64,000 bases of DNA from Sminthopsis crassicaudata. Lineage: Eukaryota. Location of the stretch: positions 92,991,148 to 93,055,147 of the forward strand of contig NC_133621.1 of the NCBI RefSeq assembly GCF_048593235.1, in the 5' to 3' direction. Numbering within the stretch: position 1 is the first letter of the stretch; every line of letters begins with the position of its first letter. Positions 1 to 64,000 of this stretch are shown one piece after another. Below the pieces are notes generated by a model that was not told the origin of the DNA, searched no databases, and was given only the letters and a program-made list of their open reading frames with translations. The translations under genes and the position numbers were made by a program.

Positions 1-1594
1 TTAATCTAGCAGCAATATCATAATTTGAAGATGATAAAAATTTTTGGATATGTAATGAATTATGATTAGTTTGGATCTTTTGAAGTATTTACCCTAAGAT
101 ATGCTTATAAAGGGGATAAACAGATAGCAAGAGTTTTCAATGAATTACTCATGAAAATACTTTAGTGCCATTAGGTTTTTTTTCACTTAAAAATTGGAGA
201 AAAAATTAAGGTCATAAGTAGAAAATGAAATTCAATTTAGTAAAAATCTAACATACTATCTACAAAGTACCATTTTGTGCTGGAGAATATGAAGATAGAA
301 AACAATAGGTTTGCTTTCAAAGAGTTCATGCTCTAACAATGGAAGAAAATGTACTTAAATAAATACAAGGGGGGAGGAAGAACAAAGATAAGGACAAAGA
401 AGAAATGCAAGTAAAAGTGCTAAGAGAAACTGGGGGAAGGGAAAGGTTAGGGTTGGGTATGTGATCCTACTTTAGCTGGGTCTAGAAGAAAATGGAAAGC
501 TTTCAACAAATGGAGATACAGTGTTTATAGGATTGGGGGAAATATATTTTGGGTATAAGAGGACAACCTGAGACAAGTCATGGCAACAGGAATGAGGCAG
601 ATGAGAAAATGGGACAGAGAGTTAGCCAGTTTGGTTGGAATGTAGAGTATATGATGTAGGATTATATGAAAGCGAAAGCTGGATTAGTAGGTTGAAATTA
701 AACTCTGGAAGATCTTAGATGCCTCATAAATTCATACAGATGGTCCTGATTACTGAAGAATAAGAAATCTCCTGATATGCATGTGTGTATGTCAAATATG
801 GTAATTGGTTTTGGCCCAGTGGAAATAGATCCTATACATTTGAATAATGGGATGATTTTAGAGGATTCCTTATTTTTTTATTTTTTCTTACTAATATGGA
901 CCTAGTTCTACTTTACAATGAGCCAACAAACTATTTTTGAATAAAGGAGTGACATGATCAAAGATCCCACTTGATAACTAAAAATCTGCTTCTTAATATG
1001 CCCTCTAAAGCAGACAAAGCAATATTTCTAAGTTTCTCCTGCTAAAATTTTGGGTGTTACAGAACTGGTAAACGAACCTATTAGTCACATTTATGCTCAA
1101 AGCATATAGGTCAAGGGATTTTTTCTGAGGCACTTGCAAATACATCAAAGAATAAATATTTATAATTGCAAATCTTGCTTAGCCTTTAGAGTCAAAGTGT
1201 AAGATGTAGACAGAGAACCCAAAGGGCAGCCTGAACACATAGCTGAAAATAAATCTATGAATGAGAGTTAAACTCTATTAATTCAAAGAGAGCCCTAACA
1301 TGAGATAGATCTGATATCTGTTAGGACTCTGTAATTCATTTATGACATGTCTACTTTTAGTTCTGAAATAAGATCTCTTAGCCTCTATGAGAAATCTAAC
1401 TAAAGTATATTTTAGGGCTGCATCTTTTTGGTATTGGGGCAATTGGATTGACCTTTGAATATAAATTGACTTGGAGTTCTGAATGGCCAATTTGAGTGAA
1501 TATTTCTGTTTTGAACTAGGTGACTGGATAGGTTTGATGCAGACTTTGTCAACCTGAGGTTAGGAAATGAGAATAGCATTAAATCAATGATTTT

Positions 1595-1771
1595 TACCCA
1601 AATACCCAAATAGTTATATATATGGATACATGCACAGATATCTATGTATATAGATATATATACCCAAATATCTATGTATATATATATATATATGCATATA
1701 TATATGTACCCAAATACCCAAATAGTTATATATATGGATACATGCACAGATATCTATGTATATAGATATAT
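1595..1771. repeat. Direct repeat of about 65 bp (period 112) around an (AT)n tract
   Basis: TACCCAAATACCCAAATAGTTATATATATGGATACATGCACAGATATCTATGTATATAGATATAT at 1595 and 1707. Confidence 0.9.
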
Positions 1772-2756
1772 GTGGATATATATGCTTCACACATGTGATT
1801 AAATTAATTAATACATATAAAAGTCTTTTATGTGCTGTGGAATGTTATACATAAGAAATAGCTATCTGATTTTGGCAGGCCTTAAAGGCTAGCTCAAGGA
1901 ATTTCAATTTTACCCTGTAGGCAATAGGGATCCATTGCAGATATAGGGACAGGGGACTAATTTACACACTCAATTTAATAAATGTTGCTAAAGTGCCTGT
2001 TATTTTCAAAGAATATTCAAAGTATTACATAAAGAAGGTTAGTTTGGTAAAAGTTTCAAAAATGGATTGAAAGGGATAGAGAGCAGAAAAGGAAGATCTG
2101 TTAGAAAGTCATTGCTGTGATTCAGGAGGGTGATAATGAAAAGCTCATGTGGTGCAATGCAGAGAGAGAAAAGGGGATGAAACTGAGAGTCAGTGAGGAA
2201 ATATTAAGGGGACTCTTCGAAATGATAAGATTAATCATCATAGCTAGACCAGAGGAGAGAAATGCAAGGATGAAAGATAACCAGCAGGATTTTGAACATG
2301 AGATATTGGGTGAATTGTGGAGCCACCAACAAAGAGAGGTCACCGGAATGGCAGGTTAGCTCAGTGGGACTGAGAGAATTTGAAGGGCAGGTATGGCAGG
2401 TCAGTGGAAATATCCAGCTGGCAGCTGCAAAAGCCCTTCTCACTTTGATATTACTCTTCCACATGCTCTGCACTGTGTTGGGTACAGAGTAGAGATTTAA
2501 TAACCTTATTTGACTGACTGATATTACTGAAAATCAGTCTATATAGTTGTGAAGAAGTGGTATAATTATAAGAGGGCTGATTTTGAAGTCAGAAAAGCTA
2601 GGCTTGAGCCCTGTCTGATTGTTCCTAGGTATGTGACTGTTAGCCAACAGACTTCTGATCACCATGCTTCATTTTCCCCAGGAGTAAAATAGGAATAACA
2701 ATCCCTCAAATAGAAACAACCTCTCTTTAGTTATGAATTTGGCATTTTTTTCCTAT

Positions 2757-2774
2757 GGGGAAAAACTGGTGTGT

Positions 2775-2819
<45 letters not shown>

Positions 2820-2852
2820 CTACGTGTGCATTTGTATAGCAGGGGAAAAACT

Positions 2853-2902
<50 letters not shown>

Positions 2903-2933
2903 TGTGTACCTACGTGTGCATTTGTATAGCAGG
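2757..2933. repeat. Tandem duplication of a (TG)n microsatellite with its flanks
   Basis: GGGGAAAAACTGG-(TG)n-TACCTACGTGTGCATTTGTATAGCAGG occurs twice with different TG tracts. Confidence 0.92.
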
Positions 2934-3676
2934 AGTGAATAAATAAATGGGAAGATGGAGCAGCAATGGTGCAGAGGATCCTCTGATCTTATGTACAGTT
3001 GTGGTGGGAGAGAGGGATATGGCACTTTATGAGAAAAAGTGATCTGGGAGAAGGGTGCTACAGCTGGGGCACCCTGGAGATTGCCATTGTGTTAATACAG
3101 GATTGTGAGGTAAGGCTTAGGAACTACTTACCAGGGTGGAAACTGCCCACTCCAGTAGTGATGAGATGTTAGTGCTTGGGGGCAAAGCCCAGTTTACCCC
3201 ACGATCATTATGTCTCGTACTTATAAGAAAATTGTGAATAAAGCACTTAGCAGACCTTAAAGCAGTATATAATCATGAGCTATTCTTTATAATAGAAGGT
3301 GTGGGCTGAGAAATGAACTAGCCATGCTTTTCTGCTTGGTTCACCTTGTGACTAATTGCATACATTTGCAAGATGGATGCTTGGGGAATGATTTTTTTCT
3401 CTATATGAATCATTTTGTCAGTGTATATAGAGTAATAGACATCTGAATATGTGAAAATAAGGTAATTGTTGAACTAAAAAAGATATTTTCAGACATATCA
3501 AGACAAATAACTTTAAAAACCGTCAACAACAGAGATTCATAAGTTTATTGAGTAACAGATGCACTAAGAAATGTGGAAAGAAATACATTTGGGAATGAAT
3601 TTTAGATTAATAGAAATCTCCAAAATGTCATGTCTGTGATAACTAGAAAAAATAGCTCACTTTCTAAAGATGGCTA

Positions 3677-3806
3677 GGGGCAGCTAGGTGACGCAGTGGA
3701 TAGAGCACCAGCCTTGAATTCAGGAGGACCCCAGTTCAAATCTGGTCTCAGACACTTAACACTTCCTAGCTGTGGGACCCTGGGCAAGTCACTTAACCCC
3801 AGCCTC
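3677..3806 (+). mobile_element. Short marsupial CORE-SINE (WSINE1-like)
   Basis: GGGGCAGCTAGGTG..CAGTGGATAGAGCACCAGCC head, B-box-like CCAGTTCAAATC, core CTGGGCAAGTCACTTAACCCC. Confidence 0.9.
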
Positions 3807-3964
3807 GGGGGGAGGGGGAGGGGAATAAAGATGTCTAACTTACTCATGGGAAGTATTTGACCAGGAAAGTTTTTATTCATTATTTTCCATTCTAGGATGC
3901 TGACTAGTTCAGTCTAAATACTCCTCCCCCCCTTTACATGCTCCTGTTTTAGATATTAGACTAT

Positions 3965-4197
3965 TCTCTCCTTCCTCTCTCTTTTCTTCTCCCTTTCCCT
4001 CTCTCTCCCCTTCTCCTTCTTCCTCTTCCTCCTACTCATTCTCTTTTTTCCCTCTTTTTCTCTCTTTTCCTCTCCTCCCTATCCCTCTCCTCTCCCTCTG
4101 TCACTGTCTCTCTGTCTCTTTCTGTCTCTTTATCTCTGTCTCTGTCTCTCCCTCCTTTTCTCTCTCCCTCTCTCTTTCTCTCTACCTCCCTCTCTCT
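3965..4197. repeat. CT-rich polypyrimidine low-complexity tract
   Basis: Almost exclusively C/T on the + strand. Confidence 0.9.
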
Positions 4198-4438
4198 TAA
4201 AGTGATTAGATTCTTCAGTGCTGAGGGGACACAACTAAATAATATGACTTAAATTTTCATTTTTCAATTAGTTTTGTTACCATGCAGCTACTTAAAAAGT
4301 GGTTCTTAGATGTTAATTCTACAGTATATATTTAAGATTAATTCCTCACATTTCTAGTTATTTGGGTTGCTCCATTTTGAGCTCTGCTTTCTGGTTTATA
4401 TGATCTGACCCAAAAATCTTAATGAGATATATTGTACT

Positions 4439-4695
4439 NNNNNNNNNNNNNNNNNNNNNNNNNNNNNNNNNNNNNNNNNNNNNNNNNNNNNNNNNNNNNN
4501 NNNNNNNNNNNNNNNNNNNNNNNNNNNNNNNNNNNNNNNNNNNNNNNNNNNNNNNNNNNNNNNNNNNNNNNNNNNNNNNNNNNNNNNNNNNNNNNNNNNN
4601 NNNNNNNNNNNNNNNNNNNNNNNNNNNNNNNNNNNNNNNNNNNNNNNNNNNNNNNNNNNNNNNNNNNNNNNNNNNNNNNNNNNNNNNNNNNNNNN
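4439..4695. other. Assembly gap (N run)
   Basis: Run of N. Confidence 1.
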
Positions 4696-5046
4696 CTCCC
4701 CCTTCCCTTCTTTCCCTCTATCTTTCTCTCCCTTTCTCACATTCCTCCTTTTCTTTTCCTCCCCCTTACTCTCTCTTTTTCTCTCAGCACAGAGATAAAT
4801 ACATGGGATAACAACACTATCTGGACTCTGCTTCTTTAAATAGTCATATAATTTGAAAAGTGGTTCAAAATATATAGTTTTCATTTTCAAATCAAGTCTT
4901 ATGCAAATAATTACAATATATCTTCACTGAAAAAATTAAAGATATGATATATAACAGGTAAACTATTGTTATTTTTCACAAGAAAATAAAAACCAAATAG
5001 AAGTATATGTGCTCTGGAAATGCTACAATCTCTAAACCTTTAAGAG

Positions 5047-5047
<1 letters not shown>

Positions 5048-5103
<56 letters not shown>
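5048..5103. repeat. (CA)n microsatellite
   Basis: Direct reading. Confidence 0.97.
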
Positions 5104-5105
<2 letters not shown>

Positions 5106-6129
5106 TCCAGATACAGAAGAGGCCCTGAAAATTCTCTAGCTAAAATGTATAGTCAGTAGGTTTTCAGAGATTCTTGGTTTTGTTGAAAACTCCAGGAAAG
5201 TCTGAGCAAATACAATACTCTTTGTAGATTCTACAATGTACAGAGCTGGAAAGGGTCATTTCAGTGCCTAGGAAGTGGCGTGTCTAGGGCAAGTAATGTG
5301 CAAATGCTTAGAAATCAAGTCTAATTTATGATATGAAAATAAATAAGACAAATTGAGTTGAGGAGGTAGGGAGGGATTAATTAATAGTTACTAGGTTATT
5401 CTTCAATTTCTCTCAATTTCAGCACTCAGAAAAAATCCCACTCACCTCACCCTAGTTATGCTTTTGCATATGCTTTCTGAGTCATCACAATGAAAAGGGG
5501 AAAAAAGCAAGTTCCTACATCCATTCCCAATAAAAGCATAGCACGTAACATTGATGCTTGAGTCACTAAAGCTACAGGAAAGATAAAGAAATGAACTGGT
5601 ATATGGAAGAGTAACAAAATAATGAGAATGAAATATTACAAAACGACATTAAGCAGATATAAAAATCTGATATTGTTCTTTCATGTTATTTATGAAATCC
5701 TTTCACATTTGAAAACAATCTTTTACCCATTCTTCACCATACAATACCTCTCTATATGCCATTGACATCATATTGCTTGATCACCATGTTCTCCCTCTCA
5801 GGGAGACAGTGTGGTATAGTAGAAAGGGCTTAGGGTTTAGAGTCAGACAGCCTTTGCCATTTACTGATTAGAATCAGTTGATTAACCTCTCTGGGTCTCT
5901 GATCCTCATACAGTCAGGGAAGTGGGCTTTATAGCCATGGATGGTTCTTTGAGGTCTAAACCCATGAGCTTGTGAGCTCATAAGATGTAACCTGACCTTA
6001 GGAAAGAAGAGTAACTTTGGTATTATATAAATTAAGATGGGAAAAAACCATTCTCAAAGACACTGTATAGATAGATATGTGTATTACCCATGGATTATAT
6101 GGTTGAATGTCTTTTTATCATTTGGTAAT

Positions 6130-6300
6130 TAGATGGTACAGAAGATAAAGAGTTGGACTAGGAGTCACGAAGACCCAGTTTGAATATTGACTTGGACACT
6201 TACTAGCTGTCTGACTATGGAAAAGTCACTTAACTATTTTTATCCTCATTTATAAAATGGAGATCATAATAATATCTACCACACAAAGATAGCATTGGAT
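6130..6300 (+). mobile_element. MIR/CORE-SINE remnant
   Basis: GACACTTACTAGCTGTCTGACTATGGAAAAGTCACTTAAC...TATAAAATGGAGATCATAAT core. Confidence 0.75.
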
Positions 6301-6454
6301 CAAATAAGTGAAAAGCCTTTAGAATGATTTTAAGCATAAAAATGCAATAAAGCTTTGGGAACAATCCTGGATGCTCTTCTCAAAAAAGGTTATGGATTAA
6401 AACTGCACAAAGACTAAAGTTAACATAACAAAGAGTTAGCTAAATTCTGTCCCA

Positions 6455-6620
6455 CTACTACAATTATTACTACCTCCTCTTCTGCTACTACTATTACTAC
6501 CACAAACACCATTACCACCACCCTGACAACCACCATCATTACCACCATCACAACCTCTTCTTTTTCCTCTTCCTCTTCCTTTCTCCTCTTCTTCTTCTTC
6601 CATCTCTTCCTCTTCTTCCA
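6455..6620. repeat. Compound trinucleotide low-complexity tract (CTA/CCA/CTT)
   Basis: Successive CTA-, CCA- and CTT/CCT-type runs. Confidence 0.9.
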
Positions 6621-8765
6621 CTTAAACACTATTCTGCATGAGACTTCTTTCACACTCATTTTTTTATGAGTTAACTCTGATTAGAATTTCACATTTGAAC
6701 ACACAATAAGCTGTTGTAACAGGAAAGTGTACAATTTATTGTGTCTCCTATTTCTGAGGTGACATATTTTTATATCCCAAACTTCACTAATCTGGGGAGA
6801 ATAAGTAAATTAAAACCTGGCTCATGCCTCTATTTTAAGACTTTAAAACTGATCTTTTCTCCTATTTCTTGGGGCTTAACAATGTGTCCTTCTAAAAGTG
6901 TGGAGGAGATAAAGCTGTTCCTGCCCAGCTTCATGAGGGGTTACTTAGGAGACACATGGATTATTTGTCTCCATATTCATGCAAATCCATTCTTTAATTC
7001 ATAAACGGGAGAAGTACATTTATATAACTCTCATTGCCTTTTCCCTAAACTCTTGTTTAAGATGCTCTCTTATCTAAGTTTGGTCAATTCATGATCTTTT
7101 ACTAAAAAAATCTGAGGATGGTTTTATATAATAGCTTCAAATAATAGATTCAAAGTCATGGGGACAGGATTACTCATTTATATGTGATATTAACTGACAG
7201 GTTAAAATAAGAAACATATTCCCTTTGGATCTAATGCCATTCTTATAACATTTTAATTAGAGTGGATACAGTCAGATAGCAGGCAACATTATAGTGAAAG
7301 ATTGGAGGGGGTGGGGATAATGGACACCTATATTACTAATCAATGATCAAGACAATTTCAAATCTATCAGATAATATGTCCCACTCTGTGCCACTAACTA
7401 TTATTTATGAAAAGTCAGAGCTCTCTGTATATACATGTGCCCAGAATTCCCAGATATACTGCCTTTGTGGATTGGATGAGGAATTAGAGTTTTAAAAGTA
7501 TTATGAAAAATAGAATTAAAAAACCTGGCCAGTTTCACCATCTGTTAATAAAGTTTGACCAGATCATCTCTAAGATCTCTTACAGGTATTTAAAAATACC
7601 CCCCCAAACTGATTCAATTATTATGGAAAAATCAGAAGAGATATTGGAAGAATAACTAATACATCTCTTTTCCTTTTTCTATCCACATCTACCTATATAG
7701 ACGAATATATACCAAGGTCCAAATTGACACAGACACAGAGACAAATACACATACACTTTTCACAAAAGCTTTTTGGATGCATGCTGAAATAATGCAGGAA
7801 AAAAATTCAGGCCTTGCCACGTTTTGTTAACAATAGAATCCCTTGTTTTTTTCTAATCTTTTCCAATTGTCAATCGCATTATTTGAATTTCTAAATTCAA
7901 ATTCAAAGTAAAAAAATAAATCTCCTTTTGATCAATTAACTTTTGTATGTCAATTGCTAGAAACTAGCAAAGGTCCTGTTCTACAGGTGATGTTCAGATA
8001 TTTTCAATATTAACAAATGTCTATCCACTGTATTTTTGGAGGCTGCCACTGAAATTCAAACAATGTTGAGTCACAAGTAAAGCCCTGTAAACTGGCTACC
8101 CCCAAAATGAGGAGAAATCAATTGCTGATCAAGCAATATTCCAAGTTTAGAGAGCTCAAAAAAGGCATTACATTTAATTTCATTTTCAATCAGATGAATT
8201 AAATAGAACCAGTAATTTCTGATTGAATAAACAATGTTCATTCCATCAGCATGTTAATTGTAAGCTCATCATTCAATCTTTTTGATGCCCAATATGTATA
8301 AATACATTGGTAATTTTTTCTTTTTAAAAAGAAAGTCTTAAGGGGGAATTGAAATCCTGTTAGGGGACAGTTAAATAGTCTAATCCTCTGTGATGTTCCA
8401 GTTTTCATTCTTTGTATCTATCATAGGGAATTCCAATTTACCATTCTTTCTTCTTATTAGCATACTTGTCATAATAACCAAACAAACAGATCTGGTCTAA
8501 TTAGAAGTGAGAAGTCTTTTCCTGAAATGAGTCTTGAAAATCCTGCTAACACATTTGACAGCTAACACTATCTACATTTCAGTTTTGCTTTTACTGAAGA
8601 CCCAGGAAAGGAGATGCTCTACTTTTCCAGATGCATCTCAGTTTCCTTTACTTTCTCTTCCACTCTGAGCTTGTAGTATTTTGTCCAGTTCCACAGCCAA
8701 CTGACACAGAGCAATTTTAGTGACTAAACCCATTTCTGTCAGAACAAGGCTGTCCAGAGTTCCCT

Positions 8766-8773
8766 ATATAAAG
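8766..8773 (+). promoter_or_regulatory. Candidate TATA box
   Basis: CCCTATATAAAGGC at the start of a locally CpG-retaining, non-repeat island, upstream of two consensus splice donors. Confidence 0.4.
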
Positions 8774-8794
8774 GCAATTTTTTTGCAGTAGGCT

Positions 8795-8857
8795 CACTTT
8801 TATATGATAGAATAAAATCCGGCTCTGGTAAGTATCCCCAGCTTATCACATGGACAC

Positions 8858-8904
<47 letters not shown>

Positions 8905-9055
8905 CAGCAGCAGCAGCGGAGCACACTCATTCATTCCCATCTTTGATTCTATCATTGGGGAAACTATAAGAAAGCCCCGTCCCAGAGGGACAACAGCATG
9001 TCAGAGTAACCCACTGGTCCGTGTTACCTGCTTCTTCCTGTCAGCCCTGGCTCAG
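8795..9055 (+). other. Putative 5' non-coding exon region of an unidentified gene
   Basis: Donors TG|GTAAGT (8827/8828) and CAG|GTATGC (9055/9056); about 8 CpGs in 8820-9140 against a CpG-poor background; embedded (CA)21(CAG)5; short ATG TCA GAG TAA at 8998-9009. The 5' boundary is estimated from the TATA position. Confidence 0.45.
8860..8916 (+). repeat. Compound microsatellite (CA)21(CAG)5
   Basis: Direct reading. Confidence 0.97.
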
Positions 9056-9759
9056 GTATGCCCCCTTTCCTTTGTGATGCAGGTAGACTGACAACTGGCT
9101 GAGGAGACTTCCGAAGCTCCAGGATCGTTCTTTGTCGGCACAGGCAGCTGGAATTCCTGCTCTCTGCTTTTAACCAATAGTGTGTGGGACCAAACCCTGG
9201 ACTACACAGAGATGCAGGTGAAGGGAGGATGGAAAATATGGAGTGGAGCCTTAGGCTGCTGTCAGCAGTGGTTTATTCTACAGGCAGGAAGCAGCACAAA
9301 ATATATATATGAGGAAAAGTGGAATCTATGGACTGGAGTTTTTATTTAACCAGCAGGCTCATCATGTATATTAACATAACACATAGAACATGGGGAACCT
9401 TTGTTTCCTTGGCTCTTTCAAATGATATTACTGAAGTCTAATAAAGGCACAGATTTGGAGAATTTTAGAGCTGGGAAAAGGATGTTAGGGCCTCAGTTTC
9501 CTTCCCAGTATAATGATGGCATTAAACTAGACAATCTTTAAGATCTCCTCCCAATCTAAATGCATAATATTGATGACCATTTAATCTAATACCTTCATTT
9601 TACAGAGGGGGAAATTGAGACATATAGAGAGGTTGAGGGACTTGCCTGAGGTTATAAAGGTATTTAGTGCATATCCTAGCTCCTCATCCAGAAGGTTTCC
9701 CTCTCTGTCAAACTTTCATGAACATTTACTGTTGCATCACAGAACACTTTGAATACTTT

Positions 9760-9888
9760 NNNNNNNNNNNNNNNNNNNNNNNNNNNNNNNNNNNNNNNNN
9801 NNNNNNNNNNNNNNNNNNNNNNNNNNNNNNNNNNNNNNNNNNNNNNNNNNNNNNNNNNNNNNNNNNNNNNNNNNNNNNNNNNNNNNNN
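9760..9888. other. Assembly gap (N run)
   Basis: Run of N. Confidence 1.
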
Positions 9889-12800
9889 AAATTTTCTTAG
9901 AGCAGTTCTTAGTGAAGAAGAGTGGAAGTAAGCCATAATGGAGAGAAAACTAGCCTTGGATAAAGAAAAGCTGACATACTTCTGATATACATGCACATAC
10001 ACACAATGAATATATATTATACATTCACATACACATGAATATGTATGTATATACAGACACGCACATGTACAAAAGCTCACATATTACTCTATGACAAAAG
10101 ACTAGTCATGAAATTTCTGGGTCCTAGAAAACTCTCTGAGACTCTCAATTACAGACAAATTAGTGATCTGTATAGATGGAAGACATTTTTACATAGAACA
10201 AGTACAGAATCAGACCTATTCATTCCCTTTCACCCATCAATATAAACCCCCCCAAAAAAAACACCAAAAAAGAGTAGGTAGAAGATTTCATCATTGTATA
10301 AAGCAAAGAAGAAATTATTTCCTCTTACTTATGAAGCACAGAGAAAAAATATGACCTTGGGCATATTCCTCAGGTCTCAGTTTCCTCTCCTGTAAAATAA
10401 GAAGGCTAAATTGGATGGCCTCTAAGATCACTTTCAGCTCTAAATCTCTGACTATACATTTTGGTTCCAATTATTTCTAAATGGAAAACTAATGTCTTGG
10501 TCTCTGTCAAGGATGTTTGCTAAGGTTCCTACTGGAAAGGCTTTCATATGTTGGGAAAGTAAATGGGTCCCATTTTTCTCAAAACTTTTCTGTTCCTTAC
10601 TCTAGCTAATGGAGTGACTATCCTTTTTTCTTTCATTTTCTTCTTCAGCTTTTCTTCAGGACAAGTCAGCAATTTGTCCCCATCATGTCGCCAAGTATGG
10701 TGTTGTTGGTATAATGCTAGCAGAAACAGTAGCACCTGCTTTAGCCTGACTTGTTATGTCTCCTCCCAGGGTTACAGTGAGCATTTTTTCAGTATGCAGC
10801 ATGATTGTAGAAGAGCTCTAATTTCCCATGAAATCAAACATTTTTTTCAACACAGAAGGGTGTTCCTTCACAAAAGCAAGAGAGAAAAGAAAGGAGTGGG
10901 GAGGGAAGGCAATTTTCTGAGCTGGCTGTTCAGTTGAGATAATAGAAATGGTGGCAAGTGGGGGAGTAAAGGTTGCTGGGTACCACCCTCTAGTCATCCC
11001 TGACACATTTTGTCCCTACTAAGCTATTTTAGCCCCGCTCAGAAGCAGGAACAGCAAAGGCAAAGGATGCAGCAAGAGTGAGAAAATGCAACTTGATCTG
11101 TACAAAGTATTTCCATGTTCTATATTTTTTGGCTGGAAAGACACGATGGCTACTTTATCTTGATTTTTCTAATAGATCACATTTACTGCAGAAAGGATTA
11201 GATAAACCACAAAAAGAAATGAAATCAGATGAAAAATGACAGATTGTCAAGAAACTGATAAAGAATGTTGTATTCTCTTCCAATATGTTTGATCTAAAAA
11301 AAATAAATAAAGCCATGGTCATGACCTCCAAAAGGAAAGCACTTATATTTTTTAGATATTTTGATACTTTTCCCAACAACAGTCTTAATCTATGAGAACA
11401 ACGTAGGGGAGAATGATTGATTATAACTGTGAGGAAGTAATAGACATGAGCTGGGAATTGATCAGTAACGGTTCCTCAAAAACTAATGTACTGTATATGC
11501 TATGTGCTACAAAAAAAAGTTGGGAGCTAGTAAGGAGCGTATGAAAACACATTCTTCCTCTTCTTTTTCCTCTTTCTCTTCTCATTCTTCTTACAGGAAA
11601 CAAAAACATAGATTTAGAGCTGGAAGGGAACTGAGAAAATTTGTAATACATCCCTCATTTTACAGATGAAGAAAAGGAAACCTAGAAAGGTAAGTTATTT
11701 GCCCAAGATAATACAGGCAGTAACTGTCAGAGGCAGAAAACAAATACAGATCCTCTAATTATAGAGCCAGCACATGTTCTGCCACATTATACAGATCTTT
11801 CTTCTTTGCCAAGGCAGTGTTAGTAGGGTTTTTTTTACATGGGGGAGAAACAATTGGGATGGGAAGAAGAAAAATTGGGGCAGAGGAGAGCTGGATCACA
11901 GGTACAATCATAGCAGGAGACAGGGAGCTCTTTCTCCAGGTGGGTTGTGGAGAAGGTGATGGGACTTGGAGAAGATGAACTGGCAAAAGATCATGATGCA
12001 AAGTGTGGGGATGATGATCACTAGCAGGAGGCCATATACCCTCTTCACGGTCACAGATACTGTGCTCTGGTAAAACCCCATTCACTTACTTAATACTGGT
12101 CATGTTTTAATCATAGTTTCTGAACTTTCCACTGGAAAGAATTAGCAGCAAATACGCTTTGGAAATAAGGAAATGTAGTTAAGAAAGGATTTGAGTGAAA
12201 GAAGCAAAAGAAAAAACCTCTGGTGGTTCCAAAGGAAAGGATGAGGAAAAAATGCTTCTTCTCTTTATGTCTGGTGGAATTTAAACAAAAATTTTCCTGG
12301 GACTTATTATACTATATCTGTAATGTCAAAGTCAAACAGAAATAGTGGCCACCAAATTGTCCCTAAGGATCTCTGAAGCTGCATATTGACTTAAAAAATC
12401 ACAATTCATATTATCTGTGTCACATTTTAAAAAAAATTGCTAAATATTTACCAAATATATTTTAATTTAGTTTAGGTTGTCCTTGGGAATCCAGACCTCA
12501 TTCTCTATTCACAGTGTCCCTTAATTGCCCATAAGAAAGTTGCCTGAGGTCATCAAGGTAGTAAACATCCGAGGCAGAGGTCCTCTAGGTCCTCTTGGAC
12601 CAGTACTCTTTTCATTGAACTAAGCAACCTTCACGTAATCCATTGCAAGTAAGTTAATCTCTCTGGCACTCAGTTTTCTTATCTGTAAAATGGGAGGCTA
12701 GTCTAGATCTAGACTCTAAATCCACTGTGATCTCATGGAAGTGAATAAAGGAAATGAATAAAGGCAAATCAATGAACAGAAAACGTGTTCAGAGCCTTTC

Positions 12801-13452
12801 AAGACAGAATATTTGTAAACCACGGAAATATATAGGAAGATAAAATTGTAATGGCAAATGCAACCACCTTCAAATGTGTTCTCACATGTAGCTAGCCTCT
12901 TTCAGATGACAACACCAGACAATTATTTTTCTATCTTTATACACTAGGACAAGGAAGGATGGCCTGGGTTTTATGCTAGTCCTACTTCAGTCATCCAGGG
13001 CAGGTTGGCAGCCTTGTATTATTTATCAGCATTTTATTTCCTCCATTCTTCATCCCCACCCACTTCTTTGTTTCTCTGGTTCTAGTCTTACACACCACAT
13101 CATTACGTTAATGCTGCAGTCATGTAGTTAGAACATCAGGGTTTTGCTAATTTACATAAAATTGGGCATAAATTTACATACTGAGTTCAAGAAGTTCCAA
13201 TTCCAGTATGTAAAATACAATGCATCAAGAAAGCCTTCTGACACTAAGCCCAAGTCTCCTACTTAGGTTATGACATTTGGTTAATAAAGAAAAATCATTT
13301 TTTTAGGTGAAACAATTTAGTGCATATAACATATAATGATCATTGCTCACATTTAGGTTTTACACTTCTATTTACAAAATACTTTTTCATGATAGCTCTG
13401 TGAGATAGCACAAATTTTGTTATTTCCATTTTATAGATTAAGAAAAGATTTA

Positions 13453-13626
13453 GAGGCAGCTAGTTGGGGCAGTGGATAGAACACTAGCCCTGAAGTCAGG
13501 AGAACCTGAGTTTAAATCTGACCTCACACACTTAACATTTCCTATCTGTGTGACCCTGGGGAAGTCACTTAACCCTAATTGCCTCAGCAAAACAAAACAA
13601 AGCAAAACAAAAAAACAAGATTTAGA
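13453..13626 (+). mobile_element. WSINE1-like SINE with A-rich tail and TSD, nested in a minus-strand MIR-like element
   Basis: Typical head and core, (CAAAA)n tail, AAGATTTAGA at 13445-13454 and 13617-13626. Confidence 0.9.
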
Positions 13627-16600
13627 AAAAATTAATTGATTTTTCCAAGACCAATAAGTGGCAAAGTCCAGACTCAATCTGATCTCTTCAGATGCTAAGC
13701 ATACTGCTTCCCTCCTCCCCCCCAAACCCTAAAGAAACAAAAACCATGTCATTGGTTGGTGAGAAAGGAGGATCAATCAACCAACAGGCACTTCTTAAGT
13801 ATTTATTTTAAGAGAGGTACAATTCTAGGTGGTGGAGACAAAATGAGTCCCTGTAATCAGGAATTTTCCATTGTTGAGCTGGAGGGAAGCAGAAGCAGAA
13901 TTACATTGACTATGATTTTCAGTTGAAATGGTACAGCCAGAATGTAGGAGCTTCAAACTTTTTCTTCCCTGGCTCCTCCTATTACATTTACAACCTCTCT
14001 GAATACTAGTTTCTATCAAAGAGAAACTAAAGCATTCTTCTTGATTAAAACTTTTTTCTTCCAAATAAGTTTAGTTGTCTCTATGTTTAAGAATTTGAGA
14101 ATATATAAGGTGGATGCTGGAAAGTATTGAAGAGATGTTATTTTATAAAATCTGCAAATTTCAGGTAATGGTCACTGAATAAAATCAGTCATCCAAGAAA
14201 AAAAAAGACCAATTAAATGCACTATAAGGCAGAAAATCTCAGAGCCTTTTCCATGCACCCCAGGGAATAGGTTGAGGCACAGCCTTCATGTTGCATATCT
14301 AAGTGACTACTAATTCCAGTCCAACCTTTGATATTTGGTGCCTTATTAGGACTTAGATGTGGATTCCAAACAGCCAATTTAGCTTGTTTGATGACAGATG
14401 AGGTTTTGCAATATCTCTTAGAAAATGCTGTGTTATCTTAGCTGAATATTAAATCATTTGTCTTTTGAGCAGTGAAAACAGCTGAAAAATGTCCAATCCT
14501 CATTGAATGTACACAGAGAGAATGGCAAAACCTTCAGGATTCAGGAAGGAAATCTGCCAAAATGTCTTAATTCTTGAGAACAACCTCTGTATTTTGCCCT
14601 TGCACACCCCAGGTTTTATTACTTCCCTTCCCCTTTAGTTAATCCAGAATCACAGTCATCAGAGATTGTGGGTTTAGAGAAAAGAGTTCTTTCTTTTCTT
14701 GGTCATTAGTGTAAGTCTTTTCCTTCTTGGATTTTCCCAAGGATTTTGCAGCATCTGTTAGTTAGCTTAATATTTTTTTAGGCTGGCAGAATACAAATAA
14801 CCTTAGTCATGCTATTCTTTTCTATATTTGGCATCTCCTCTGGGCTTCATCTCCCTTATCTGAGAATGTTTCCTACCCCATTTCAGCCTCTAGAACCTGA
14901 AGAGATAAATTAGGATAAATGAATAAAGATGGGCAATTGCAAACAAAACATTACATATATAAGTGGAAAATCAAGTAAAATGACCTAATTTAGCAGTATT
15001 ACTGTTATCTAGAGATCGGGGTTTAGTGTGCATAACTTTATAAACTGTACCATATGAGGATATGCTAAGAAAATTTAAAAATATATTAATATTATGAAGC
15101 ATATGTGTATATAATAATAAAATAATATGATAATATATTGATAATATTAAGAACATCTGTAATATTGTAATTAGTTTTATTATTATTGTTTAGTTATTAT
15201 TGCTATTAGTGCTTTGTAAATCTTAAAGCTCTATTGTTATTGTTATTAATTGATTAATTATACAAGGCTTGTACTTTTAACTTTATTTTTTCCCCTCTAT
15301 CTTCTGTCCTCAATAGAATAGATTTACTTTTGTTTCATATTGAATGGTAATTGCTTAAAGCAGGGAGAGATAGTAGGACAGCATTTTAGATGGAACAAAA
15401 AGTAATAGATCTTGAGGAGGAGAAGCCTCAGAAGCCATTTAGTCCAAACCTTTATTTTACTGATGAGGAAACTGAGATCCAAGAACTTTGCCTCAGGTCA
15501 ATCATATGGGCAGCAAAGGAGTTAGAATTGGAAGGCAAGGGGTTTTGATTCTAATACTGAACCTGCAATTAATGTTCCCTTGACCACTTTTGGTTTTAGG
15601 TTCCTGATATGTGGCTGTACTAGATATATATGAAGTTCTAAAAGTTATTTGAGATGAAGGCGGTTCATTTTTGTCATTAGAATTGTATGCAAAGTAAGAG
15701 CCAAAAAAATGCTCTGAGCAATAATATTGAGTTATCTTGAGTAGCATTTTTATTTATTTACTTATTTTTGTTAAAAGGTGATGTTTTGTAAGTCATAGAA
15801 ATGAGCTAGCATTGTTAGTACAAAGAGCATTGAAAATAGAGTCTTAAGACCAGGGTTCGAATTTCCATTTCATTAATCACTTGCCATGTGGCTTTGGAGC
15901 AGTCTTACTTGTAAAATGAAGGGGCTGGATTACATGATCTCCAAGTCTTTCCAGCACCAGACCACATGACAAATTATACTGACAGGCACTCCTAATTTGC
16001 CATAACCCCCACGTTTCTAATATAGAGTGCTGAAGCTTCATTCATAAAAGACAGATATACTGAGAGGTAGATAAATTGATAGTCTGGTCTAATTTTAAAT
16101 GACTTGAGTAATGTTGCTTCTCTAACTTCCCTGGAGAGCCCATTTTACTGGGTGACTGACATTAATGTTAGAAAACGTTCTGATTTTGCAGGGAAGAGAG
16201 GTTCATTTCAGTATAGAGAACACAACCATGTGTCTTTCTGTCAGCAGAATTCAGTTTTTAATTTCCTAGCATAGAGAGTGCATATTGTGGGAAAGCACAT
16301 GAGTCTAACTTGGCTAACAGAGAGATTTTAATAAAACAAAGGAAAATGGGTGTCCTTTCTCTGAAATACCCAAAGGCACCACCTAACCTCCTTCCTCTCA
16401 ACCACTGAATCAGAAGCAACATGTATGTACTCTAATTTTCTTTTAAAGTGAACAAGCATCCTATGTAAGTGATAAGATATAAGTCTGAGCAAATATGAGT
16501 AGAGATGAAATTTTGCTCACATAGAGCTTCCATAAATTAATTTGACATTTTAATGATATGCATATTTGCCACTATGTTGCATGGTAATTAGACATAAATG

Positions 16601-17328
16601 CAAGCAGCTGGTATAAATTATCAGAATTAATATTACTTTTACAAAGAACTAAAATTTTAGTTTTTTTTTTCTTTCATAATAAAAGCAAGTGATATGTGAT
16701 AGTTTGCAAATAGGCTTATATTTCAATCAATTCTCACAATAATCCTATGAGGTCCATGATGCAGATATTCCTATTTCCATATGACAGATAAGGAAATTGA
16801 GCCAGGTAAGTGACTTGTTCAAGCCAATCTGGTAAATGAGAGAGTAACACTCAAAATCAGGTCTTTTGACTCTCTAAACTCCTACTTTTAAAAATTATAC
16901 TATACTGTTTGCTTGTTATTTTTCTAATAGTTAAAAATCAACATAATACTTTTCTTTTTTTATCATGTGCAACTTAATCCCTAGCACACATGTACCCAGG
17001 TGCACTGTCACTCACAAATTTGATTGAATAGGACTTCCCCTATATTCTCCAAATCACTTGGAGAATCTTAGAAGTAGCCTTGGATGCATTTGACTATCAG
17101 ATGCAGTTGGGAGGAATGGAGAAATCTTCCTAACATTTATAATTGACCTAAAGTAAAATGAGCTGCTTCAAGTACTAGTGACTTTTTTTTTTTAATCTCT
17201 GAGGGTTTTCAAACAGAAATTGGATGACCATGCTTTTGTGATTTTCAGTCACAGTTTAAACCAGATGACTTTGAATGTACTTTCCAACTCCTGAGATTTT
17301 GTGATTCTGTGGATGTGAGTAGAGAAAG

Positions 17329-17780
17329 TGTTAGGATTACTAGGTGAGAACTCAGGTTGTCTGGACAGTGATAAGGTGAGAATTCAGGTTGTCTGGACAA
17401 TTACAAGGTGAGAACTCAGGTTGACTTGACAGTTCTCTGGCTCAGACCTTTGGTTTGGGCCTTTAAAGGGAGTTTACATGTTAGGAATTCTAAGAGGAGC
17501 AAGTTCATTGGTTGGAGTACTTCTTCCCAGAAGCCCTTGCATTATCCCATGCCCATTCTCTAGGAGGATAAAAAGAGGCAACATTGAGCCTGGAGAGCAG
17601 TCTGGACTGGGGAAGGACAAGAGCTGGAGGAGATTCAGAGCCAGGATTCAGGAAGAAGAAGAGGCTGGCTGGAGGCTCCAGAAGCCTCCCAAGAAACCTG
17701 CTCATAGAGGAAAAGATTATACAGAAAAGAAACCTTCTCCCAGAGAAGGATTACAACTGAGAGACAATCAGAACATTACA
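17329..17780 (+). mobile_element. ERV LTR (class II/betaretrovirus-like), left arm of an inverted LTR pair
   Basis: Begins TGTTAGG and ends TTACA. Contains 32-bp U3 tandem repeats, a reverse CCAAT (ATTGG ~17508) and a TATA-like GGATAAAAAG (~17566). Followed after 2 nt by a tRNA-Lys PBS; preceded by AGAAAG (17323-17328). Confidence 0.92.
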
Positions 17781-17782
17781 AT

Positions 17783-17800
17783 TGGCGCCCAATGTGGGGC
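17783..17800 (+). other. Retroviral primer-binding site, tRNA-Lys1,2 (CUU)
   Basis: TGGCGCCCAATGTGGGGC is a 17/18 match to the complement of the tRNA-Lys(CUU) 3' end (TGGCGCCCAACGTGGGGC); the single difference is a CpG>TpG change. Confidence 0.93.
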
Positions 17801-17806
17801 GCCAAT

Positions 17807-18273
17807 TATAATGTGCTGTTTTCTCCAGAAGCTGCTGATCGCTCTCTGGGAAGAGATCTGCTGTGTCAACTCAAATTTCTCAGACAGATTCTTCTTCCTG
17901 TAGAGAGCCCTTGTCTCCAGACAGTTGCCGTTAACTCTTGTCCAGAGAAGTGACTTCCCTTCCTGCAGAGAGCCGCGTCAAGCCTGATGTAGAGCAGAGA
18001 CTTCTTCTCTCTCTGGAGTGCTGTCCTCTTTTATCCTCCCAGAGAATGGGCATGGGATAATGCAAGGGCTTCTGGGAAGAAGTACTCCAACCAATGAACT
18101 TGCTCCTCTTAGAATTCCTAACATGTAAACTCCCTTTAAAGGCCCAAACCAAAGGTCTGAGCCAGAGAACTGTCAAGTCAACCTAAGTTCTCACCTTGTA
18201 ATTGTCCAGACAACCTGAATTCTCACCTTATCACTGTCCAGACAACCTGAGTTCTCACCTAGTAATCCTAACA
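17807..18273 (-). mobile_element. ERV LTR, right arm, inverted relative to 17329-17780
   Basis: The reverse complement of 18025-18273 equals 17329-17578 except for 2 substitutions and 1 indel. On the minus strand it ends ACATTATA-AT-TGGCGCCC. Followed by AGAAAG (18274-18279), the TSD. Confidence 0.92.
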
Positions 18274-18841
18274 AGAAAGAGTGACCTAGTGAGGTATCAA
18301 AGGCTGGGGAAACTCTGAGTCTCAAATCTGTTCTCTTGGGTGGGCAAGTGCATGATTTCCATGCTATCAAAATAGGACAAAGTAGTGAGTGATATGGAGG
18401 AGAGAATAGAAAGCTAGGTGGAACAGCATGTGGAGTGCTAGTCCTGGAGTGAGGAAAACCTAAATTCAGATCCAGCTTTGGACATTTATTTGTAGTGTCA
18501 CTTTGATCAAGGTATTTTATCTTTCTGTCTCAGTTTTCTCAACTTTAAAATGAGAATAATCCATGCCCTCATTTTTCTTTAGGAAAGTCTCTATCCTACA
18601 TGACCACAAACACATGCCCTGACCTGGAAGAATGAAACTCCTTTAGAAGTCTATGATTCTATAATTCCTGGGGCTGCAGGGATTTGGAGCTAAAATTAGG
18701 GACAGGCAGGATAGAGGTAGAGAGAAGAATGGATGTCACAACAGAGATTAAGGGTATAGTCTGGCTAAGAAGATAAGTAAAAGAATGCATAATCTAAATT
18801 AGATTTAGAGCTTGAAGCCACTTTAGACATATTCTGGTCCA

Positions 18842-18968
18842 GAACTTCTTATCCTTTTTTGTGTCATGGGCTCCTTATCAAAAGAACCCCATCGGATTAC
18901 AAGGGAAATTAATTATATTGAAATACAACTATTAAAATATTGAAATTTGTAGGCCCTAGGTTAAGACA
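18842..18968. mobile_element. hAT-Charlie-type DNA transposon remnant
   Basis: CTTTTTTGTGTCATGG...GGATTACAAGGGAAATTAATTATATTGAAATACA...CCTAGGTTAAGA resembles MER-type hAT elements. Confidence 0.55.
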
Positions 18969-19754
18969 ATTTGTTCTGATCCAATACCTATATTTTATAG
19001 ATGGAAGAAAGATAACAAATATTTATTCAGTATCTATTATGTGCTAGGTACTCCATTAAGTGCTTTACAAATAATATCTCATTTGATTCACATAATTGCA
19101 TTGAGAAGTAGGTGTTATTATACTCATTTTAGAAAATTAAATGCTTTCCTGGGAGCACACAGCAATAAGTGTCTAAAGATGGATTTCAATTCTTGTCTTC
19201 CTGACTTCTGTTCCACTACTTTATCTATTATTTCATCTAGCTGCCCAGGTGAGTAAAGAAGGAGATGTTCAAGGTCACATAATTACTCACTTAATCACTT
19301 AATTACTCTTGCCACTATACCTTATCCCCCAGAAGCTGGACCACATGCCAGATCAGAGGCTAAAGAAGCCAAAAGCTGGTAATCAGTCACTTAAAATGGA
19401 TACCATAAAGAGGCAGCGTATCTACCAATTGCTATTGAACCTCTTTTGTCCCTGAATTAATGGGGTTAAAAATTTCAAAGTGAAAACCAAAAAGTAGAAG
19501 GCAGATGCATGTAGGAAACATCTTTTCTTGGAACAGCTCTAAATATTAAAGCAACTTGTAATGTAATACAACATGTAATAGAAGAACCAGCTATTCCCAC
19601 TTATGTAAACTTCAGATTTTGATCCAAAAGTTTGCTTGGAACCACGTTTGTTGGATCCAACTTTTTGGGACTCACAATGTAATTTCCCATAGAAACACTG
19701 TTTTAAAAAGAAGTTAGCTTTGTAAACTAGGCGATGTAAGGTCAATTAATACAT

Positions 19755-19995
19755 TTGTTGTTGTTGTTCAGTTTTTTCAGTTTGTCTGCCTCTTTCTGAC
19801 CCCATTTTGGGTTTTCTTGGCAAAGATATTGAAGTTTGCCATTTCCTTCTCCAGCTCGTTTTACAGAGGAGGAAACTGAAGTGATCAAATTAAGAGACTT
19901 TTCCAGGATCATACAAGTAACTAGTAAACGTCTGAGGCCAGATTTGGATTCAAGAACAGTGAGTCTCTGCTTTCAGGTTGAATGTTCTATCTCTT
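19755..19995 (-). mobile_element. MAR1-like CORE-SINE
   Basis: (GTT)n tail then TGACCCCATTTTGGGTTTTCTTGGCAAAGATA...TTTGCCATTTCCTTCTCC, the reverse complement of the MAR1 3' end. Confidence 0.85.
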
Positions 19996-20719
19996 CAGCC
20001 ACCTTAATACATAATTTAATACAATAATGCCAATTTAATACATAAGATACTAGAGTTAAATCATTAAAGAACCAAGTTACAATGTGTAACAATGATTCTA
20101 TAGAAAAGTATATTCTGAATCTTAACTTAAAACTCCAGCAATATATTTTATCCTGAGATAAAACTGGTAGTAGAATTTGGGACAATCTCTTTCCCTACAT
20201 GATGTAGCTGATGCAATGAGAATTTTTGATGTTTTGCTGAGTTGTTTTTCATTTGGTTCTGACAGTTTGTGACCTACATGCTTCTATAATATTACAGAAT
20301 AATAAATGTTTCTTATTGCCTGCTAAGTTCAAGGCATTCTGAGATGAGCTGGGAATGCAAATACAAAAATCAGAGTTTGAGCTCAGAGTTTACCTTATTC
20401 TTTTGGGCAAGAGGGTAGCACATATATATTCCCCACATAAAGTATATTAAAGTGTTATGCAAAGTATTTTCAAGAAGAGTGCTAGTTAACTGCAGTATCA
20501 GGAATGGCCTCATGGAGTAGAAGATGGCATTTGAGTGGGGCTCTGAAGTAAGCTAGAAATTCTCTCTAGCAGAGCTGAGGAGGGAATGCACCCCAGGTAA
20601 GTAAGACAAAAAAGGCTTGCTGGGCAAAGTCACAGTGGGAGACAGAATGTTGTGGACAGAGACCATTAGCTAGCCAGTTTCATTGCAGTGGAACATGAAG
20701 AAAAGCAACAGGAAATGAC

Positions 20720-21267
20720 TGGAAAACTCTTTGACTGAAAAGAACTGGAAATTGCAGGGAGGTCCATCCACTGGGGAATGGCTGAATAGATTGTGATGTA
20801 TATTTATGATAGAATATTTACTATGTTATTAGAAATGATGAGTTCATTGATCTTAGAGAAGGGCATGGAAAGACTCATGAAGAGCAAAATGAGTAGAGTC
20901 AATAGAACATTGTATACAATAATAGTAATATAGCTATTTTTATAATAGCTTTTTATTTTCAAAATATGTGCAAAAATAGTTTTCAACATTCACCTTTGCA
21001 AAACCTTGTGTTCCAAAATTTTTTCCCTCTTTCATTCCATTCCTCTTTCCTAGACAGCAAATAATCCAAGATAAGGTTAAATGTGCTATTCTTCTAAATA
21101 CATTTTTACACCTAGTAATGTAGCAATTAGTTTTAAGAATGACTTTGAGTGACTAAGCCATTTTGACTATTATAAATACACAAATTAAAAATAAAGAAGT
21201 TATAGAGATCCAATCTGCATTGAAAGAACTTATAAACAGAAATGTGTATAGAATAATTTTACATGTA

Positions 21268-21304
<37 letters not shown>

Positions 21305-21517
21305 GAGTATAAAGGTAACCATCTCTGGAGGGGTATAGTGAAGAAATAAAAGGAAAAAAAGAAATTTACATGATAACATTGTTGTATATTTAGGGGGAAT
21401 AGCAAGTTGTACATGGTAGATTTGCAGTTTCATGTGCAATTATCATTTTTATTATACTGTTATGGAAATGCCTGTTTTGTTCACTGAATTGAAAATAAAA
21501 TAAATTTTAAAAAATGG
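20720..21517 (+). mobile_element. L1 3' end (ORF2 C-terminus plus 3'UTR), interrupted by another L1 fragment
   Basis: CCATCCACTGGGGAATGGCTGAATAGATTGTG encodes the L1 ORF2 C-terminal 'PSxGEWLNxLW' motif; the 3'UTR resumes at ~21125 and ends in an A-rich tail at ~21515. Confidence 0.8.
20937..21112 (-). mobile_element. 5'-truncated L1 3'UTR fragment
   Basis: T-rich tail, same family as 54985-55290. Flanked by a diverged TSD, TAGTAATATAGCTA / TAGTAATGTAGCAA. Confidence 0.75.
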
Positions 21518-21525
21518 ATATCTTT

Positions 21526-23270
21526 GGAGGATTCTGGGAAGTTGGTAGAGTAGATCAGAAAATTCTAAGAGCTCAGGATTTCCTCCACAAACAAAACAAA
21601 ATTGTGCCCCAGGGTGAACACAATCCACAGAAAAACAAATAAGACTTGGGGAAGAACAGAGGTCCTCCTGGGACATCCAGAGAAAACTGGAAGAAAGACA
21701 GTGTGAAGTATAAATACCTTCAGGCTAGCTCCTCTGGAGTCCTAGAGCTAGCTGGGTTCAAAGGTAGCCTCTGTCTGAAGCATAGTAAGTTTTGTCTACC
21801 ACACAGTGTGGGGAGTCTGGGGTCTGAGTACTGGAAAATTGGGGGAACTTCTGCTGATAAGGAATAGCAGGGCTATATGTGTTGCTGAGATTCAGAACAA
21901 GGTGAGAAGGAACCAGAATACTTGGTGATGGCAGAAGCAGTGGGACAGAGTAGTTGCTGGCCAACACCCAGGTTGGGTGGAATTCTTGGTTTTGAGTTTC
22001 AGGCCAGAGGGAAGAACTGAAGTGAAAGAGAGGTATCCCCCCAACTCCAGGACTAGAGGTGAGTACACTAACAATTTCTCATTAAAATTAGAAAATGAGC
22101 AGGCAAAGGATAAGGAACCCAACCATAGAAAGTTATTATGGGAATAAGAAAAGACTGGGGTTCATCTTCAGAGGAGGATATAGAAGTAAAATAAAAGCTT
22201 CTCCTACCTCAAAGAGTAATGTTAAATAATTTCCTATCTACAAAGAATTTGTAGAAAAACACACAAAAAAATCAAATGAGAGAGGGGCACAGTGGATCAC
22301 CAGTCCTGAAGTCAGGAGGACCTGGGTTCAAATTTTGCCTCAGACACTTAACACTTCCTAGCTGTGTGACTCTGGGTAAGGCATTTAACCCCAACTCCCT
22401 CAGCAAAAAAAAAAAAAATCAAATGAGAGATTGAGGGAAAACTTTAAAAAAAAAAGAGAGAGAGAAAGATCCTTGCAGGAAAAAACAAAATTCTTTTCAA
22501 AGAAAGTCAACCAACTAGAAAAAGAGATCCAGAGTCTTGCAGAAGAAAATTACAACTGGGCAAGGTGAAGCCAGTGAAGTTATAAGAACCCAAGAAATAA
22601 CAAAACAAAATATAAAAAATAAAAAGATAGAGGAGAATATGAAATATCTTATAAGAAAAACAACAGATCTGGAGAATAGATCAAGAAGAGAAAACATAAG
22701 AATAATTGGACTACCTGAAAACTATGATCAAAAAAAGAATCTTGCAACAATAGTACAAGGAAAATTAAAGAAAATTATTCTGAAGTGATAGAACAAGAGA
22801 GGAAAGTAGAAATAGAAAAGCTCCACTGGTTACCACCTCAAAAAGAATCTACAAGAAAAAACATATAGGAACATCATTGCTAAATTTTGAAACCCTCAGA
22901 TCAGATAAGAGAAAATTCTGCAACCACCACCAACAAAATTCAAATATACTGAAGCTCCATTTAAAATTGTGTAGGATTTATCAGCAACTACAACACAAGA
23001 CAGTATATTAACAAAGAAAAGAACTAGGGGGATGTGGTCAAAATATTATATTTGGCAAAATTAAGTATAATTTTGAAAGAAAAAATGGAATTCAGTGAAT
23101 TATTAAATTTTCGGGATTTTGTCTCAAATAAACCTGGATTCAATAGAGAATTTAACATATAAAAGCCAAAAGTCAAAGATTAATTTCAAGAGACTCAATA
23201 AGGACAAACTTTATATTTTATATATGAGACTATAAACCATATGTCTAAGCTTGACATTACCAATAGTAGC
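21526..23270 (+). mobile_element. L1 (or HAL1) 5'UTR plus decayed ORF1; no ORF2 follows
   Basis: GAGGATTCTGGGAAGTTGGTAGAGTAG L1-type start; ORF 22537-22788 contains DLENRSRRENIRIIGLPE, the conserved L1 ORF1p motif; frameshifts and stops throughout. Confidence 0.88.
22284..22430 (+). mobile_element. WSINE1-like SINE inserted in L1 ORF1
   Basis: Poly(A) tail; TSD AAAAAATCAAATGAGAGA on both sides (ending at 22283 and 22430). Confidence 0.92.
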
Positions 23271-24305
23271 AGTCTCATGATCAGAGAGGGCCATCTAATC
23301 TTCCTAAAGCAAGAGAAATGATAAGCCTTGCTCCAAGCTTCTTCTCTTGGGGTTGATGGATATGTAATAGTGACTAGCAGGGCCTGGGGAATTTAATAAA
23401 AAATTTGATATCATACACAAAAAAGAAATTATCATAAATGTAAACAAAGGGAAGGAATAAAATTTGATATAATTGCCCTAGTGAAGATCACACTTAAGGA
23501 ACAATTTTAGGCTTCTGGGTTTGTGCTATGCCAGTTGAATTTCTAGAATTTGAACAAGTTCTGTTTTTTATTTTTTGTGCTTTTAAATGGTTTTATATTT
23601 ACATTCCTTTAAAGTATATGACAGAGGACTAATTTTTGGTAAGTATCCAAGTGGCTCACAAGAATAGGTGGCTTAAATGTATAACAAGATTTGAGCTGGA
23701 AACATAACTGACAGCTCTGTTCTCAGGTACAGGCAAGAATGTTACAGAAATGTAGCTCACGTTCACTTGTCATATTTAAAATCATTTGTTAGAGTGTTTC
23801 TGTTTTAGAATTGGGCTTGGTTTGAATGGAGAGTCCGAAAAGATTTCCTCCCCTTCACATTTTTGAAAGTGTTCTACAAATAAAAAGGAAGAAGCAGGAC
23901 CAATCTTCCCTAGCACTGAATGGTGTTCCCAAACCAGAAAATCAAACAAAACCCCAAACTCGATGCTTTCTTGAAGCCTGATATTATCTGCTTTTAGAAG
24001 TCACCCAACCATAGATGCCCATCACTTCCTCCTAGGGTATCAATTTTGTAGTATCCTTTTTATTTAGCTGTTTTAATAAAAGAAACCCTGAGACAGTGGA
24101 GCGGAAGAGATACTTAAGAATCTGTCTTTGAAGAAGCAGCATTTCCTTGTATTGCTCCTGAGGCTCCGCAATGATTAAGGGAGATGTCAGGGAAAAGGGA
24201 AAAGAACAAAAGGACATTCCATCCATTTTAGAAGAAAGATCTGCACTTTGTCTGTCCCTACCTTTAACTGGTACTACATGTATATATACACACATGTTAT
24301 ATGTA

Positions 24306-24346
<41 letters not shown>

Positions 24347-24417
24347 TCACATGTATACATGTATAAACAGATATAAACAAAACTCTGTGTGTTGTGTGTG
24401 TGTGTGTGTTTGTGTGT

Positions 24418-25022
24418 ATACTTTGGCCACACAATGAAAAGACCAGACTCATTGGAAAAGATTCTGATGTTAGAAAAGATTGCAGACAAAAGTAAAAGTG
24501 GATGTCAGAGGATGAGATGGTTAAAAAGTATCATAGAAACAATGAACATGAACTTGGATAGCTTTTGAGAGATAGTAGAGGATAGAAGGGGGTAGAGGGC
24601 TGAAACTCCAAAAAGGTGTGCTTGAATCATACAACCGAGCACTTAAGGCTAATTATCTATTTGATGTGACTCTATTAGCATATGTTTGGAAAACTGACTC
24701 TTCTCACCATTGGTTCTGGCTCAATGTTTGAAGTTAACATAATTGTAGGCAAGGTGGGGTGAAAGAGGTGAGACTTCATTTGGCAGCAGGAGGAGGAGAA
24801 AGATGGAGATTCTGGATTCCAGAATGGAGAAGAGATTTTTGGCAAAACTCCTGACAGTTTGCCTGCTTCTCCCCCTAAAAAACAAGGACTTTTACTTATC
24901 CTGACTTTGGCTGATCCTGAGGCCTCCAGGGAGCTAGCCTGGACTTAACAGTAGGGTCTGGCATGTTGAGATCCCTGGGATCACAAAGAGTTAGACACAA
25001 CTGAATAACAACAATAATACAC
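24418..25022 (+). mobile_element. RTE/BovB-type LINE 3' end, split by a solo LTR
   Basis: Translates YFGHTMKRPDSLEKILMLEKIADKSKSGCQRMRWLKSI, matching the BovB RT C-terminus; the 3' end GGGATCACAAAGAGTTAGACACAACTGAATAACAAC resumes after 24950. Confidence 0.9.
24591..24950 (+). mobile_element. Solo ERV LTR (360 bp)
   Basis: (G)GTAGAGGGCTGAAACTC...TTAACA termini; imperfect 6-bp TSD GAAGGG/GTAGGG; cleanly interrupts the RTE element. Orientation is assumed from the recalled family start. Confidence 0.8.
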
Positions 25023-25225
25023 ACAAACACACAGTGACATATGTATATATATATATATGTATGTATATGTATATATATAATGTATATATATATATTTTTT
25101 CTGTAATAATGCAATAACTGTTCTGGCATGAACAATAAGGGTCTGGCATGTTGAGGTCCCTGGGATCACAAAGAGTTAGACACAACTGAATAACAACAAT
25201 AATACACACAAACACACAGTGACAT

Positions 25226-25263
<38 letters not shown>

Positions 25264-25284
25264 GTAATAATGCAATAACTGTTT
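24954..25284. repeat. Tandem duplication (about 185-bp period) of the RTE tail plus microsatellite
   Basis: GGGTCTGGCATGTTGAG...ACACAGTGACATA-[microsatellite]-TGTAATAATGCAATAACTGTT occurs twice. Confidence 0.92.
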
Positions 25285-25308
25285 AGAAATATATAATGTT
25301 ATCTAGAG

Positions 25309-25517
25309 TAGTGGTTTTCAAAGTGTGGTCCAGAGCATCCTGAGGGTCTCTGAAACCTTTTCAGAGGGTTTACAAATTCAAAGGTAGTTTTTATTAATAA
25401 TATAGTAAATGTCTATAAATGTAGCCCACATTAAAAAAAAAAAAACCCTCTTTGGGCAGATCTTCAATTATTTATAATAGTATAAAGATATTGAGAACAA
25501 AAGTTTGAGAAACACTG
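25309..25517. mobile_element. Non-autonomous hAT-Charlie DNA transposon
   Basis: TIRs (T)AGTGGTTTTCAAA / TTTGAGAAACACTG and a perfect 8-bp TSD ATCTAGAG (25301-25308, 25518-25525), the NTCTAGAN target typical of Charlie elements. Confidence 0.92.
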
Positions 25518-25749
25518 ATCTAGAGATAGTATTTTAGTAACATATAATCAAATGGTTAGAATTTCAAACATTTTCTCCTCTAATTCTTAGTCTAGGGGAA
25601 AGGATTATGGAATTAACAAGTAATTCCCTGTTTCTATTCCCTTCTTCCACTCTATCTTTCATACAACTCCTGGACTAACCTTTTTGCATAAATTAGGTTG
25701 TGATGCTCTTTTGCTTAAAAACTTTTTTTTTTTTTTTTTTTAAAAACAA

Positions 25750-25995
25750 GAGCAGTCAGGCAATGCAGTGGATAAAGTACTAGCCTTGGAATCAGGAGGA
25801 CCTGAGTTCAAATGTGACCTTAAACACTTTCTAATTTTGTGACCCTTGGCAAGTCACTTAACTCAGTTTGTCTGAGCTATGTCCTATATAAAATGAGTTG
25901 TAGAAGGAAATGGCAAACCACTCCAGTACCTTTGCCCAGAAAATCCCAAATGAGGTCACAAAGAGTCAGAAATGACTTAAATGACTGAATCACAA
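25750..25995 (+). mobile_element. MAR1-like CORE-SINE
   Basis: Core plus GGAAATGGCAAACCACTCCAGTA...GGTCACAAAGAGTCAGA tail. Confidence 0.88.
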
Positions 25996-28900
25996 AGCCT
26001 GCCTCTATAATCAAGTTCTAAATTCTTTGTTTGGTATTCAAGTCTTTTAAAATTCATACCATCTACTTTTTAGCTTCATATCTCATTATTCTATGTCATA
26101 TCTTCTGCAGCAGAACCAAACTGTACTTTCTGTCCCTCCAAATATGCTTTGTGCTCTTCTGCCTCTGTGCCTACATTCCTGTTGTTAGTCATTCTCTGTT
26201 TCAAGTTGAACTCCTATCCATAGTTCCAATGCCATTTTGTTTATGAATCCTTCCCTATTTTCCTCTTGACAACAATCTTTTCCTGCTCATAGGTAACATA
26301 TTACTTTGACTCACATTTTTCTAATGTATATATTTTATGTTTTTTTTCTATATTGATATTTATGCCTATGTCTATATCTAAATCCATCTTGAGATCTTGT
26401 AGTCTTCCCCTATTGAACCTTAGTTCCTCAGGGGCAGGGACTGTTTCATTCTTGTCTCTGTAACCATAGTATCTATACAGTGTCTAGCAAACAGTAGGCA
26501 CTTAACAAATACCACTGATCAACCGACTCATAATGTAATACTGCATCTTATGATTATGTTTATGAAATTATCTCTAAATGGAATACAAATTACATGAAGG
26601 GAAAGATCATATTTTATCTAAACTTTTTTATCCTCCTTGCCCAGAATCTAGTACAACATTCTGTAGACAGTAGGAATTTAATAAACATTTATTGAATTAA
26701 ATCAAATAGACTCCTCAGTCATCTGTCCATATCGAATACTCTTGTGATTCCTCTTCCCTCTCCAGGTATTATTCCTAGTCAGCATCTTCTTTGACAAATT
26801 CCCTGGATTCAACTTGCTATCCCTTGACCTGATTGTCTTTGCTTGAGTCAGAAAAAAAGGACATTTAAAATTCTCTTTTCTTTGCTTCCCTCATTGGACA
26901 CATATATTTGGGACAGCATCAGCACAGTGTGCATGCTCTGAGGACAAGGGGTAAAAAACATTGCAGCCCAAAATATATACCAACAAAAAGTTCCTAAATT
27001 TTTAAAAATAGGATGACCAAAAGCTGAGTTTGGGAAGTCAATGGCTAGCCTCGTACCATAGACTGTTTAATGCTCAATTATATCCTTTCTGTTGATGATA
27101 TTGACAGAAAAGGCAAAAAAACTATTATGATTCTTTTAAAACATTTACCTAGTATTGTCATTATCAAGAAAGGTAATGTGGTATAGTAGATCAAGGATTA
27201 GTCCTATGGTCAAATGAATTGAGTTCAAATTCTATCTCCAACATAGAATAGGTGTGTGATCATGGGCAAATCACTTAATCTAGCAGTGCCTGAGTAAATT
27301 TCTTAAAACCACAAGTTATTGAAGACTTGCTGATCTTTATCTGTTGTGGGCAGAGAGTTTGTAGCCTAGAAACTAAAAGATGGGAACTTACCCTTTTTGT
27401 AAGCACAGTCCCTGATATAGTGCCAAATATGAATACTAGTTGATTTGCTAAGTGGAAAATAATAAAATTTCAATTCTAGATCAAAATAAACAAACACATC
27501 TCAAAACAAAGTAAAATCAATCCCACCACAAACTTATTCAGAAAATGCTTAAGTACTTCAGGTATATTTGAATATGATTCTTTATAACCTTAAAAAGCAA
27601 TAGAAAGATAACTCAACAGAGAATGGAAATCACTGAGGTGAATTGCCACTTGCTCCAAGCCTTTCTTCCTAATCTTTGGAAGAGTGTTTGGATTCTATAT
27701 GACCTCAGGCTTTGTCATGGGAAAAGATGAGAAGGACCACTACGTTTTTAAGTGACTTCTGCTGAGTCTGAGCCATGCTGGACTTGGAGGTCACTGGGGG
27801 ATAATCTAAAGATTGGTTGAGAATTAATGAGTGTAATAAAGTGAGTTGCTCTTGAGAAAGGTTCAATCTTATACCTTGGAGGGACCTTCACTTTCTGTTT
27901 AATTTTAGAATTTTACCAGCCTGCCAACTGGGCTTGACCTTTCCTATCTCTCTATCCCACACTTTTTATTCCTCATCGTGCACAGTAGGGGTATCTCCAG
28001 CCCAGGGGGTATGCCTGAGTTAGCAAGAAGCATACAAGATTGTTCATAATCACATCTGTCTTTAAATGTCAGGCAGAGGAAAGGGAAGTAAGCAAGTATA
28101 GACTGAGATATTGTGCTGAATCAGGCAACTGGTCAAATTCACTTGCTTTCCTTACATTTTTTTTTATTTCAGCCACACTTACCATTCGTCAGAGGTAGTG
28201 TGGAATAAGAAATAGAGCACTGTACATGGAATCAAAAAAATGTAAAATCCTGGCTCAGGCACTTGTTCTTTAAGTCATTTTACCTTTTCATGCCTTAATT
28301 TTCTTCTCTACAAAAAGAGTTTGGATTTGATGGTGTTTAAGATACCTTCCAGTTCTAAATTGATGATGTTTTGGTCATCTCAGTACCTTGACACATCCAG
28401 TAGATGGCTTGGTACCAGCCTAACTGACTTTTCAGGTTTTGCAGCAATACTTCTTTCTGTTCTAAAGTTATAGATCACTTGTCCAAAGTTTGCCAGATCA
28501 TGGGCATATACTTAACAGAGAGGAAACAGCAGGGGTAGAGATATGTTTTTATTTTTCAGATGGGTAGAAAGAGGCGGAGATGCTATAGACCTGTGCAGAA
28601 TTAAAGCTATTTTAAATATGTCACTTGAATTTGGTTGGTTAATGATCTTATGTGTCTGGGTTAACTTATGAACCATGTCAAGTGATCCTAGCAAAGTTTA
28701 AATAAATGTGCAGATATGAAATCAAATAAGTATGCAAAAAGTATTGTAAACAAAATTATTAACTTATCATATGAATGCCATTCTCATTCATTATTATCGT
28801 TGTCACGATTATTCCCTTGCAGCAAATCCTACAAGGGCAATCCTTGCAAAGCCCCTTTGTATGAACTTGCTTTTTTTTTTTTTTTGTATGACTTTGCTTT

Positions 28901-29973
28901 TTTGTATGACCTACTTTAAAAACTGCTTTCTTTATTAGAACTGGAACTTTATTTCAGGAATGTCCACTCATAGATGGCTCTTTGCATTTTTTGTTGGCTT
29001 CATCTATTATTACTCTTCCAGGAATAAAATGGAATTCCTATCTTTGAGGAAATGAGTAGTGTATCTTAAGAGCTAGACATCAGTGTCAACTAACTTTGTT
29101 AGTTGTTACTTTGTGGATAAAAAGAAGGAAAATGAGACTGGAGTCTACAGGGAATCATTTAGGTAATCAAAAACAAAAATAAAAACAAATTTAAGTTAGT
29201 CACAAGACTACTGTTCATAGTATTATAGATAAAAAGTTGATAGGAACCTTAGAGACCACTAGTACAATCCCTTTATATTAAGGATTCTTAGGTCACAATC
29301 TGGATGATGTAAAAAGAAGAAACAATAAAAATTAGAGTCAAAATACTAGGCTTCATAATATCATAGATTGAAAGATCAGAGAGATCATTGGTCCAATCTG
29401 TTTTGAAGATGAGAAAACTGGGGACAACAGAGTTAAAGTAGTTTGTTCAATACCTTGTAACAAGTAAAGAGAAAAGCCAAGGTTTAATCCAGTTACTCTA
29501 ACTCTAAAAGTCAATTCTTTTTACTACATTACTCAAACCATAGTTCTAAAATATATAAATTATGTAACTTTAGGCCAGTGATGACCTTTTCCATTTTCTT
29601 CATCTGGAAAATGGGAATGATACTTGTATAATTATCTACCTTACCATGTTAGGTTGGAGGTTGATATGAGATAAGGCATATGGAATTTAAATTCCTGAAG
29701 ATCTATGTAAATGCCAGCTTTTATTGAATTAGTTGACATTTAAGGTTCCATTTGATTCTGTAATTATTACTTTGGTAGCATTTCAATCAAATGCTAAATC
29801 AAATTAAATTCAATTAAAAACAAGGATTTATTGAGTATCTACTGTGTGCTCAACATTGTGCTAGGTGCATGGGTGGGGGGAGGAGAAATGAAAGAAGAAA
29901 AAAATCATAATCCAAAGGCTTATGCTCTGCATATAATATAATACAAAACAATTTTTAAGAAGAATGTGTAATA

Positions 29974-30135
29974 GAGGCAGCTAAGTGGTGCAGTGTTTAG
30001 AGCACTAGCCCTGAAGTCAGGAGGACCTGAGTTCAAATCTGGCCTGAAATACTTAACACGTCCTAGCTGTGTAACCCTGGGCAAGTCACTTAACCCCAAT
30101 TGCCTCAGTAAAAGAAGAAGAAGAATGTATAATAG
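29974..30135 (+). mobile_element. WSINE1-like SINE with TSD
   Basis: Typical body; flanking repeat AAGAAGAATGTGTAATAG / AAGAAGAATGTATAATAG. Confidence 0.9.
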
Positions 30136-32158
30136 AGGAAGGGAAGGCAGCATTTGCCTTGGCTCTTCAATGGTGGTAAACAATTGGCTAGAGGGAGTGG
30201 AGAAAGAAAATGTGTTCCAGACAATTGGAATACCATGAACGAAAGAACGGGCTTGCTCAGGGGACAGTGAGAACGTCAGCCTGCCTGCTATAAGGTACAT
30301 ATAAGGAGTGATAAGAAATTTGCCCTGGCTTGGAAGGGCAGTTCTATAAAAGCTCTGGAAGTCAGAAAGATATGAATTCAAATGGAGTTTGCCTTAATTT
30401 CCTCAACTGTTAAATGGGATTAAAAAACAGCACATATCTTGCAGGATTACTAGGAGAATTCAATGAGATCATATTTCTAAAAAGTGCTTAGCAGAGGGTC
30501 TGGCACATTGGGAGTGCTTAATAAATGCTTATTCTCTTCCCTTTCCCCTTGGATGCCAGGCAGAGACTGGACTTCAGCCATAAAAGTCTTAGTAAAGCAA
30601 ATACCAGCAGATTTAAGCCATACCAACAATACTGAGTCATGGGTCCCAGATATAGCTCCGAGCTTTCCCTGGCAGCTTAGTCATCTCTGGTTTACCAGGC
30701 AAGGTGCTGTCTGTCACTTAATAGCCTTCTCAGACAGCTTTTAATAGACCTGAGAGCTGTACAATTATAATCTGGAAAGAGGCCATTTCCTTTGGCACTC
30801 TGTTATCAGAGAAGTAATGGAAATTCATCAAAGACACAATAGTTTTTATTGATGTTGGGAAATTGGCATCTGAGTGTGGGCTCCTATAAATGTAAACCTG
30901 TCTATGGCCAATACTGGAGGAGCCTCCGAACCTGGTGGATGATGACTTCTAGCCGGAGAGGAGGACTATGACTGATTTTCATCTTCAGATTTCTCCCCCA
31001 AATTTGTGGGTTGAAATGTTTTGCATATGTTTAATATTACAAATGAAGACAGAGCAGATAAAATTAGGAGTCCTTGAGGGTATCCTTAGTGGCTCTCTTG
31101 ATAGAAATTAATATGCTTAGGGATGTTTACATTCTGGTTTAGTTTACACATGATCTTTCATTTCATTCCCTCTCCCTTCCACCCTTCTTTACTCCCTGAT
31201 TTTTCTTTTCCTTCAAGAATTGACCTGAGATGAGATATTTGGGGATGTTAACCTTTTCATTGTTGAATTCATAGATACTACCATAATGCTCCTTATCATC
31301 AATGACTTTCAAATTAATTACACAATGCTGTTATGTAACACAAAGGGATAAAAATTCTTCAGTTTTATAAATCTAGCTGAGAGTATGTGCTTCTTTATTC
31401 CTTAAACTTTTTTGTTTTATAAGATTGAGTCTTCCTATGTCTACCGAGGCATTTAAAGGTTAGGTCTTCCTCTGATCAGCATGGGAACCTTGAATCCCTC
31501 CATTTTCCTACTTGAATTGATTTGTCTTTCCCTAGGGAATTTCATCCTGGGAAAACTGTATAGCATACTTAGTGTGGATATCTGGTCAATTTAGCTCATT
31601 GTTATTTAGAATTCCTAAACTTGAGAAATACACCAAACTCAGCCTCCCAATTAGCAGACCTAAATTCTTCTTTCTTTCCTCCCCCTTTCCCCCCTTTTTT
31701 TATCTAAACATACAATAAAGACTAATGACAAGCCAAGTCACATTCTTATTTTACAGATAAAGACAATTACTAGAAAGCTCTTTTTTTTTCACATGAAGTC
31801 TTTCCTGAGCTCTCCAATTATCCCCAAATTAATTTGCATTCAACTGTTTCATATTTATTCTTTTTATATTGACTGTGCATATATTTAAGCATGTTCTTGT
31901 GGCTTCTCTTATTATATGTAAACTATTGTGAATAAATACTGTTTTATTCTTTATAAAAGATGAGGCTATTTCTTTTGTCCTGTTGCCTCTGGATTCATTC
32001 AGTTAGTCAACATGTATTTATTAAGGGTCTACTATATGCCAAACACTGTGCTAATCACTAGGGATCAAAAGAAAGACAAAAGCCAATCCCTGTCCCAGTG
32101 AGTTCAAAGTCTAATGCAGGAGACGACATAAAAAAAGAATTTTGTGCAAACAAGATAT

Positions 32159-32400
32159 GAGGGCAGCTAGATGGCATGGTAGATACAATATTGAGCTGGG
32201 AACCAGGAAGACTCGTCTTTCTGACTTCAAATCCAGCACTTATTAGATATGTGACCCTAGGCAAATCATTTTATCCTACTTGCCTCAGTTTCCTCATCTG
32301 TAAAAATGAATTAGAGAAGGAAATAGCAAACCATTTCAGTATCCATGCCAGGAAGACCCCAAATGGAGTCATATGACAAAAAACAACTGACAACAACAAT
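32159..32400 (+). mobile_element. MAR1-like CORE-SINE
   Basis: GGGCAGCTAG head, core, GAAAACCCC-like tail and (AAC)n end. Confidence 0.88.
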
Positions 32401-33039
32401 AAAAAAGAGGTTAGGCATTAGCATAAAGGGGATGACATGTAAGAAAATTCTAATTATACTCATAATTCTCAGGAGTTCTTTTCTTGCTAATTTGTTTAAG
32501 AATTATGTTAGTGTTATTTTGGAAATGTCAGCATTGGATATACATCCTTAAATAAATGGGTTCCATTCATCTCACCAGTTTTAAAGAAATAGGAATGTGT
32601 GTTCTTATTCTTAAGGGAATATACTATGGCTAATTGCTTAGTTCTAAGGAAGTTAAGGAAAAACACCATAGAGAGTTGGAAGGAACCCAAGAGTCATCTA
32701 ATCTAGGCTCCCATTTTATATTTGAGGGACTGTCTGGTCCAAGATCATAAGGTAGTTAAATGGGAGTTCAAATCCTTACCAACTATGTGACCATGTACTT
32801 CTTAACTCTGTTAGCTTCAGTTTTCCCCTTGCAATTATTTGGTTAGTAATAGCTGTTCACTCACAGATTGTAGTAAGAAATGTATGAGATAAAATATGCA
32901 AAACATTTTATAAACCTTATAGTCTTATAAAGATTATAGATATAATTTTTATCATAGAGTTATATGGCTTTTAAAGGGAAAAATAAGAATGTGGCAGGGA
33001 CAATCTAAAGAAAAACTTTTTTCTCTCCAAGATGTCTGG

Positions 33040-33290
33040 GATAATAATAATAGCTAACATTTATATAACACTTGAGTTTGCAAAATACTTTACACATATT
33101 ATCTCATTTATTCTCACAACAAACCTGGGAGGCAGGTACTATTATTATTCTAACGTTACAGATGAGGAAACTAAGAAAAAATAGAGGTTAAGTGATTCTC
33201 TAGGGTCACAGAGCTAGTAAGTGTCTGAGGCAAGATTTAAATTCAGGTGTTCCAGACTCCTGGTGCAGTGCTGTGCCATTTAGCTGTAAC
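33040..33290 (-). mobile_element. MIR/CORE-SINE
   Basis: TTACAGATGAGGAAACT...AGGGTCACAGAGCTAGTAAGTGTCTGAGGCAAGATTTAAATTCAGG. Confidence 0.8.
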
Positions 33291-35765
33291 AATAGTATTT
33301 ATATAAAGCATGTTTTCAGTCACTTGACCAGCAAGGCAAGGGACTAGATATTTTCTCTGATCTTTGATTTCTTAAACCTGCTCAAAATAGAAATTATGCA
33401 CTACAGATCAAGCAAGTTCAGCTCTATGGTCTAGGATAACAATACCCGCAAAAAGCAAAAAAACAAAAAACAAAAAGATCGTATTCCTACTTTAAGCTCC
33501 TGCATCATGTTCTATAAGTGCCCACCATTCTACTGGCAGTGAGGCTGCACTGGTTTACCCAAGGACCCAGCCCATAGAGTTGCAACAAAATCTCATCCCA
33601 TAGTCCTGCCCCCTTCCTTATTTGAGTGCTTCAGAGATAAAGCTTCCAGGATATAGAAATTTATAGGGGCCAGTAGCCAGCTAGATAAATATGGCAAAAG
33701 ATTTCTTCAGGAGACAGAGGAACAGAGAGAAAAGGATAGAATACATATATCTGAGTTTGAAATATGGCTCAACCTCATATCCCAATTTTCTCTTTCCTTC
33801 TACAGTGTTAGAGATCCAGCACAAGTCCTTTCAGCCTACAATAGCAACAGTGTGACAGTCAGGGCTCTGAACTCTTGGGATCGAGAACTAAGGGATAGAA
33901 GGAGTAGGATGATGGGACATTAGGGCAGCATACTAGGTATGTAGGGAGGTATGTGTAACTTTATCAAACTTGAGGGAGAGGTCTGTCCCCAGTCTCTATG
34001 TTGGGCAAGTTCTAGCCATTCAAAAATTACTGGGGTCAGAGATCTAAGCAATGCTTTGTGATCCAGCTTCCAGGAAATCACCAGAGAGGAAGGAATCAGA
34101 AAGTGAACAACAAGTGAAAATAAAGAGAAAAACCAGACTGAAATTACTAAAAATTTCAAGCATAAGAAAATTCAAGAACTTTGAACATATGTATGTATGT
34201 ATGTATTTATCTATCTATAAATCAACAGGGAAAAAATTAACAGCAGAAGGAAAAAGAACCTTCAGTTCTAGTAAACAAGTTCAGGGACCTATGAATAAAA
34301 ACTGCAAAATACAGTAAAATGATTCAACTTTTGACCATATGGAATTGGAATAGTACCCATTTCACTATATCATCCCTCATATAAATCCTTTTTTCATCTG
34401 CAGTTTCTAACACCAAAGTAGAATGCTGAATCTTGATGATTAAGTGACTTCTAATGGCTAGAAATATACAATTAGCTATTCAAGCCACGGAGTCCTTTGG
34501 CAAAGGTTAACCTTGTTTGTGCAACTTCCATGATGTGCCATCTGTTTTCTTTAAAAATGCGTTTAATTTGAAAGCTATATGGCAGGCAAGCAGCACTCCA
34601 AGGTCTCAAATGTCTCAACACCTTGGTCCAATTTTTTTAAAACAATAGTTTAGGTTGTTTCCAGATCTAAAAGATTTACAAAATACTATATGAAACCTTT
34701 CCCGTTCCATTTTTCCACAAGTGCCTCCAATAGGCATTTTCTCTTCTCATTTGTTTATTGCCTGTCAGAAGGTTTATTGGAAATAAATTCAGATGAGCTA
34801 TACAGATGGGTTATATTCATTAACACCCATCATATTTGCACTGAGAAGTGTGAATATTCAAGTTACTGGTGAAATAGAAATTATGGGGTAAATCTATAAA
34901 GTAATCAGCAGTGGAATTGCATCAGAGGAGAAGAATAGTTCTTATGTTTGACAGAACAGCTTAAGGCATAATTAAGTTCAGTTCAATAAGCATTTATCAT
35001 TCATTCATTGATTTGTTCACTTATCAAGAATTTAATAAGCACTAATTTTACATTAGGCATCATCCTATGTGCTAGAAGTGACATCACAAAAATATCCAAA
35101 TTTCCCTAACTCTCACGGAGTTTATATTCTAGCAGGGAAAAGAATATACACACAGAAGATTAAACATTTTGTACAAAGTAGTTTATGGCAAGAGATTACT
35201 GGGAATCATTTGTGGGAGTGATTAAAATAAGCTTCCTATATGAAGAACTTCAGAACAGTCTTTTTTTATTGTCTTTGAGAGATGAGGATTCTATGTAATT
35301 GAATTTCCCCTGAAAATTAAAGCTCACTCATTTCATAATGCAAATTTTTTTCTTCTATTAATTATTTGTGTATCAAGTTGACTACATGAAAAAAAAATCT
35401 GACATCTATGCTTCCACACATGATGGATCACATACTTCCTGACCACTATTTTTTGGAATCCACAGGTTCACCTTAGAGGCCATCTCCTGAATTTCCCTTA
35501 ACTGCTATTTTTTCTCCTTTCTCAAATTATATTGACTTAATTAGCTGTTTAAATGTTGTATTCTCCTACTGGAACATAAGCACCTTGAGAGTCAGACATT
35601 TTTTATTTTACCTTTTTATTCTTGGCACCCAGGACAGTGCCTTGTAATTTAGATTTTTTTTTTAATCCAGATCAGTGATTTCATTCATATAGAGAATTCC
35701 CAAGAAAGCAGTTGTGTTTACCCATTCAGGTCAATAATTATTTTGTGATTCCTAATCTTAGAGCA

Positions 35766-35985
35766 GGGGAAGCTAAGAGGTACAGTGGGTAGAATGATGG
35801 CCCTGGAGTCAGGAAGACCTGAATTCAAATGTGGCCTCAGATACTTATTAGCTCTGTGACTCTGGACAAGTCACTGAACTTTGACTCAGTCCCCTCAATT
35901 GTCAAATGACCTGAAAAATGAAATGGCAAATCCCTGTCAAGAAAACCCCAAATGGGGTCATGGAGTCAAATACGGAAAATGATTG
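35766..35985 (+). mobile_element. MAR1-like CORE-SINE
   Basis: Head, core and AATGGCAAA...AAGAAAACCCCAAATGGGGTCA tail. Confidence 0.85.
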
Positions 35986-37349
35986 AAAGTTTTAGGGAAT
36001 TATCTGGGATTATTGAGAGACTGAGTCTCATAGATCTAGAACTGGGAGGACTCTAAGAGATCATCTATTCTGACCCCCTCATTTTACAATTGAGGAAAAT
36101 GAAACCTGGGGCATTGATGATTTACTTGCCTAGGGTCACAATCAGTATGGAACCAAATTGTGAGGGATTTGACCTAAGGTCATACTAATTCCCAGGTGAC
36201 CATTCATTCTACAGAATTCTTGCTGAATGATTTAATTATAAAAGTATCAGTGACCATTTAGAAATAACAATATCCCTACTCACATTTATGATTTTACGTG
36301 TAGTTTTTTTAAAGCTGTAGTGAACATAGTTCTCTAAATTCTATTCTTTTCACCTTGTATTACTTTATATTGATTTTTATGTCTTCCTCCATCTTCACAT
36401 TTGTCATGCTTTACTGGACAGCAGCCTTTGCCACTTTTATGGATCATTTTCCAAATACTAGGCTATTTCCAGTTTTTCATTGTTATAGATTACATTGCCA
36501 TCATAATCTCTGCACAAGTAATTTTTTCCTTTTCAATCATTACCTTGGGATTTCTTCTGATGTGTCATGTAATCTCTTGGTTACATGTTTTAAATCTGTA
36601 AAATGGACAGAGTAATTGATATGAGGAGAAAATGATATCGTGAATAGAGGACTAGTTATAAGTGTGAAAGACTCTAAGTCAAAGTTCACTTCTGATGTAT
36701 GCTGCTTGTGTGAGTCTGGGTAAATCATGTAACCTCTCAGGGTTGTAGATAATTCTCTATGATTACAAATTAAAGAGATGTTGCTGACCTTAATTCCACA
36801 CTAAGAATTTCCTATGTAAATGAAATAAAAATCAGTAATTGCCTTATGATCCTTTGATATAATTAATTCTTGAGTATAATAATTCAATCCATAGATGAAT
36901 ATAATTATATAGATTTCACACATACATTCTTTCAACAGAGAAGAGCTGATGGTGCTCATTGTGTATTTTGCTTCTCTTCTTATGAATAACTTCTAGACCG
37001 GGAAAGAGTCAGTGATGTTTGGTTTAGATTTGTGATTTCACTGGTGAAATCAGGAAACTCCTTACCTGAATGCAGAATGGCAACATATATAATGCATAGT
37101 TTGGAGCACTAAGGGGGTCAAGTTTTTGCCCAGGATCACACAGACCAGGTTTTCCTGACTCCCAAGTCTACCTCTCTAGCCATAGACAATGACAGAGTTA
37201 AAAAATCCAAAGCTAATAAGGAATTGATATTCAAGATGAGTGAGAAAATAATAAGAGGATACCTAGTTTTCCTTAATAGACAGGACAGTTTCTTTTGGGA
37301 CTAAAGAGAATGGCAGACGTGATTGCTGAGCTATTATCATTGACAGATG

Positions 37350-38400
37350 AAAGACTGTAAAGAATGTGGGACATATCAGATGACCAAACAAGGACATTTT
37401 ATGTGTTTGATTTTCAAAAAAGTAAAGGAGAATAAAATGTGAAGGTCAGTGAATTTGACTTTGGTTTATAGCAAAATTCCAAATGGATTACTAGAGAGAC
37501 AGTAAATATTTAAACATTGAAGAAATGATTACAAAATGATTTCATCTAGAATAGATCATAGTAGACTAATTTTCTTTGTTTTTGAAAGGGTAAGTAAGCT
37601 GGTAGATCTGGGAAATATGGATTTAGTTTACGTAGTAGAAATTTGTAAAGAATTTATTCTGTTCCTATGGGGGGAAAAAACTGAAAGAAACACATTAGAT
37701 GATTAGACAAATAGATAGTTTTATAATCAGCTGATAAGCAAGGCTCCATCAGGAATCTTTTAATTTAATGGCTCAATATCAATTTTAAGGCAGTGTCCCT
37801 CCCTTGGACTTTATGCTTGACTTTGTGCTATTTAACAATGTTTCAAATAACTTGGATAAAGGCAAAGAATGGCATAATCAACCCAAATTTTCAGATGATA
37901 TTTAGTAGGGAGGAATAATTAACACATTAGATAAGAGAGTCAGAATCTAATAACATGAAATTTAATAGGGAAAAATGTAAAGTTTTTTTAATGAGGGTCC
38001 AAGAAATCTACTTAACAATTTTAAACTATGACTTTTATGACTTGATAAGTTTTTCTGAAAAAAAAAAAAGACTTAGAAGTTCTCAAGGATGACAAACTCA
38101 ATAGGTATAAACAGGGAAAAATGGAAGTCCAAGAAGTTAATGGTTTCTTGGGCTATATTATGAAGATCACAATTTTTAGGATAAGGATGTATATGTACTC
38201 ATTCCTGGTTGGACCACATTTGGAGCATTGTGTAAAGTTTCAGACACCGCAATTTAGGAAGATCATTGATAAAGTGAAAGGGGGCCAGAGAAGGCAAACA
38301 GGAGAATATATGCATTATGAAGATTGATTGAAGAAATTGGAGCTATTTAAGAGGTAAATTAATATTCAGAAAGGGCATAAGTATCTACAGGTACTTCAGG
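37350..38400 (+). mobile_element. CR1/L3 LINE, decayed reverse transcriptase region
   Basis: Degenerate CR1 motifs: 'PVSLT', 'TNLISFF..V.KLVD.GN', 'LFNxFINDLD..KFADD', 'MKFNREKCKV', and LVGPHLEHCVKF (ORF 38121-38327). Confidence 0.85.
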
Positions 38401-39867
38401 AGCTAGAAGGATAACACTTGGATGGGAGTCAGCTTGGTACAATGGAAAAAGTAGTATTCAACCAAGAAATACCAATGAACTTTATGTGATCTTGAGCAAG
38501 TTGCAACTTTTTTGGACCTCAGATTTCTTCATCTGTAAAATGTAGGTATTAAACCAGATTACTTTAAATGTCCCTTCCAATATTATGATTTTAGGACGCA
38601 AAGAGGTAAATCGAAATAAGGAGACATTTCTTAACAATTAGAACTATTTGAGAACACAATAAATTTCCTGAAGAAAATGAGTTCCTTTGTATTTGAAGGC
38701 ATTAGGCAAAGTTTGACCGACCTTTTGTCAGAAATGTTGCATTTTTTTTTAAATGTATGAGTTGGCATTCATGTTCAGCAAGGTCCCTTCCAAACCCCAA
38801 ATTATATAATGAACCACATTTTTGACTTAATTTTGATATAGAATGGTAGTGGACTCTGTCTAATATTTTGTTATAGTTTCTTAGCCAATAAAATTAATGA
38901 CATGAAATAAATTATGTTGTAAAATAAAAATACAATGTTTTAAAAAGTTACAAGAGAAAAATCAGAAAGAATGTATTTTTTTCTTTTTTCTTCAATCACC
39001 TTAGATTCCCCCGAGGAAATAGATAACTAAATTTAGGGACATTTGGCATGCAGAGTCTAGACTTCATTTAAAATAATAAGTAATTTAATTTTATGAGGGT
39101 TTTTGCCATCTCAGTTTGCATAAAAGAAAAGGCTTTTTTTGTAGAGAGGAATTTTTGGTTTGCTGAGCTTGCATTAATTTCTATTACATTAAGTAATGAA
39201 TCAATACTGCAAAGGAGACAAAATAATGAAAAATATGTTTACTACTTTTTAAATTTATGGTTAAGATGATGATGTATTTTTATAGATGATAATATATTTT
39301 TATGGCTTTTACATAGGGAAGGAATTGAGAGAAAAAAAAAGATTTCATTTGGATGCTATTTCAATGTACATTGACCAAATAAAAAAAGATGACTTCTAGA
39401 AAAAAAATGTCATAGCTAAGATATCCACTAAATATGCTGAGACCTTGTCTATATGATAATTGGTAGAAAAGTAAACATTTCAGTTAACTAATTAACACAC
39501 AGTTAAACAATTAATCATGTATTTGATCTGTAGCATTTTTGTTTTACAGATCAGAGAAAATTTAAGTGGTAAGGGATCTTAGTAGAATATCAAGCTTTCA
39601 TTTAACAGATAAGAAAACTGAAGCAAAAAAAAGCATAGTGATTTTCCCCGATAGTCACATAGACAGTTAGTAGTAGGACTGAAATGATTAGAATCTAGCT
39701 TTCTTGACTCTTTAAATTCAGGGTTCCTTTTCTATTATACTAGCTTGCCTACTGATTTTTTAAATTTATTTTTATTTACTTGATTAGCTAAATTCGTTCA
39801 TAGGATCATAGATGTGAACTTGAAGAAAGTTTTGTTTCATTCTATTTCATTTTATTATTTTATCTTT

Positions 39868-40150
39868 GAAATTGGGTCTTCCTACAATCCCCAGGCTGAA
39901 AGTATTAAGATCAGACTCACTCACCCTAAACTCATGGGCACAGAAATTTTGATCTACTCAATTTTCTTTCCAGAACTAGTCAGGTTCATCCTTCTTTATA
40001 CTCAAGGAAACCTAGTGGACTTCCATACCCAGGGATTAGCCCAAGTAGGCATCCCCACCAATTTCAGCTGCATTGCAGTTCAGCATCCCTGAAGTGGAGC
40101 TATCTACTAGCTTCAAATCCTCAGCACCAATGTCAACAATCATACCCAGT
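39868..40150 (-). pseudogene. 7SL (SRP RNA)-derived retrocopy / 7SL-derived SINE
   Basis: Follows the reverse complement of 7SL: GGGTCTT.CTA...CCCAGGCTG, GCACAGAAATTTTGATCTACTC, AGGTTCATCCTTC..AGGAAACCTAGTGG; T-rich tail at 39845-39867. Confidence 0.8.
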
Positions 40151-42614
40151 TAAAAGGAAAATAATTTTAGTATCCTGTAGAAATACCTAGATAAGATAAA
40201 TGAAAATGCAAAGAACAATTTCTGTGAGCTAAGTGAAGTACAATATAATGATGAAAATGGTAAAGGAATTTATTTATTGCTTCATATTTCCTTATTTTGT
40301 ATATATAGGGTCCAGAAAATTCCTTATCTTTTTCTTAAAACTGAATGTGAATGAATAGTTAACAAGTATAATGAATCATACTTCAATTCGTACCTAAAAT
40401 TTCAGAAGCCTTGTCTTAGCTTGTAATGTTTGTGCTCTGATTTTAAGTTTTTTTTAACCTTATTGAATTTACCTTGTCTCCCTCCTGTACATTATGTGTT
40501 GTAAAATCCCCTGTATTTTCAGTTATGAACAATGTTCATTTATATTTTATTGTCTATGCACCACATAGCAATCAAACAAATAATTAGCTTATTTGAATGG
40601 TCGATAGCTGTCCATGAGTTTGTAAATTGTATTTCATTGCTATGAATAATAGCCAAGGACTAGTTTTTCAAATGCATTTCCTATCTCAAGAGGAAAGCTG
40701 GAGTTGGCTAGGATGATTCTCCAATTTAAAACCGATAATATTAGGGAGTCCTCAATTCAAGGTGGACAAGAAGATTGCTGAATTCTTAGAGGTAAATTTG
40801 TGTGCTAGAAGTCATCCATTTTTATTAAAAAACAAAACAAAATAAAACAAAAAGGCTACATTTTCAACAACTATAGGTCTTGGCTCTTCCTCACACTTGA
40901 CAATCCATCTTCCTTCTCTGAACCCTTTGTACTAACTATTCCCCATGCGTGGAATGAATTCCTTTCTCACTTCAGCCTTTATGAATCTCTTATTTCTTTC
41001 ACCTTCAACTTGACCCATTTCATAAGGTCTTTCTTGATTAACCTAGCTGCTAGACTCTACTCCTTTGCCCTAAACTTCCTTGTTTTTAATTTGTATGAGA
41101 AAAACATGTGTATACATTTCCCCCACTTATATTATATTCTTTGTATATTGTTGTATTTTTTCAACTTCTACTCTTTTTAAAAGCATTGTATTTAAATACT
41201 TGGTGGTCTATAAGCATTTATTAAATGCCTACCATATGCCAGGCACTGAACTAAAGACTAGACATACAAGGAAAGGCTGTAACAACCAACCCTAAAAGAC
41301 TATTGTCACCTAATTTCCATCTAGAAATTAACTTTCTTCGTCTTTGCCCTTTCAACTTTGTGAAGAAGTGATTTGGAACTGAAGAAGAAACTTTAAATGA
41401 TTCTCCTAAACTATGAATTTATTTGAGGCTAAAAGTCTTGGCAGGTCTGTGGTTTCCTAAACAATTCAAATGAACAGGATAAATGCAAATAGACTACCTT
41501 GCTTAGCTAAAAAGAATCAGTAATTTTCTCCAAACCTGCACTCATTTCTTTTAAAAGGCTTCAGCAGAGATTCTTATATTCACATTGATCCAAAGTGGTG
41601 ACACATTTCCTTCCTAATGTAATTTTGAGAGGGTATACCATCCATAATTAATCTGAAGGTAAGTCATCTTGGGCACTAACTGGGTTTCCAGTTCAGCAAT
41701 ACTTGTACTTTGTCCTAGCCATTATAAAGGACAAGTTTCATATTTCCTTTGTGTTGAAATAGAAATTAATGACACCTCCTGAAAATGTGCTGCTCCCATG
41801 CAGTAATGTCTAATAACATGCTGATAATATACTCATGGCATGTTTTTGACTCTTCCTTCTGGTCCTGTAGTGTGAGCAGAAACAGCAGTAGCTCTCACCA
41901 GGAGACACTTAGATCAATATTTATGACTTAAGTCAGCAAAAATGGAAGCTGAGTAGGTGCCAGCCATTTAGGCTTATGGACTTGGGAGGGCTCAGCATGC
42001 CCTGAGAGTCAGTCTGATCTGGAGTCATCCAGACAGAACCCAGAATGGAAAAATGCTAGCAATTCACACAGAGTGTGTTAACAGCTCAGCTCCTCCTCAT
42101 CAATGGCCAGATTATTTCATTTAATGTTACTCATCAAGATTTTGATGAAAGCTTATTATCTGCCTTAGGCAGATACTCTCAGTCTTGAGAAGTATATGAT
42201 AATTGTCTTATAAGGTATTTTGAAGAGGTAAGCTATGAAACAACACAAAACAATATAATAATAATATTTAATATTTAAATGGTGCTTTAAGGTTTATAAT
42301 GGACTCCCCCCCCAATAGTCGTATAGGATAGGTAATACAAGTATTAGAATTTCCATTTCATGGATTAGAAAAATGAGATACATAGAGATTATGTGATTTC
42401 CAGGAGGTAAAGTCTATTAAAGATTTTGTCCTTGGTTTCCTAAACAATTCAACAACCCAAGTGTTTCTTGATTTATGTTGTCTTCCTTGGAAATCTCATG
42501 TACTTTCATGATTTCAACCATAACCTTAATAGAGATTTGTAGACTTAGCTGTGAACATCTCTGAAGCTCTAGATCAGTACCCAAACTAACTATGAAGGAC
42601 ATAAGGAAGATGTT

Positions 42615-42900
42615 ATTCAAAGAAAGAACCTATAAGTAGAAGGATATATAGAATGATCACACACACACACACACACACACACAATTGCATCTAATGGTAG
42701 CCATCTCTAGGGAAAAGGAGGGGGAAGGAAAGAAAAAAATAAATTTATATAATATCTTTATTATATATTTTAAAAAGTAACAAGTTGTACATAATAGATT
42801 GGCAATTTCATGTGCAGTCATTTAAAAATTTATACTGTATTATTTACATGCTTGTTTTCTTCCATAAACTTAAAATAAGATAAATTAAAAATTTAAAAAG
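42615..42900 (+). mobile_element. L1 3'UTR fragment, same family as 21125-21517
   Basis: Shared CAAGTTGTACAT..TAGATT.GCA.TTTCATGTGCA motif, internal dinucleotide repeat and A-rich end. Confidence 0.78.
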
Positions 42901-43376
42901 TATGAGATGTTCTACTCATCCCTCAAATCAAATTATGTAAATTCCAGCTTTTTCATCTGAAAACATGACCCTCTTTTTAGTTCACTATTTTTCTTAGTGA
43001 CACTGATACCCAAATCTTGGTTATCTGTGACTTTTCTTTCTGCTACATTTCTCATATCCAATTAATTCCCATCTTCTGTCAATTCAAACTCCCCCACATC
43101 TTTGACATCAGTTTCTCATATTCTTACTGTCATCTCACTAATATAGAGTCTCATTAGCACCCAGGTGAACTATTGTAATTGTCTTCTAGCAGGTCTTCAT
43201 GCCTTCATTGTTTTCCTCCTCCAGTTGATCCTTTATATCACTAGATTATAGATTATATCATTAGATATAGATACAGATATAATCCTATTCCTTCCTCATT
43301 CGAAACCTTCAACACTTCATTGGATACTATGTGAAGTTCCAAAACAGCTCGGCATTTGAAACCCTCTATAATATGA

Positions 43377-43605
43377 TGGCTATATGGCTAGGTGGATAAT
43401 GTCCTAGGCTTAAAAGTCAGGAAGACATCTTCCTGTATTCAAATCTGGCTTCAGAAACTTTATAATGATGTGACCCTGGGAAAAATCACTTAATTCTGTT
43501 TGTCACTTTCTTCATCTATAAAATGAACAGAGAAATAGATAGCAAACCATTTCAGTATCTTTGCCAATGAAGTCACAAAAAATTGGACATGACTGAACAA
43601 CAATA
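43377..43605 (+). mobile_element. MAR1-like CORE-SINE
   Basis: Core plus GCAAACCATTTCAGTATCTTTGCCAA...GACATGACTGAACAACAA. Confidence 0.85.
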
Positions 43606-44506
43606 ATCTGGGATCTCTATATTTATCTTATATTACTCCTGTCTATTCACTTGTCCATATTTACTCAAAATGCATTTTATATGATTTCCATATCCTCTTG
43701 CCCCTCTTCCTCAGAAAATTGTCTAATAAATTCTTCTTGATGGTTGATTGATTGATTGATACCCTACCTGCATTTGGAAGTAGGTTCAAAAAGAAACAGC
43801 TTAAGAATATTTGCCTAATTATGTGTAGGGCATTCCATATGTGGGTCTGTAATAAGTTAATATATAATGATGAAAAAGCAGTTTTTGAAATGCATGGCTG
43901 AGAAATGGTCATAAGTTTTTCACTTTTGAAAGGACTGACTATATGATCATAATATGTCATAAAATATATCAGACATTTAGTATGTCTCAACTATGCCAGG
44001 ATATAGATAGAACTGAAACAGTCTAGTTCACATTCTACTACATTGGAGTGGGATGTGGGATACAACATGTGCACAGCTAAGTAAAGAGGATGTCTCTATA
44101 AATTTAGAAAAAGTAATTTAAAGAACTAACGTCAGGTGCAAATCATCCTTCTAACAACTAACAATAGTCCTTAGATCTATTTATTGGTTTTTCCCTACTT
44201 CCAGTTTTTAGTGCTCACTATTCTATTATCCCAAATAATGCATAATCAAAAGTTAGGGTAAAAAGGGAAAAAAATATTATACTAATTAAAAAATGAAAAA
44301 AGCTATATGTTTTAAATTCACATTCTTCATTAGAACAATATTTACTAAGATCCTGTTATGAAAAAGCACTAGATGCTATATATGTCAAGAAATGTCATAG
44401 ACAATGATCTGCTACTGGGGGATGAGGGACAATCAACAATCATACACACACATACAAATTTAAATAGTAATCAATTGTATGGGATTAAGTGCTAAATGAA
44501 TAGTAT

Positions 44507-44508
<2 letters not shown>

Positions 44509-44547
<39 letters not shown>
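44509..44547. repeat. Poly(T) homopolymer
   Basis: About 39 consecutive T. Confidence 0.95.
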
Positions 44548-44551
<4 letters not shown>

Positions 44552-45379
44552 GAATTCAGCAGAGAGAGAGACCACAGAATTGGAGAAGACTTTATGGAGA
44601 AGTTGAGTCTTGAAGTTTGGAAAAGTCTATATTCAAAGAAAAGTTTTGGGATCAACCTCTCTTAGAATGGGAATAAAGGTGACAACTGATAATAGTCTAC
44701 TTGTGATTGTCCCTGACAATGAGCTAACTAAAGAAGTATGAAATTAATTCAGAGAAAGACACTAAGACAGAGTTAAATAACCCAGAACTAAGCAGCCCAT
44801 TACCTGCCAATGACTGATTTTCCCATTTTTTCCTTTAGTAACAAAATTTAAGGAAAGAGTAGAATAGCCTAACTGAAAGCTTTCCTCCCACCCCCCCCCC
44901 AAGATATAAACCTGTGATTCACTGAGAGTTTTTCTTTTTCTTTTTCTTTTTTTGTCATATCAAGATTGGTTCAGAAAGATCAAGAGCAGAAAAAATACTC
45001 CAAAGGAATGAACAGATGCGGAAAGTTCATATAGCCCAATCAGGTAAAAACCAATAAATATTTATCAAGTACCTCTGTATGACAGACACTGTGGTGATAA
45101 AATTTATAAAAAGACAGTTCCTGACCTCAAGGAGCTTACAATTTAAAGGAGAGACAACAGATAAAACAAAGCAGGGCTTGGGGCAAGGACATCAAGGGTT
45201 ATCCACTACAGAAGCATATTGTGTGCAGTTACAATGTGCAGTGAACTGGAGGTTCAGTTTGTGCCTCAAATAGTGTATTTGTTATATTTTATGCAACAAA
45301 ATTGTAAGATCTCTGAGGGCAGGTACTCTGCCTTACATCATAGTATCCTTAGCACAATATTCATGGCATAATAGGTATA

Positions 45380-45760
45380 TGATGGGGCAGTTAGGGGGTG
45401 CAGTAGATAGATATGAAGGAAGGCATTGGAAGAATTTAGTATTCTGCTCTCCAGACCTCCAATCAGAGGAGTGAGGTGGAGAGAGGTGGTATCCAAGGCT
45501 TGAGTTATCAGCATGGTGATGAGATTAGAAATAATCATCTTATTTTGGGGAGGATAAATCAGGCAAAATGCTCTGTGCAGGGAAGTTGGAAAGGCAGATT
45601 GACCCTGCCTTTAGTATAAACTGGAGTGCAAGAAAGGGAGGGAGATCAATGTGGCCTGGGGTAGTCAGAGAAGAGATGAGATTTGAACTGGACCTTGAAG
45701 GAAGAATAAAATTTGGATAAATGGAGATAACACATTCAAACAATACAAGTCTTTAAAATT
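45380..45760 (-). mobile_element. L2 LINE fragment
   Basis: Purine-rich, resembles the reverse complement of L2 (GGAGATCAATGTGG..TAGTCAGAGAAG..AGATTTGAACTGGACCTTGAAGGAAG). Confidence 0.6.
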
Positions 45761-47356
45761 TGAAATGTACTTTATGAGGCAGTCACTTCTATATTTGGAT
45801 AATTCTGATTGTTAGGGGGTTTTCCTTAAAACAAGTCCAAATCTGCTTCTTTGCAATTTCCAGTCAAGCAGAACAAATCTAATTCCTCTTCCACATGCTG
45901 CCCCTACAAGGACCTGAAGATAGCTGTCTGGAAATCTCTTTTTTTCCCCTTCTTGATTCCTTCCATTTCCTTATCTTGATCCTCATTTGACAAGGTCTCC
46001 ATTCTTCTTACCATCTTGTTTCTCTTCTTCTAGACCTGCTCTGATTTAACCAATGTCCTTCCTAATTAGTTGATTGGCTTTCATTTAGGAAGACTTGGGT
46101 TCAAGTCAAGTTTCTCCTAAGAAACACCAATGGAATCACAAGTTTAATCCGAGACATCAAACCAAAATAAATATATAAATAAATACAAACAAAAAACTAT
46201 ATAAATAAATAAACTATATAAAAATATGTATAAATAAACATAAACAAAAAACTTAAAGTCATGTTCCAGTTAGGCCACAACTGTGGTGTATTGAGTTTGA
46301 AGTCCACTGAAACATTCAGATATTTTTAAATGGAGTGTCTTTGAGCCATATTCCCTTTCATTTTGTATTTTTACAGTTGACTTTTGGAATCCAGCTAAAA
46401 CATTAAAAAAAAATCCCAATTCTATTAAATTCCACCTTTTTAGCCTGTCTGAATGTGTATCTATCTATTAGACCTTATCAATATATTAATCCCCCTTTCA
46501 GCTTTGTGTCATGTGTAGATATAATAAGTATTTCTTAATCCATGTCACTGATAAAAATCAAATCACCATTGGCTAAAAGAGAGATACTTGAGGGATGCAA
46601 CTAGAGATCTTCCTCTGAACTGATCATTAAAGACAATTTTTTGAATATACTCTTTCATCAGTTATATCTCTGACTCTGTTTTTGTTGGTCTTTTTTTCTC
46701 TGTGTGTGTCTCTCTCTATCACACACACAAACACATGCATATTTCTCCCACCTCATCTCTCTCTGTCTCAAGACCTACCTCTTTAATATTATCTCCTAAT
46801 ATCTTCATCATTCTCTGAAAATTACATGTACATTCCATTCTCCATATCTTTGTTCATAAGTATCTCCTGCCTGGAATATTTTTTCTTTCCAAAGCCCATC
46901 CAGCCCCTTTCATAAAGCCTTTTCACATTATCCCAGTCCTTGGTGCTCATCTTCTTCACTGTATTACTATATTGTTTCTTGTTAATTAACTATTTAGATT
47001 ACACCATATACTTAAAGAAGCAGCTGGTTGGAACAGTAAATAGAGTATTAGAAACCCTGTATTCAAATCATTCCTGAGACATTTCCTTGGTCATCTTGAG
47101 CAAGTTACTTAACTTTTTACAGCTTCATTTTCTGCACCTGTATAATGGGGGATAATAAATAGCACATATTTTGCAAGGTTGTTGGATAATCAAATAAGAT
47201 GACATAAGCAAAGCAGTTTGCTAGTAATTATTCATTTTAAAAGAGTGGATTTGTCATATTTTCCTCACCAAAACTATAGATTCTCTGAGAGCAGGTATTC
47301 TGTTTTATATTCTAGTATCCCCAGTACAATATTCTTTGCATAATAAGTATATAATG

Positions 47357-47597
47357 AGGCAACTAGGTGGTACAGTAGACAGAGCACGTGGAGTGAAATC
47401 AGGAATAACTGAGTTCAAATTTGACTTCAGATACTAGCTGTGTGATCCTGGGCATGCCACTTAACCCTATTTGTCTCAGTTTCCTCATCTGTAAAATGAG
47501 CTGGTGAAGGAAATGGCAAACCACTCCAGTATGTCTATCAAAAAAACCCTAGATGGGATTACAAAGAGTTGAATATGATTAAATAATAACAACAGCA
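47357..47597 (+). mobile_element. MAR1-like CORE-SINE
   Basis: Head, core and GAAGGAAATGGCAAACCACTCCAGTA tail. Confidence 0.88.
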
Positions 47598-47955
47598 AAT
47601 AATAGGTACTCTGTAAATGTTTATTGAAGATGATGATGATTCCTATTTCCAAGAAGCCTTTCATCTTGTTGGGAGTGGTGATTTAGATAAAAATATGTCA
47701 TATTTAATAATAAGTGCTTCCTTTACATCTCAGGAACCTAATATCATACATTTAGAGCTGAAAAAATAACCTTTTCTCTAGGATCTCTAGTGAAAAAACT
47801 TGACTTGTCCACTGTTAGGCAGTCAGAAAGTAGCAGAGCATACAATACCAAATCTACTACTCTTTCTCTTATACCACATGGCTCCTCATGGTAATCGAGA
47901 TATAACAAATACATGAATTAGAACTACTCCAATGGTTCTTATATGAATATGCTAA

Positions 47956-48207
47956 GAGCAATTAGATGGTGCAATGGACAGAAAGCCAGGCTTGGAGTCA
48001 GGAAGACTAATATTTCTGAGTCTAATCTGGCTTCACACATTTACTAGCTGCGTAACCTTGGGTAAATAACTTAACCCTATTTGCCTCAATTTTCCCATCA
48101 GTAAATGAGTTGGAGAAGGAAATGGCAAATCACTCCAGAATCTGCCAACAAAACCCCAAATGGGGTCACAGAGTCAGACATGACTGGAAAACAACTGAAA
48201 CAACAAT
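47956..48207 (+). mobile_element. MAR1-like CORE-SINE
   Basis: Tail GGAAATGGCAAATCACTCCAG...AACCCCAAATGGGGTCACAGAGTCAGACATGACTG. Confidence 0.88.
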
Positions 48208-49544
48208 CCTTTAGAATGCCTTTCTGATCCATTAGGCAGAGAAGATGATATAGCAAAATAGAAGCAGTACATTTTCCTTTGTGTTTAACCTTCTCATCCT
48301 TCTGCTCTACAGTCATGTATCTCTGAAAAGGTCCTTTATTTATGGCCAACCCTCTTAAGATAAATTCAAGGACCCAGGGCTTTCAGGGGAAGGACTCAAT
48401 ATGAAGGGGAAAATGTTTTCTTTATAGCAATGGCATTCATTCATTTAGTTGTTACTGTTATTTAGTATTGCATTTCCAGAGTGCTTTTAAATCATTTTAA
48501 TTAGTTGATATTAATATGCAAAAATGTTCCTTTGCAAACTGCTTGCTCTATATATTCTGCTGCTTAGGAATAGCTCATAATTATGAGGAGCCCATTTAAC
48601 TAAAAATTATAGGCCAAATACTAATAATTATCTAGCATATTGGTGAAGCACTTTATACTTTTCCAATCAAGTTTGTACCCATTGTTTAGTGAATTCTTAA
48701 ACCTAAAAGAAAATTGTCATCTTGGTTTGAATGATGGTAAAATAAGGATACAAAGAGATCCGGTAACATGAACAAGATCACACAGTCAATCATTGTTAAA
48801 GTTAGGGCCAGACTATAGTTTCTAGGTCCTACTTTTGTTCTCTATTATCACAATTATACTTTGAATTTGCAAATGAATTTGCAAAATTCATCTGCATAAA
48901 TATGATATCTCATGTTCGAAAACAACCTGCCTGCTAGTGACATACTTTACTTATCTATGAGAATGAACTGGTTTTTCACTGATGCAGATCATAATCCCTT
49001 GGCATCTTAGTTCAAGGTTGAACATGGTTCTGTTGCCAAGAAAAATTAGCACCTGGCTGCCAATCCTCTGATAAGATTCTTTCCCATTTGGTGGTATAAT
49101 GGATACAGCACTGGACATGAATCCAGGCAGATCTGAGTTCAAATCCAGATTTAGTCACTTACTAATTTTGTGACTCTGGGTCAGTCATCTGACCTAATTG
49201 TCTTCATTTCCTCAGCTGTAAACTAGGTTTCATAAAAACTCACATTCCCTATCCTTGTGCAAATAACAAAAATAATACTATTAATAATAATTATTAGGGC
49301 TACCTATGTGTCAGGTACTGTGCTAAGTCCTTACAATTATTATTTTAATTATGATCCTAACAACAATCTTGGGAGATAGTTGCTATTAATAAGCCCTTTA
49401 AGATCACATAGCTTTTAAATGCTAAAGCTATATTTGAACTCAAGTCTTCTTAACTCCAGGAGCATTTTGTTGCCCAAGAGAAGACAAAAATACTATTTGG
49501 AAACCACATTTTAAACCTGAAAATGCCATAGAAATCCTAGATGA

Positions 49545-49588
49545 TATCATCATCATCATCATCATCACCATCATCATCATCACCATCT
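49545..49588. repeat. (CAT)n microsatellite
   Basis: Direct reading. Confidence 0.93.
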
Positions 49589-51059
49589 TCAACTAACCAC
49601 AATGGTAGTTGGGCAAAAGACATAGAGTTCATCATTGAAGTCTATCCTCAAAATTTTTCTAAGTATGCTGTTAGCCTAGCCTTTGAAAACCCAAGGCTAT
49701 TTCCTTGACGATAATGAGACATATGGTCGATGTGGAGCAAACACACCAATTAAAATGATTTAAAAACACTTTGGAACTGTAACACTAAATAGCAGCAACA
49801 ACTCAATTAATTGGCAGCATCCTTGTCAATATGGGGAGGAATATTTTCTTTTATATTTTGTCTTCCCATTGAAAAACCCATGTCCTTGAAGTTTCTTTGA
49901 GAGGCTCCTATCAACAAAAAAAAGGGGCCCTCTCAGAGACATGAGCATAGAACAAGAGTATGGAGGGGAAGAAGGAGAAACTGCTACTTCTATTTCCCTG
50001 AATCATTTTTTTTGTCTAGTGGATCAAAGGAGAGTTCTATGAGATGTGAGAGAGTAAAGCCTACATATTTCAGTATTGCAAAAAATATAGCCATAAGGCT
50101 TATCATCTTATCATCTTACATATATTTGCAACTCTGTTCTAGAATCTCATTCTTTGTCTTCATGGATACTTCTGTCCTTCATCCTTTAGGACTTCTTCAG
50201 GCCTTTAGCTTTGCTCTGGACACACTTTTTTCTCTCCAAACTCAATCCCTTGGTGAATCTTATACTTTGCTCTATTCCTGAATGACTTGTTTTTCTTCTC
50301 CTGTTATTTTTTGTTTTTATTCTCTCCTTATGCCTTTTCCTCAAGTGGGACTTAATGGAACAAGAGAAAGTTATTAAATTGCACTAACTGGATCCACTAC
50401 AGATTCATAAATGTTGAATAAACATTAAGTGCTTACAATGTATGAAGCATTGTTTTAAGTGTTGGGACCACACATACAAAACCCAACCGGTCCCTGCCTT
50501 GAAGGAGTTTACATTCAAATAGGGAGATAGCATATATTGAGCATGATGTATGAGGGGGATGAAGTTTGAATTAAAAAATCACAAGGATGGCGAGTGAAAT
50601 CATGGGGAGGTAATGCTACACTTATTCTGGTTACAAAGATTGCATTTCTTTGATAATGTTATGATCTTAAATGGGCCTTCCCTACAGGAAGATAATCCAA
50701 GTCTTCCTCTTTATTGTTCTTTATTTCATTCACTACGATGGCTGTTCCAAACCTTCTTTTCTCAAGCTAGTTACAGAATTCCCTTTCCCCAGTGTTTCAA
50801 CTGAGAATCTCACTTCACTGATAAAAATGAATGGCATTCGTCTCAAGCTCTTTTGTCGTCCATTCTCCTCATCACACAACTTTTTGAAATTGTCCCCCTT
50901 CCTTTACCTGTATTTCCCACTTTACATTAGTTTTTGACAAAGTGATATTTTTTCTCTGCATCACAACCAATCCATTTATAAGAATCTCAGCAGATTTTAT
51001 CACCATCACTCCACTTTTTAAAAATTATATTCAATTTCTATCTACTGATCTCTTCTATG

Positions 51060-51410
51060 GAGATGCTCAAGTCTCCCTCATCCTTAAAAACTTGCTTTAG
51101 ACTCTATTGCCTTATAAGCTATTGTCTTATATCTTCTTGAAAGAATTATTCCATTCAATGAATCCACTTACTCACCTCTCATTCTCATCTAAATCCTTTG
51201 CAATCTGACTTTGACCTCATCATTTAACTGAAACTGCTCTATTCAAAGTGACCTGTGAAATTGTTGACCATTATGGCCTTTTCTCAGTCCTCATCCTTCT
51301 TGAGCTTTTTGGAACATATGATAAAACTGAGCATCTCCTCTCTCCATATTAGGATTTTGTGACAATGCTCGATTGATTCTCTGCTGATCTGATCACTTTT
51401 CAGTCTCCTT
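51060..51410 (+). mobile_element. L2 LINE reverse transcriptase fragment
   Basis: CCTTTGCAATCTGACTTTGACCTCATCATTTAACTGAAACTGCTC..AAAGTGACC matches the L2 'PLQSGFRPHHSTETAL.KVT' motif, followed by 'FSVLILLDLS'. Confidence 0.8.
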
Positions 51411-51744
51411 TATCCTTTGATAAATTATCATATATAATTTAGGGTCAAAAGGTCACATCTGTCAAAGCCACATCTATTTGGGCTTTGTCCTGTGGGTTGC
51501 TGAATGAAATCATAAAACTAACAATCTGGATTTGAAGCCAATAAGAATCCATTAGATTCACAACAAACATTTATTTTTTCTACCCCCACCCCATCTCAGG
51601 AGGAACCAGGGGAGTTTACAAAGAGTGTGGACTTTAATTTTCAACTTTTAGCTCAAATAGAAAGTGGCAGAGCCAGGATTCAAGTCCAGAATTTCTCTAA
51701 GTTCCTGAGAACTTTCTATTATGCTTTATTAAATTAATGTTTCT

Positions 51745-51967
51745 TTTTTTTAATTATAAATTTTTTGACAATATATATGCATGAGTAATTTTTTTATAAC
51801 ATTATCCCTTGTATTCGTTTTTCCAAATTATCCTCTCCCTCTCTCTATTCCCTCCCCTAGATGACAGGTAATCCCATACATTTTACATGTGTTGCAGTGT
51901 AACCTAGATACAATATATGTGTGTAAATCCAATTTTCTTGTTGCACGTTAAGTATTAGATTCCAAAG
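51745..51967 (-). mobile_element. Relatively young L1 3'UTR fragment
   Basis: T tail followed by the reverse complement of a marsupial L1 3' end (CCCTCCCCTAGATGACAGGTAATCCCATACAT...). Confidence 0.78.
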
Positions 51968-53039
51968 ATAGACAGTAGTGCTAATATAAATTAATGTTTC
52001 TATAACTACTGTGAAATTTCTTTTTTTCCTTAAATTTTTTTCTTTATTGATCGGTATTAAGAAAATACTGAAATATTTTAGAAATTCAAAATATAACTGT
52101 CTTCTCATAAAAGAGGAAATTATCATTTTATTTCTACTTTTGGTTTCATCTTTGAAAATCTTTGAAATCAGAGGTAATGGAGAGATAAATGTTCATTTCA
52201 TTGAAGAGGGTAATGATATTATTACAAGTGGAAGTTACTGAGACATAAATATGTAAGAGGCAATGGGTAATGAGTAATCTTTCTATTACTTTCTTAAAAG
52301 AGGACTGACCTCTAATTTTTAGACAATGACCTAATTTTCTTCTCTACCTTTATTCCAATAATGTTGAGCATCATTGGAACAACTTTTCATGTACTACAAA
52401 TTGAAGGCTTTTGGGCTAGATGATCTCTGAGTTCCTATGAGTGTGACAGTTTATGAGTCTTTCTCTTTCTCATTAAGGATAATCCTTGTACAGTACTTTG
52501 ATCACATTTCTTTGTCCCTCAAAGACCTTACTTCAGATATCCTCCCCTGTCTCTCATGAACTTTCAGCCTTTCATTTTCACTGAAGGCTTCATACTTGCC
52601 TTGGGTATCTACCCAGATTTCCCAATAATAAGCAAAGTATTTTACACAGAGACAAAAAGATGCGAGTTCAAATTCTGCCTCAGTTATTTACTAGATATGT
52701 GATTAAGTTACTTGAATTCTCATTTTCAATTTCTTCTGTAAAATAGGGATAATTTCATCTGCATTCTGGCTATCTTCTTCCTTCTTCTTATACCAGAACT
52801 CAAGACTTGGATTTCTTGGCTAGAGACTAGGCCATCATACCACTTCCTGGCCATTTCCAAGCCAGGGAGCCTCATGTATACCCTTTACTTCTAGTCCTAC
52901 ATTTGGTGAATTTTTCTCCATTTGAATGATAGTTCCTTGATGACAAGGTTTGTATTGCTTCCATTTGTATTCCCTATATTCAGCAGAATGACTGGCACAT
53001 TTTAGGTGTACAATAAATACTCTCCCATTCACTTATTCT

Positions 53040-53460
53040 TGATCTTTCTTGTTTTCCTTTTCATTTCTAGATTTTTTGAAAAACTTAGCTGATGCTTCTT
53101 CCTTACTTTCACAAACCTCTTGAAGTCTGGATTTTATTTTTTATTATCGCAGTGAATTTTTTTCCCCAGAAGTCACTAGTAACTTCCTAATTACTGTTTT
53201 TGGCCTTCATTTTCCTTAAAGTTTCTGCATTTTTTTTTGATGCTATTGACCACTGCCTTTTCTAATTTTGTATACTTTCTTCATTTACCTTTAGAGGCAT
53301 CATACTATTATTCTGAAAATTCTTTCCAAATTCCCTTGATGCAGATGTTCCTCTGGATCTGCTTTATCCCTCTTCTGTTCTCTTATATTCTCTCTCTGTA
53401 AGCTTGTTTACCCTGTGACTTTAACTACTATATTATTGAGATGGCTCCCATTCCATTCCA
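53040..53460 (+). mobile_element. L2 LINE fragment
   Basis: Same RT region as 51060-51410, more decayed (GAAGTCACTAGTAACTTCCTAATT...TTTGATGCTATTGACCACT). Confidence 0.65.
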
Positions 53461-53999
53461 GCCCTGATCTCTCTTATTCCCTTATAAATTTAGTGTTGGA
53501 AGGGAACTCAAAGGCCATTTAGTCCAACCACTCATCTACTGAACAGCTCTAAAAAAGACCAGCAAGGCTCTTTTTGAGTATTGCCAGCAACAGTGAGCTA
53601 ATTACTCATAGTGTAAGCAGCCCATTCCATAGCTGGACAGCTCGATTTGTTAGAAATGTATTCTTTCTGTTGAAACACTACCTGTTTTCCTTTAGCTTCC
53701 CACTCATCCATCTTAGCCCTGCCCTCTGGAACAAAAGAGAAAAGTCTTCCTGACTACAGCTCTTCAAGCACAGAAGGATGGCACTCATATTTTCTTCCTT
53801 TTGACTCTTCTCTGGGCTAAGCTTTCCTAGTTACTTTATCCATTCATTATATGACATTTCCCCAGACCATCCATCATCTTGTCTCCACTTCTCTATGTTC
53901 ACTCTAGTTTGTCTATATTCCTCTTAGTATGAAATGTGGCAACAGGAACAGAGCACAATATTTTAGACAGCATCTACTCATGGTAAGTAATGGTAAAAA

Positions 54000-54560
54000 T
54001 ATTCCTTTTTCTTCACTCACTCCATTCTCTAAAGCTTATCTTTTTAATTCATCCAAATTCAGCTTTGGCCTCAAAATGTTATAGAAACTATTTCCAAAGA
54101 TAACCAATGGCATCCTTTCCAATTCCATTCAGTGACTTTTTCTAATTATTAATTCTTCATGAATTTTCATTAGCATTGGATGATGTCAACCATACATTTT
54201 TATTTTAAAATATATTTTATTTTTTTTAGCTCTCTCTTTATATTGGGTATAATAATACTATATATAGCCTCACAATTTTTATCTCATCTCTTCTCCTAAT
54301 TTCTTCATTGTTAACTTGTCTTTCCCCCAACCCTTATGTGAGATTACTTTCAGCTGAATCCTCTGGAATCATTCTTTTTCTTTATATACATTTCCTTGGC
54401 AAGTCAATTCATTTTTATTGCTTTAATTTCTCTAATGACATTTCTCTGATGATATCAGTTCTACCACTTTCCTTATTAATTCTTCTCATAAACATCTATT
54501 TCAAAATGTTTCCACATAGCATGGATATCTCCACTACTCTTTGTGTAATCCTCATGTTCC
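54000..54560 (+). mobile_element. L2 LINE fragment
   Basis: AAACTATTTCCAAAGATAACCAATGGCATCC...CATTGGATGATGTCAACCAT, continuing into 3' L2-like sequence. Confidence 0.62.
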
Positions 54561-54984
54561 TTTTATTGGAGATTAAGATGTTTCATTACTTTCAGTCATA
54601 CAAAAACATCAGAATAATAGTGATGTTAAAAAGATAGATTTTTGTTTCAGAGATAAGTTTGATGTTTTAAAGGCAAACAACAACAACAACAACAATAACA
54701 AAAAACTCCAAAATGTGATAGTTTCCTGAAGGTAATCCAATATTTTTCAATTATAGTCATAATTTACTGTTTATCTCCTGTCAAGATATCTGTATTTATC
54801 TTCATATTCATATATGTTCATATATTTATACAAACATCTAGATACATACTTGGATGAGTTCTATAGTTTGTCTATTCTATAGTATACCATAAGTCTAAAA
54901 AATGGGCAATTATCCTCCATTTGGTTTTTTTCTTTGTGGATAGTTAGACCAAACTCCTTAAAGTGATTATGAATCTAATTTTTA

Positions 54985-55295
54985 TAATAACTTTTTATTT
55001 TTCCAAATATATGCAAAGATAGTTTTCAATATTCACCTTTGCAATTTTGCGTTTCACATTTTCTCCCTCCCTTCCTCCTCCCACTACCCTAGATAGCAAG
55101 CAATCCGGTATAGGTTAAACATGTTCATTTTTCTAAACACATTTCCATATTCATCATGCTGTCCAAGAAATATCAGAGCAAAAGAGGAAAAACATAAAGA
55201 AGAAAAAAAACAAGCAAACAAATAACTATACCAACAAATAGAGGTGAAAATACTATCCTTTGGTCCACATTCAGTCTCCATAGTTCTATCTATGA
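54985..55295 (-). mobile_element. L1 3'UTR fragment
   Basis: Homologous to 20937-21112 (GCAAAGATAGTTTTCAATATTCACCTTTGCAA). Confidence 0.8.
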
Positions 55296-56103
55296 GTCTA
55301 ACTTAAGAGGCTTTAAAATGTGCTGGTCTTTAAGACAATGAGTACAATTCTGCTTTCAAATAAAGCAATTTGAGGACCTCATCAGCTATAGGGAATATCT
55401 TGTTAAATTGAACTCTGAGGTCTGTCTCTTCCATAATGATAATGAGCAGATTTTGGCTTCTTTTATGTTTCATTTAATACTTTTTTGTTGAGGGTCATTG
55501 ATCAAGGACATTTCTATTGCTATATGTTTCAAGAAATATTGCATTATTTTGGCATAGGTTCATCACAGTTATGTAAGACTGAAAACTATGGGATAGTCAC
55601 ATGTCACACGTCAGAATAACACATGAGCTTTACTGGTTGCCTTGTGATGCCAAGAGAAATCTAGCGCATCACCCTCTGTGTGAACTGAGGTAAGAATATA
55701 GGCAAGAAACAAAAAGAATAAGCAGATATAGATAAATTTCAACCTGTATAAGTAGAGGTAATAGCTATACAGATAACATTCGTTTGAATATTTGGACTTT
55801 ATTATTTTAGTTCCCCAAACAACCCCAAATCCAAATAATTTTAATTGTTTCTTTTAACTTTAGTCAATTTCAAGTTCCATTTATCCTTCAAGTACTATAT
55901 AAAAGACTAGCCATTATTAAATATAATATTCCAAATGGGAACATATTCTAAATGTAAATCATTTAATTTACTGATGATAATTTATATTGTGTTGTATTCT
56001 TAGTACTTTATGGTATATAAACTTTGCCCAGAAGAATAGAGAAACTAGAATAAAATATTTGTATTTTAAAATTTAGCTTATAGGAAATTTCTTTTTCTGA
56101 AGG

Positions 56104-56226
56104 ATTTTTTTTTGCCAAGGCAATTGGGGTTAAGTGACTTGCCTAGGGTCACATAGCTAGGAAGAGTTAAATGTCTGAGGCTAGATTTGAACTCAGGTTT
56201 TCCTGATTTCAGGGCTGGTGCTATCT
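56104..56226 (-). mobile_element. WSINE1-like SINE (5'-truncated)
   Basis: T tail then GGCAATTGGGGTTAAGTGACTTGCCTAGGGTCACATAGCTAGGAAG. Confidence 0.88.
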
Positions 56227-56274
56227 AGAAGCCCTTAAAGGATGTTTTAAAAAATATTTCATACTATCTAACTG

Positions 56275-56360
56275 TGATGGTAATGGAGGAGGGGGTTGGT
56301 CATGTGCCTATACTATATAACATACTAGGATCTACCTCTCTGTATAGGCACATGACCAAC
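56275..56360. repeat. Interleaved inverted repeats (19 bp and 12 bp) plus an 11-bp direct repeat
   Basis: 56275-56293 pairs with 56322-56340; 56297-56308 pairs with 56349-56360; ACTAGGATCTA at 56304 and 56341. Confidence 0.93.
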
Positions 56361-59300
56361 ACTAGGATCTAGTATGTTATTTGTAGACACCGTAAAAGAA
56401 GTAAGAATATTCTGTACAGAACCTTCTGTCATGCTCTGGACATCAGGATGAGATGAAGAAGAAAACTGTGAGATGTCACAGTCCTGGGAGAATTAAGAAC
56501 TATGTTTTGTGACAATCCTGCCACTTGCCTCATTTATTGTATGTTATTACTACACTTACTGGTTTATTTGCCATTTTATATTTTATTACACATATATTTT
56601 GAAGAGAAAAAAATCAAGGAGAAATTTTCATCTATAACCACCGCCTATTTTTATTATTTTGTCTGTTCTAAAACAGCAATAGGTGCTGCTAACAATTTTC
56701 ACATTTTTAAATCTGAAGAGGCTTTGTTCTTCTCAACACAGAAGATTAAAGAAAAAAGCAGCCAATACTCTGGCAATGATTTTTCATGGGGAGGTGAAAA
56801 AACAAATATTCAGTCTTCTATTAAGAAGACTCTCTTCTTCCCTGTATGGAGGAGTACTGAGCACTTTCTTGTTTTTTTCTCCCACTTGTATAGTCATCTC
56901 ACTTTTGATATGGACCAAAGGTGTTAAGCTTGAAATTGAAAAGGAAAGGAATCTTAAAGTTAAATATTCTCTTTTGAATATTTTGCAAACTATATCTTTC
57001 TCTTTAAAGTTTAAAAGATTCTTTAAGCTTTGGGTCAGAGTGTAACACATTGGGCATGTGAAGAATTAGTGAATGGAGGGAAATAAATTAGGGAAGCTAA
57101 ATCCTAATTATCTTTATTACTGAGTGTTCTATTACTATGGTCTCTAGAAAATTCAGAGACTCATCAATTAATAAAAAATTGTTGAAAGTGGCCACAGACT
57201 AGAACTCTATACTTACAAAACAGTCTTTCTGCAAGCTTCAGACAACAAAAGTTGGGAATGGGGGTGTGTGTGAAGATAAGGGGAATAAAGTAGTAAAACA
57301 ATTATTGACCCAAATTACTTCAAGTTGAGAAAGCAAAGGGAATCATTTTTGCTTTCTAACAGCCATCATTCCTGTTGTCAGTAGTATCTTCCCAAAGGTG
57401 TCATGCCATAAAGCTATCATCCTTTTCATAATTTAATATTGAGGGATAAAAATTGTGGAATGGAGTTTTGTGTGTGAAAATTAAAGACACTTTACCAGTG
57501 TAACTAGTTCAGGCAAATACAACCATCTGTTACATTTGGAGCAATCACTTTCCATCTGTTATATGATTTTGAACAACCAAATAAAGGAAATACTGATAGA
57601 ATATAGACCAAGTCTAAGAAGAGAGGTGTAGGGGGGAAAGAGGGAGTGGAATGGATGAGATAGGGGAATATTTACTTTATAAAAAGATCAAATGCTTGCC
57701 CAATGGTTTTTTTCTCTCTACTCATGACCTTCAATTTAAAAGATCTGCTGTCTGTTAAGCTAGACCGGTTCTATGTCAAATGAAATTCAGTTTTATGAAC
57801 TGAGATGCCTATAAAAGATGTTAATCAACATCAGTCAAAAGTTTGAATCTGTCAGTAGCTGCCTTCTCTCCTCTCCACCTTTAAATACTTAACTTTTCCT
57901 TCCTTCATGTAATTTACTCTTTGAAGTGTATGTTGCATTTATTACTTCAGTCTGCTTTGAGCACTGGGACTATGAGACTAGGTCCTATTGCGATAATCAC
58001 AGATATAAGCTGGGTGACATGTTTTACTTGAGTTACAGCACTTAGCAGCTATATTCCTTTTCTTAGACAGTTTTTAATTCCAAATAAACTCAAGAATTCG
58101 AATAGTATGCATTTTACTAACATGTATACTACTAATTGGAAGACATCACTTTTCATAGGAAAGGAGCTTTATTTGCGATATCTCTATCCCATTCCTCAGC
58201 AAACAGTAAGCTTTGTTTTATCCTGAATTTAAGATAGTGCTCAAAACATAACAGTGAGAGGAGAAAAACATGGCTCCTAAATCTGTGTCAATTTTTGTTT
58301 TGAAAAGGTATTGGTATCCAGACAGTAAAGATGTTTGCTGATATGCTGGTTCTCTGTCACATCAAAGGCAACTAGCATGGGACAAACAGGGCTATTCCTC
58401 AGTGGGCCCATATCCAAAGGAGTGTGATTTCTTTCTGTGACAAACACAAACTATACTTTACCTCATGGTCCTTACTTAGCCAGCCCTTAGTGCCATGTAG
58501 AATATAACTACACTCCATGACCCAAGTCCCTAGGATTCTGTTTCAATGGTAGCACTTTCCTAGAACTTGAAGCTTTTCTCAGACATTGTGAAGGTGAGGG
58601 CTAGTTTTGGGAAGTAGGCTACCTTCTCTCTTGTCATAACTATACTCACATATGTTCTGCGATTGCCTTGATCTCTACTAGACTAGCTGTGTTTCTCATC
58701 CCTTCACCAGCTTATCTTTTGTCCCCTCCCAGCAGACTACACTTTTCCAATGCCATTCCACTCTTCCCCAAAGGACTGCCCATTGGACCCCCTGTCATAC
58801 CCTCCATCCTATCCTGAATCATTTGCTGGTTCTTTATGCCTTGGCTTTCCTATCTTTTCAGTTTTTTTATGCCTTCCTTCCTTGCTATCTTCTATTCTCT
58901 AGCTATATTGGTTTTCTATAGTCGAGAACTTATTATTCTTTCTCACATTCCTTCCTTTATACTTGCTGAGCCCCATATTTAAAAACTCTTCCTCCTGGCT
59001 CACCTCGAAATTTTCCTGATTTCCTCTAAGGCTCAGCTCAGAATCCATCTTCTGTAGGAGATCTTTCCCAGTCCCTCAGCTCCTAATACTTTCCCTTTTC
59101 TACTCCATACATAATATTATTTGAAAATTTGTTATTTATATTAGTTTTTTTTCATTATAATATACATTCCTTGGGATTAAGGACCATACTTTTTGCTTTT
59201 CTTTGCATTTCTATCACTTAGCACAGTACCTAGTGTATAATGAGCACTTAAAACAATTGTCAACTGACTGACAAGTGAAAAAATCCTTATTACAGCTCTG

Positions 59301-59680
59301 ACAGTCAAGACTAGCTCATGATGCCTTTTCCTTTTGTTTAATTCCATGATATTTTCTCTTTCTGGGTTTTTTATGTTTCAGGGCTGTTAAAAGAAATATC
59401 AACCTTGCTGCTGAAGTAAGCACCTAATAAATACTGCTTGATTTAAATTGAACTGAAAATCTTTTCTTGATTAAAAAGTCCATCATATTTGATCCTGTTG
59501 TTTGGGAATAGAGAATTGTGCTCATGTCATGGTGGAATCTGGCTCCTCTACTCTGTGTAATAGAGACAGAGAGAAGACAGCAAGGAAGCAAGAATGTCAC
59601 TTAACAATTTAACTATTTAAAATTATCATGCACTTTAGTATAAAGGCTAATGTGGGATTAGAGCATCATAGAGCTAGACC

Positions 59681-59905
59681 AGGGCAGCTAGATGGCACAG
59701 AGGATAGAGTGCCAGGCTCGGAATCAGAAAGACTCCTTTTTTTGAATTTTTTAGCCTTAGACATTTTTTAGTTTCATGACCCTATTTGCCTTAATTTCCT
59801 TATCTGTAAAGTGAATTGGAATGGCAAGCTATTCTAGTATCTTTGCCAGGAAAACCCCAAATAGGATCAAAGAGTAGGACATAACTGATATGACTCTACA
59901 ACAAT
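59681..59905 (+). mobile_element. MAR1-like CORE-SINE
   Basis: AGGGCAGCTAGATGGCACAG head; CTAGTATCTTTGCCAGGAAAACCCCAAA tail. Confidence 0.85.
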
Positions 59906-61629
59906 GAAAAGATCTAAAGAATAAAATCTAAGGTCATTTTGCCTGACTTTGTTTTATAAATTATGACGATGAGACCCAAACAGGTTAGATGGCTTGTCCA
60001 ATATCATTCAGGCTGTATGTGATACAGCCAAATTGGAATCCAGCTTGTCTGGCTCTAGTTCAGTACTCTTTTTTTTTTTTTTTTTTTTACATGTTCAAGA
60101 TGTCTTTCTGGGCTTATAAGCAAGAAATATTATCTGGTAGAATTTATAGAACAGAGCAGAATAAAAAGAAACTCATTGTTCTTAACTGGTTCTATAAATA
60201 ATGAAGGCCCCTAAAAATACATACACACATTGATCATATATACATATATAGATGAGCAAGCCCCAGAGCACAGTTCTACATAAAATAAGGGCCTCGATTC
60301 TGTTTTGAGTGATGAGTATGACATAAAAGACTGAAATGAGAGCCCTAATTATAGTCATCGGCGAACAATTGGTTTAATGAGTCTAGAGAGATAATGTGGT
60401 GTAGTAGGTGCCATCAGCATGCAGGATAAAAAGAAGATAATGGGGTTGTCTATTTCATGCACCTGTGGAATGCATTATTTAAAAACTGATCCCTACTCAT
60501 TTCAAAATGAGAGCTTAAACATTGGCCTAGTCATAAAAAAATGATAGAGGAGGAATAATAGAACTGCTCCTCATCTTTAGAAAACTGATCTAGTTTTGAG
60601 GTTCTTCTCCATGGAGATCAAAATAAAATAATTTTTTTAATTACAAAAAAGCAACAGAGGTATTAGAGATTAATTTTCTGTCTCAAAAGCAATTTGGGAA
60701 ACATTTCAGATTTGGGTTATGGCCTTAGACTTTGCATATTAAACAGTTTCATCAACTGGGCTTATTTTGTAACTCATTCTCTAACAGTAACAGATGGCTA
60801 GATCCTTGTTTTCTAAAAGATGAAAATTTTATGTGAAAGTTTTTTTTATTTTTAGAAGATATTCTTATGTTTGACATAAGATCATCTTTTATGATTCTTT
60901 TCAAATTCTTCATTTTTAAGCTTAAACTTCCAGCTGTTAACTCCCTGTAAGTAATTAAAACTAGCCTTCCTAAGGAAATGGGATTATCACATTATGCCTT
61001 CATTAAAATAAGACCTGGAGTGACGTGATGCTCCAAAATGACATCAACTGACAATTTGGCGAGTAAAGAAATATAATTACATACTGCATATACTAATGAT
61101 AATTGCTGATGATTGCAATTTGTATTGCAAATGTTCATTTATTTCACCTTCTGGATTTTAGCTATTAGTGAGGTTGTCATCAAAAATATATGACATGGTT
61201 TGTTATCATCGGCATGGAATATCATTAAAAGGAACAGCTATCATGTCAGTGAAAGAGAAGGGGGTTCTTTATAAGCAAATGTTAATAATGGTAACACCAT
61301 GAGTGGGGTAAGGAGAGAGATAGAGAGAATTCTTCCTTTATCATGGCACTTGACAATTGTAGGTATGAGAGGCCTTTTGAAAATAAACAAAAATATCCAT
61401 ACAAACACAGTAAGTGTTTTTTAAGAGAGGAAAGGAAAAATAAATTCTCCCAAAGTGGCTTTAAATAGCTTAGAAAAGAAAATAAAAATTGCCAAATAAT
61501 TGTGGTAAAAGTGCCAAGTAATTGTGGTGTCAAGTAATAGTAGTAAATTTTTGCTCCTATAAAAGTTTATCAAGAGCAATTGCTATTTTGCTTTTTGTAT
61601 TCCTTAAGTAGTAATATTTTTCAAATTTA

Positions 61630-61860
61630 TTGGTCTTAAAGATCCTTTCCAGTTTTTGAATAATTGAGGAACTCTCCGTTCCTAAGAGTTTTTGTTTATG
61701 TGAGTTATATCTATCAATATTTACTATGTTTATTTTAATTCACTAAACTTTTATTAAGTACCTTCTATGTGTTAGAAATTAAAATGTCATGATAAAAGTT
61801 TACGAAGAATTTTGATCTTGCAGGCGCCTTAAAAATTCTCAGGGACTCTTTCAAGAACAA
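61630..61860. mobile_element. hAT Charlie1/MER33-like remnant
   Basis: AATAATTGAGGA..AAGAGTTTTGTTTATGTGAGTTATATCTATCAATATTTACT matches a recalled Charlie1-family segment. Confidence 0.65.
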
Positions 61861-62404
61861 CAGCTTTGGTGTCCCACAAAGGCTTGGCACATAGTAGGCA
61901 ATTAAAAATCATCTTCTGGTTTTTGCTATTGTAGGGGTTATTTGACTTTTGTAATGGTGTTCACTATTCTTGACATTTCTTCCATCTCCCTCTTCATCTG
62001 CTGGATTTCTACTCTTCTTTCAGAGTTCAACTAAAATGTCATTTTTAAACTTTTTCTATTCTCCTTTGCCATAAATAACTTTTGACTCTTGGAACTCACT
62101 GTGTTATACTGCCCTTATACTTATGTGCTATACATCTAGTAGACTGTGGGTTCTATTAAGATAAGAATCACATTATTCAAATCTCTTACCTTCCATAGAA
62201 CATCAGTCTGTATCCAGCAAATATTTGATAATTTTTTTTATTGAATTGATTTAGCTCAAAATTAGGGAAAAAGAATTTACTAGGACTTCCCAATAAACCT
62301 CTCAACAGATGATTTATGAATATGTTGCTGAAAGTGTTTTAGTGCTTCTTAAATCTCAAAGCTTCTACTAGTACACTTCTCAAACAGGTTGTCAACATGT
62401 TAGG

Positions 62405-62600
62405 TTACACAATCAGGACCCAAAAAGATTCCAATAGGATAGAAATAATTTTTAAAAGCTGTTAGGAATAAATGTTAAAATCTACATCTGGTTATAAAAA
62501 GTAAACTGTACAACTATAGCATGGGGAGGGAAGATTTATGACTGGACAATAAATAATTCCTGTTTAAAAAAAAAGACCCAGGAGTTTTCATGGATGATAA
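62405..62600 (+). mobile_element. CR1/L3 fragment
   Basis: AATAAATGTTAAAATCTACATCTGG..AAAAAGTAAACTGTACAACTATAG..AAAAAGACCCAGGAGTTTT resembles CR1 'KCKVLHLG..N...Y...EKDLGV'. Confidence 0.6.
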
Positions 62601-64000
62601 TTTCAATGGAGGCAGAATGGTTTTATGGAGGTATTTAAAGAGATATTATATGATCACTTGCAAATGGGTTGTAGAAAAGGTTGGGTATCAATTGGACCAG
62701 ATGACATCTGAGATGCAAATCTTTTCTGCCTCTGACATTTTAGGAATGGATTTAAAATCTAATCTAGACAAATTAAACATTTGGGGAAGGTGGTGAGGAA
62801 GACAATACAGTTAGGTGACTTGCTTAGGGTTACATAGGCTAATAAGTATCTGAGGTAAAATTTGACTTTAGGGTCAGGGCTCCATCTACTGTGTCACCTA
62901 GTTGCTTCTGAACATTCATTAAGAAAAAATCACTTTCATGAAGATTTTCTGTTGCAGAGGACAAAGGAGGTAGAAAATAGCAAAGAATCTCAAAAAAAAA
63001 CCTCCAAAATAAAATCAATAAATACTAATACTCAATGACTTCAGTGAAAAGTTAAGGAACTATTTTGGAAATGTGGCTTAGGAGTAAGAAATAAAAGAAC
63101 CCAGAAACATGCAGTCTACATAATAGTCTATCTATAAGAAAAGTCAATTCTGCTATCACACATTTCAAAAATGCAAATTTGTTCCAATTATGACTGACAT
63201 ATTAAGGAACATTTTGAGCATGATATTAATTTCAAGTTTTCTTTTATGTGATTTCTTTCCTGAGAAAAAAGCAATAATGTTGAAAACTATACCACTTTGC
63301 AATAACTTTTGGCTGTAAGAATTCTGACATTGCCACCCTTCTAATGGCTACTTCCATAAGCAAAATTTAGTTCTTTGTCAAGATAAAGTGCTTTATTTAT
63401 TGAATGTCTTCCAGGAACTTTGAGCAGAGAAGGACTAGTTCACACTACCCCACTTTCACCTACCAGGAGTTTCTCCTACCCAACTTGTTCCTACAGGTAG
63501 ATGAAGGCTCAGTAACAGCCCAAGACCATAGACAAAGTCACTAAATATTCTACTATTTATGTATTTCTTAAAAACCTAATGAGCAAAACTGTGCTACTAT
63601 TTTTATTAAGTTCCTAATTTTTTATATGTAATTTTAAGTTTTTTTTTAGCTTTGTGTTTCTATTCCCATTTGTTTCACAAGTTCTGTCTTTTTTATGGTG
63701 GAATTTTACTTAGCATGGATATAAGTAAACAGAATTGACATGTATCTTTCTTGAAGGAAGAGTTGGGAAGAGTGAACATGTGAGTTCCAAATGACATAAC
63801 AACAACACAGATACTATATAATTTAACAGATAACAAAGGAGTAGTCATCAATGGATCCATTTCTTGTTAGCTATCATTATATAATCAGGCCATTAACTTA
63901 TGAGAGAAAAAAATCAAAATAAGTATATAACTAGAAGAATTAAAACAAGATACATAGAATATGGTGGTATCTCTAATCTGACCTAATTAAATGAACTCTT

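What the first reader, a model, noticed from the sequence alone, without database searches (positions are those of the whole stretch)
17323..18279. Integrated head-to-head double-LTR palindrome with two U3 ends and a 6-bp TSD
Seen: a 945-bp unit TG-LTR(+)-AT-PBS-AT-LTR(-)-CA with no gag/pol/env or other internal DNA, bounded by identical AGAAAG hexamers. Established: proviruses have LTRs as direct repeats, with one U3 and one U5 end, and decay to solo LTRs; a 6-bp TSD and a tRNA-Lys1,2 PBS fit class II/betaretrovirus-like ERVs. Inference: the whole palindrome was inserted in one integrase-catalysed event using two U3 att ends, so it is an aberrant reverse-transcription product that reached the germ line. 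If it recurs genome-wide, it would be a distinct MITE-like, LTR-derived foldback element mobilised by ERV machinery.
Basis: partly seen in the sequence, partly recalled or inferred. Interest (0 to 1): 0.92.

Follow-up and report, generated by a model that had tools for sequence, protein, structure and literature searches.

The report
Head-to-head retroviral LTR pair, one insertion
A gene-less 945-bp insert made of two retroviral LTRs facing each other across one tRNA-Lys primer site looks like a reverse-transcription mishap that was integrated by two "left" virus ends, but its arms match only in part, so it is a single odd relic and not a perfect palindrome.

Summary
The structure is real at 17323-18279. 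A 945-bp unit (TG...CA) sits between two AGAAAG hexamers. Its centre holds an 18-nt site that matches the tRNA-Lys1,2 primer-binding site at 17 of 18 positions. There is no coding DNA.

- The outer ~257 nt (U3-like, with 3x32-bp repeats and a TATA-like box) are 99% identical.
- The next 150 vs 165 nt show no detectable homology.
- The last 45 nt are about 73% alike.

This argues against a fold-back assembly artefact and against simple snap-back on one template.

Best explanation: two plus-strand strong-stop DNAs (U3-R-U5-PBS), copied from two different templates, annealed through the last 14 nt of the Lys1,2 PBS. Those 14 nt are 12/14 self-complementary. Each strand then extended on the other. 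The product has two U3 ends, which integrase inserted with a 6-bp duplication. The predicted register gives exactly the observed 22-nt centre.

Recurrence across the genome, read support and an empty orthologous site could not be tested, because no host-genome data are on hand. The element carries no genes and was found once, so interest is moderate.

The parts
17323..17328 (.). Left copy of the 6-bp target-site duplication (AGAAAG)
   Evidence: Read directly. Identical to 18274-18279. Chance about 4e-4.
17329..17780 (+). Arm A: complete LTR-like unit, 452 nt, in + sense (U3-like module, then R/U5 of type A, ending ...CA)
17329..17585 (+). Arm A U3-like module, shared with arm B at 99% (2 substitutions and 1 single-base indel). 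No CpG at all.
   Evidence: Inverted repeat I1, alignment, blastn 98.8-99.2%, CpG 0 vs 11.6 expected.
17336..17433 (+). Three tandem 32-bp repeats (enhancer-like) in arm A
   Evidence: the repeat finder D1; TRF 17342-17433, period 32, 2.9 copies.
17566..17578 (+). TATA-like box at the inner edge of the shared module; arm identity fades 10-15 nt downstream of it
   Evidence: Reading and alignment; GATAAA hexamer at arm position 239 in both arms. Its role as a promoter is inferred.
17586..17735 (+). Arm A R/U5-proximal segment (type A), purine-rich, unrelated to the matching part of arm B
   Evidence: local alignment no better than dinucleotide shuffles.
17736..17780 (+). Arm A U5-distal 45 nt, about 73% identical to the end of arm B
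   Evidence: z about 6; 0 of 500 shuffles reach the score under two of the three scoring schemes, 3 of 500 under the third.
17783..17800 (+). Primer-binding site, 17/18 to the tRNA-Lys1,2 complement, preceded by the spacer AT (17781-17782)
17783..17804 (.). 22-nt centre: the 18-nt PBS plus 4 nt that are the complement of its own first 4. Symmetry axis between 17793 and 17794. Followed by the spacer AT (17805-17806).
   Evidence: (I6).
17807..18273 (-). Arm B: LTR-like unit, 467 nt, in - sense (U3-like module, then R/U5 of type B)
17852..18016 (-). Arm B R/U5-proximal segment (type B), with a short internal duplication. Together with the adjoining U5-distal segment (counted over 17807-18016) it holds the only 4 CpGs outside the centre.
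   Evidence: (17894-17909 vs 17959-17974).
18017..18273 (-). Arm B U3-like module with its three 32-bp repeats (18169-18266)
18274..18279 (.). Right copy of the 6-bp target-site duplication (AGAAAG)

Best explanation
This is a dead, gene-less relic of one aberrant integration by a class II (betaretrovirus-like, tRNA-Lys1,2-primed) endogenous retrovirus or retrotransposon. Proposed steps follow. (1) Inside one particle, two plus-strand strong-stop DNAs (each U3-R-U5 plus 18 nt copied from the tRNA primer) were made on two different minus-strand templates. The templates had the same U3 but different R/U5, that is, a particle carrying RNAs of two LTR subtypes. (2) Instead of making the normal second jump, the two DNAs annealed to each other 3' end to 3' end, through the last 14 nt of the Lys1,2 PBS. 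These 14 nt are nearly self-complementary: 12 of 14, as 4+4+4 bp with both 3' ends paired. (3) Each 3' end was extended on the other strand. The result is a blunt duplex, U3-R-U5(A)-AT-[22-nt centre]-AT-U5-R(B)-U3 inverted, in which both termini are ordinary U3 ends. (4) Integrase joined the two U3 ends to the chromosome in a concerted reaction, leaving the 6-bp duplication. (5) The two mismatched positions in the centre were resolved in favour of the arm-A strand. The insert then drifted: one transition in the PBS, and 2 substitutions plus 1 indel between the U3 copies. Shown by the sequence: the anatomy, the duplication, the PBS identity, the mosaic arms, and the fit of the centre to the PBS self-pairing register. 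Inferred: steps 1-5 as events, and the two-subtype particle. The insert probably does nothing today. Its two promoter-like modules point inwards, so any transcription would converge on the centre (inference only).
For: - Both outer ends are the same U3 start (TG...), with identical flanking hexamers.
- Each arm ends with ...A, then AT, then PBS letters, so each arm is a 5'-LTR-plus-PBS unit, which is what strong-stop plus DNA is.
- The PBS is 17/18 to Lys1,2.
- The tRNA-derived 18-mer alone has a 14-nt 3' overlap with 12 paired positions and 4 paired at the very end. The Lys3 and Ile PBSs printed in the same table have no such overlap; the Met PBS has only a weaker one (14-nt overlap, 8 paired positions, 3 at the end). 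Only 1.6% of composition-matched shuffles have one.
- The predicted DNA homodimer uses that register (-15.0 kcal/mol). After extension it gives PBS + 4 nt = 22 nt, which is exactly 17783-17804, with the axis at 17793/17794. The best monomer hairpin uses another register and would give a 20-nt centre.
- Arms that are 99% identical in U3 but unalignable in R/U5 fit two templates, and the switch lies 10-15 nt past the TATA-like box, near where U3 meets R.
- 6-bp duplications and Lys PBSs are reported for an active class II ERV of cattle (PMC10924933).
- Use of the second co-packaged genome by plus strong-stop DNA is already invoked for HIV-1 proviruses with unequal LTRs (PMC9278108).
- Dasyurid genomes are reported to hold thousands of recently active, recombining class II ERVs (PMC11334065).
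Against: - This is one locus only. There are no reads, no orthologous empty site and no other family members, so neither the reality of the assembly nor the existence of LTR subtypes 'U3+A' and 'U3+B' could be checked.
- The pairing model was built after seeing the centre, so the exact fit is not an independent test. Only the self-complementarity of the tRNA-derived 18-mer is independent.
- A 4-bp snap-back in the same register would give the same centre.
- Two LTR subtypes that are 99% alike in U3 yet unalignable in R/U5 is an added assumption.
- Some integrases are reported to disfavour U3 ends (HTLV-1, HIV-1, SIV; PMC6705210).
- U3/R/U5 borders are inferred from a TATA-like box alone, and no canonical poly(A) hexamer was found in either arm.
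Confidence: 0.6

Rival explanations
1. Snap-back on one template, with later change. A single plus strong-stop DNA folded back on its own PBS (4-bp stem, 6-nt loop), copied itself into a perfect palindrome and was integrated by two U3 ends. Later the inner part of one arm was replaced by ectopic gene conversion from another LTR, or by repair of a broken palindrome centre.
For: It gives the same 22-nt centre if the 4-bp register is used. It gives the same two U3 ends and the same duplication. From general knowledge, long perfect palindromes are unstable in mammalian cells, so secondary change is expected.
Against: The best-scoring monomer hairpin uses a different register and predicts a 20-nt centre. 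A conversion tract replacing about 210 nt would have only 12-22 nt of homology on its centre side. The centre itself is intact and symmetric, which is unlike centre-break repair.
Confidence: 0.12
2. Assembly artefact. A fold-back or chimeric read, or a wrong join between two loci, created the inverted pair.
For: Inverted duplications are a known artefact of long-read libraries (general knowledge). No read data could be examined here.
Against: A fold-back artefact gives identical arms, but here about 150-165 nt per arm are unrelated and the arms differ in length (452 vs 467 nt). A wrong join of two loci would not give matching flanking hexamers (about 4e-4), nor a junction exactly on the symmetry axis of the PBS.
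Confidence: 0.08
3. Two separate insertions plus deletions. Two related proviruses in opposite orientation landed next to or inside each other, and deletions removed everything between the two 5' LTR-PBS units. The flanking hexamers match by chance.
For: Nested and neighbouring ERV insertions are common, and the arms do differ in R/U5.
Against: It needs a chance 6-bp match at exactly the two ends (about 4e-4). It also needs a deletion whose ends fall symmetrically within the two PBSs, leaving no internal or host DNA. The 99% identical U3 copies would be a coincidence.
Confidence: 0.05
4. Member of a propagating fold-back family. The unit (257-bp inverted ends, a 431-bp unique middle (17586-18016), 6-bp duplication) is a repeated non-autonomous element that is moved as such by retroviral-type integrase machinery.
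For: Formally it has long terminal inverted repeats, TG...CA ends and a duplication. The unequal middle would then simply be 'internal sequence'.
Against: There is no second copy in 64 kb or in the scanned collections. Retroviral integrases do not excise integrated DNA (general knowledge). An RNA copy would lack the terminal direct repeats needed for the strand transfers. The near-perfect tRNA PBS on the symmetry axis is explained by formation, not by function.
Confidence: 0.05

Closest known systems
Solo LTRs and proviruses of class II (betaretrovirus-like, 'ERVK'-type) endogenous retroviruses, e.g. cattle ERVK[2-1-LTR] (PMC10924933) and the dasyurid MEBrv clades (PMC11334065)
   Same: TG...CA ends, U3 with tandem repeats and a TATA-like box, a PBS for tRNA-Lys two bases after the LTR, a 6-bp target duplication, and LTR size (452 and 467 nt here; 453 and 469 nt are reported for MEBrv 1 and MEBrv 3).
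   Different: The LTRs are inverted, not direct. Both outer ends are U3. There is no internal region, no polypurine tract and no genes. The two LTRs differ in R/U5. Sequence relatedness to any named LTR family could not be tested.
[quoted passage not shown]
   Same: An aberrant provirus whose two LTRs differ because plus strong-stop DNA paired with a partner other than its own minus strand. It was still integrated with a normal duplication.
   Different: There the LTRs stay direct and the provirus keeps internal sequence. Here the partner is another plus strong-stop DNA, giving an inverted, gene-less dimer.
Concerted integration of donors carrying two copies of the same viral end in test-tube integrase assays (general knowledge; end preferences discussed in PMC6705210 and PMC5027509)
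   Same: Two like ends joined to a target with the virus-specific spacing.
   Different: Those are laboratory substrates. This would be a natural, inherited example using two U3 ends.
Palindromic LTR-LTR junction of 2-LTR circles (PMC1905944, PMC1180852)
   Same: Two LTR copies abut in an unintegrated by-product of reverse transcription.
   Different: In circles U5 meets U3 and the LTRs are direct repeats. Here PBS meets PBS, the LTRs are inverted and the product is linear and integrated.
DIRS-type retrotransposons (PMC7192593, PMC3950715)
   Same: Retroelement with inverted terminal repeats.
   Different: DIRS elements encode a tyrosine recombinase, have an internal complementary region and make no target duplication. 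None of this applies here.

Membership tests
Class II (betaretrovirus-like) ERV LTR | LTR bounded by TG...CA with short inverted termini | tested here: met
   Both arms start TGT. Arm A ends ACA. The inner end of arm B differs from the canonical dinucleotide by one base.
Class II (betaretrovirus-like) ERV LTR | PBS complementary to the 3' end of tRNA-Lys, next to the 5' LTR | tested here: met
   17783-17800 is 17/18 to the Lys1,2 PBS and 13/18 to Lys3 as printed in PMC1084362.
Class II (betaretrovirus-like) ERV LTR | 6-bp target-site duplication | tested here: met
   AGAAAG on both sides. 6 bp is reported for cattle ERVK.
Class II (betaretrovirus-like) ERV LTR | Class II placement of pol / reverse transcriptase | not testable with these tools
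   The unit has no internal region, and no retroviral ORF occurs anywhere in the window.
Class II (betaretrovirus-like) ERV LTR | Sequence similarity of the LTR to a named LTR family (Repbase/Dfam, MEBrv clades) | not testable with these tools
   No repeat library or host genome is on hand. Scans of the viral and metagenome collections found nothing. Only the LTR lengths agree with MEBrv 1 and 3, which is a lead, not a test.
Canonical provirus | Two LTRs as direct repeats, one U3 and one U5 outer end, internal gag-pol | tested here: not met
   The LTRs are inverted, both outer ends are U3, and 26 bp lie between the LTRs.
Solo LTR | A single LTR between the duplicated target | tested here: not met
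   There are two LTR units and a PBS between the hexamers.
Perfect palindrome / fold-back copy of one LTR | Arms complementary over their whole length | tested here: not met
   150 vs 165 nt per arm show no homology, and the arms are 452 vs 467 nt.
Fold-back / MITE-like repeated element | Many copies with the same structure, each with its own duplication | tested here: inconclusive
   There is no second copy in 64 kb.
DIRS-like retrotransposon | Inverted repeats with an internal complementary region, a tyrosine recombinase and no target duplication | tested here: not met
   A duplication is present and there is no coding capacity.
2-LTR circle junction | U5 end abutting U3 end | tested here: not met
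   The junction is PBS to PBS and the U3 ends face outwards.

The most novel reading that the evidence does not exclude
Head-to-head LTR-PBS-LTR dimers may be a regular by-product of every retroelement primed by tRNA-Lys1,2. The tRNA-copied end of plus strong-stop DNA is nearly self-complementary, and two U3 ends suffice for integration in the germ line. On this reading such dimers form a so far unlisted class of insertions in genomes with active class II ERVs. Mixed-arm dimers like this one would be the survivors, because perfect palindromes are lost. Their inward-facing promoters could yield double-stranded RNA against the parent family.
Probability: 0.15. Interest if true: 0.8.

Novelty: new variant of a known kind. 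Interest (0 to 1): 0.5.

Why it matters
If the locus is real, it is a natural, inherited record of two things usually seen only in test tubes or inferred. The first is integrase joining two U3 ends in a concerted reaction. The second is plus-strand strong-stop DNA pairing with something other than its own minus strand. It also yields a simple prediction that can be tested by sequence alone. The tRNA-Lys1,2 primer site is nearly self-complementary at its 3' end, so Lys1,2-primed elements should leave such dimers more often than elements using other primers, and always with a 22-nt centre. The mosaic arms would further show that RNAs of two LTR subtypes shared one particle. In practice, such units confuse LTR annotation and dating tools, which expect direct repeats. 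As it stands this is one gene-less relic with no sign of function.

Tried and rejected
**Searches for other copies or independent assemblies**
- blastn of every part and of both flanks against the window found nothing beyond the element itself.
- Exact look-ups of the two longest ORFs that cross the element were not on record.
- A protein search with the 141-aa ORF gave no hits.
- A full HMMER search with the 81-aa ORF gave one hit, P0001. It is a tandem-repeat pseudo-protein and was judged spurious.
- Exact-pattern scans of the metagenome collection (2 of 2) and the viral collection (2 scans) with U3 and 32-bp-repeat patterns gave zero hits.

**Other negative checks**
- No tRNA gene and no Rfam family occur in the window.
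- No coding ORFs or retroviral genes occur nearby.
- A paralogous empty-site test failed because the flanks are not part of a repeat seen elsewhere in the window.

**Literature**
- Searches for a described head-to-head LTR-PBS-LTR integrant found none. They cover open-access papers only and prove no absence.

**Ideas rejected**
- Inversion of a 3' LTR: arm B carries PBS letters, which a 3' LTR does not.
- The stretch right of the PBS being leader sequence: the similarity of its reverse complement to the U5 end runs for about 55 nt, which is homology, not a stem.
- A Polinton-like or other DNA transposon: the tRNA PBS and LTR features speak against it.

1. The PBS letters used later come from the window and from PMC1084362.
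2. In one search my script built and printed 36-nt strings that join 18 nt of an arm's U5 end to the tRNA-complementary 18-mer from that paper. I did not save or reuse them. The conclusion rests on the 18-mers alone and on the window as it stands.
3. The output and my second note give the place and kind of the single PBS mismatch.
Full report
**1. Observation**

Reading 17200-18400 shows AGAAAG at 17323-17328 and again at 18274-18279. Between them lies a 945-bp unit that starts TG and ends CA.

The repeat finder reports:
- one long inverted repeat, 17329-17573 against 18029-18273 (245 nt, 99% complementary);
- three tandem 32-bp repeats inside each of these arms (also TRF);
- a 25-nt inverted pair around the centre (17766-17790 / 17797-17821, 88%).

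Nothing else in the 64-kb window resembles any part of the unit. For the window's base composition, the chance that the six bases on either side of fixed boundaries agree is about 4e-4.

**2.

Arm A is 17329-17796 (+). Arm B is 17791-18273 (-). Aligning them shows three zones:
- The arms are identical, apart from two substitutions and one single-base indel, up to a TATA-like box at 17566-17578.
- Similarity fades over the next 10-15 nt and is then lost.
- It returns only in the last few dozen bases before the centre.

Local alignments with three scoring schemes and dinucleotide shuffles give these results:
- 17586-17735 against the reverse complement of 17852-18016 scores no better than chance (z 0.07 to 1.6), and the direct orientation does no better.
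- The last 45 nt of each arm are clearly related (z about 6, about 73% identity).

The arms are 452 and 467 nt long. The unit is thus a mosaic with four parts: a shared U3-like module (257 nt, 99%), unrelated R/U5-proximal segments, a related U5 tip, and a common AT spacer plus PBS start. As single-stranded DNA it would still fold into a ~245-bp stem plus a small central hairpin (-395 kcal/mol, z -39). But it is not a palindrome throughout.

**3. Retroviral identity**

- A paper's table (PMC1084362) prints the 18-nt PBSs complementary to tRNA-Lys1,2 and tRNA-Lys3. Window 17783-17800 matches the first at 17/18 and the second at 13/18. No other site in the window reaches 16/18 on either strand.
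- The PBS lies two bases (AT) after the ...CA end of arm A.
- Arm B, read on the minus strand, also ends, then has AT, then the first eight PBS letters.
- The single PBS mismatch is a transition of the kind that methylated-CpG decay gives.
- A Lys PBS and a 6-bp duplication are reported together for an active class II ERV of cattle (PMC10924933).
- The unit has no gag, pro, pol or env, so there are no genes to count as broken.
- The longest ORF (141 aa, 17478-17903) runs from U3 through the centre into the antisense of arm B and has no relatives.
- The surrounding window has no coding-like ORFs, no tRNA genes and no Rfam matches.

**4. How it most likely arose**

Each arm is a 5' LTR with PBS letters attached. 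[quoted passage not shown]

Evidence from the PBS alone:
- The 18-mer printed for Lys1,2 has a property that the Lys3 and Ile 18-mers in the same table lack and the Met 18-mer shows only weakly (8 of 14 positions paired, 3 at the end). Its last 14 nt are 12/14 self-complementary, with four paired bases at the very 3' end.
- Only 1.6% of composition-matched shuffles do as well.

Evidence from folding with DNA parameters:
- Two strands ending in this PBS are predicted to pair 3' end to 3' end as 4+4+4 bp (-15.0 kcal/mol).
- Extending each 3' end on the other strand from that register yields PBS plus four more bases. This is a 22-nt centre flanked by AT on both sides, with the symmetry axis in the middle of the 14-mer.
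- That is exactly 17783-17804, with the axis at 17793/17794.
- The best single-strand hairpin uses another register and would give a 20-nt centre.

The product has an ordinary U3 end at each terminus, so a concerted integrase reaction would give TG...CA flanked by the family's 6-bp duplication, as seen.

Two pairing strands need not come from the same template. The model therefore also allows the arms to differ. The point where they start to differ lies close to where U3 should meet R, which is the point where sequences copied from the 3' and the 5' ends of the RNA are joined during reverse transcription.

The simplest added assumption is a particle holding RNAs of two LTR subtypes with the same U3. 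Two published findings make this plausible:
- Use of the second co-packaged genome by plus strong-stop DNA has been proposed for HIV-1 proviruses with unequal LTRs (PMC9278108).
Their LTRs are 453 nt (MEBrv 1) and 469 nt (MEBrv 3) (PMC11334065). The agreement in length is a lead only.

**5. Age and state**

The U3 copies differ at 2 of about 256 aligned sites plus one indel. With usual mammalian neutral rates (general knowledge) this means a few million years at most, with a wide error. It is less if the copies differed at the start and more if they have converted each other.

Both U3 modules and the type-A segment have no CpG at all, where 11-12 are expected. The inner part of arm B, between the centre and its U3 module (17807-18016), keeps four. 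The source lineage was therefore already CpG-poor.

Nothing suggests a present function. The two promoter-like modules face inwards, so any transcripts would converge (inference).

**6. Rivals**

- **Snap-back of one strand followed by replacement of part of one arm.** This fits the ends and, in a 4-bp register, the centre. But it needs a conversion tract with almost no homology on its centre side, and the best-scoring hairpin register is a different one.
- **Assembly artefact.** A fold-back artefact would give identical arms. A wrong join would not give matching hexamers or a junction on the PBS axis. Still, no reads could be examined.
- **Two insertions plus deletions.** This needs a chance duplication and a symmetric deletion.
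- **A propagating fold-back family.** This is not excluded, but it has no support in the window or in the scanned collections and no plausible copying route.
- **Host end-joining.** The joining of the two strong-stop DNAs could also have been done by host end-joining through the same 14-nt overlap, not by reverse transcriptase. The sequence cannot tell these apart.

**7. Comparison and novelty**

By its parts the unit belongs with class II ERV LTRs: ends, PBS and duplication were tested and met, while pol and LTR family are not testable here. It is not a provirus, a solo LTR, a 2-LTR-circle junction, a DIRS element or a perfect palindrome; each of these was tested and not met.

My open-access literature searches found no described integrated LTR-PBS-LTR head-to-head dimer. 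This is not proof that none exists.

I rate it a new variant of a known kind, namely an aberrant retroviral integrant. It has a neat, testable mechanistic reading but rests on one unverified locus without function, so interest is about 0.5.

**8. Limits and slips**

No host genome, read set or repeat library was available.

The slips are stated under 'tried and rejected':
- 36-nt hypothetical precursor ends built and printed, neither saved nor reused;
- the place of the PBS mismatch printed and in a note.

Noticed in passing
window 4439-4695 and 9760-9888: Two runs of N (257 and 129 bases). Left as they are. The long 'ORFs' listed across them are artefacts of the Ns.
   Followed up: no
window 17478-17903 (+): A 141-aa ATG ORF, among the longest in the window. 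It runs from U3 of arm A through the PBS into the antisense of arm B. It has no homologues and no record in the collections, so it is a chance ORF in purine-rich sequence.
   Followed up: yes
P0001: The only hit of the 81-aa U3/R ORF in 1.84 billion representatives is a 424-aa protein made of about seven tandem ~58-aa repeats (34% identity, six stretches). It looks like a translated satellite and a spurious match.
   Followed up: partly
window 17807-18016 (arm B inner part): Arm B holds a short internal duplication (17894-17909 vs 17959-17974, 15/16 identical, about 65 nt apart). It also keeps 4 CpGs, whereas arm A's inner part and both U3 modules have none.
   Followed up: partly
window 17329-17780 and 17807-18273: The arm lengths of 452 and 467 nt are close to the LTR lengths published for the dasyurid clades MEBrv 1 (453) and MEBrv 3 (469) in PMC11334065. 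Sequence comparison was not possible, so this is a coincidence or a lead.
   Followed up: partly
window 2757-2933, 5049-5103, 8860-8903, 4059-4197: Microsatellites: a (GT)n tract inside a 90-bp duplication, perfect (AC)27 and (CA)22 tracts, and a CT-rich tract next to the first N run.
   Followed up: no
window 50001-56000: A stretch with marked strand asymmetry (GC skew about -0.18, AT skew down to -0.18), unlike its neighbours. Possibly a large interspersed repeat in one orientation.
   Followed up: no
window 17256-17287 vs 38549-38580: The left flank, just upstream of the insertion, shares a 32-nt stretch (88%) with another place in the window, which suggests a short interspersed repeat. It is too short for a paralogous empty-site test.
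   Followed up: partly

Follow-up and report, generated by a model that had tools for sequence, protein, structure and literature searches.

Pairs of LTRs joined head to head through the PBS, mostly at the same base, recur across the genome of Sminthopsis crassicaudata, and one 6-bp target-site duplication (TSD) flanking both outer ends of many of them indicates entry by a single integration. We favor, with some reserve, a general explanation in which the 3' end of tRNA-Lys(CUU) is a self-complementary trap in every LTR element that uses it, such that plus-strand strong-stop DNAs of different co-packaged elements dimerize and integrate as a so far unrecognized class of insertion, the PBS-joined inverted LTR pair, in mammals and other animals. 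Such pairs would be as common as normal proviruses in some families, and each locus would record two elements that shared a particle.

An inverted LTR pair centered on a PBS

The element that led to this finding lies in a 64,000-nt stretch of contig NC_133621.1, hereafter the window. It occupies positions 17329 to 18273 (945 bp) and consists of an LTR on the plus strand, AT, an 18-nt tRNA-Lys(CUU) PBS, GCCA, AT, and an LTR on the minus strand, with an exact TSD, AGAAAG, directly outside both ends. The labels F0, F1, F2, and F3 for LTR types were coined in the present analysis. The features are as follows:

17323..17328, no strand: target-site duplication, left copy (AGAAAG)
17329..17780, plus strand: full LTR of type F3 with TG...CA ends, from a dispersed family that has 39 other full-length copies at 96-98% among the matches listed
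17329..17578, plus strand: outer ~250 nt of the left arm, putatively the U3 part, 247/249 identical to the right arm, with rare variants common only to both arms
17781..17782, plus strand: 2-nt spacer from U5 end to PBS; ordinary proviruses have the same spacer
17783..17800, plus strand: 18-nt PBS, complement of the tRNA-Lys(CUU) 3' end, with one CpG decay
17787..17800, no strand: 14-nt quasi-palindrome, the predicted annealing register for two plus-strand ends
17801..17804, minus strand: first 4 nt of the partner PBS (TGGC on the minus strand), closing the 22-nt joint
17805..17806, minus strand: 2-nt spacer of the partner
17807..18273, minus strand: full LTR of type F2, inverted, its U5-end CA decayed to TA
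18274..18279, no strand: target-site duplication, right copy (AGAAAG)

The 42 bases that an initial annotation of this DNA had quoted around the joint (17773-17814) are present letter for letter, and the full 18-nt Lys PBS that it had recognized complements the CCA-bearing 3' end of a tRNA in this genome that ARAGORN calls Lys(CTT). The complement stops just before the A of GTTCGA in this tRNA, a residue that we take to be m1A58 by standard tRNA numbering. For tRNA-Lys3, plus-strand strong-stop DNA is shown to end at m1A58 in the excerpted text of PMC8599865, and the normal partner of that end is the minus-strand PBS, according to an excerpt of PMC6088434. The last 14 nt had been described as self-complementary at 12 of 14 positions, which is true of undecayed copies at other loci, whereas one CpG decay leaves 10/14 in the window. 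In duplexfold, two Lys(CUU) PBS ends pair in the register expected to yield TGGC, the 14-mer, and GCCA, at -15.0 kcal/mol; the best Lys(UUU) duplex reaches -10.6 kcal/mol via the upstream GGCGCC only, with its 3' ends unpaired. Four tRNA-Lys(CTT) genes are clustered with a single tRNA-Val(CAC) gene at L242 (G000:C4:441025500-441028500). The SINEs are suggestive of a marsupial host.

The window element has inverted LTRs and neither internal sequence nor a coding region. Its layout is not that of an ordinary provirus, with direct LTRs around internal genes, nor that of a solo LTR, with one LTR and no PBS, as two LTRs and a PBS are present. It has in common with class II (betaretrovirus-like) ERVs the TG...CA LTR of a dispersed family, the 18-nt tRNA-Lys PBS after U5, and the 6-bp TSD, a length typical of this class, but those ERVs carry their LTRs in direct orientation. 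A pol frame in L255, an F1/F0 locus, is closest to PDB entries 7usf, 3jca, and 7sr6 (best hits), which we take to be betaretroviral (MMTV and HERV-K), and the F2 and F3 types of the window may be linked to it through ~90% internal similarity to L168. Near the LTR start, at 17342-17434, are three ~32-nt tandem units whose copy number varies among family members, and the fold computed for the window has an energy of -395 kcal/mol (z -39).

The two arms resemble each other in an unusual way. Their 247/249 identity is confined to the outer ~250 nt, after which they diverge into two LTR types, each with its own dispersed family and full-length relatives at 94-98%. Within the shared part, the variants at sites 44 and 152 occur in 0 of the 58 nearest relatives and that at site 151 in 2 of 58. 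Rare variants held in common by both arms would mean either that a single U3 was used twice or that the arms were homogenized after insertion.

Fixed joints, unrelated partners, and single integrations

A genome search for two facing PBS starts separated by a free gap of 0-30 nt, with counts given as strand hits in assembly contigs, returned 340 hits against 1 for the reversed pattern, and the 22-mer with at most one mismatch returned 429, some loci being counted on both strands, against 0 for its reversed control. With controls of 0-1 against 340 and 429, recurrence of the joint is beyond chance. The position of the joint is equally constrained. The initial annotation had placed it exactly at the 18-nt end and had taken variable junctions, or leader sequence retained after the PBS, as signs of ordinary rearrangement; instead, 298 of the 340 strand hits have the 6-nt core that makes exactly the 22-nt joint (the gap is 0-5 in 14 others and 7-30 in 28), as do 39 of the 48 loci on contig C1, and canonical joints have no leader downstream. 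Many off-length hits are no PBS joint, and most long-gap hits have no LTR. The breakpoint is thus PBS base 18, the strong-stop 3' end, as for a product of aberrant second-strand transfer.

Several loci depart from the canonical form in informative details. The 3' part of the PBS is doubled in the core of L031/L116 (a 34-nt joint), which points to slippage or to mispriming in two rounds, and in L066 and L113 a run of T or A after GCCA precedes a jump into internal sequence, which suggests RT stuttering on the spacer. Two F0 by F1 joints among the first 100 rows, L033 and L041, have a perfectly palindromic core, which could reflect mixed repair of two G-A mismatches or, with n = 2, mutation. The common flanks of L015/L016 and of L018/L023 mark them as segmental duplicates; L018/L023 matched the loose pattern only and were rejected as PBS joints.

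The initial annotation had proposed that the event is specific to elements primed by tRNA-Lys(CUU). Enrichment is apparent relative to Lys(UUU), the only type compared, but a few off-length hybrids include a Lys(UUU) end. The genome contains 4713 PBS hits of Lys(CUU) type and 3113 of Lys(UUU) type, the latter a denominator inflated by second PBSs, 69 nt behind the first, that may seldom prime. Three 21-nt Lys(UUU) candidates were found among the 3113 (L108, L112, and L113), none of them with an inverted LTR. L108 proved to be a deletion into the element's own leader; L113, in which CGCCA was copied and is followed by an A-run and then internal sequence, may be a true Lys(UUU) counterpart of the joint. 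Hybrids of the two Lys PBS types are L115, L117, L121, and L134, and the off-length ones, L115, L134, and L117, each have one complete 18-nt PBS abutting the partner. In leaders of the F2 family (L143/L168, L154/L176, L040, L046, L048, and L084), the second PBS, at a distance of 69 nt, is of Lys(UUU) type; joints through this second site show that priming there is possible, and the first site is altered in some copies.

The structure of the joined elements was examined in the first 69 consecutive zero-mismatch 22-mer loci, comprising all 39 on C1 and the first 30 on C2, which were painted with natural LTR copies and classed manually, with 10-kb flanks for 19/69. Arm-to-arm alignment alone missed most loci, because the arms are unrelated. 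In 37/69, the joint connects the unrelated families F0 (~300 nt) and F1 (~577 nt), the 18-nt strand lying on F0 in 21 and on F1 in 16 (p=0.51). Unrelated partners in both orientations indicate that joining takes place between molecules. The remaining pairings were F0 with F0 (0), F1 with F1 (1), within the F2 group (10), and other or unassigned (21); the near absence of same-family F0 or F1 pairs is contrary to random pairing, perhaps because perfect palindromes fold up or get lost. The distal direct LTR of L043, L050, L060, and L073 belongs to the family of the partner, which indicates that DNA of both elements was in one complex. There are 177 F0 LTR+PBS sites in the genome, and 17 of the first 30 are joints. 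Two F0 LTR+PBS sites, L270 and L282, are without the usual leader, one jumping to just before a 3' LTR and the other continuing into a short unrelated stretch.

A TSD was found at 41/69 loci, which fall into four architectures; the other 28 have no class call. Plain inverted LTR pairs account for 16/69; the TSD outside their two U3 ends is an exact 6-bp match in 14, has a mismatch in one, and is 5 bp long in one. An extra U3 piece or tandem LTR precedes the TSD in 6/69 (L069 and L086 among them), and in 14/69 the inverted piece gives way to an LTR in direct orientation, in some cases with internal sequence as well, and a TSD closes the element. The last architecture, one LTR and the 22-mer with a TSD right after GCCA, accounts for 5/69, all F0 (four exact TSDs, one with a mismatch). 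The plain dimer is therefore one of four outcomes, and the simple-dimer reading has to be amended to that extent. At U3 ends defined by homology, an exact 6-bp TSD is present in 17/32 loci and in 0/992 cross-locus pairs; in seven of the other 15, an exact TSD flanks an end farther out (L051, L060, L064, L069, L086, L087, and L095), and likewise in L101. The five single-LTR loci (L067, L078, L079, L082, and L093) look as if integrase had used the CA of the joint as its attachment end.

A proposed mechanism and its alternatives

Much of what the initial annotation had proposed, an antiparallel dimer of plus-strand strong-stop DNAs, agrees with these data, in that the joint is intermolecular (37/69 with unrelated partners, oriented 21:16). 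What a plain dimer does not predict is the single U3 haplotype of the window arms, and the U3 variants common to both mean that the mechanism needs an added step. In the reading that we consider likely, a plus-strand strong-stop DNA annealed by its 3' end to another plus-strand PBS within one particle, and its extension by RT gave head-to-head LTRs. Plus-strand synthesis is established to halt after 18 tRNA bases, the position at which the joint lies. The 12/14 self-complementary end would then pair with the PBS of another plus strand, the minus-strand PBS being unavailable, in the computed register, and RT would copy the partner's U5-R-U3 while displacing the partner's minus strand. From here the growing end might run off the partner's U3, yielding a plain inverted pair; jump onto U3 again, yielding an extra or shared U3; jump to the minus strand, yielding an inversion inside a short provirus; or stop at GCCA. 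All four products are present in the genome, presumably made by this order of events. Integrase would then join the ends, leaving the 6-bp TSDs observed. That RT acted inside a particle is suggested by the single TSDs together with the unrelated partners. The inverted pairs are a by-product of replication, and no function is claimed for them.

For the window, the partners would be F3 and F2, and a jump within their shared U3, such that one U3 served both ends, probably explains best how a single U3 came to stand with two R-U5 types. L074, L077, and L104, each with an obvious duplication of a U3 piece, provide models for this jump. Identity of the outer arms like that in the window is present in L025, L040, L048, and L104 and absent in L001, L005, L007, L013, L029, and L088. 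Gene conversion between the arms after insertion could also have produced the shared U3.

The template of the extension is where the first alternative differs. The strong-stop 3' end could mimic the tRNA and prime on the PBS of a co-packaged RNA, or of a longer plus strand, copying U5-R and jumping to U3, with the second strand made later. This scheme predicts the same 22-nt joint and readily explains both the single U3 with two R-U5 types in the window and the 4/69 loci (L069, L086, L094, and L101) in which partner sequence runs past U3 through the PPT and into internal sequence. PPT-primed strong-stop DNA cannot supply sequence beyond the PPT, so RNA or longer plus strands must serve as template at times. 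Against it as the general route, plain F0 by F1 pairs stop precisely at the TG of the partner, where a TSD follows, L104 contains the whole partner LTR before its jump, and partial F1 copies end at scattered positions (~18, 115, 173, 307, 310, 357, and 417) rather than clustering like an RNA 5' end. Whole LTRs, U3 included, in plain pairs and L104, together with scattered partial ends, fit a DNA template, and we consider the RNA route unlikely.

Extension on a second plus strand also accounts for unrelated partners, which self-priming does not. Were one strong-stop DNA to fold back via a GCCC/GGGC hairpin and copy its own LTR, the same joint would result, and the 5/69 one-LTR loci, as well as the near-identical arms of L298 and L319 from metagenomes, may be explained in this way. 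Different LTRs, found in the window and in the 37/69 loci, could not be joined by folding back, and the lone Lys(CUU) PBS folds weakly, at only -3.6 kcal/mol, in a register other than the one required, making this a very unlikely source of the joints in general.

Rearrangement on the host side, by recombination of head-to-head proviruses at the PBS or by inversion or folding back of one provirus in the chromosome, could exploit the PBS quasi-palindrome as microhomology, and arm conversion after insertion could yield the shared U3 of the window. The single 6-bp TSD at both outer ends (17/32 versus 0/992) and the implausibility of hundreds of chance neighbor pairs all breaking at one base make this highly improbable. 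Amplification of one founder composite, or chimeric assembly, has a probability close to negligible: F0 by F1 dominates the sample, and composites with direct LTRs, a PBS, and a PPT could be re-copied, but the joints occur in both orientations and in four architectures, involve LTRs of many types and ages, and have differing TSDs and CpG decay inside the joint, and the same joint is present in unrelated assemblies.

Relation to known systems and occurrence in other genomes

Self-complementarity is known to cause mispriming by a strong-stop 3' end in minus-strand strong-stop self-priming. That reaction is intramolecular, has been described as a dead end, and is suppressed by nucleocapsid, whereas the present joints involve the plus strand, are mostly intermolecular, and are integrated in the germ line. 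Pulsinelli and Temin are reported to have described, in 1991, deletions that errors of strand transfer caused in vectors of spleen necrosis virus, and unintegrated retroviral DNA can carry inversions made by integrase; both are reverse-transcription errors from the PBS end, but neither is known to have a fixed PBS-to-PBS joint. DIRS-like elements have inverted terminal repeats, a tyrosine recombinase, and no TSD. The window element resembles them in its inverted-repeat boundaries and differs in having no genes and a 6-bp TSD.

The nearest relatives are in HIV-1. Defective proviruses from aberrant or premature second-strand transfer, as presented in excerpts of PMC12657518, likewise have a misplaced plus-strand strong-stop DNA, junctions at or near the PBS, and integrated products. 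There the end lands on minus-strand DNA, giving deletions and tRNA read-through, whereas here it lands on another plus strand and gives an inverted LTR; the terms "inverted," "inversion," and "palindrom" have 0 occurrences in that excerpted text. The orientation-preserving minus-strand acceptor of such transfers is absent from our loci, in which the first acceptor is plus-sense, with a later direct-LTR jump in 14/69, and the joint behaves like an aberrant second-strand transfer without a minus-strand acceptor. For asymmetric HIV-1 LTRs, the excerpts of PMC9278108 propose that strong-stop DNA of one genome moves to the copy made from the second genome in the particle, as here, but the LTRs stay direct and (+)PBS pairs with (-)PBS. 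In the main texts covered, which are thin for pre-2000 virology, we found neither a PBS joint between plus strands nor an inverted LTR pair that had integrated, and an earlier description is possible. The excerpted text of PMC11334065 has 0 occurrences of "inverted," "PBS," and "palindrom," and that of PMC3187697 uses "palindrom" solely for RNA dimerization. At L238 (G000:C1:30403719-30403743) and other dispersed matches, the PBS match overlaps a tRNA-like copy, possibly reflecting plus-strand read-through past position 58 into the tRNA, comparable to that in the HIV-1 excerpts of PMC12657518.

The joints would represent a route of reverse transcription absent from textbooks, of which one germ line has kept hundreds of products. 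From each locus one can read off two elements that were likely copied together in a particle, which makes ERV co-packaging testable from the genome alone (F0 with F1 in 37/69). Integrase, by implication, can take two U3 ends from different families, or the joint's own CA (5/69), and the choice of primer would fix a built-in error rate (17 of the 30 F0 LTR+PBS sites sampled). There are practical consequences as well. Annotation pipelines would split such loci into two solo LTRs, dating by LTR divergence fails for products with two different LTRs, and the insertions seed new inverted repeats, which are predicted sources of double-stranded RNA or instability.

Outside this genome, the 22-mer matched metagenome contigs 46 times and viral contigs once. 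The 22-mer alone is insufficient as proof of a joint: the viral hit, L338, is an ordinary provirus whose leader begins ACCA, and bacterial genes contain or adjoin the match in six metagenome records (the L292 group) and in L336, several hits being chance matches in bacteria. Among the 30 metagenome rows examined, near-duplicates having been dropped, 15 show inverted arms from the joint outward, two of these rows being one family; L317 ends in TG..CA and is flanked by a 4-bp TSD. A Pfam search of 72 ORFs around the 30 loci gave one sub-cutoff integrase zinc-finger hit (L324), too little to class the elements. The joint-bearing contigs among L292-L337 look eukaryotic, with Frag1, phospholipase B, and C1-domain pieces nearby, and their arms are often of the same family, unlike those of the F0/F1 loci.

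Follow-up and report, generated by a model that had tools for sequence, protein, structure and literature searches.

Structure of the Element

The window, i.e., the whole 64,000-nt stretch of Sminthopsis crassicaudata DNA analyzed here, contains a 945-bp element (17329–18273) composed of two long terminal repeats (LTRs) that face each other within a single 6-bp target-site duplication (TSD), and the longest inverted repeat of the window is formed by 17329–17573 with 18029–18273. Its features, including the two copies of the primer-binding site (PBS) at its center, are as follows.

17323–17328, no strand: left TSD copy AGAAAG; flank at single-copy depth up to 17317
17329–17780, forward strand: left LTR (type A), 452 nt, TG...CA, placed by alignment and by loose ends at both termini
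17343–17438, forward strand: three 32-nt tandem units in U3, enhancer-like, with a putative function
17507–17511, forward strand: reversed CCAAT-like word, 60 nt from the TATA-like word, a putative promoter element by this spacing
17567–17573, forward strand: TATA-like GATAAAA, a putative promoter element by its spacing to the CCAAT-like word
17579–17780, forward strand: inner half A, comprising the U3 end and R/U5 of lineage A, without AATAAA or ATTAAA
17783–17804, no strand: joint of two tRNA-Lys1,2 PBS copies with an antiparallel 14-nt overlap, each 2 nt from its own LTR end
17807–18024, reverse strand: inner half B, comprising the U3 end and R/U5 of lineage B, with a non-canonical terminal dinucleotide at 17808
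17807–18273, reverse strand: right LTR (type B), 467 nt, inverted; its U3 part (18025–18273) is 98.8% identical to the left U3
18274–18279, no strand: right TSD copy AGAAAG, a direct repeat of the left copy

When lengths of 3–11 were compared at the two borders, the direct repeat AGAAAG matched at 6 only, and the enclosure of both arms by one TSD indicates that they were inserted in one event. The inverted LTRs have no interior between them, and neither gene, leader nor polypurine tract (PPT) was present in the element. The purine-rich left flank was considered as a PPT and rejected, since its single-copy depth identifies it as host DNA. Likewise, a solo LTR was ruled out by the presence of two LTRs and two PBS copies, and a TRIM or an ordinary provirus by the inverted LTRs and the lack of an interior with PBS and PPT. 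None of the nine window open reading frames tested matched Pfam (0/9), the element itself being devoid of coding sequence. A search of the window against Rfam gave sub-threshold hits only (mir-15 on the central hairpin, and a frameshift element), and neither tRNA genes nor other copies of either LTR were found within the 64 kb. A U3 word gave 0 matches in viral, metagenome and prokaryote contigs, as did the LTR end plus PBS in viral contigs. The putative inward-facing promoters and the 245-bp stem might give rise to double-stranded RNA; the locus itself is probably inert.

The LTRs likely derive from a class II (beta-like) endogenous retrovirus (ERV), although the element carries no pol. Both LTRs start with TG, the left one ending with CA at 17780 and the right end being one letter off; a tRNA-Lys PBS lies 2 nt behind the LTR; and the TSD is 6 bp long, as is typical of beta-type retroviruses. 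The canonical poly(A) signal of class II LTRs was absent, as AATAAA, ATTAAA and AGTAAA were all searched for in both arms and none was found; related copies contain AATAAA near 17607, as seen at a loose end of run X5 among the loose ends listed. The element resembles class II LTRs with a tRNA-Lys1,2 PBS, such as that of SERV-2 (PMC8775094), in its TG...CA LTR of approximately 450–470 nt, 2-nt spacer, Lys1,2 PBS and abundant solo copies, whereas it differs from that type in that its LTRs are inverted, joined at the PBS, and lack leader, genes, PPT and canonical poly(A) signal. Four 8-letter words gave 0 matches to the marsupial MEBrv/MEGrv sequences as printed in the supplement of PMC11334065, where the letters are spaced every 10, and the LTR starts visible there, those of 4/8 records, differ from those of the present element.

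Comparison of the Two Arms

In the pairwise alignment, the outer arms (17329–17578 versus 18273–18025) were approximately 99% alike. As counted in the first-pass annotation of this DNA, the outer ~250 nt differ by exactly two substitutions (17417/18185 and 17562/18040) and one 1-nt indel, located in the A run at 17570. The inner halves differ in length (203 versus 218 nt), again as annotated, and all of the four patches that had been named as common to them were recovered. The collinear chain of three words was matched by 4/500 dinucleotide shuffles and a common word of at least 12 letters occurred in 10/500, while the best local alignment of the inner cores was equaled in 128/500. With the shared ends trimmed, the global score was −75, against a mean of −121 and a maximum of −73 in the shuffles. 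Because 128/500 shuffles equaled their best local alignment, inner halves A and B are distant homologues at most.

The annotation had labeled the diverging halves R/U5, which is imprecise: the identity stops 5 nt past the TATA-like box, inside the predicted U3 and approximately 20 nt upstream of the R start as predicted from the putative start site. No indel at the TATA A run, on either side, appeared among the letter rows listed (40 of 71). The 5-A form may thus be that of lineage A and the 4-A form that of lineage B, which would place the break at or before the TATA-like box, approximately 20–25 nt upstream of the predicted R start. At that distance, the break is not accounted for by a simple first-strand jump within R.

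Three point differences (17562, 17808 and 18185) read G to A on the forward strand; APOBEC-like editing was considered for them and dropped, three sites being too few.

Copies of the Two LTR Lineages in Sequencing Runs

Contigs from four of 24 listed runs (X1, X5, X7 and X12, representing four studies) were aligned to 16900–18035 at 85% likeness, runs with small shares being left out except X12, and the figures given here refer to the 40 of 71 letter rows, 15 of 132 joints, 24 of 1393 loose ends and 32 of 57,018 pieces that were listed. In X1, the summed depth, which indicates many copies and is not a copy number, was 17.4 in the flank, 0.6–3.2 million in U3, 0.4–1.8 million in half A and 1.1–3.0 million in half B, dropping to 0.11 million in the last bin (18002–18035) and to 18,600 at the center. 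Among the loose ends listed, those with unrelated flanks piled up at 17329 (154 and 134 contigs in X1 and X5, and a further 14) and at 17780 (88 and 91 contigs in X1 and X5), and these pile-ups fix the ends of the left LTR. Half A thus occurs as an LTR end with many different flanks, and at other loci it is joined to the same U3: X12 records 10 and 11, both contigs from elsewhere in the genome, link this U3 to half A, and X5 record 22 runs through half A and the full PBS before entering other sequence. For half B, X1 records 6 and 8, both from other loci, run through the TATA context, just 15–16 letters past 18035.

The family copies differ at many U3 sites and by gaps of 35–65 nt. Some lack 43–65 nt of U3 (17429–17495) or approximately 43 nt of half B (17906–17955), and some A-type copies have extra sequence near 17659–17665; there are more than two structural subfamilies. 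Run X7, guessed to be RNA, gave low-depth cover of the left flank (17124–17348), which could be read-through or DNA carry-over; no listed run is on record as RNA.

Both inner halves are accordingly high-copy LTR sequence in this species. Being different multi-copy LTR sequences, they uphold the annotation's statement that the element is no simple self-foldback or assembly mirror. One could still suppose that the palindrome is an assembly artifact, or that a host deletion joined two independent neighboring proviruses of opposite orientation, with conversion of their U3s, given that no contig bridges the center with 31 letters on each side among the 32 of 57,018 pieces listed and that the arms are beyond the resolution of short-read contigs. 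We regard either event as very improbable. A mirror would not produce different multi-copy inner halves, arm-private changes and a meaningful PBS register, and independent insertions would carry different TSDs, an argument made in PMC1950507 for other insertions, whereas AGAAAG flanks both arms here and is found 4 times in 1995 positions of the flanks. Furthermore, the left junction was present in contigs from three studies (X1, X5 and X7), reaching 20–22 letters into the LTR, where the bridging threshold is 31.

The Primer-Site Joint at the Center

The left PBS agreed with the published tRNA-Lys1,2 PBS (PMC8775094) at 17/18 letters and the right PBS at 15/18, while the left PBS agreed with the Lys3 PBS at 13/18. 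Plus-strand strong-stop DNA ends at PBS letter 18 (PMC9317671; PMC8775094), and it is at letter 18 that the left PBS stops. Two copies of the Lys1,2 PBS placed antiparallel over 14 nt form 12/14 pairs, with four pairs at each 3′ end. This register is the best duplex (−15.0 kcal/mol, versus −10.6 kcal/mol for the GGCGCC register), and no other among the 16 places 4 pairs at each of the 3′ ends. Equivalent pairing is unavailable with the Lys3 PBS, and 205/10,000 shuffles of the PBS 18-mer permit as much pairing. Since the last 14 nt of the Lys1,2 primer-site copy form a near-palindrome, both 3′ ends would be paired and extendable, and the 22-nt joint predicted upon extension of both ends matches the window at 21/22 letters, the exception being 17793, a CpG position. 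The center thus points to dimerization of two plus-strand strong-stop DNAs and to integration via the two U3 ends of the dimer, and the single TSD together with the primer-site joint points to a single product of reverse transcription.

Recurrence of the Joint in Metagenome Contigs

The 22-mer joint was found in 27 metagenome contigs representing 18 distinct loci, mostly between LTR-like ends, and gave 0 matches in viral and prokaryote contigs; the chance expectation for a 22-mer is 0.02–2 per 10^12 positions, a value per position that is not scaled to the bases of the collection. The canonical variant among the four allowed forms was present in 26/27 contigs. ACA occurred within 5 nt of the PBS on 27/36 sides, as against 11.5% of control positions, and GCCA followed the ordinary Lys1,2 PBS at 0/32 sites in viral contigs. 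A Lys3-type joint was seen in 0/27 contigs, a count that provides no control as the loci were selected by the Lys1,2 joint. In the joint loci, 5/46 frames matched Pfam at E 0.01, and because these matches include a CUB domain and weak integrase remnants, it is suggested that the joint-bearing contigs are host animal DNA. The arms of these loci were unrelated to the LTRs at 17329–18273.

The likeness between arms extended over the full length at 2 of the 18 loci, over part of it at 4 and over the last 20 nt only at 6, and at the remaining 6 the arms were unlike; in all, 16/18 joint loci have unlike arms. This surplus of unlike partners may be due in part to the loss or misassembly of perfect palindromes. 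A complete parallel to the present element was found at one locus, L016 (1253–1662), which spans 410 nt, carries the 4-bp TSD AAGT, and has LTR starts sharing approximately 110 nt at 93% and inner parts that are unlike. A convincing TSD was found at this 1/18 loci only, the LTR starts not being placeable or the contig being too short elsewhere; a blind TSD scan of these loci returned many candidates attributable to chance, of which only that of L016 was accepted.

Among the other features of these loci, L016 and likewise L010 have one arm that corresponds to the other with an internal deletion, and a dimer can pair a full with a shortened LTR. In L011, further LTR-end or PBS-like words lie in both arms, 322 and approximately 50 nt left of the joint, and the arm likeness extends approximately 120 nt past the first TG terminal repeat, so that the unit may be tandem or nested. 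In L020 (1048–2174), weak integrase-domain matches that fall below the Pfam cut-offs adjoin the joint and share the strand of the left LTR.

The recurrence of the joint also bears on a two-step origin, in which a longer element with a 3′ inverted LTR and an anti-PBS would have been integrated and its interior subsequently deleted between PBS and anti-PBS. These sites are near-direct repeats over 14 nt, and the deletion would yield the identical joint and TSD. Such a history requires two rare events, and yet the identical joint is found at 18 loci; moreover, deletion alone leaves the two LTR lineages unexplained. We therefore consider the two-step origin improbable.

Common Ancestry of the Two U3s

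Both arms were identical at 12/13 of the variable U3 sites listed, and they are closer to each other than two random family copies. At 17372, 17479 and 17480, the letter common to both arms was carried by at most 0.01–2.2% of the depth, a rarity comparable to that of the left-private letter at 17562 (1.0–2.0%), and the three shared letters were nearly absent in X7. On the evidence of these three rare letters, both U3s descend from one recent copy or template. The arms were last identical approximately 0.9 Myr ago (0.1–3.2) at the SINE rate given in PMC3403934, or 2.0 Myr ago (0.2–7.3) at an assumed 0.002 per Myr. This common ancestry is compatible with three histories, namely switching or folding back at the TATA homology, conversion at a later time, and a small sibling lineage. 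The mutation densities (2/498 versus 4/450 sites, p = 0.43) do not separate conversion from inheritance.

At 17472–17486, two adjacent rare letters turn the U3 sequence that directly follows TTTACA into a copy of the initial 8 letters of the LTR, a resemblance to an LTR end-to-start junction that may be due to chance or to a local template switch.

The first-pass annotation had read the element as two LTR subfamilies sharing a U3 that were co-packaged in one virion. That two multi-copy LTR lineages were involved is in accord with the results, and the single TSD and the primer-site joint fit one product of reverse transcription. The reading is not supported in its original form, since the break lies away from the U3/R border and the arms resemble each other more closely than two random family copies: given the shared rare letters, it needs either a small sibling lineage or a homogenizing step. 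Since depth is not a copy number, the rare letters could belong to such a lineage, and the element might then be a strong-stop dimer of co-packaged siblings that already shared their U3 through one earlier TATA-box recombinant, with no homogenization at the locus. LTR subfamilies are documented to exchange blocks (PMC8912925) and co-packaged RNAs to yield recombinant LTRs (PMC5668417), half B is joined to the same TATA context in the contigs from other loci noted above, the leftover depth at 17480 amounts to 29 to 63 times single-copy and leaves room for a small lineage, and in other genomes the joint mostly links unlike partners. However, the three shared letters are as rare as the locus-private one, and both source elements must have carried them and yet left almost no other copies. 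We thus regard an origin from ready-made siblings as a tentative alternative and rather unlikely.

Proposed Origin

Taken overall, the element is best explained, with a probability that we put at roughly 0.6, as an integrated dead-end product of reverse transcription, namely a strong-stop dimer of lineages A and B whose U3s stem from one template. In the proposed route, plus-strand strong-stop DNA would consist of U3-R-U5 and 18 nt copied from the tRNA primer and, instead of the normal jump to the minus strand, two such molecules, one each of lineages A and B of one beta-like ERV group, would pair together, both cDNAs presumably lying within one particle. Reverse transcriptase would then extend both paired 3′ ends, and the extension would give a linear duplex bounded by U3 at both of its ends. 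Integrase would insert this duplex by its two U3 ends, a use suggested by the TSD, generating the 6-bp duplication. The homogenizing step may have taken place while the dimer was formed, by switching or folding back at the shared TATA region, or afterwards, by arm-to-arm conversion. Integrase is probably able to use two U3 ends; a search of the literature for such use found no paper.

A single insertion has captured two LTR lineages in its unlike inner halves, and the recurring joint in unrelated animals points to a recurrent, apparently overlooked copying accident. We lean slightly toward the broader view that strong-stop DNA generally self-anneals via the near-palindromic Lys1,2 site, as a side route of reverse transcription that has gone undescribed. 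Inverted LTR dimers without genes would in this way be integrated in distant animal lineages, usually with two different elements as their source, and would hence leave a fossil record of particle sharing. If so, an exact 22-letter search of any animal assembly would list insertions that preserve both partners of one reverse-transcription event, and co-packaging, whether of different LTR subfamilies or of autonomous with non-autonomous elements, could be counted directly rather than inferred from mosaic consensus sequences. It would also follow that integrase accepts a pair of U3 ends in a germ line, and the choice of primer tRNA would determine the families able to form such palindromes (Lys1,2 yes, Lys3 no). 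The PBS-to-PBS recurrence is more valuable in this respect than the unlike halves, as it supplies both a mechanism and a one-line test.

Relation to Known Systems

No description of a PBS-to-PBS inverted LTR joint was found in the literature searched, in which older and subscription retrovirology is sparsely covered. As in the template-switch complex insertions of Triticeae (PMC1950507), two parents would have been fused during reverse transcription and one TSD flanks the product; those insertions, as described there, comprise two internal regions along with three directly oriented LTRs and originate at the minus-strand jump, whereas the present element has two inverted LTRs without interior and would arise from the plus-strand jump. 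Like HERVH LTR7 (PMC8912925) and Onsen (PMC5668417), it combines a shared U3 block with different downstream blocks of presumably co-packaged family members, but unlike those mosaics it holds both parents side by side in one insertion, and its break lies at the TATA-like box, while most of the Onsen LTR recombinants reported in PMC5668417 switch in R. The inversion circles formed by auto-integration (PMC7197481) are likewise aberrant cDNAs with LTRs in inverted orientation; these are unintegrated and joined at the LTR end, whereas the present element is chromosomal and joined PBS to PBS. The ‘inverted pair of LTRs’ of the locust, as the term is used in PMC8786324, concerns another thing.

Sequence Context of the Window

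The window is AT-rich vertebrate DNA with a GC content of 0.30–0.41. It is densely populated by CORE-SINE-like repeats (3677, 13453, 22269, 25749, 29974, 35766, 47356 and others), several of which have a short duplication near unit position 80, and which we take to be WSINE1-like (WSINE1b-like), as would befit an Australian-type marsupial. The description of WSINE1 in PMC3403934 fits these repeats. Short local duplications of an ordinary kind surround microsatellites at 1590–1771, 2766–2941 and 24953–25263.
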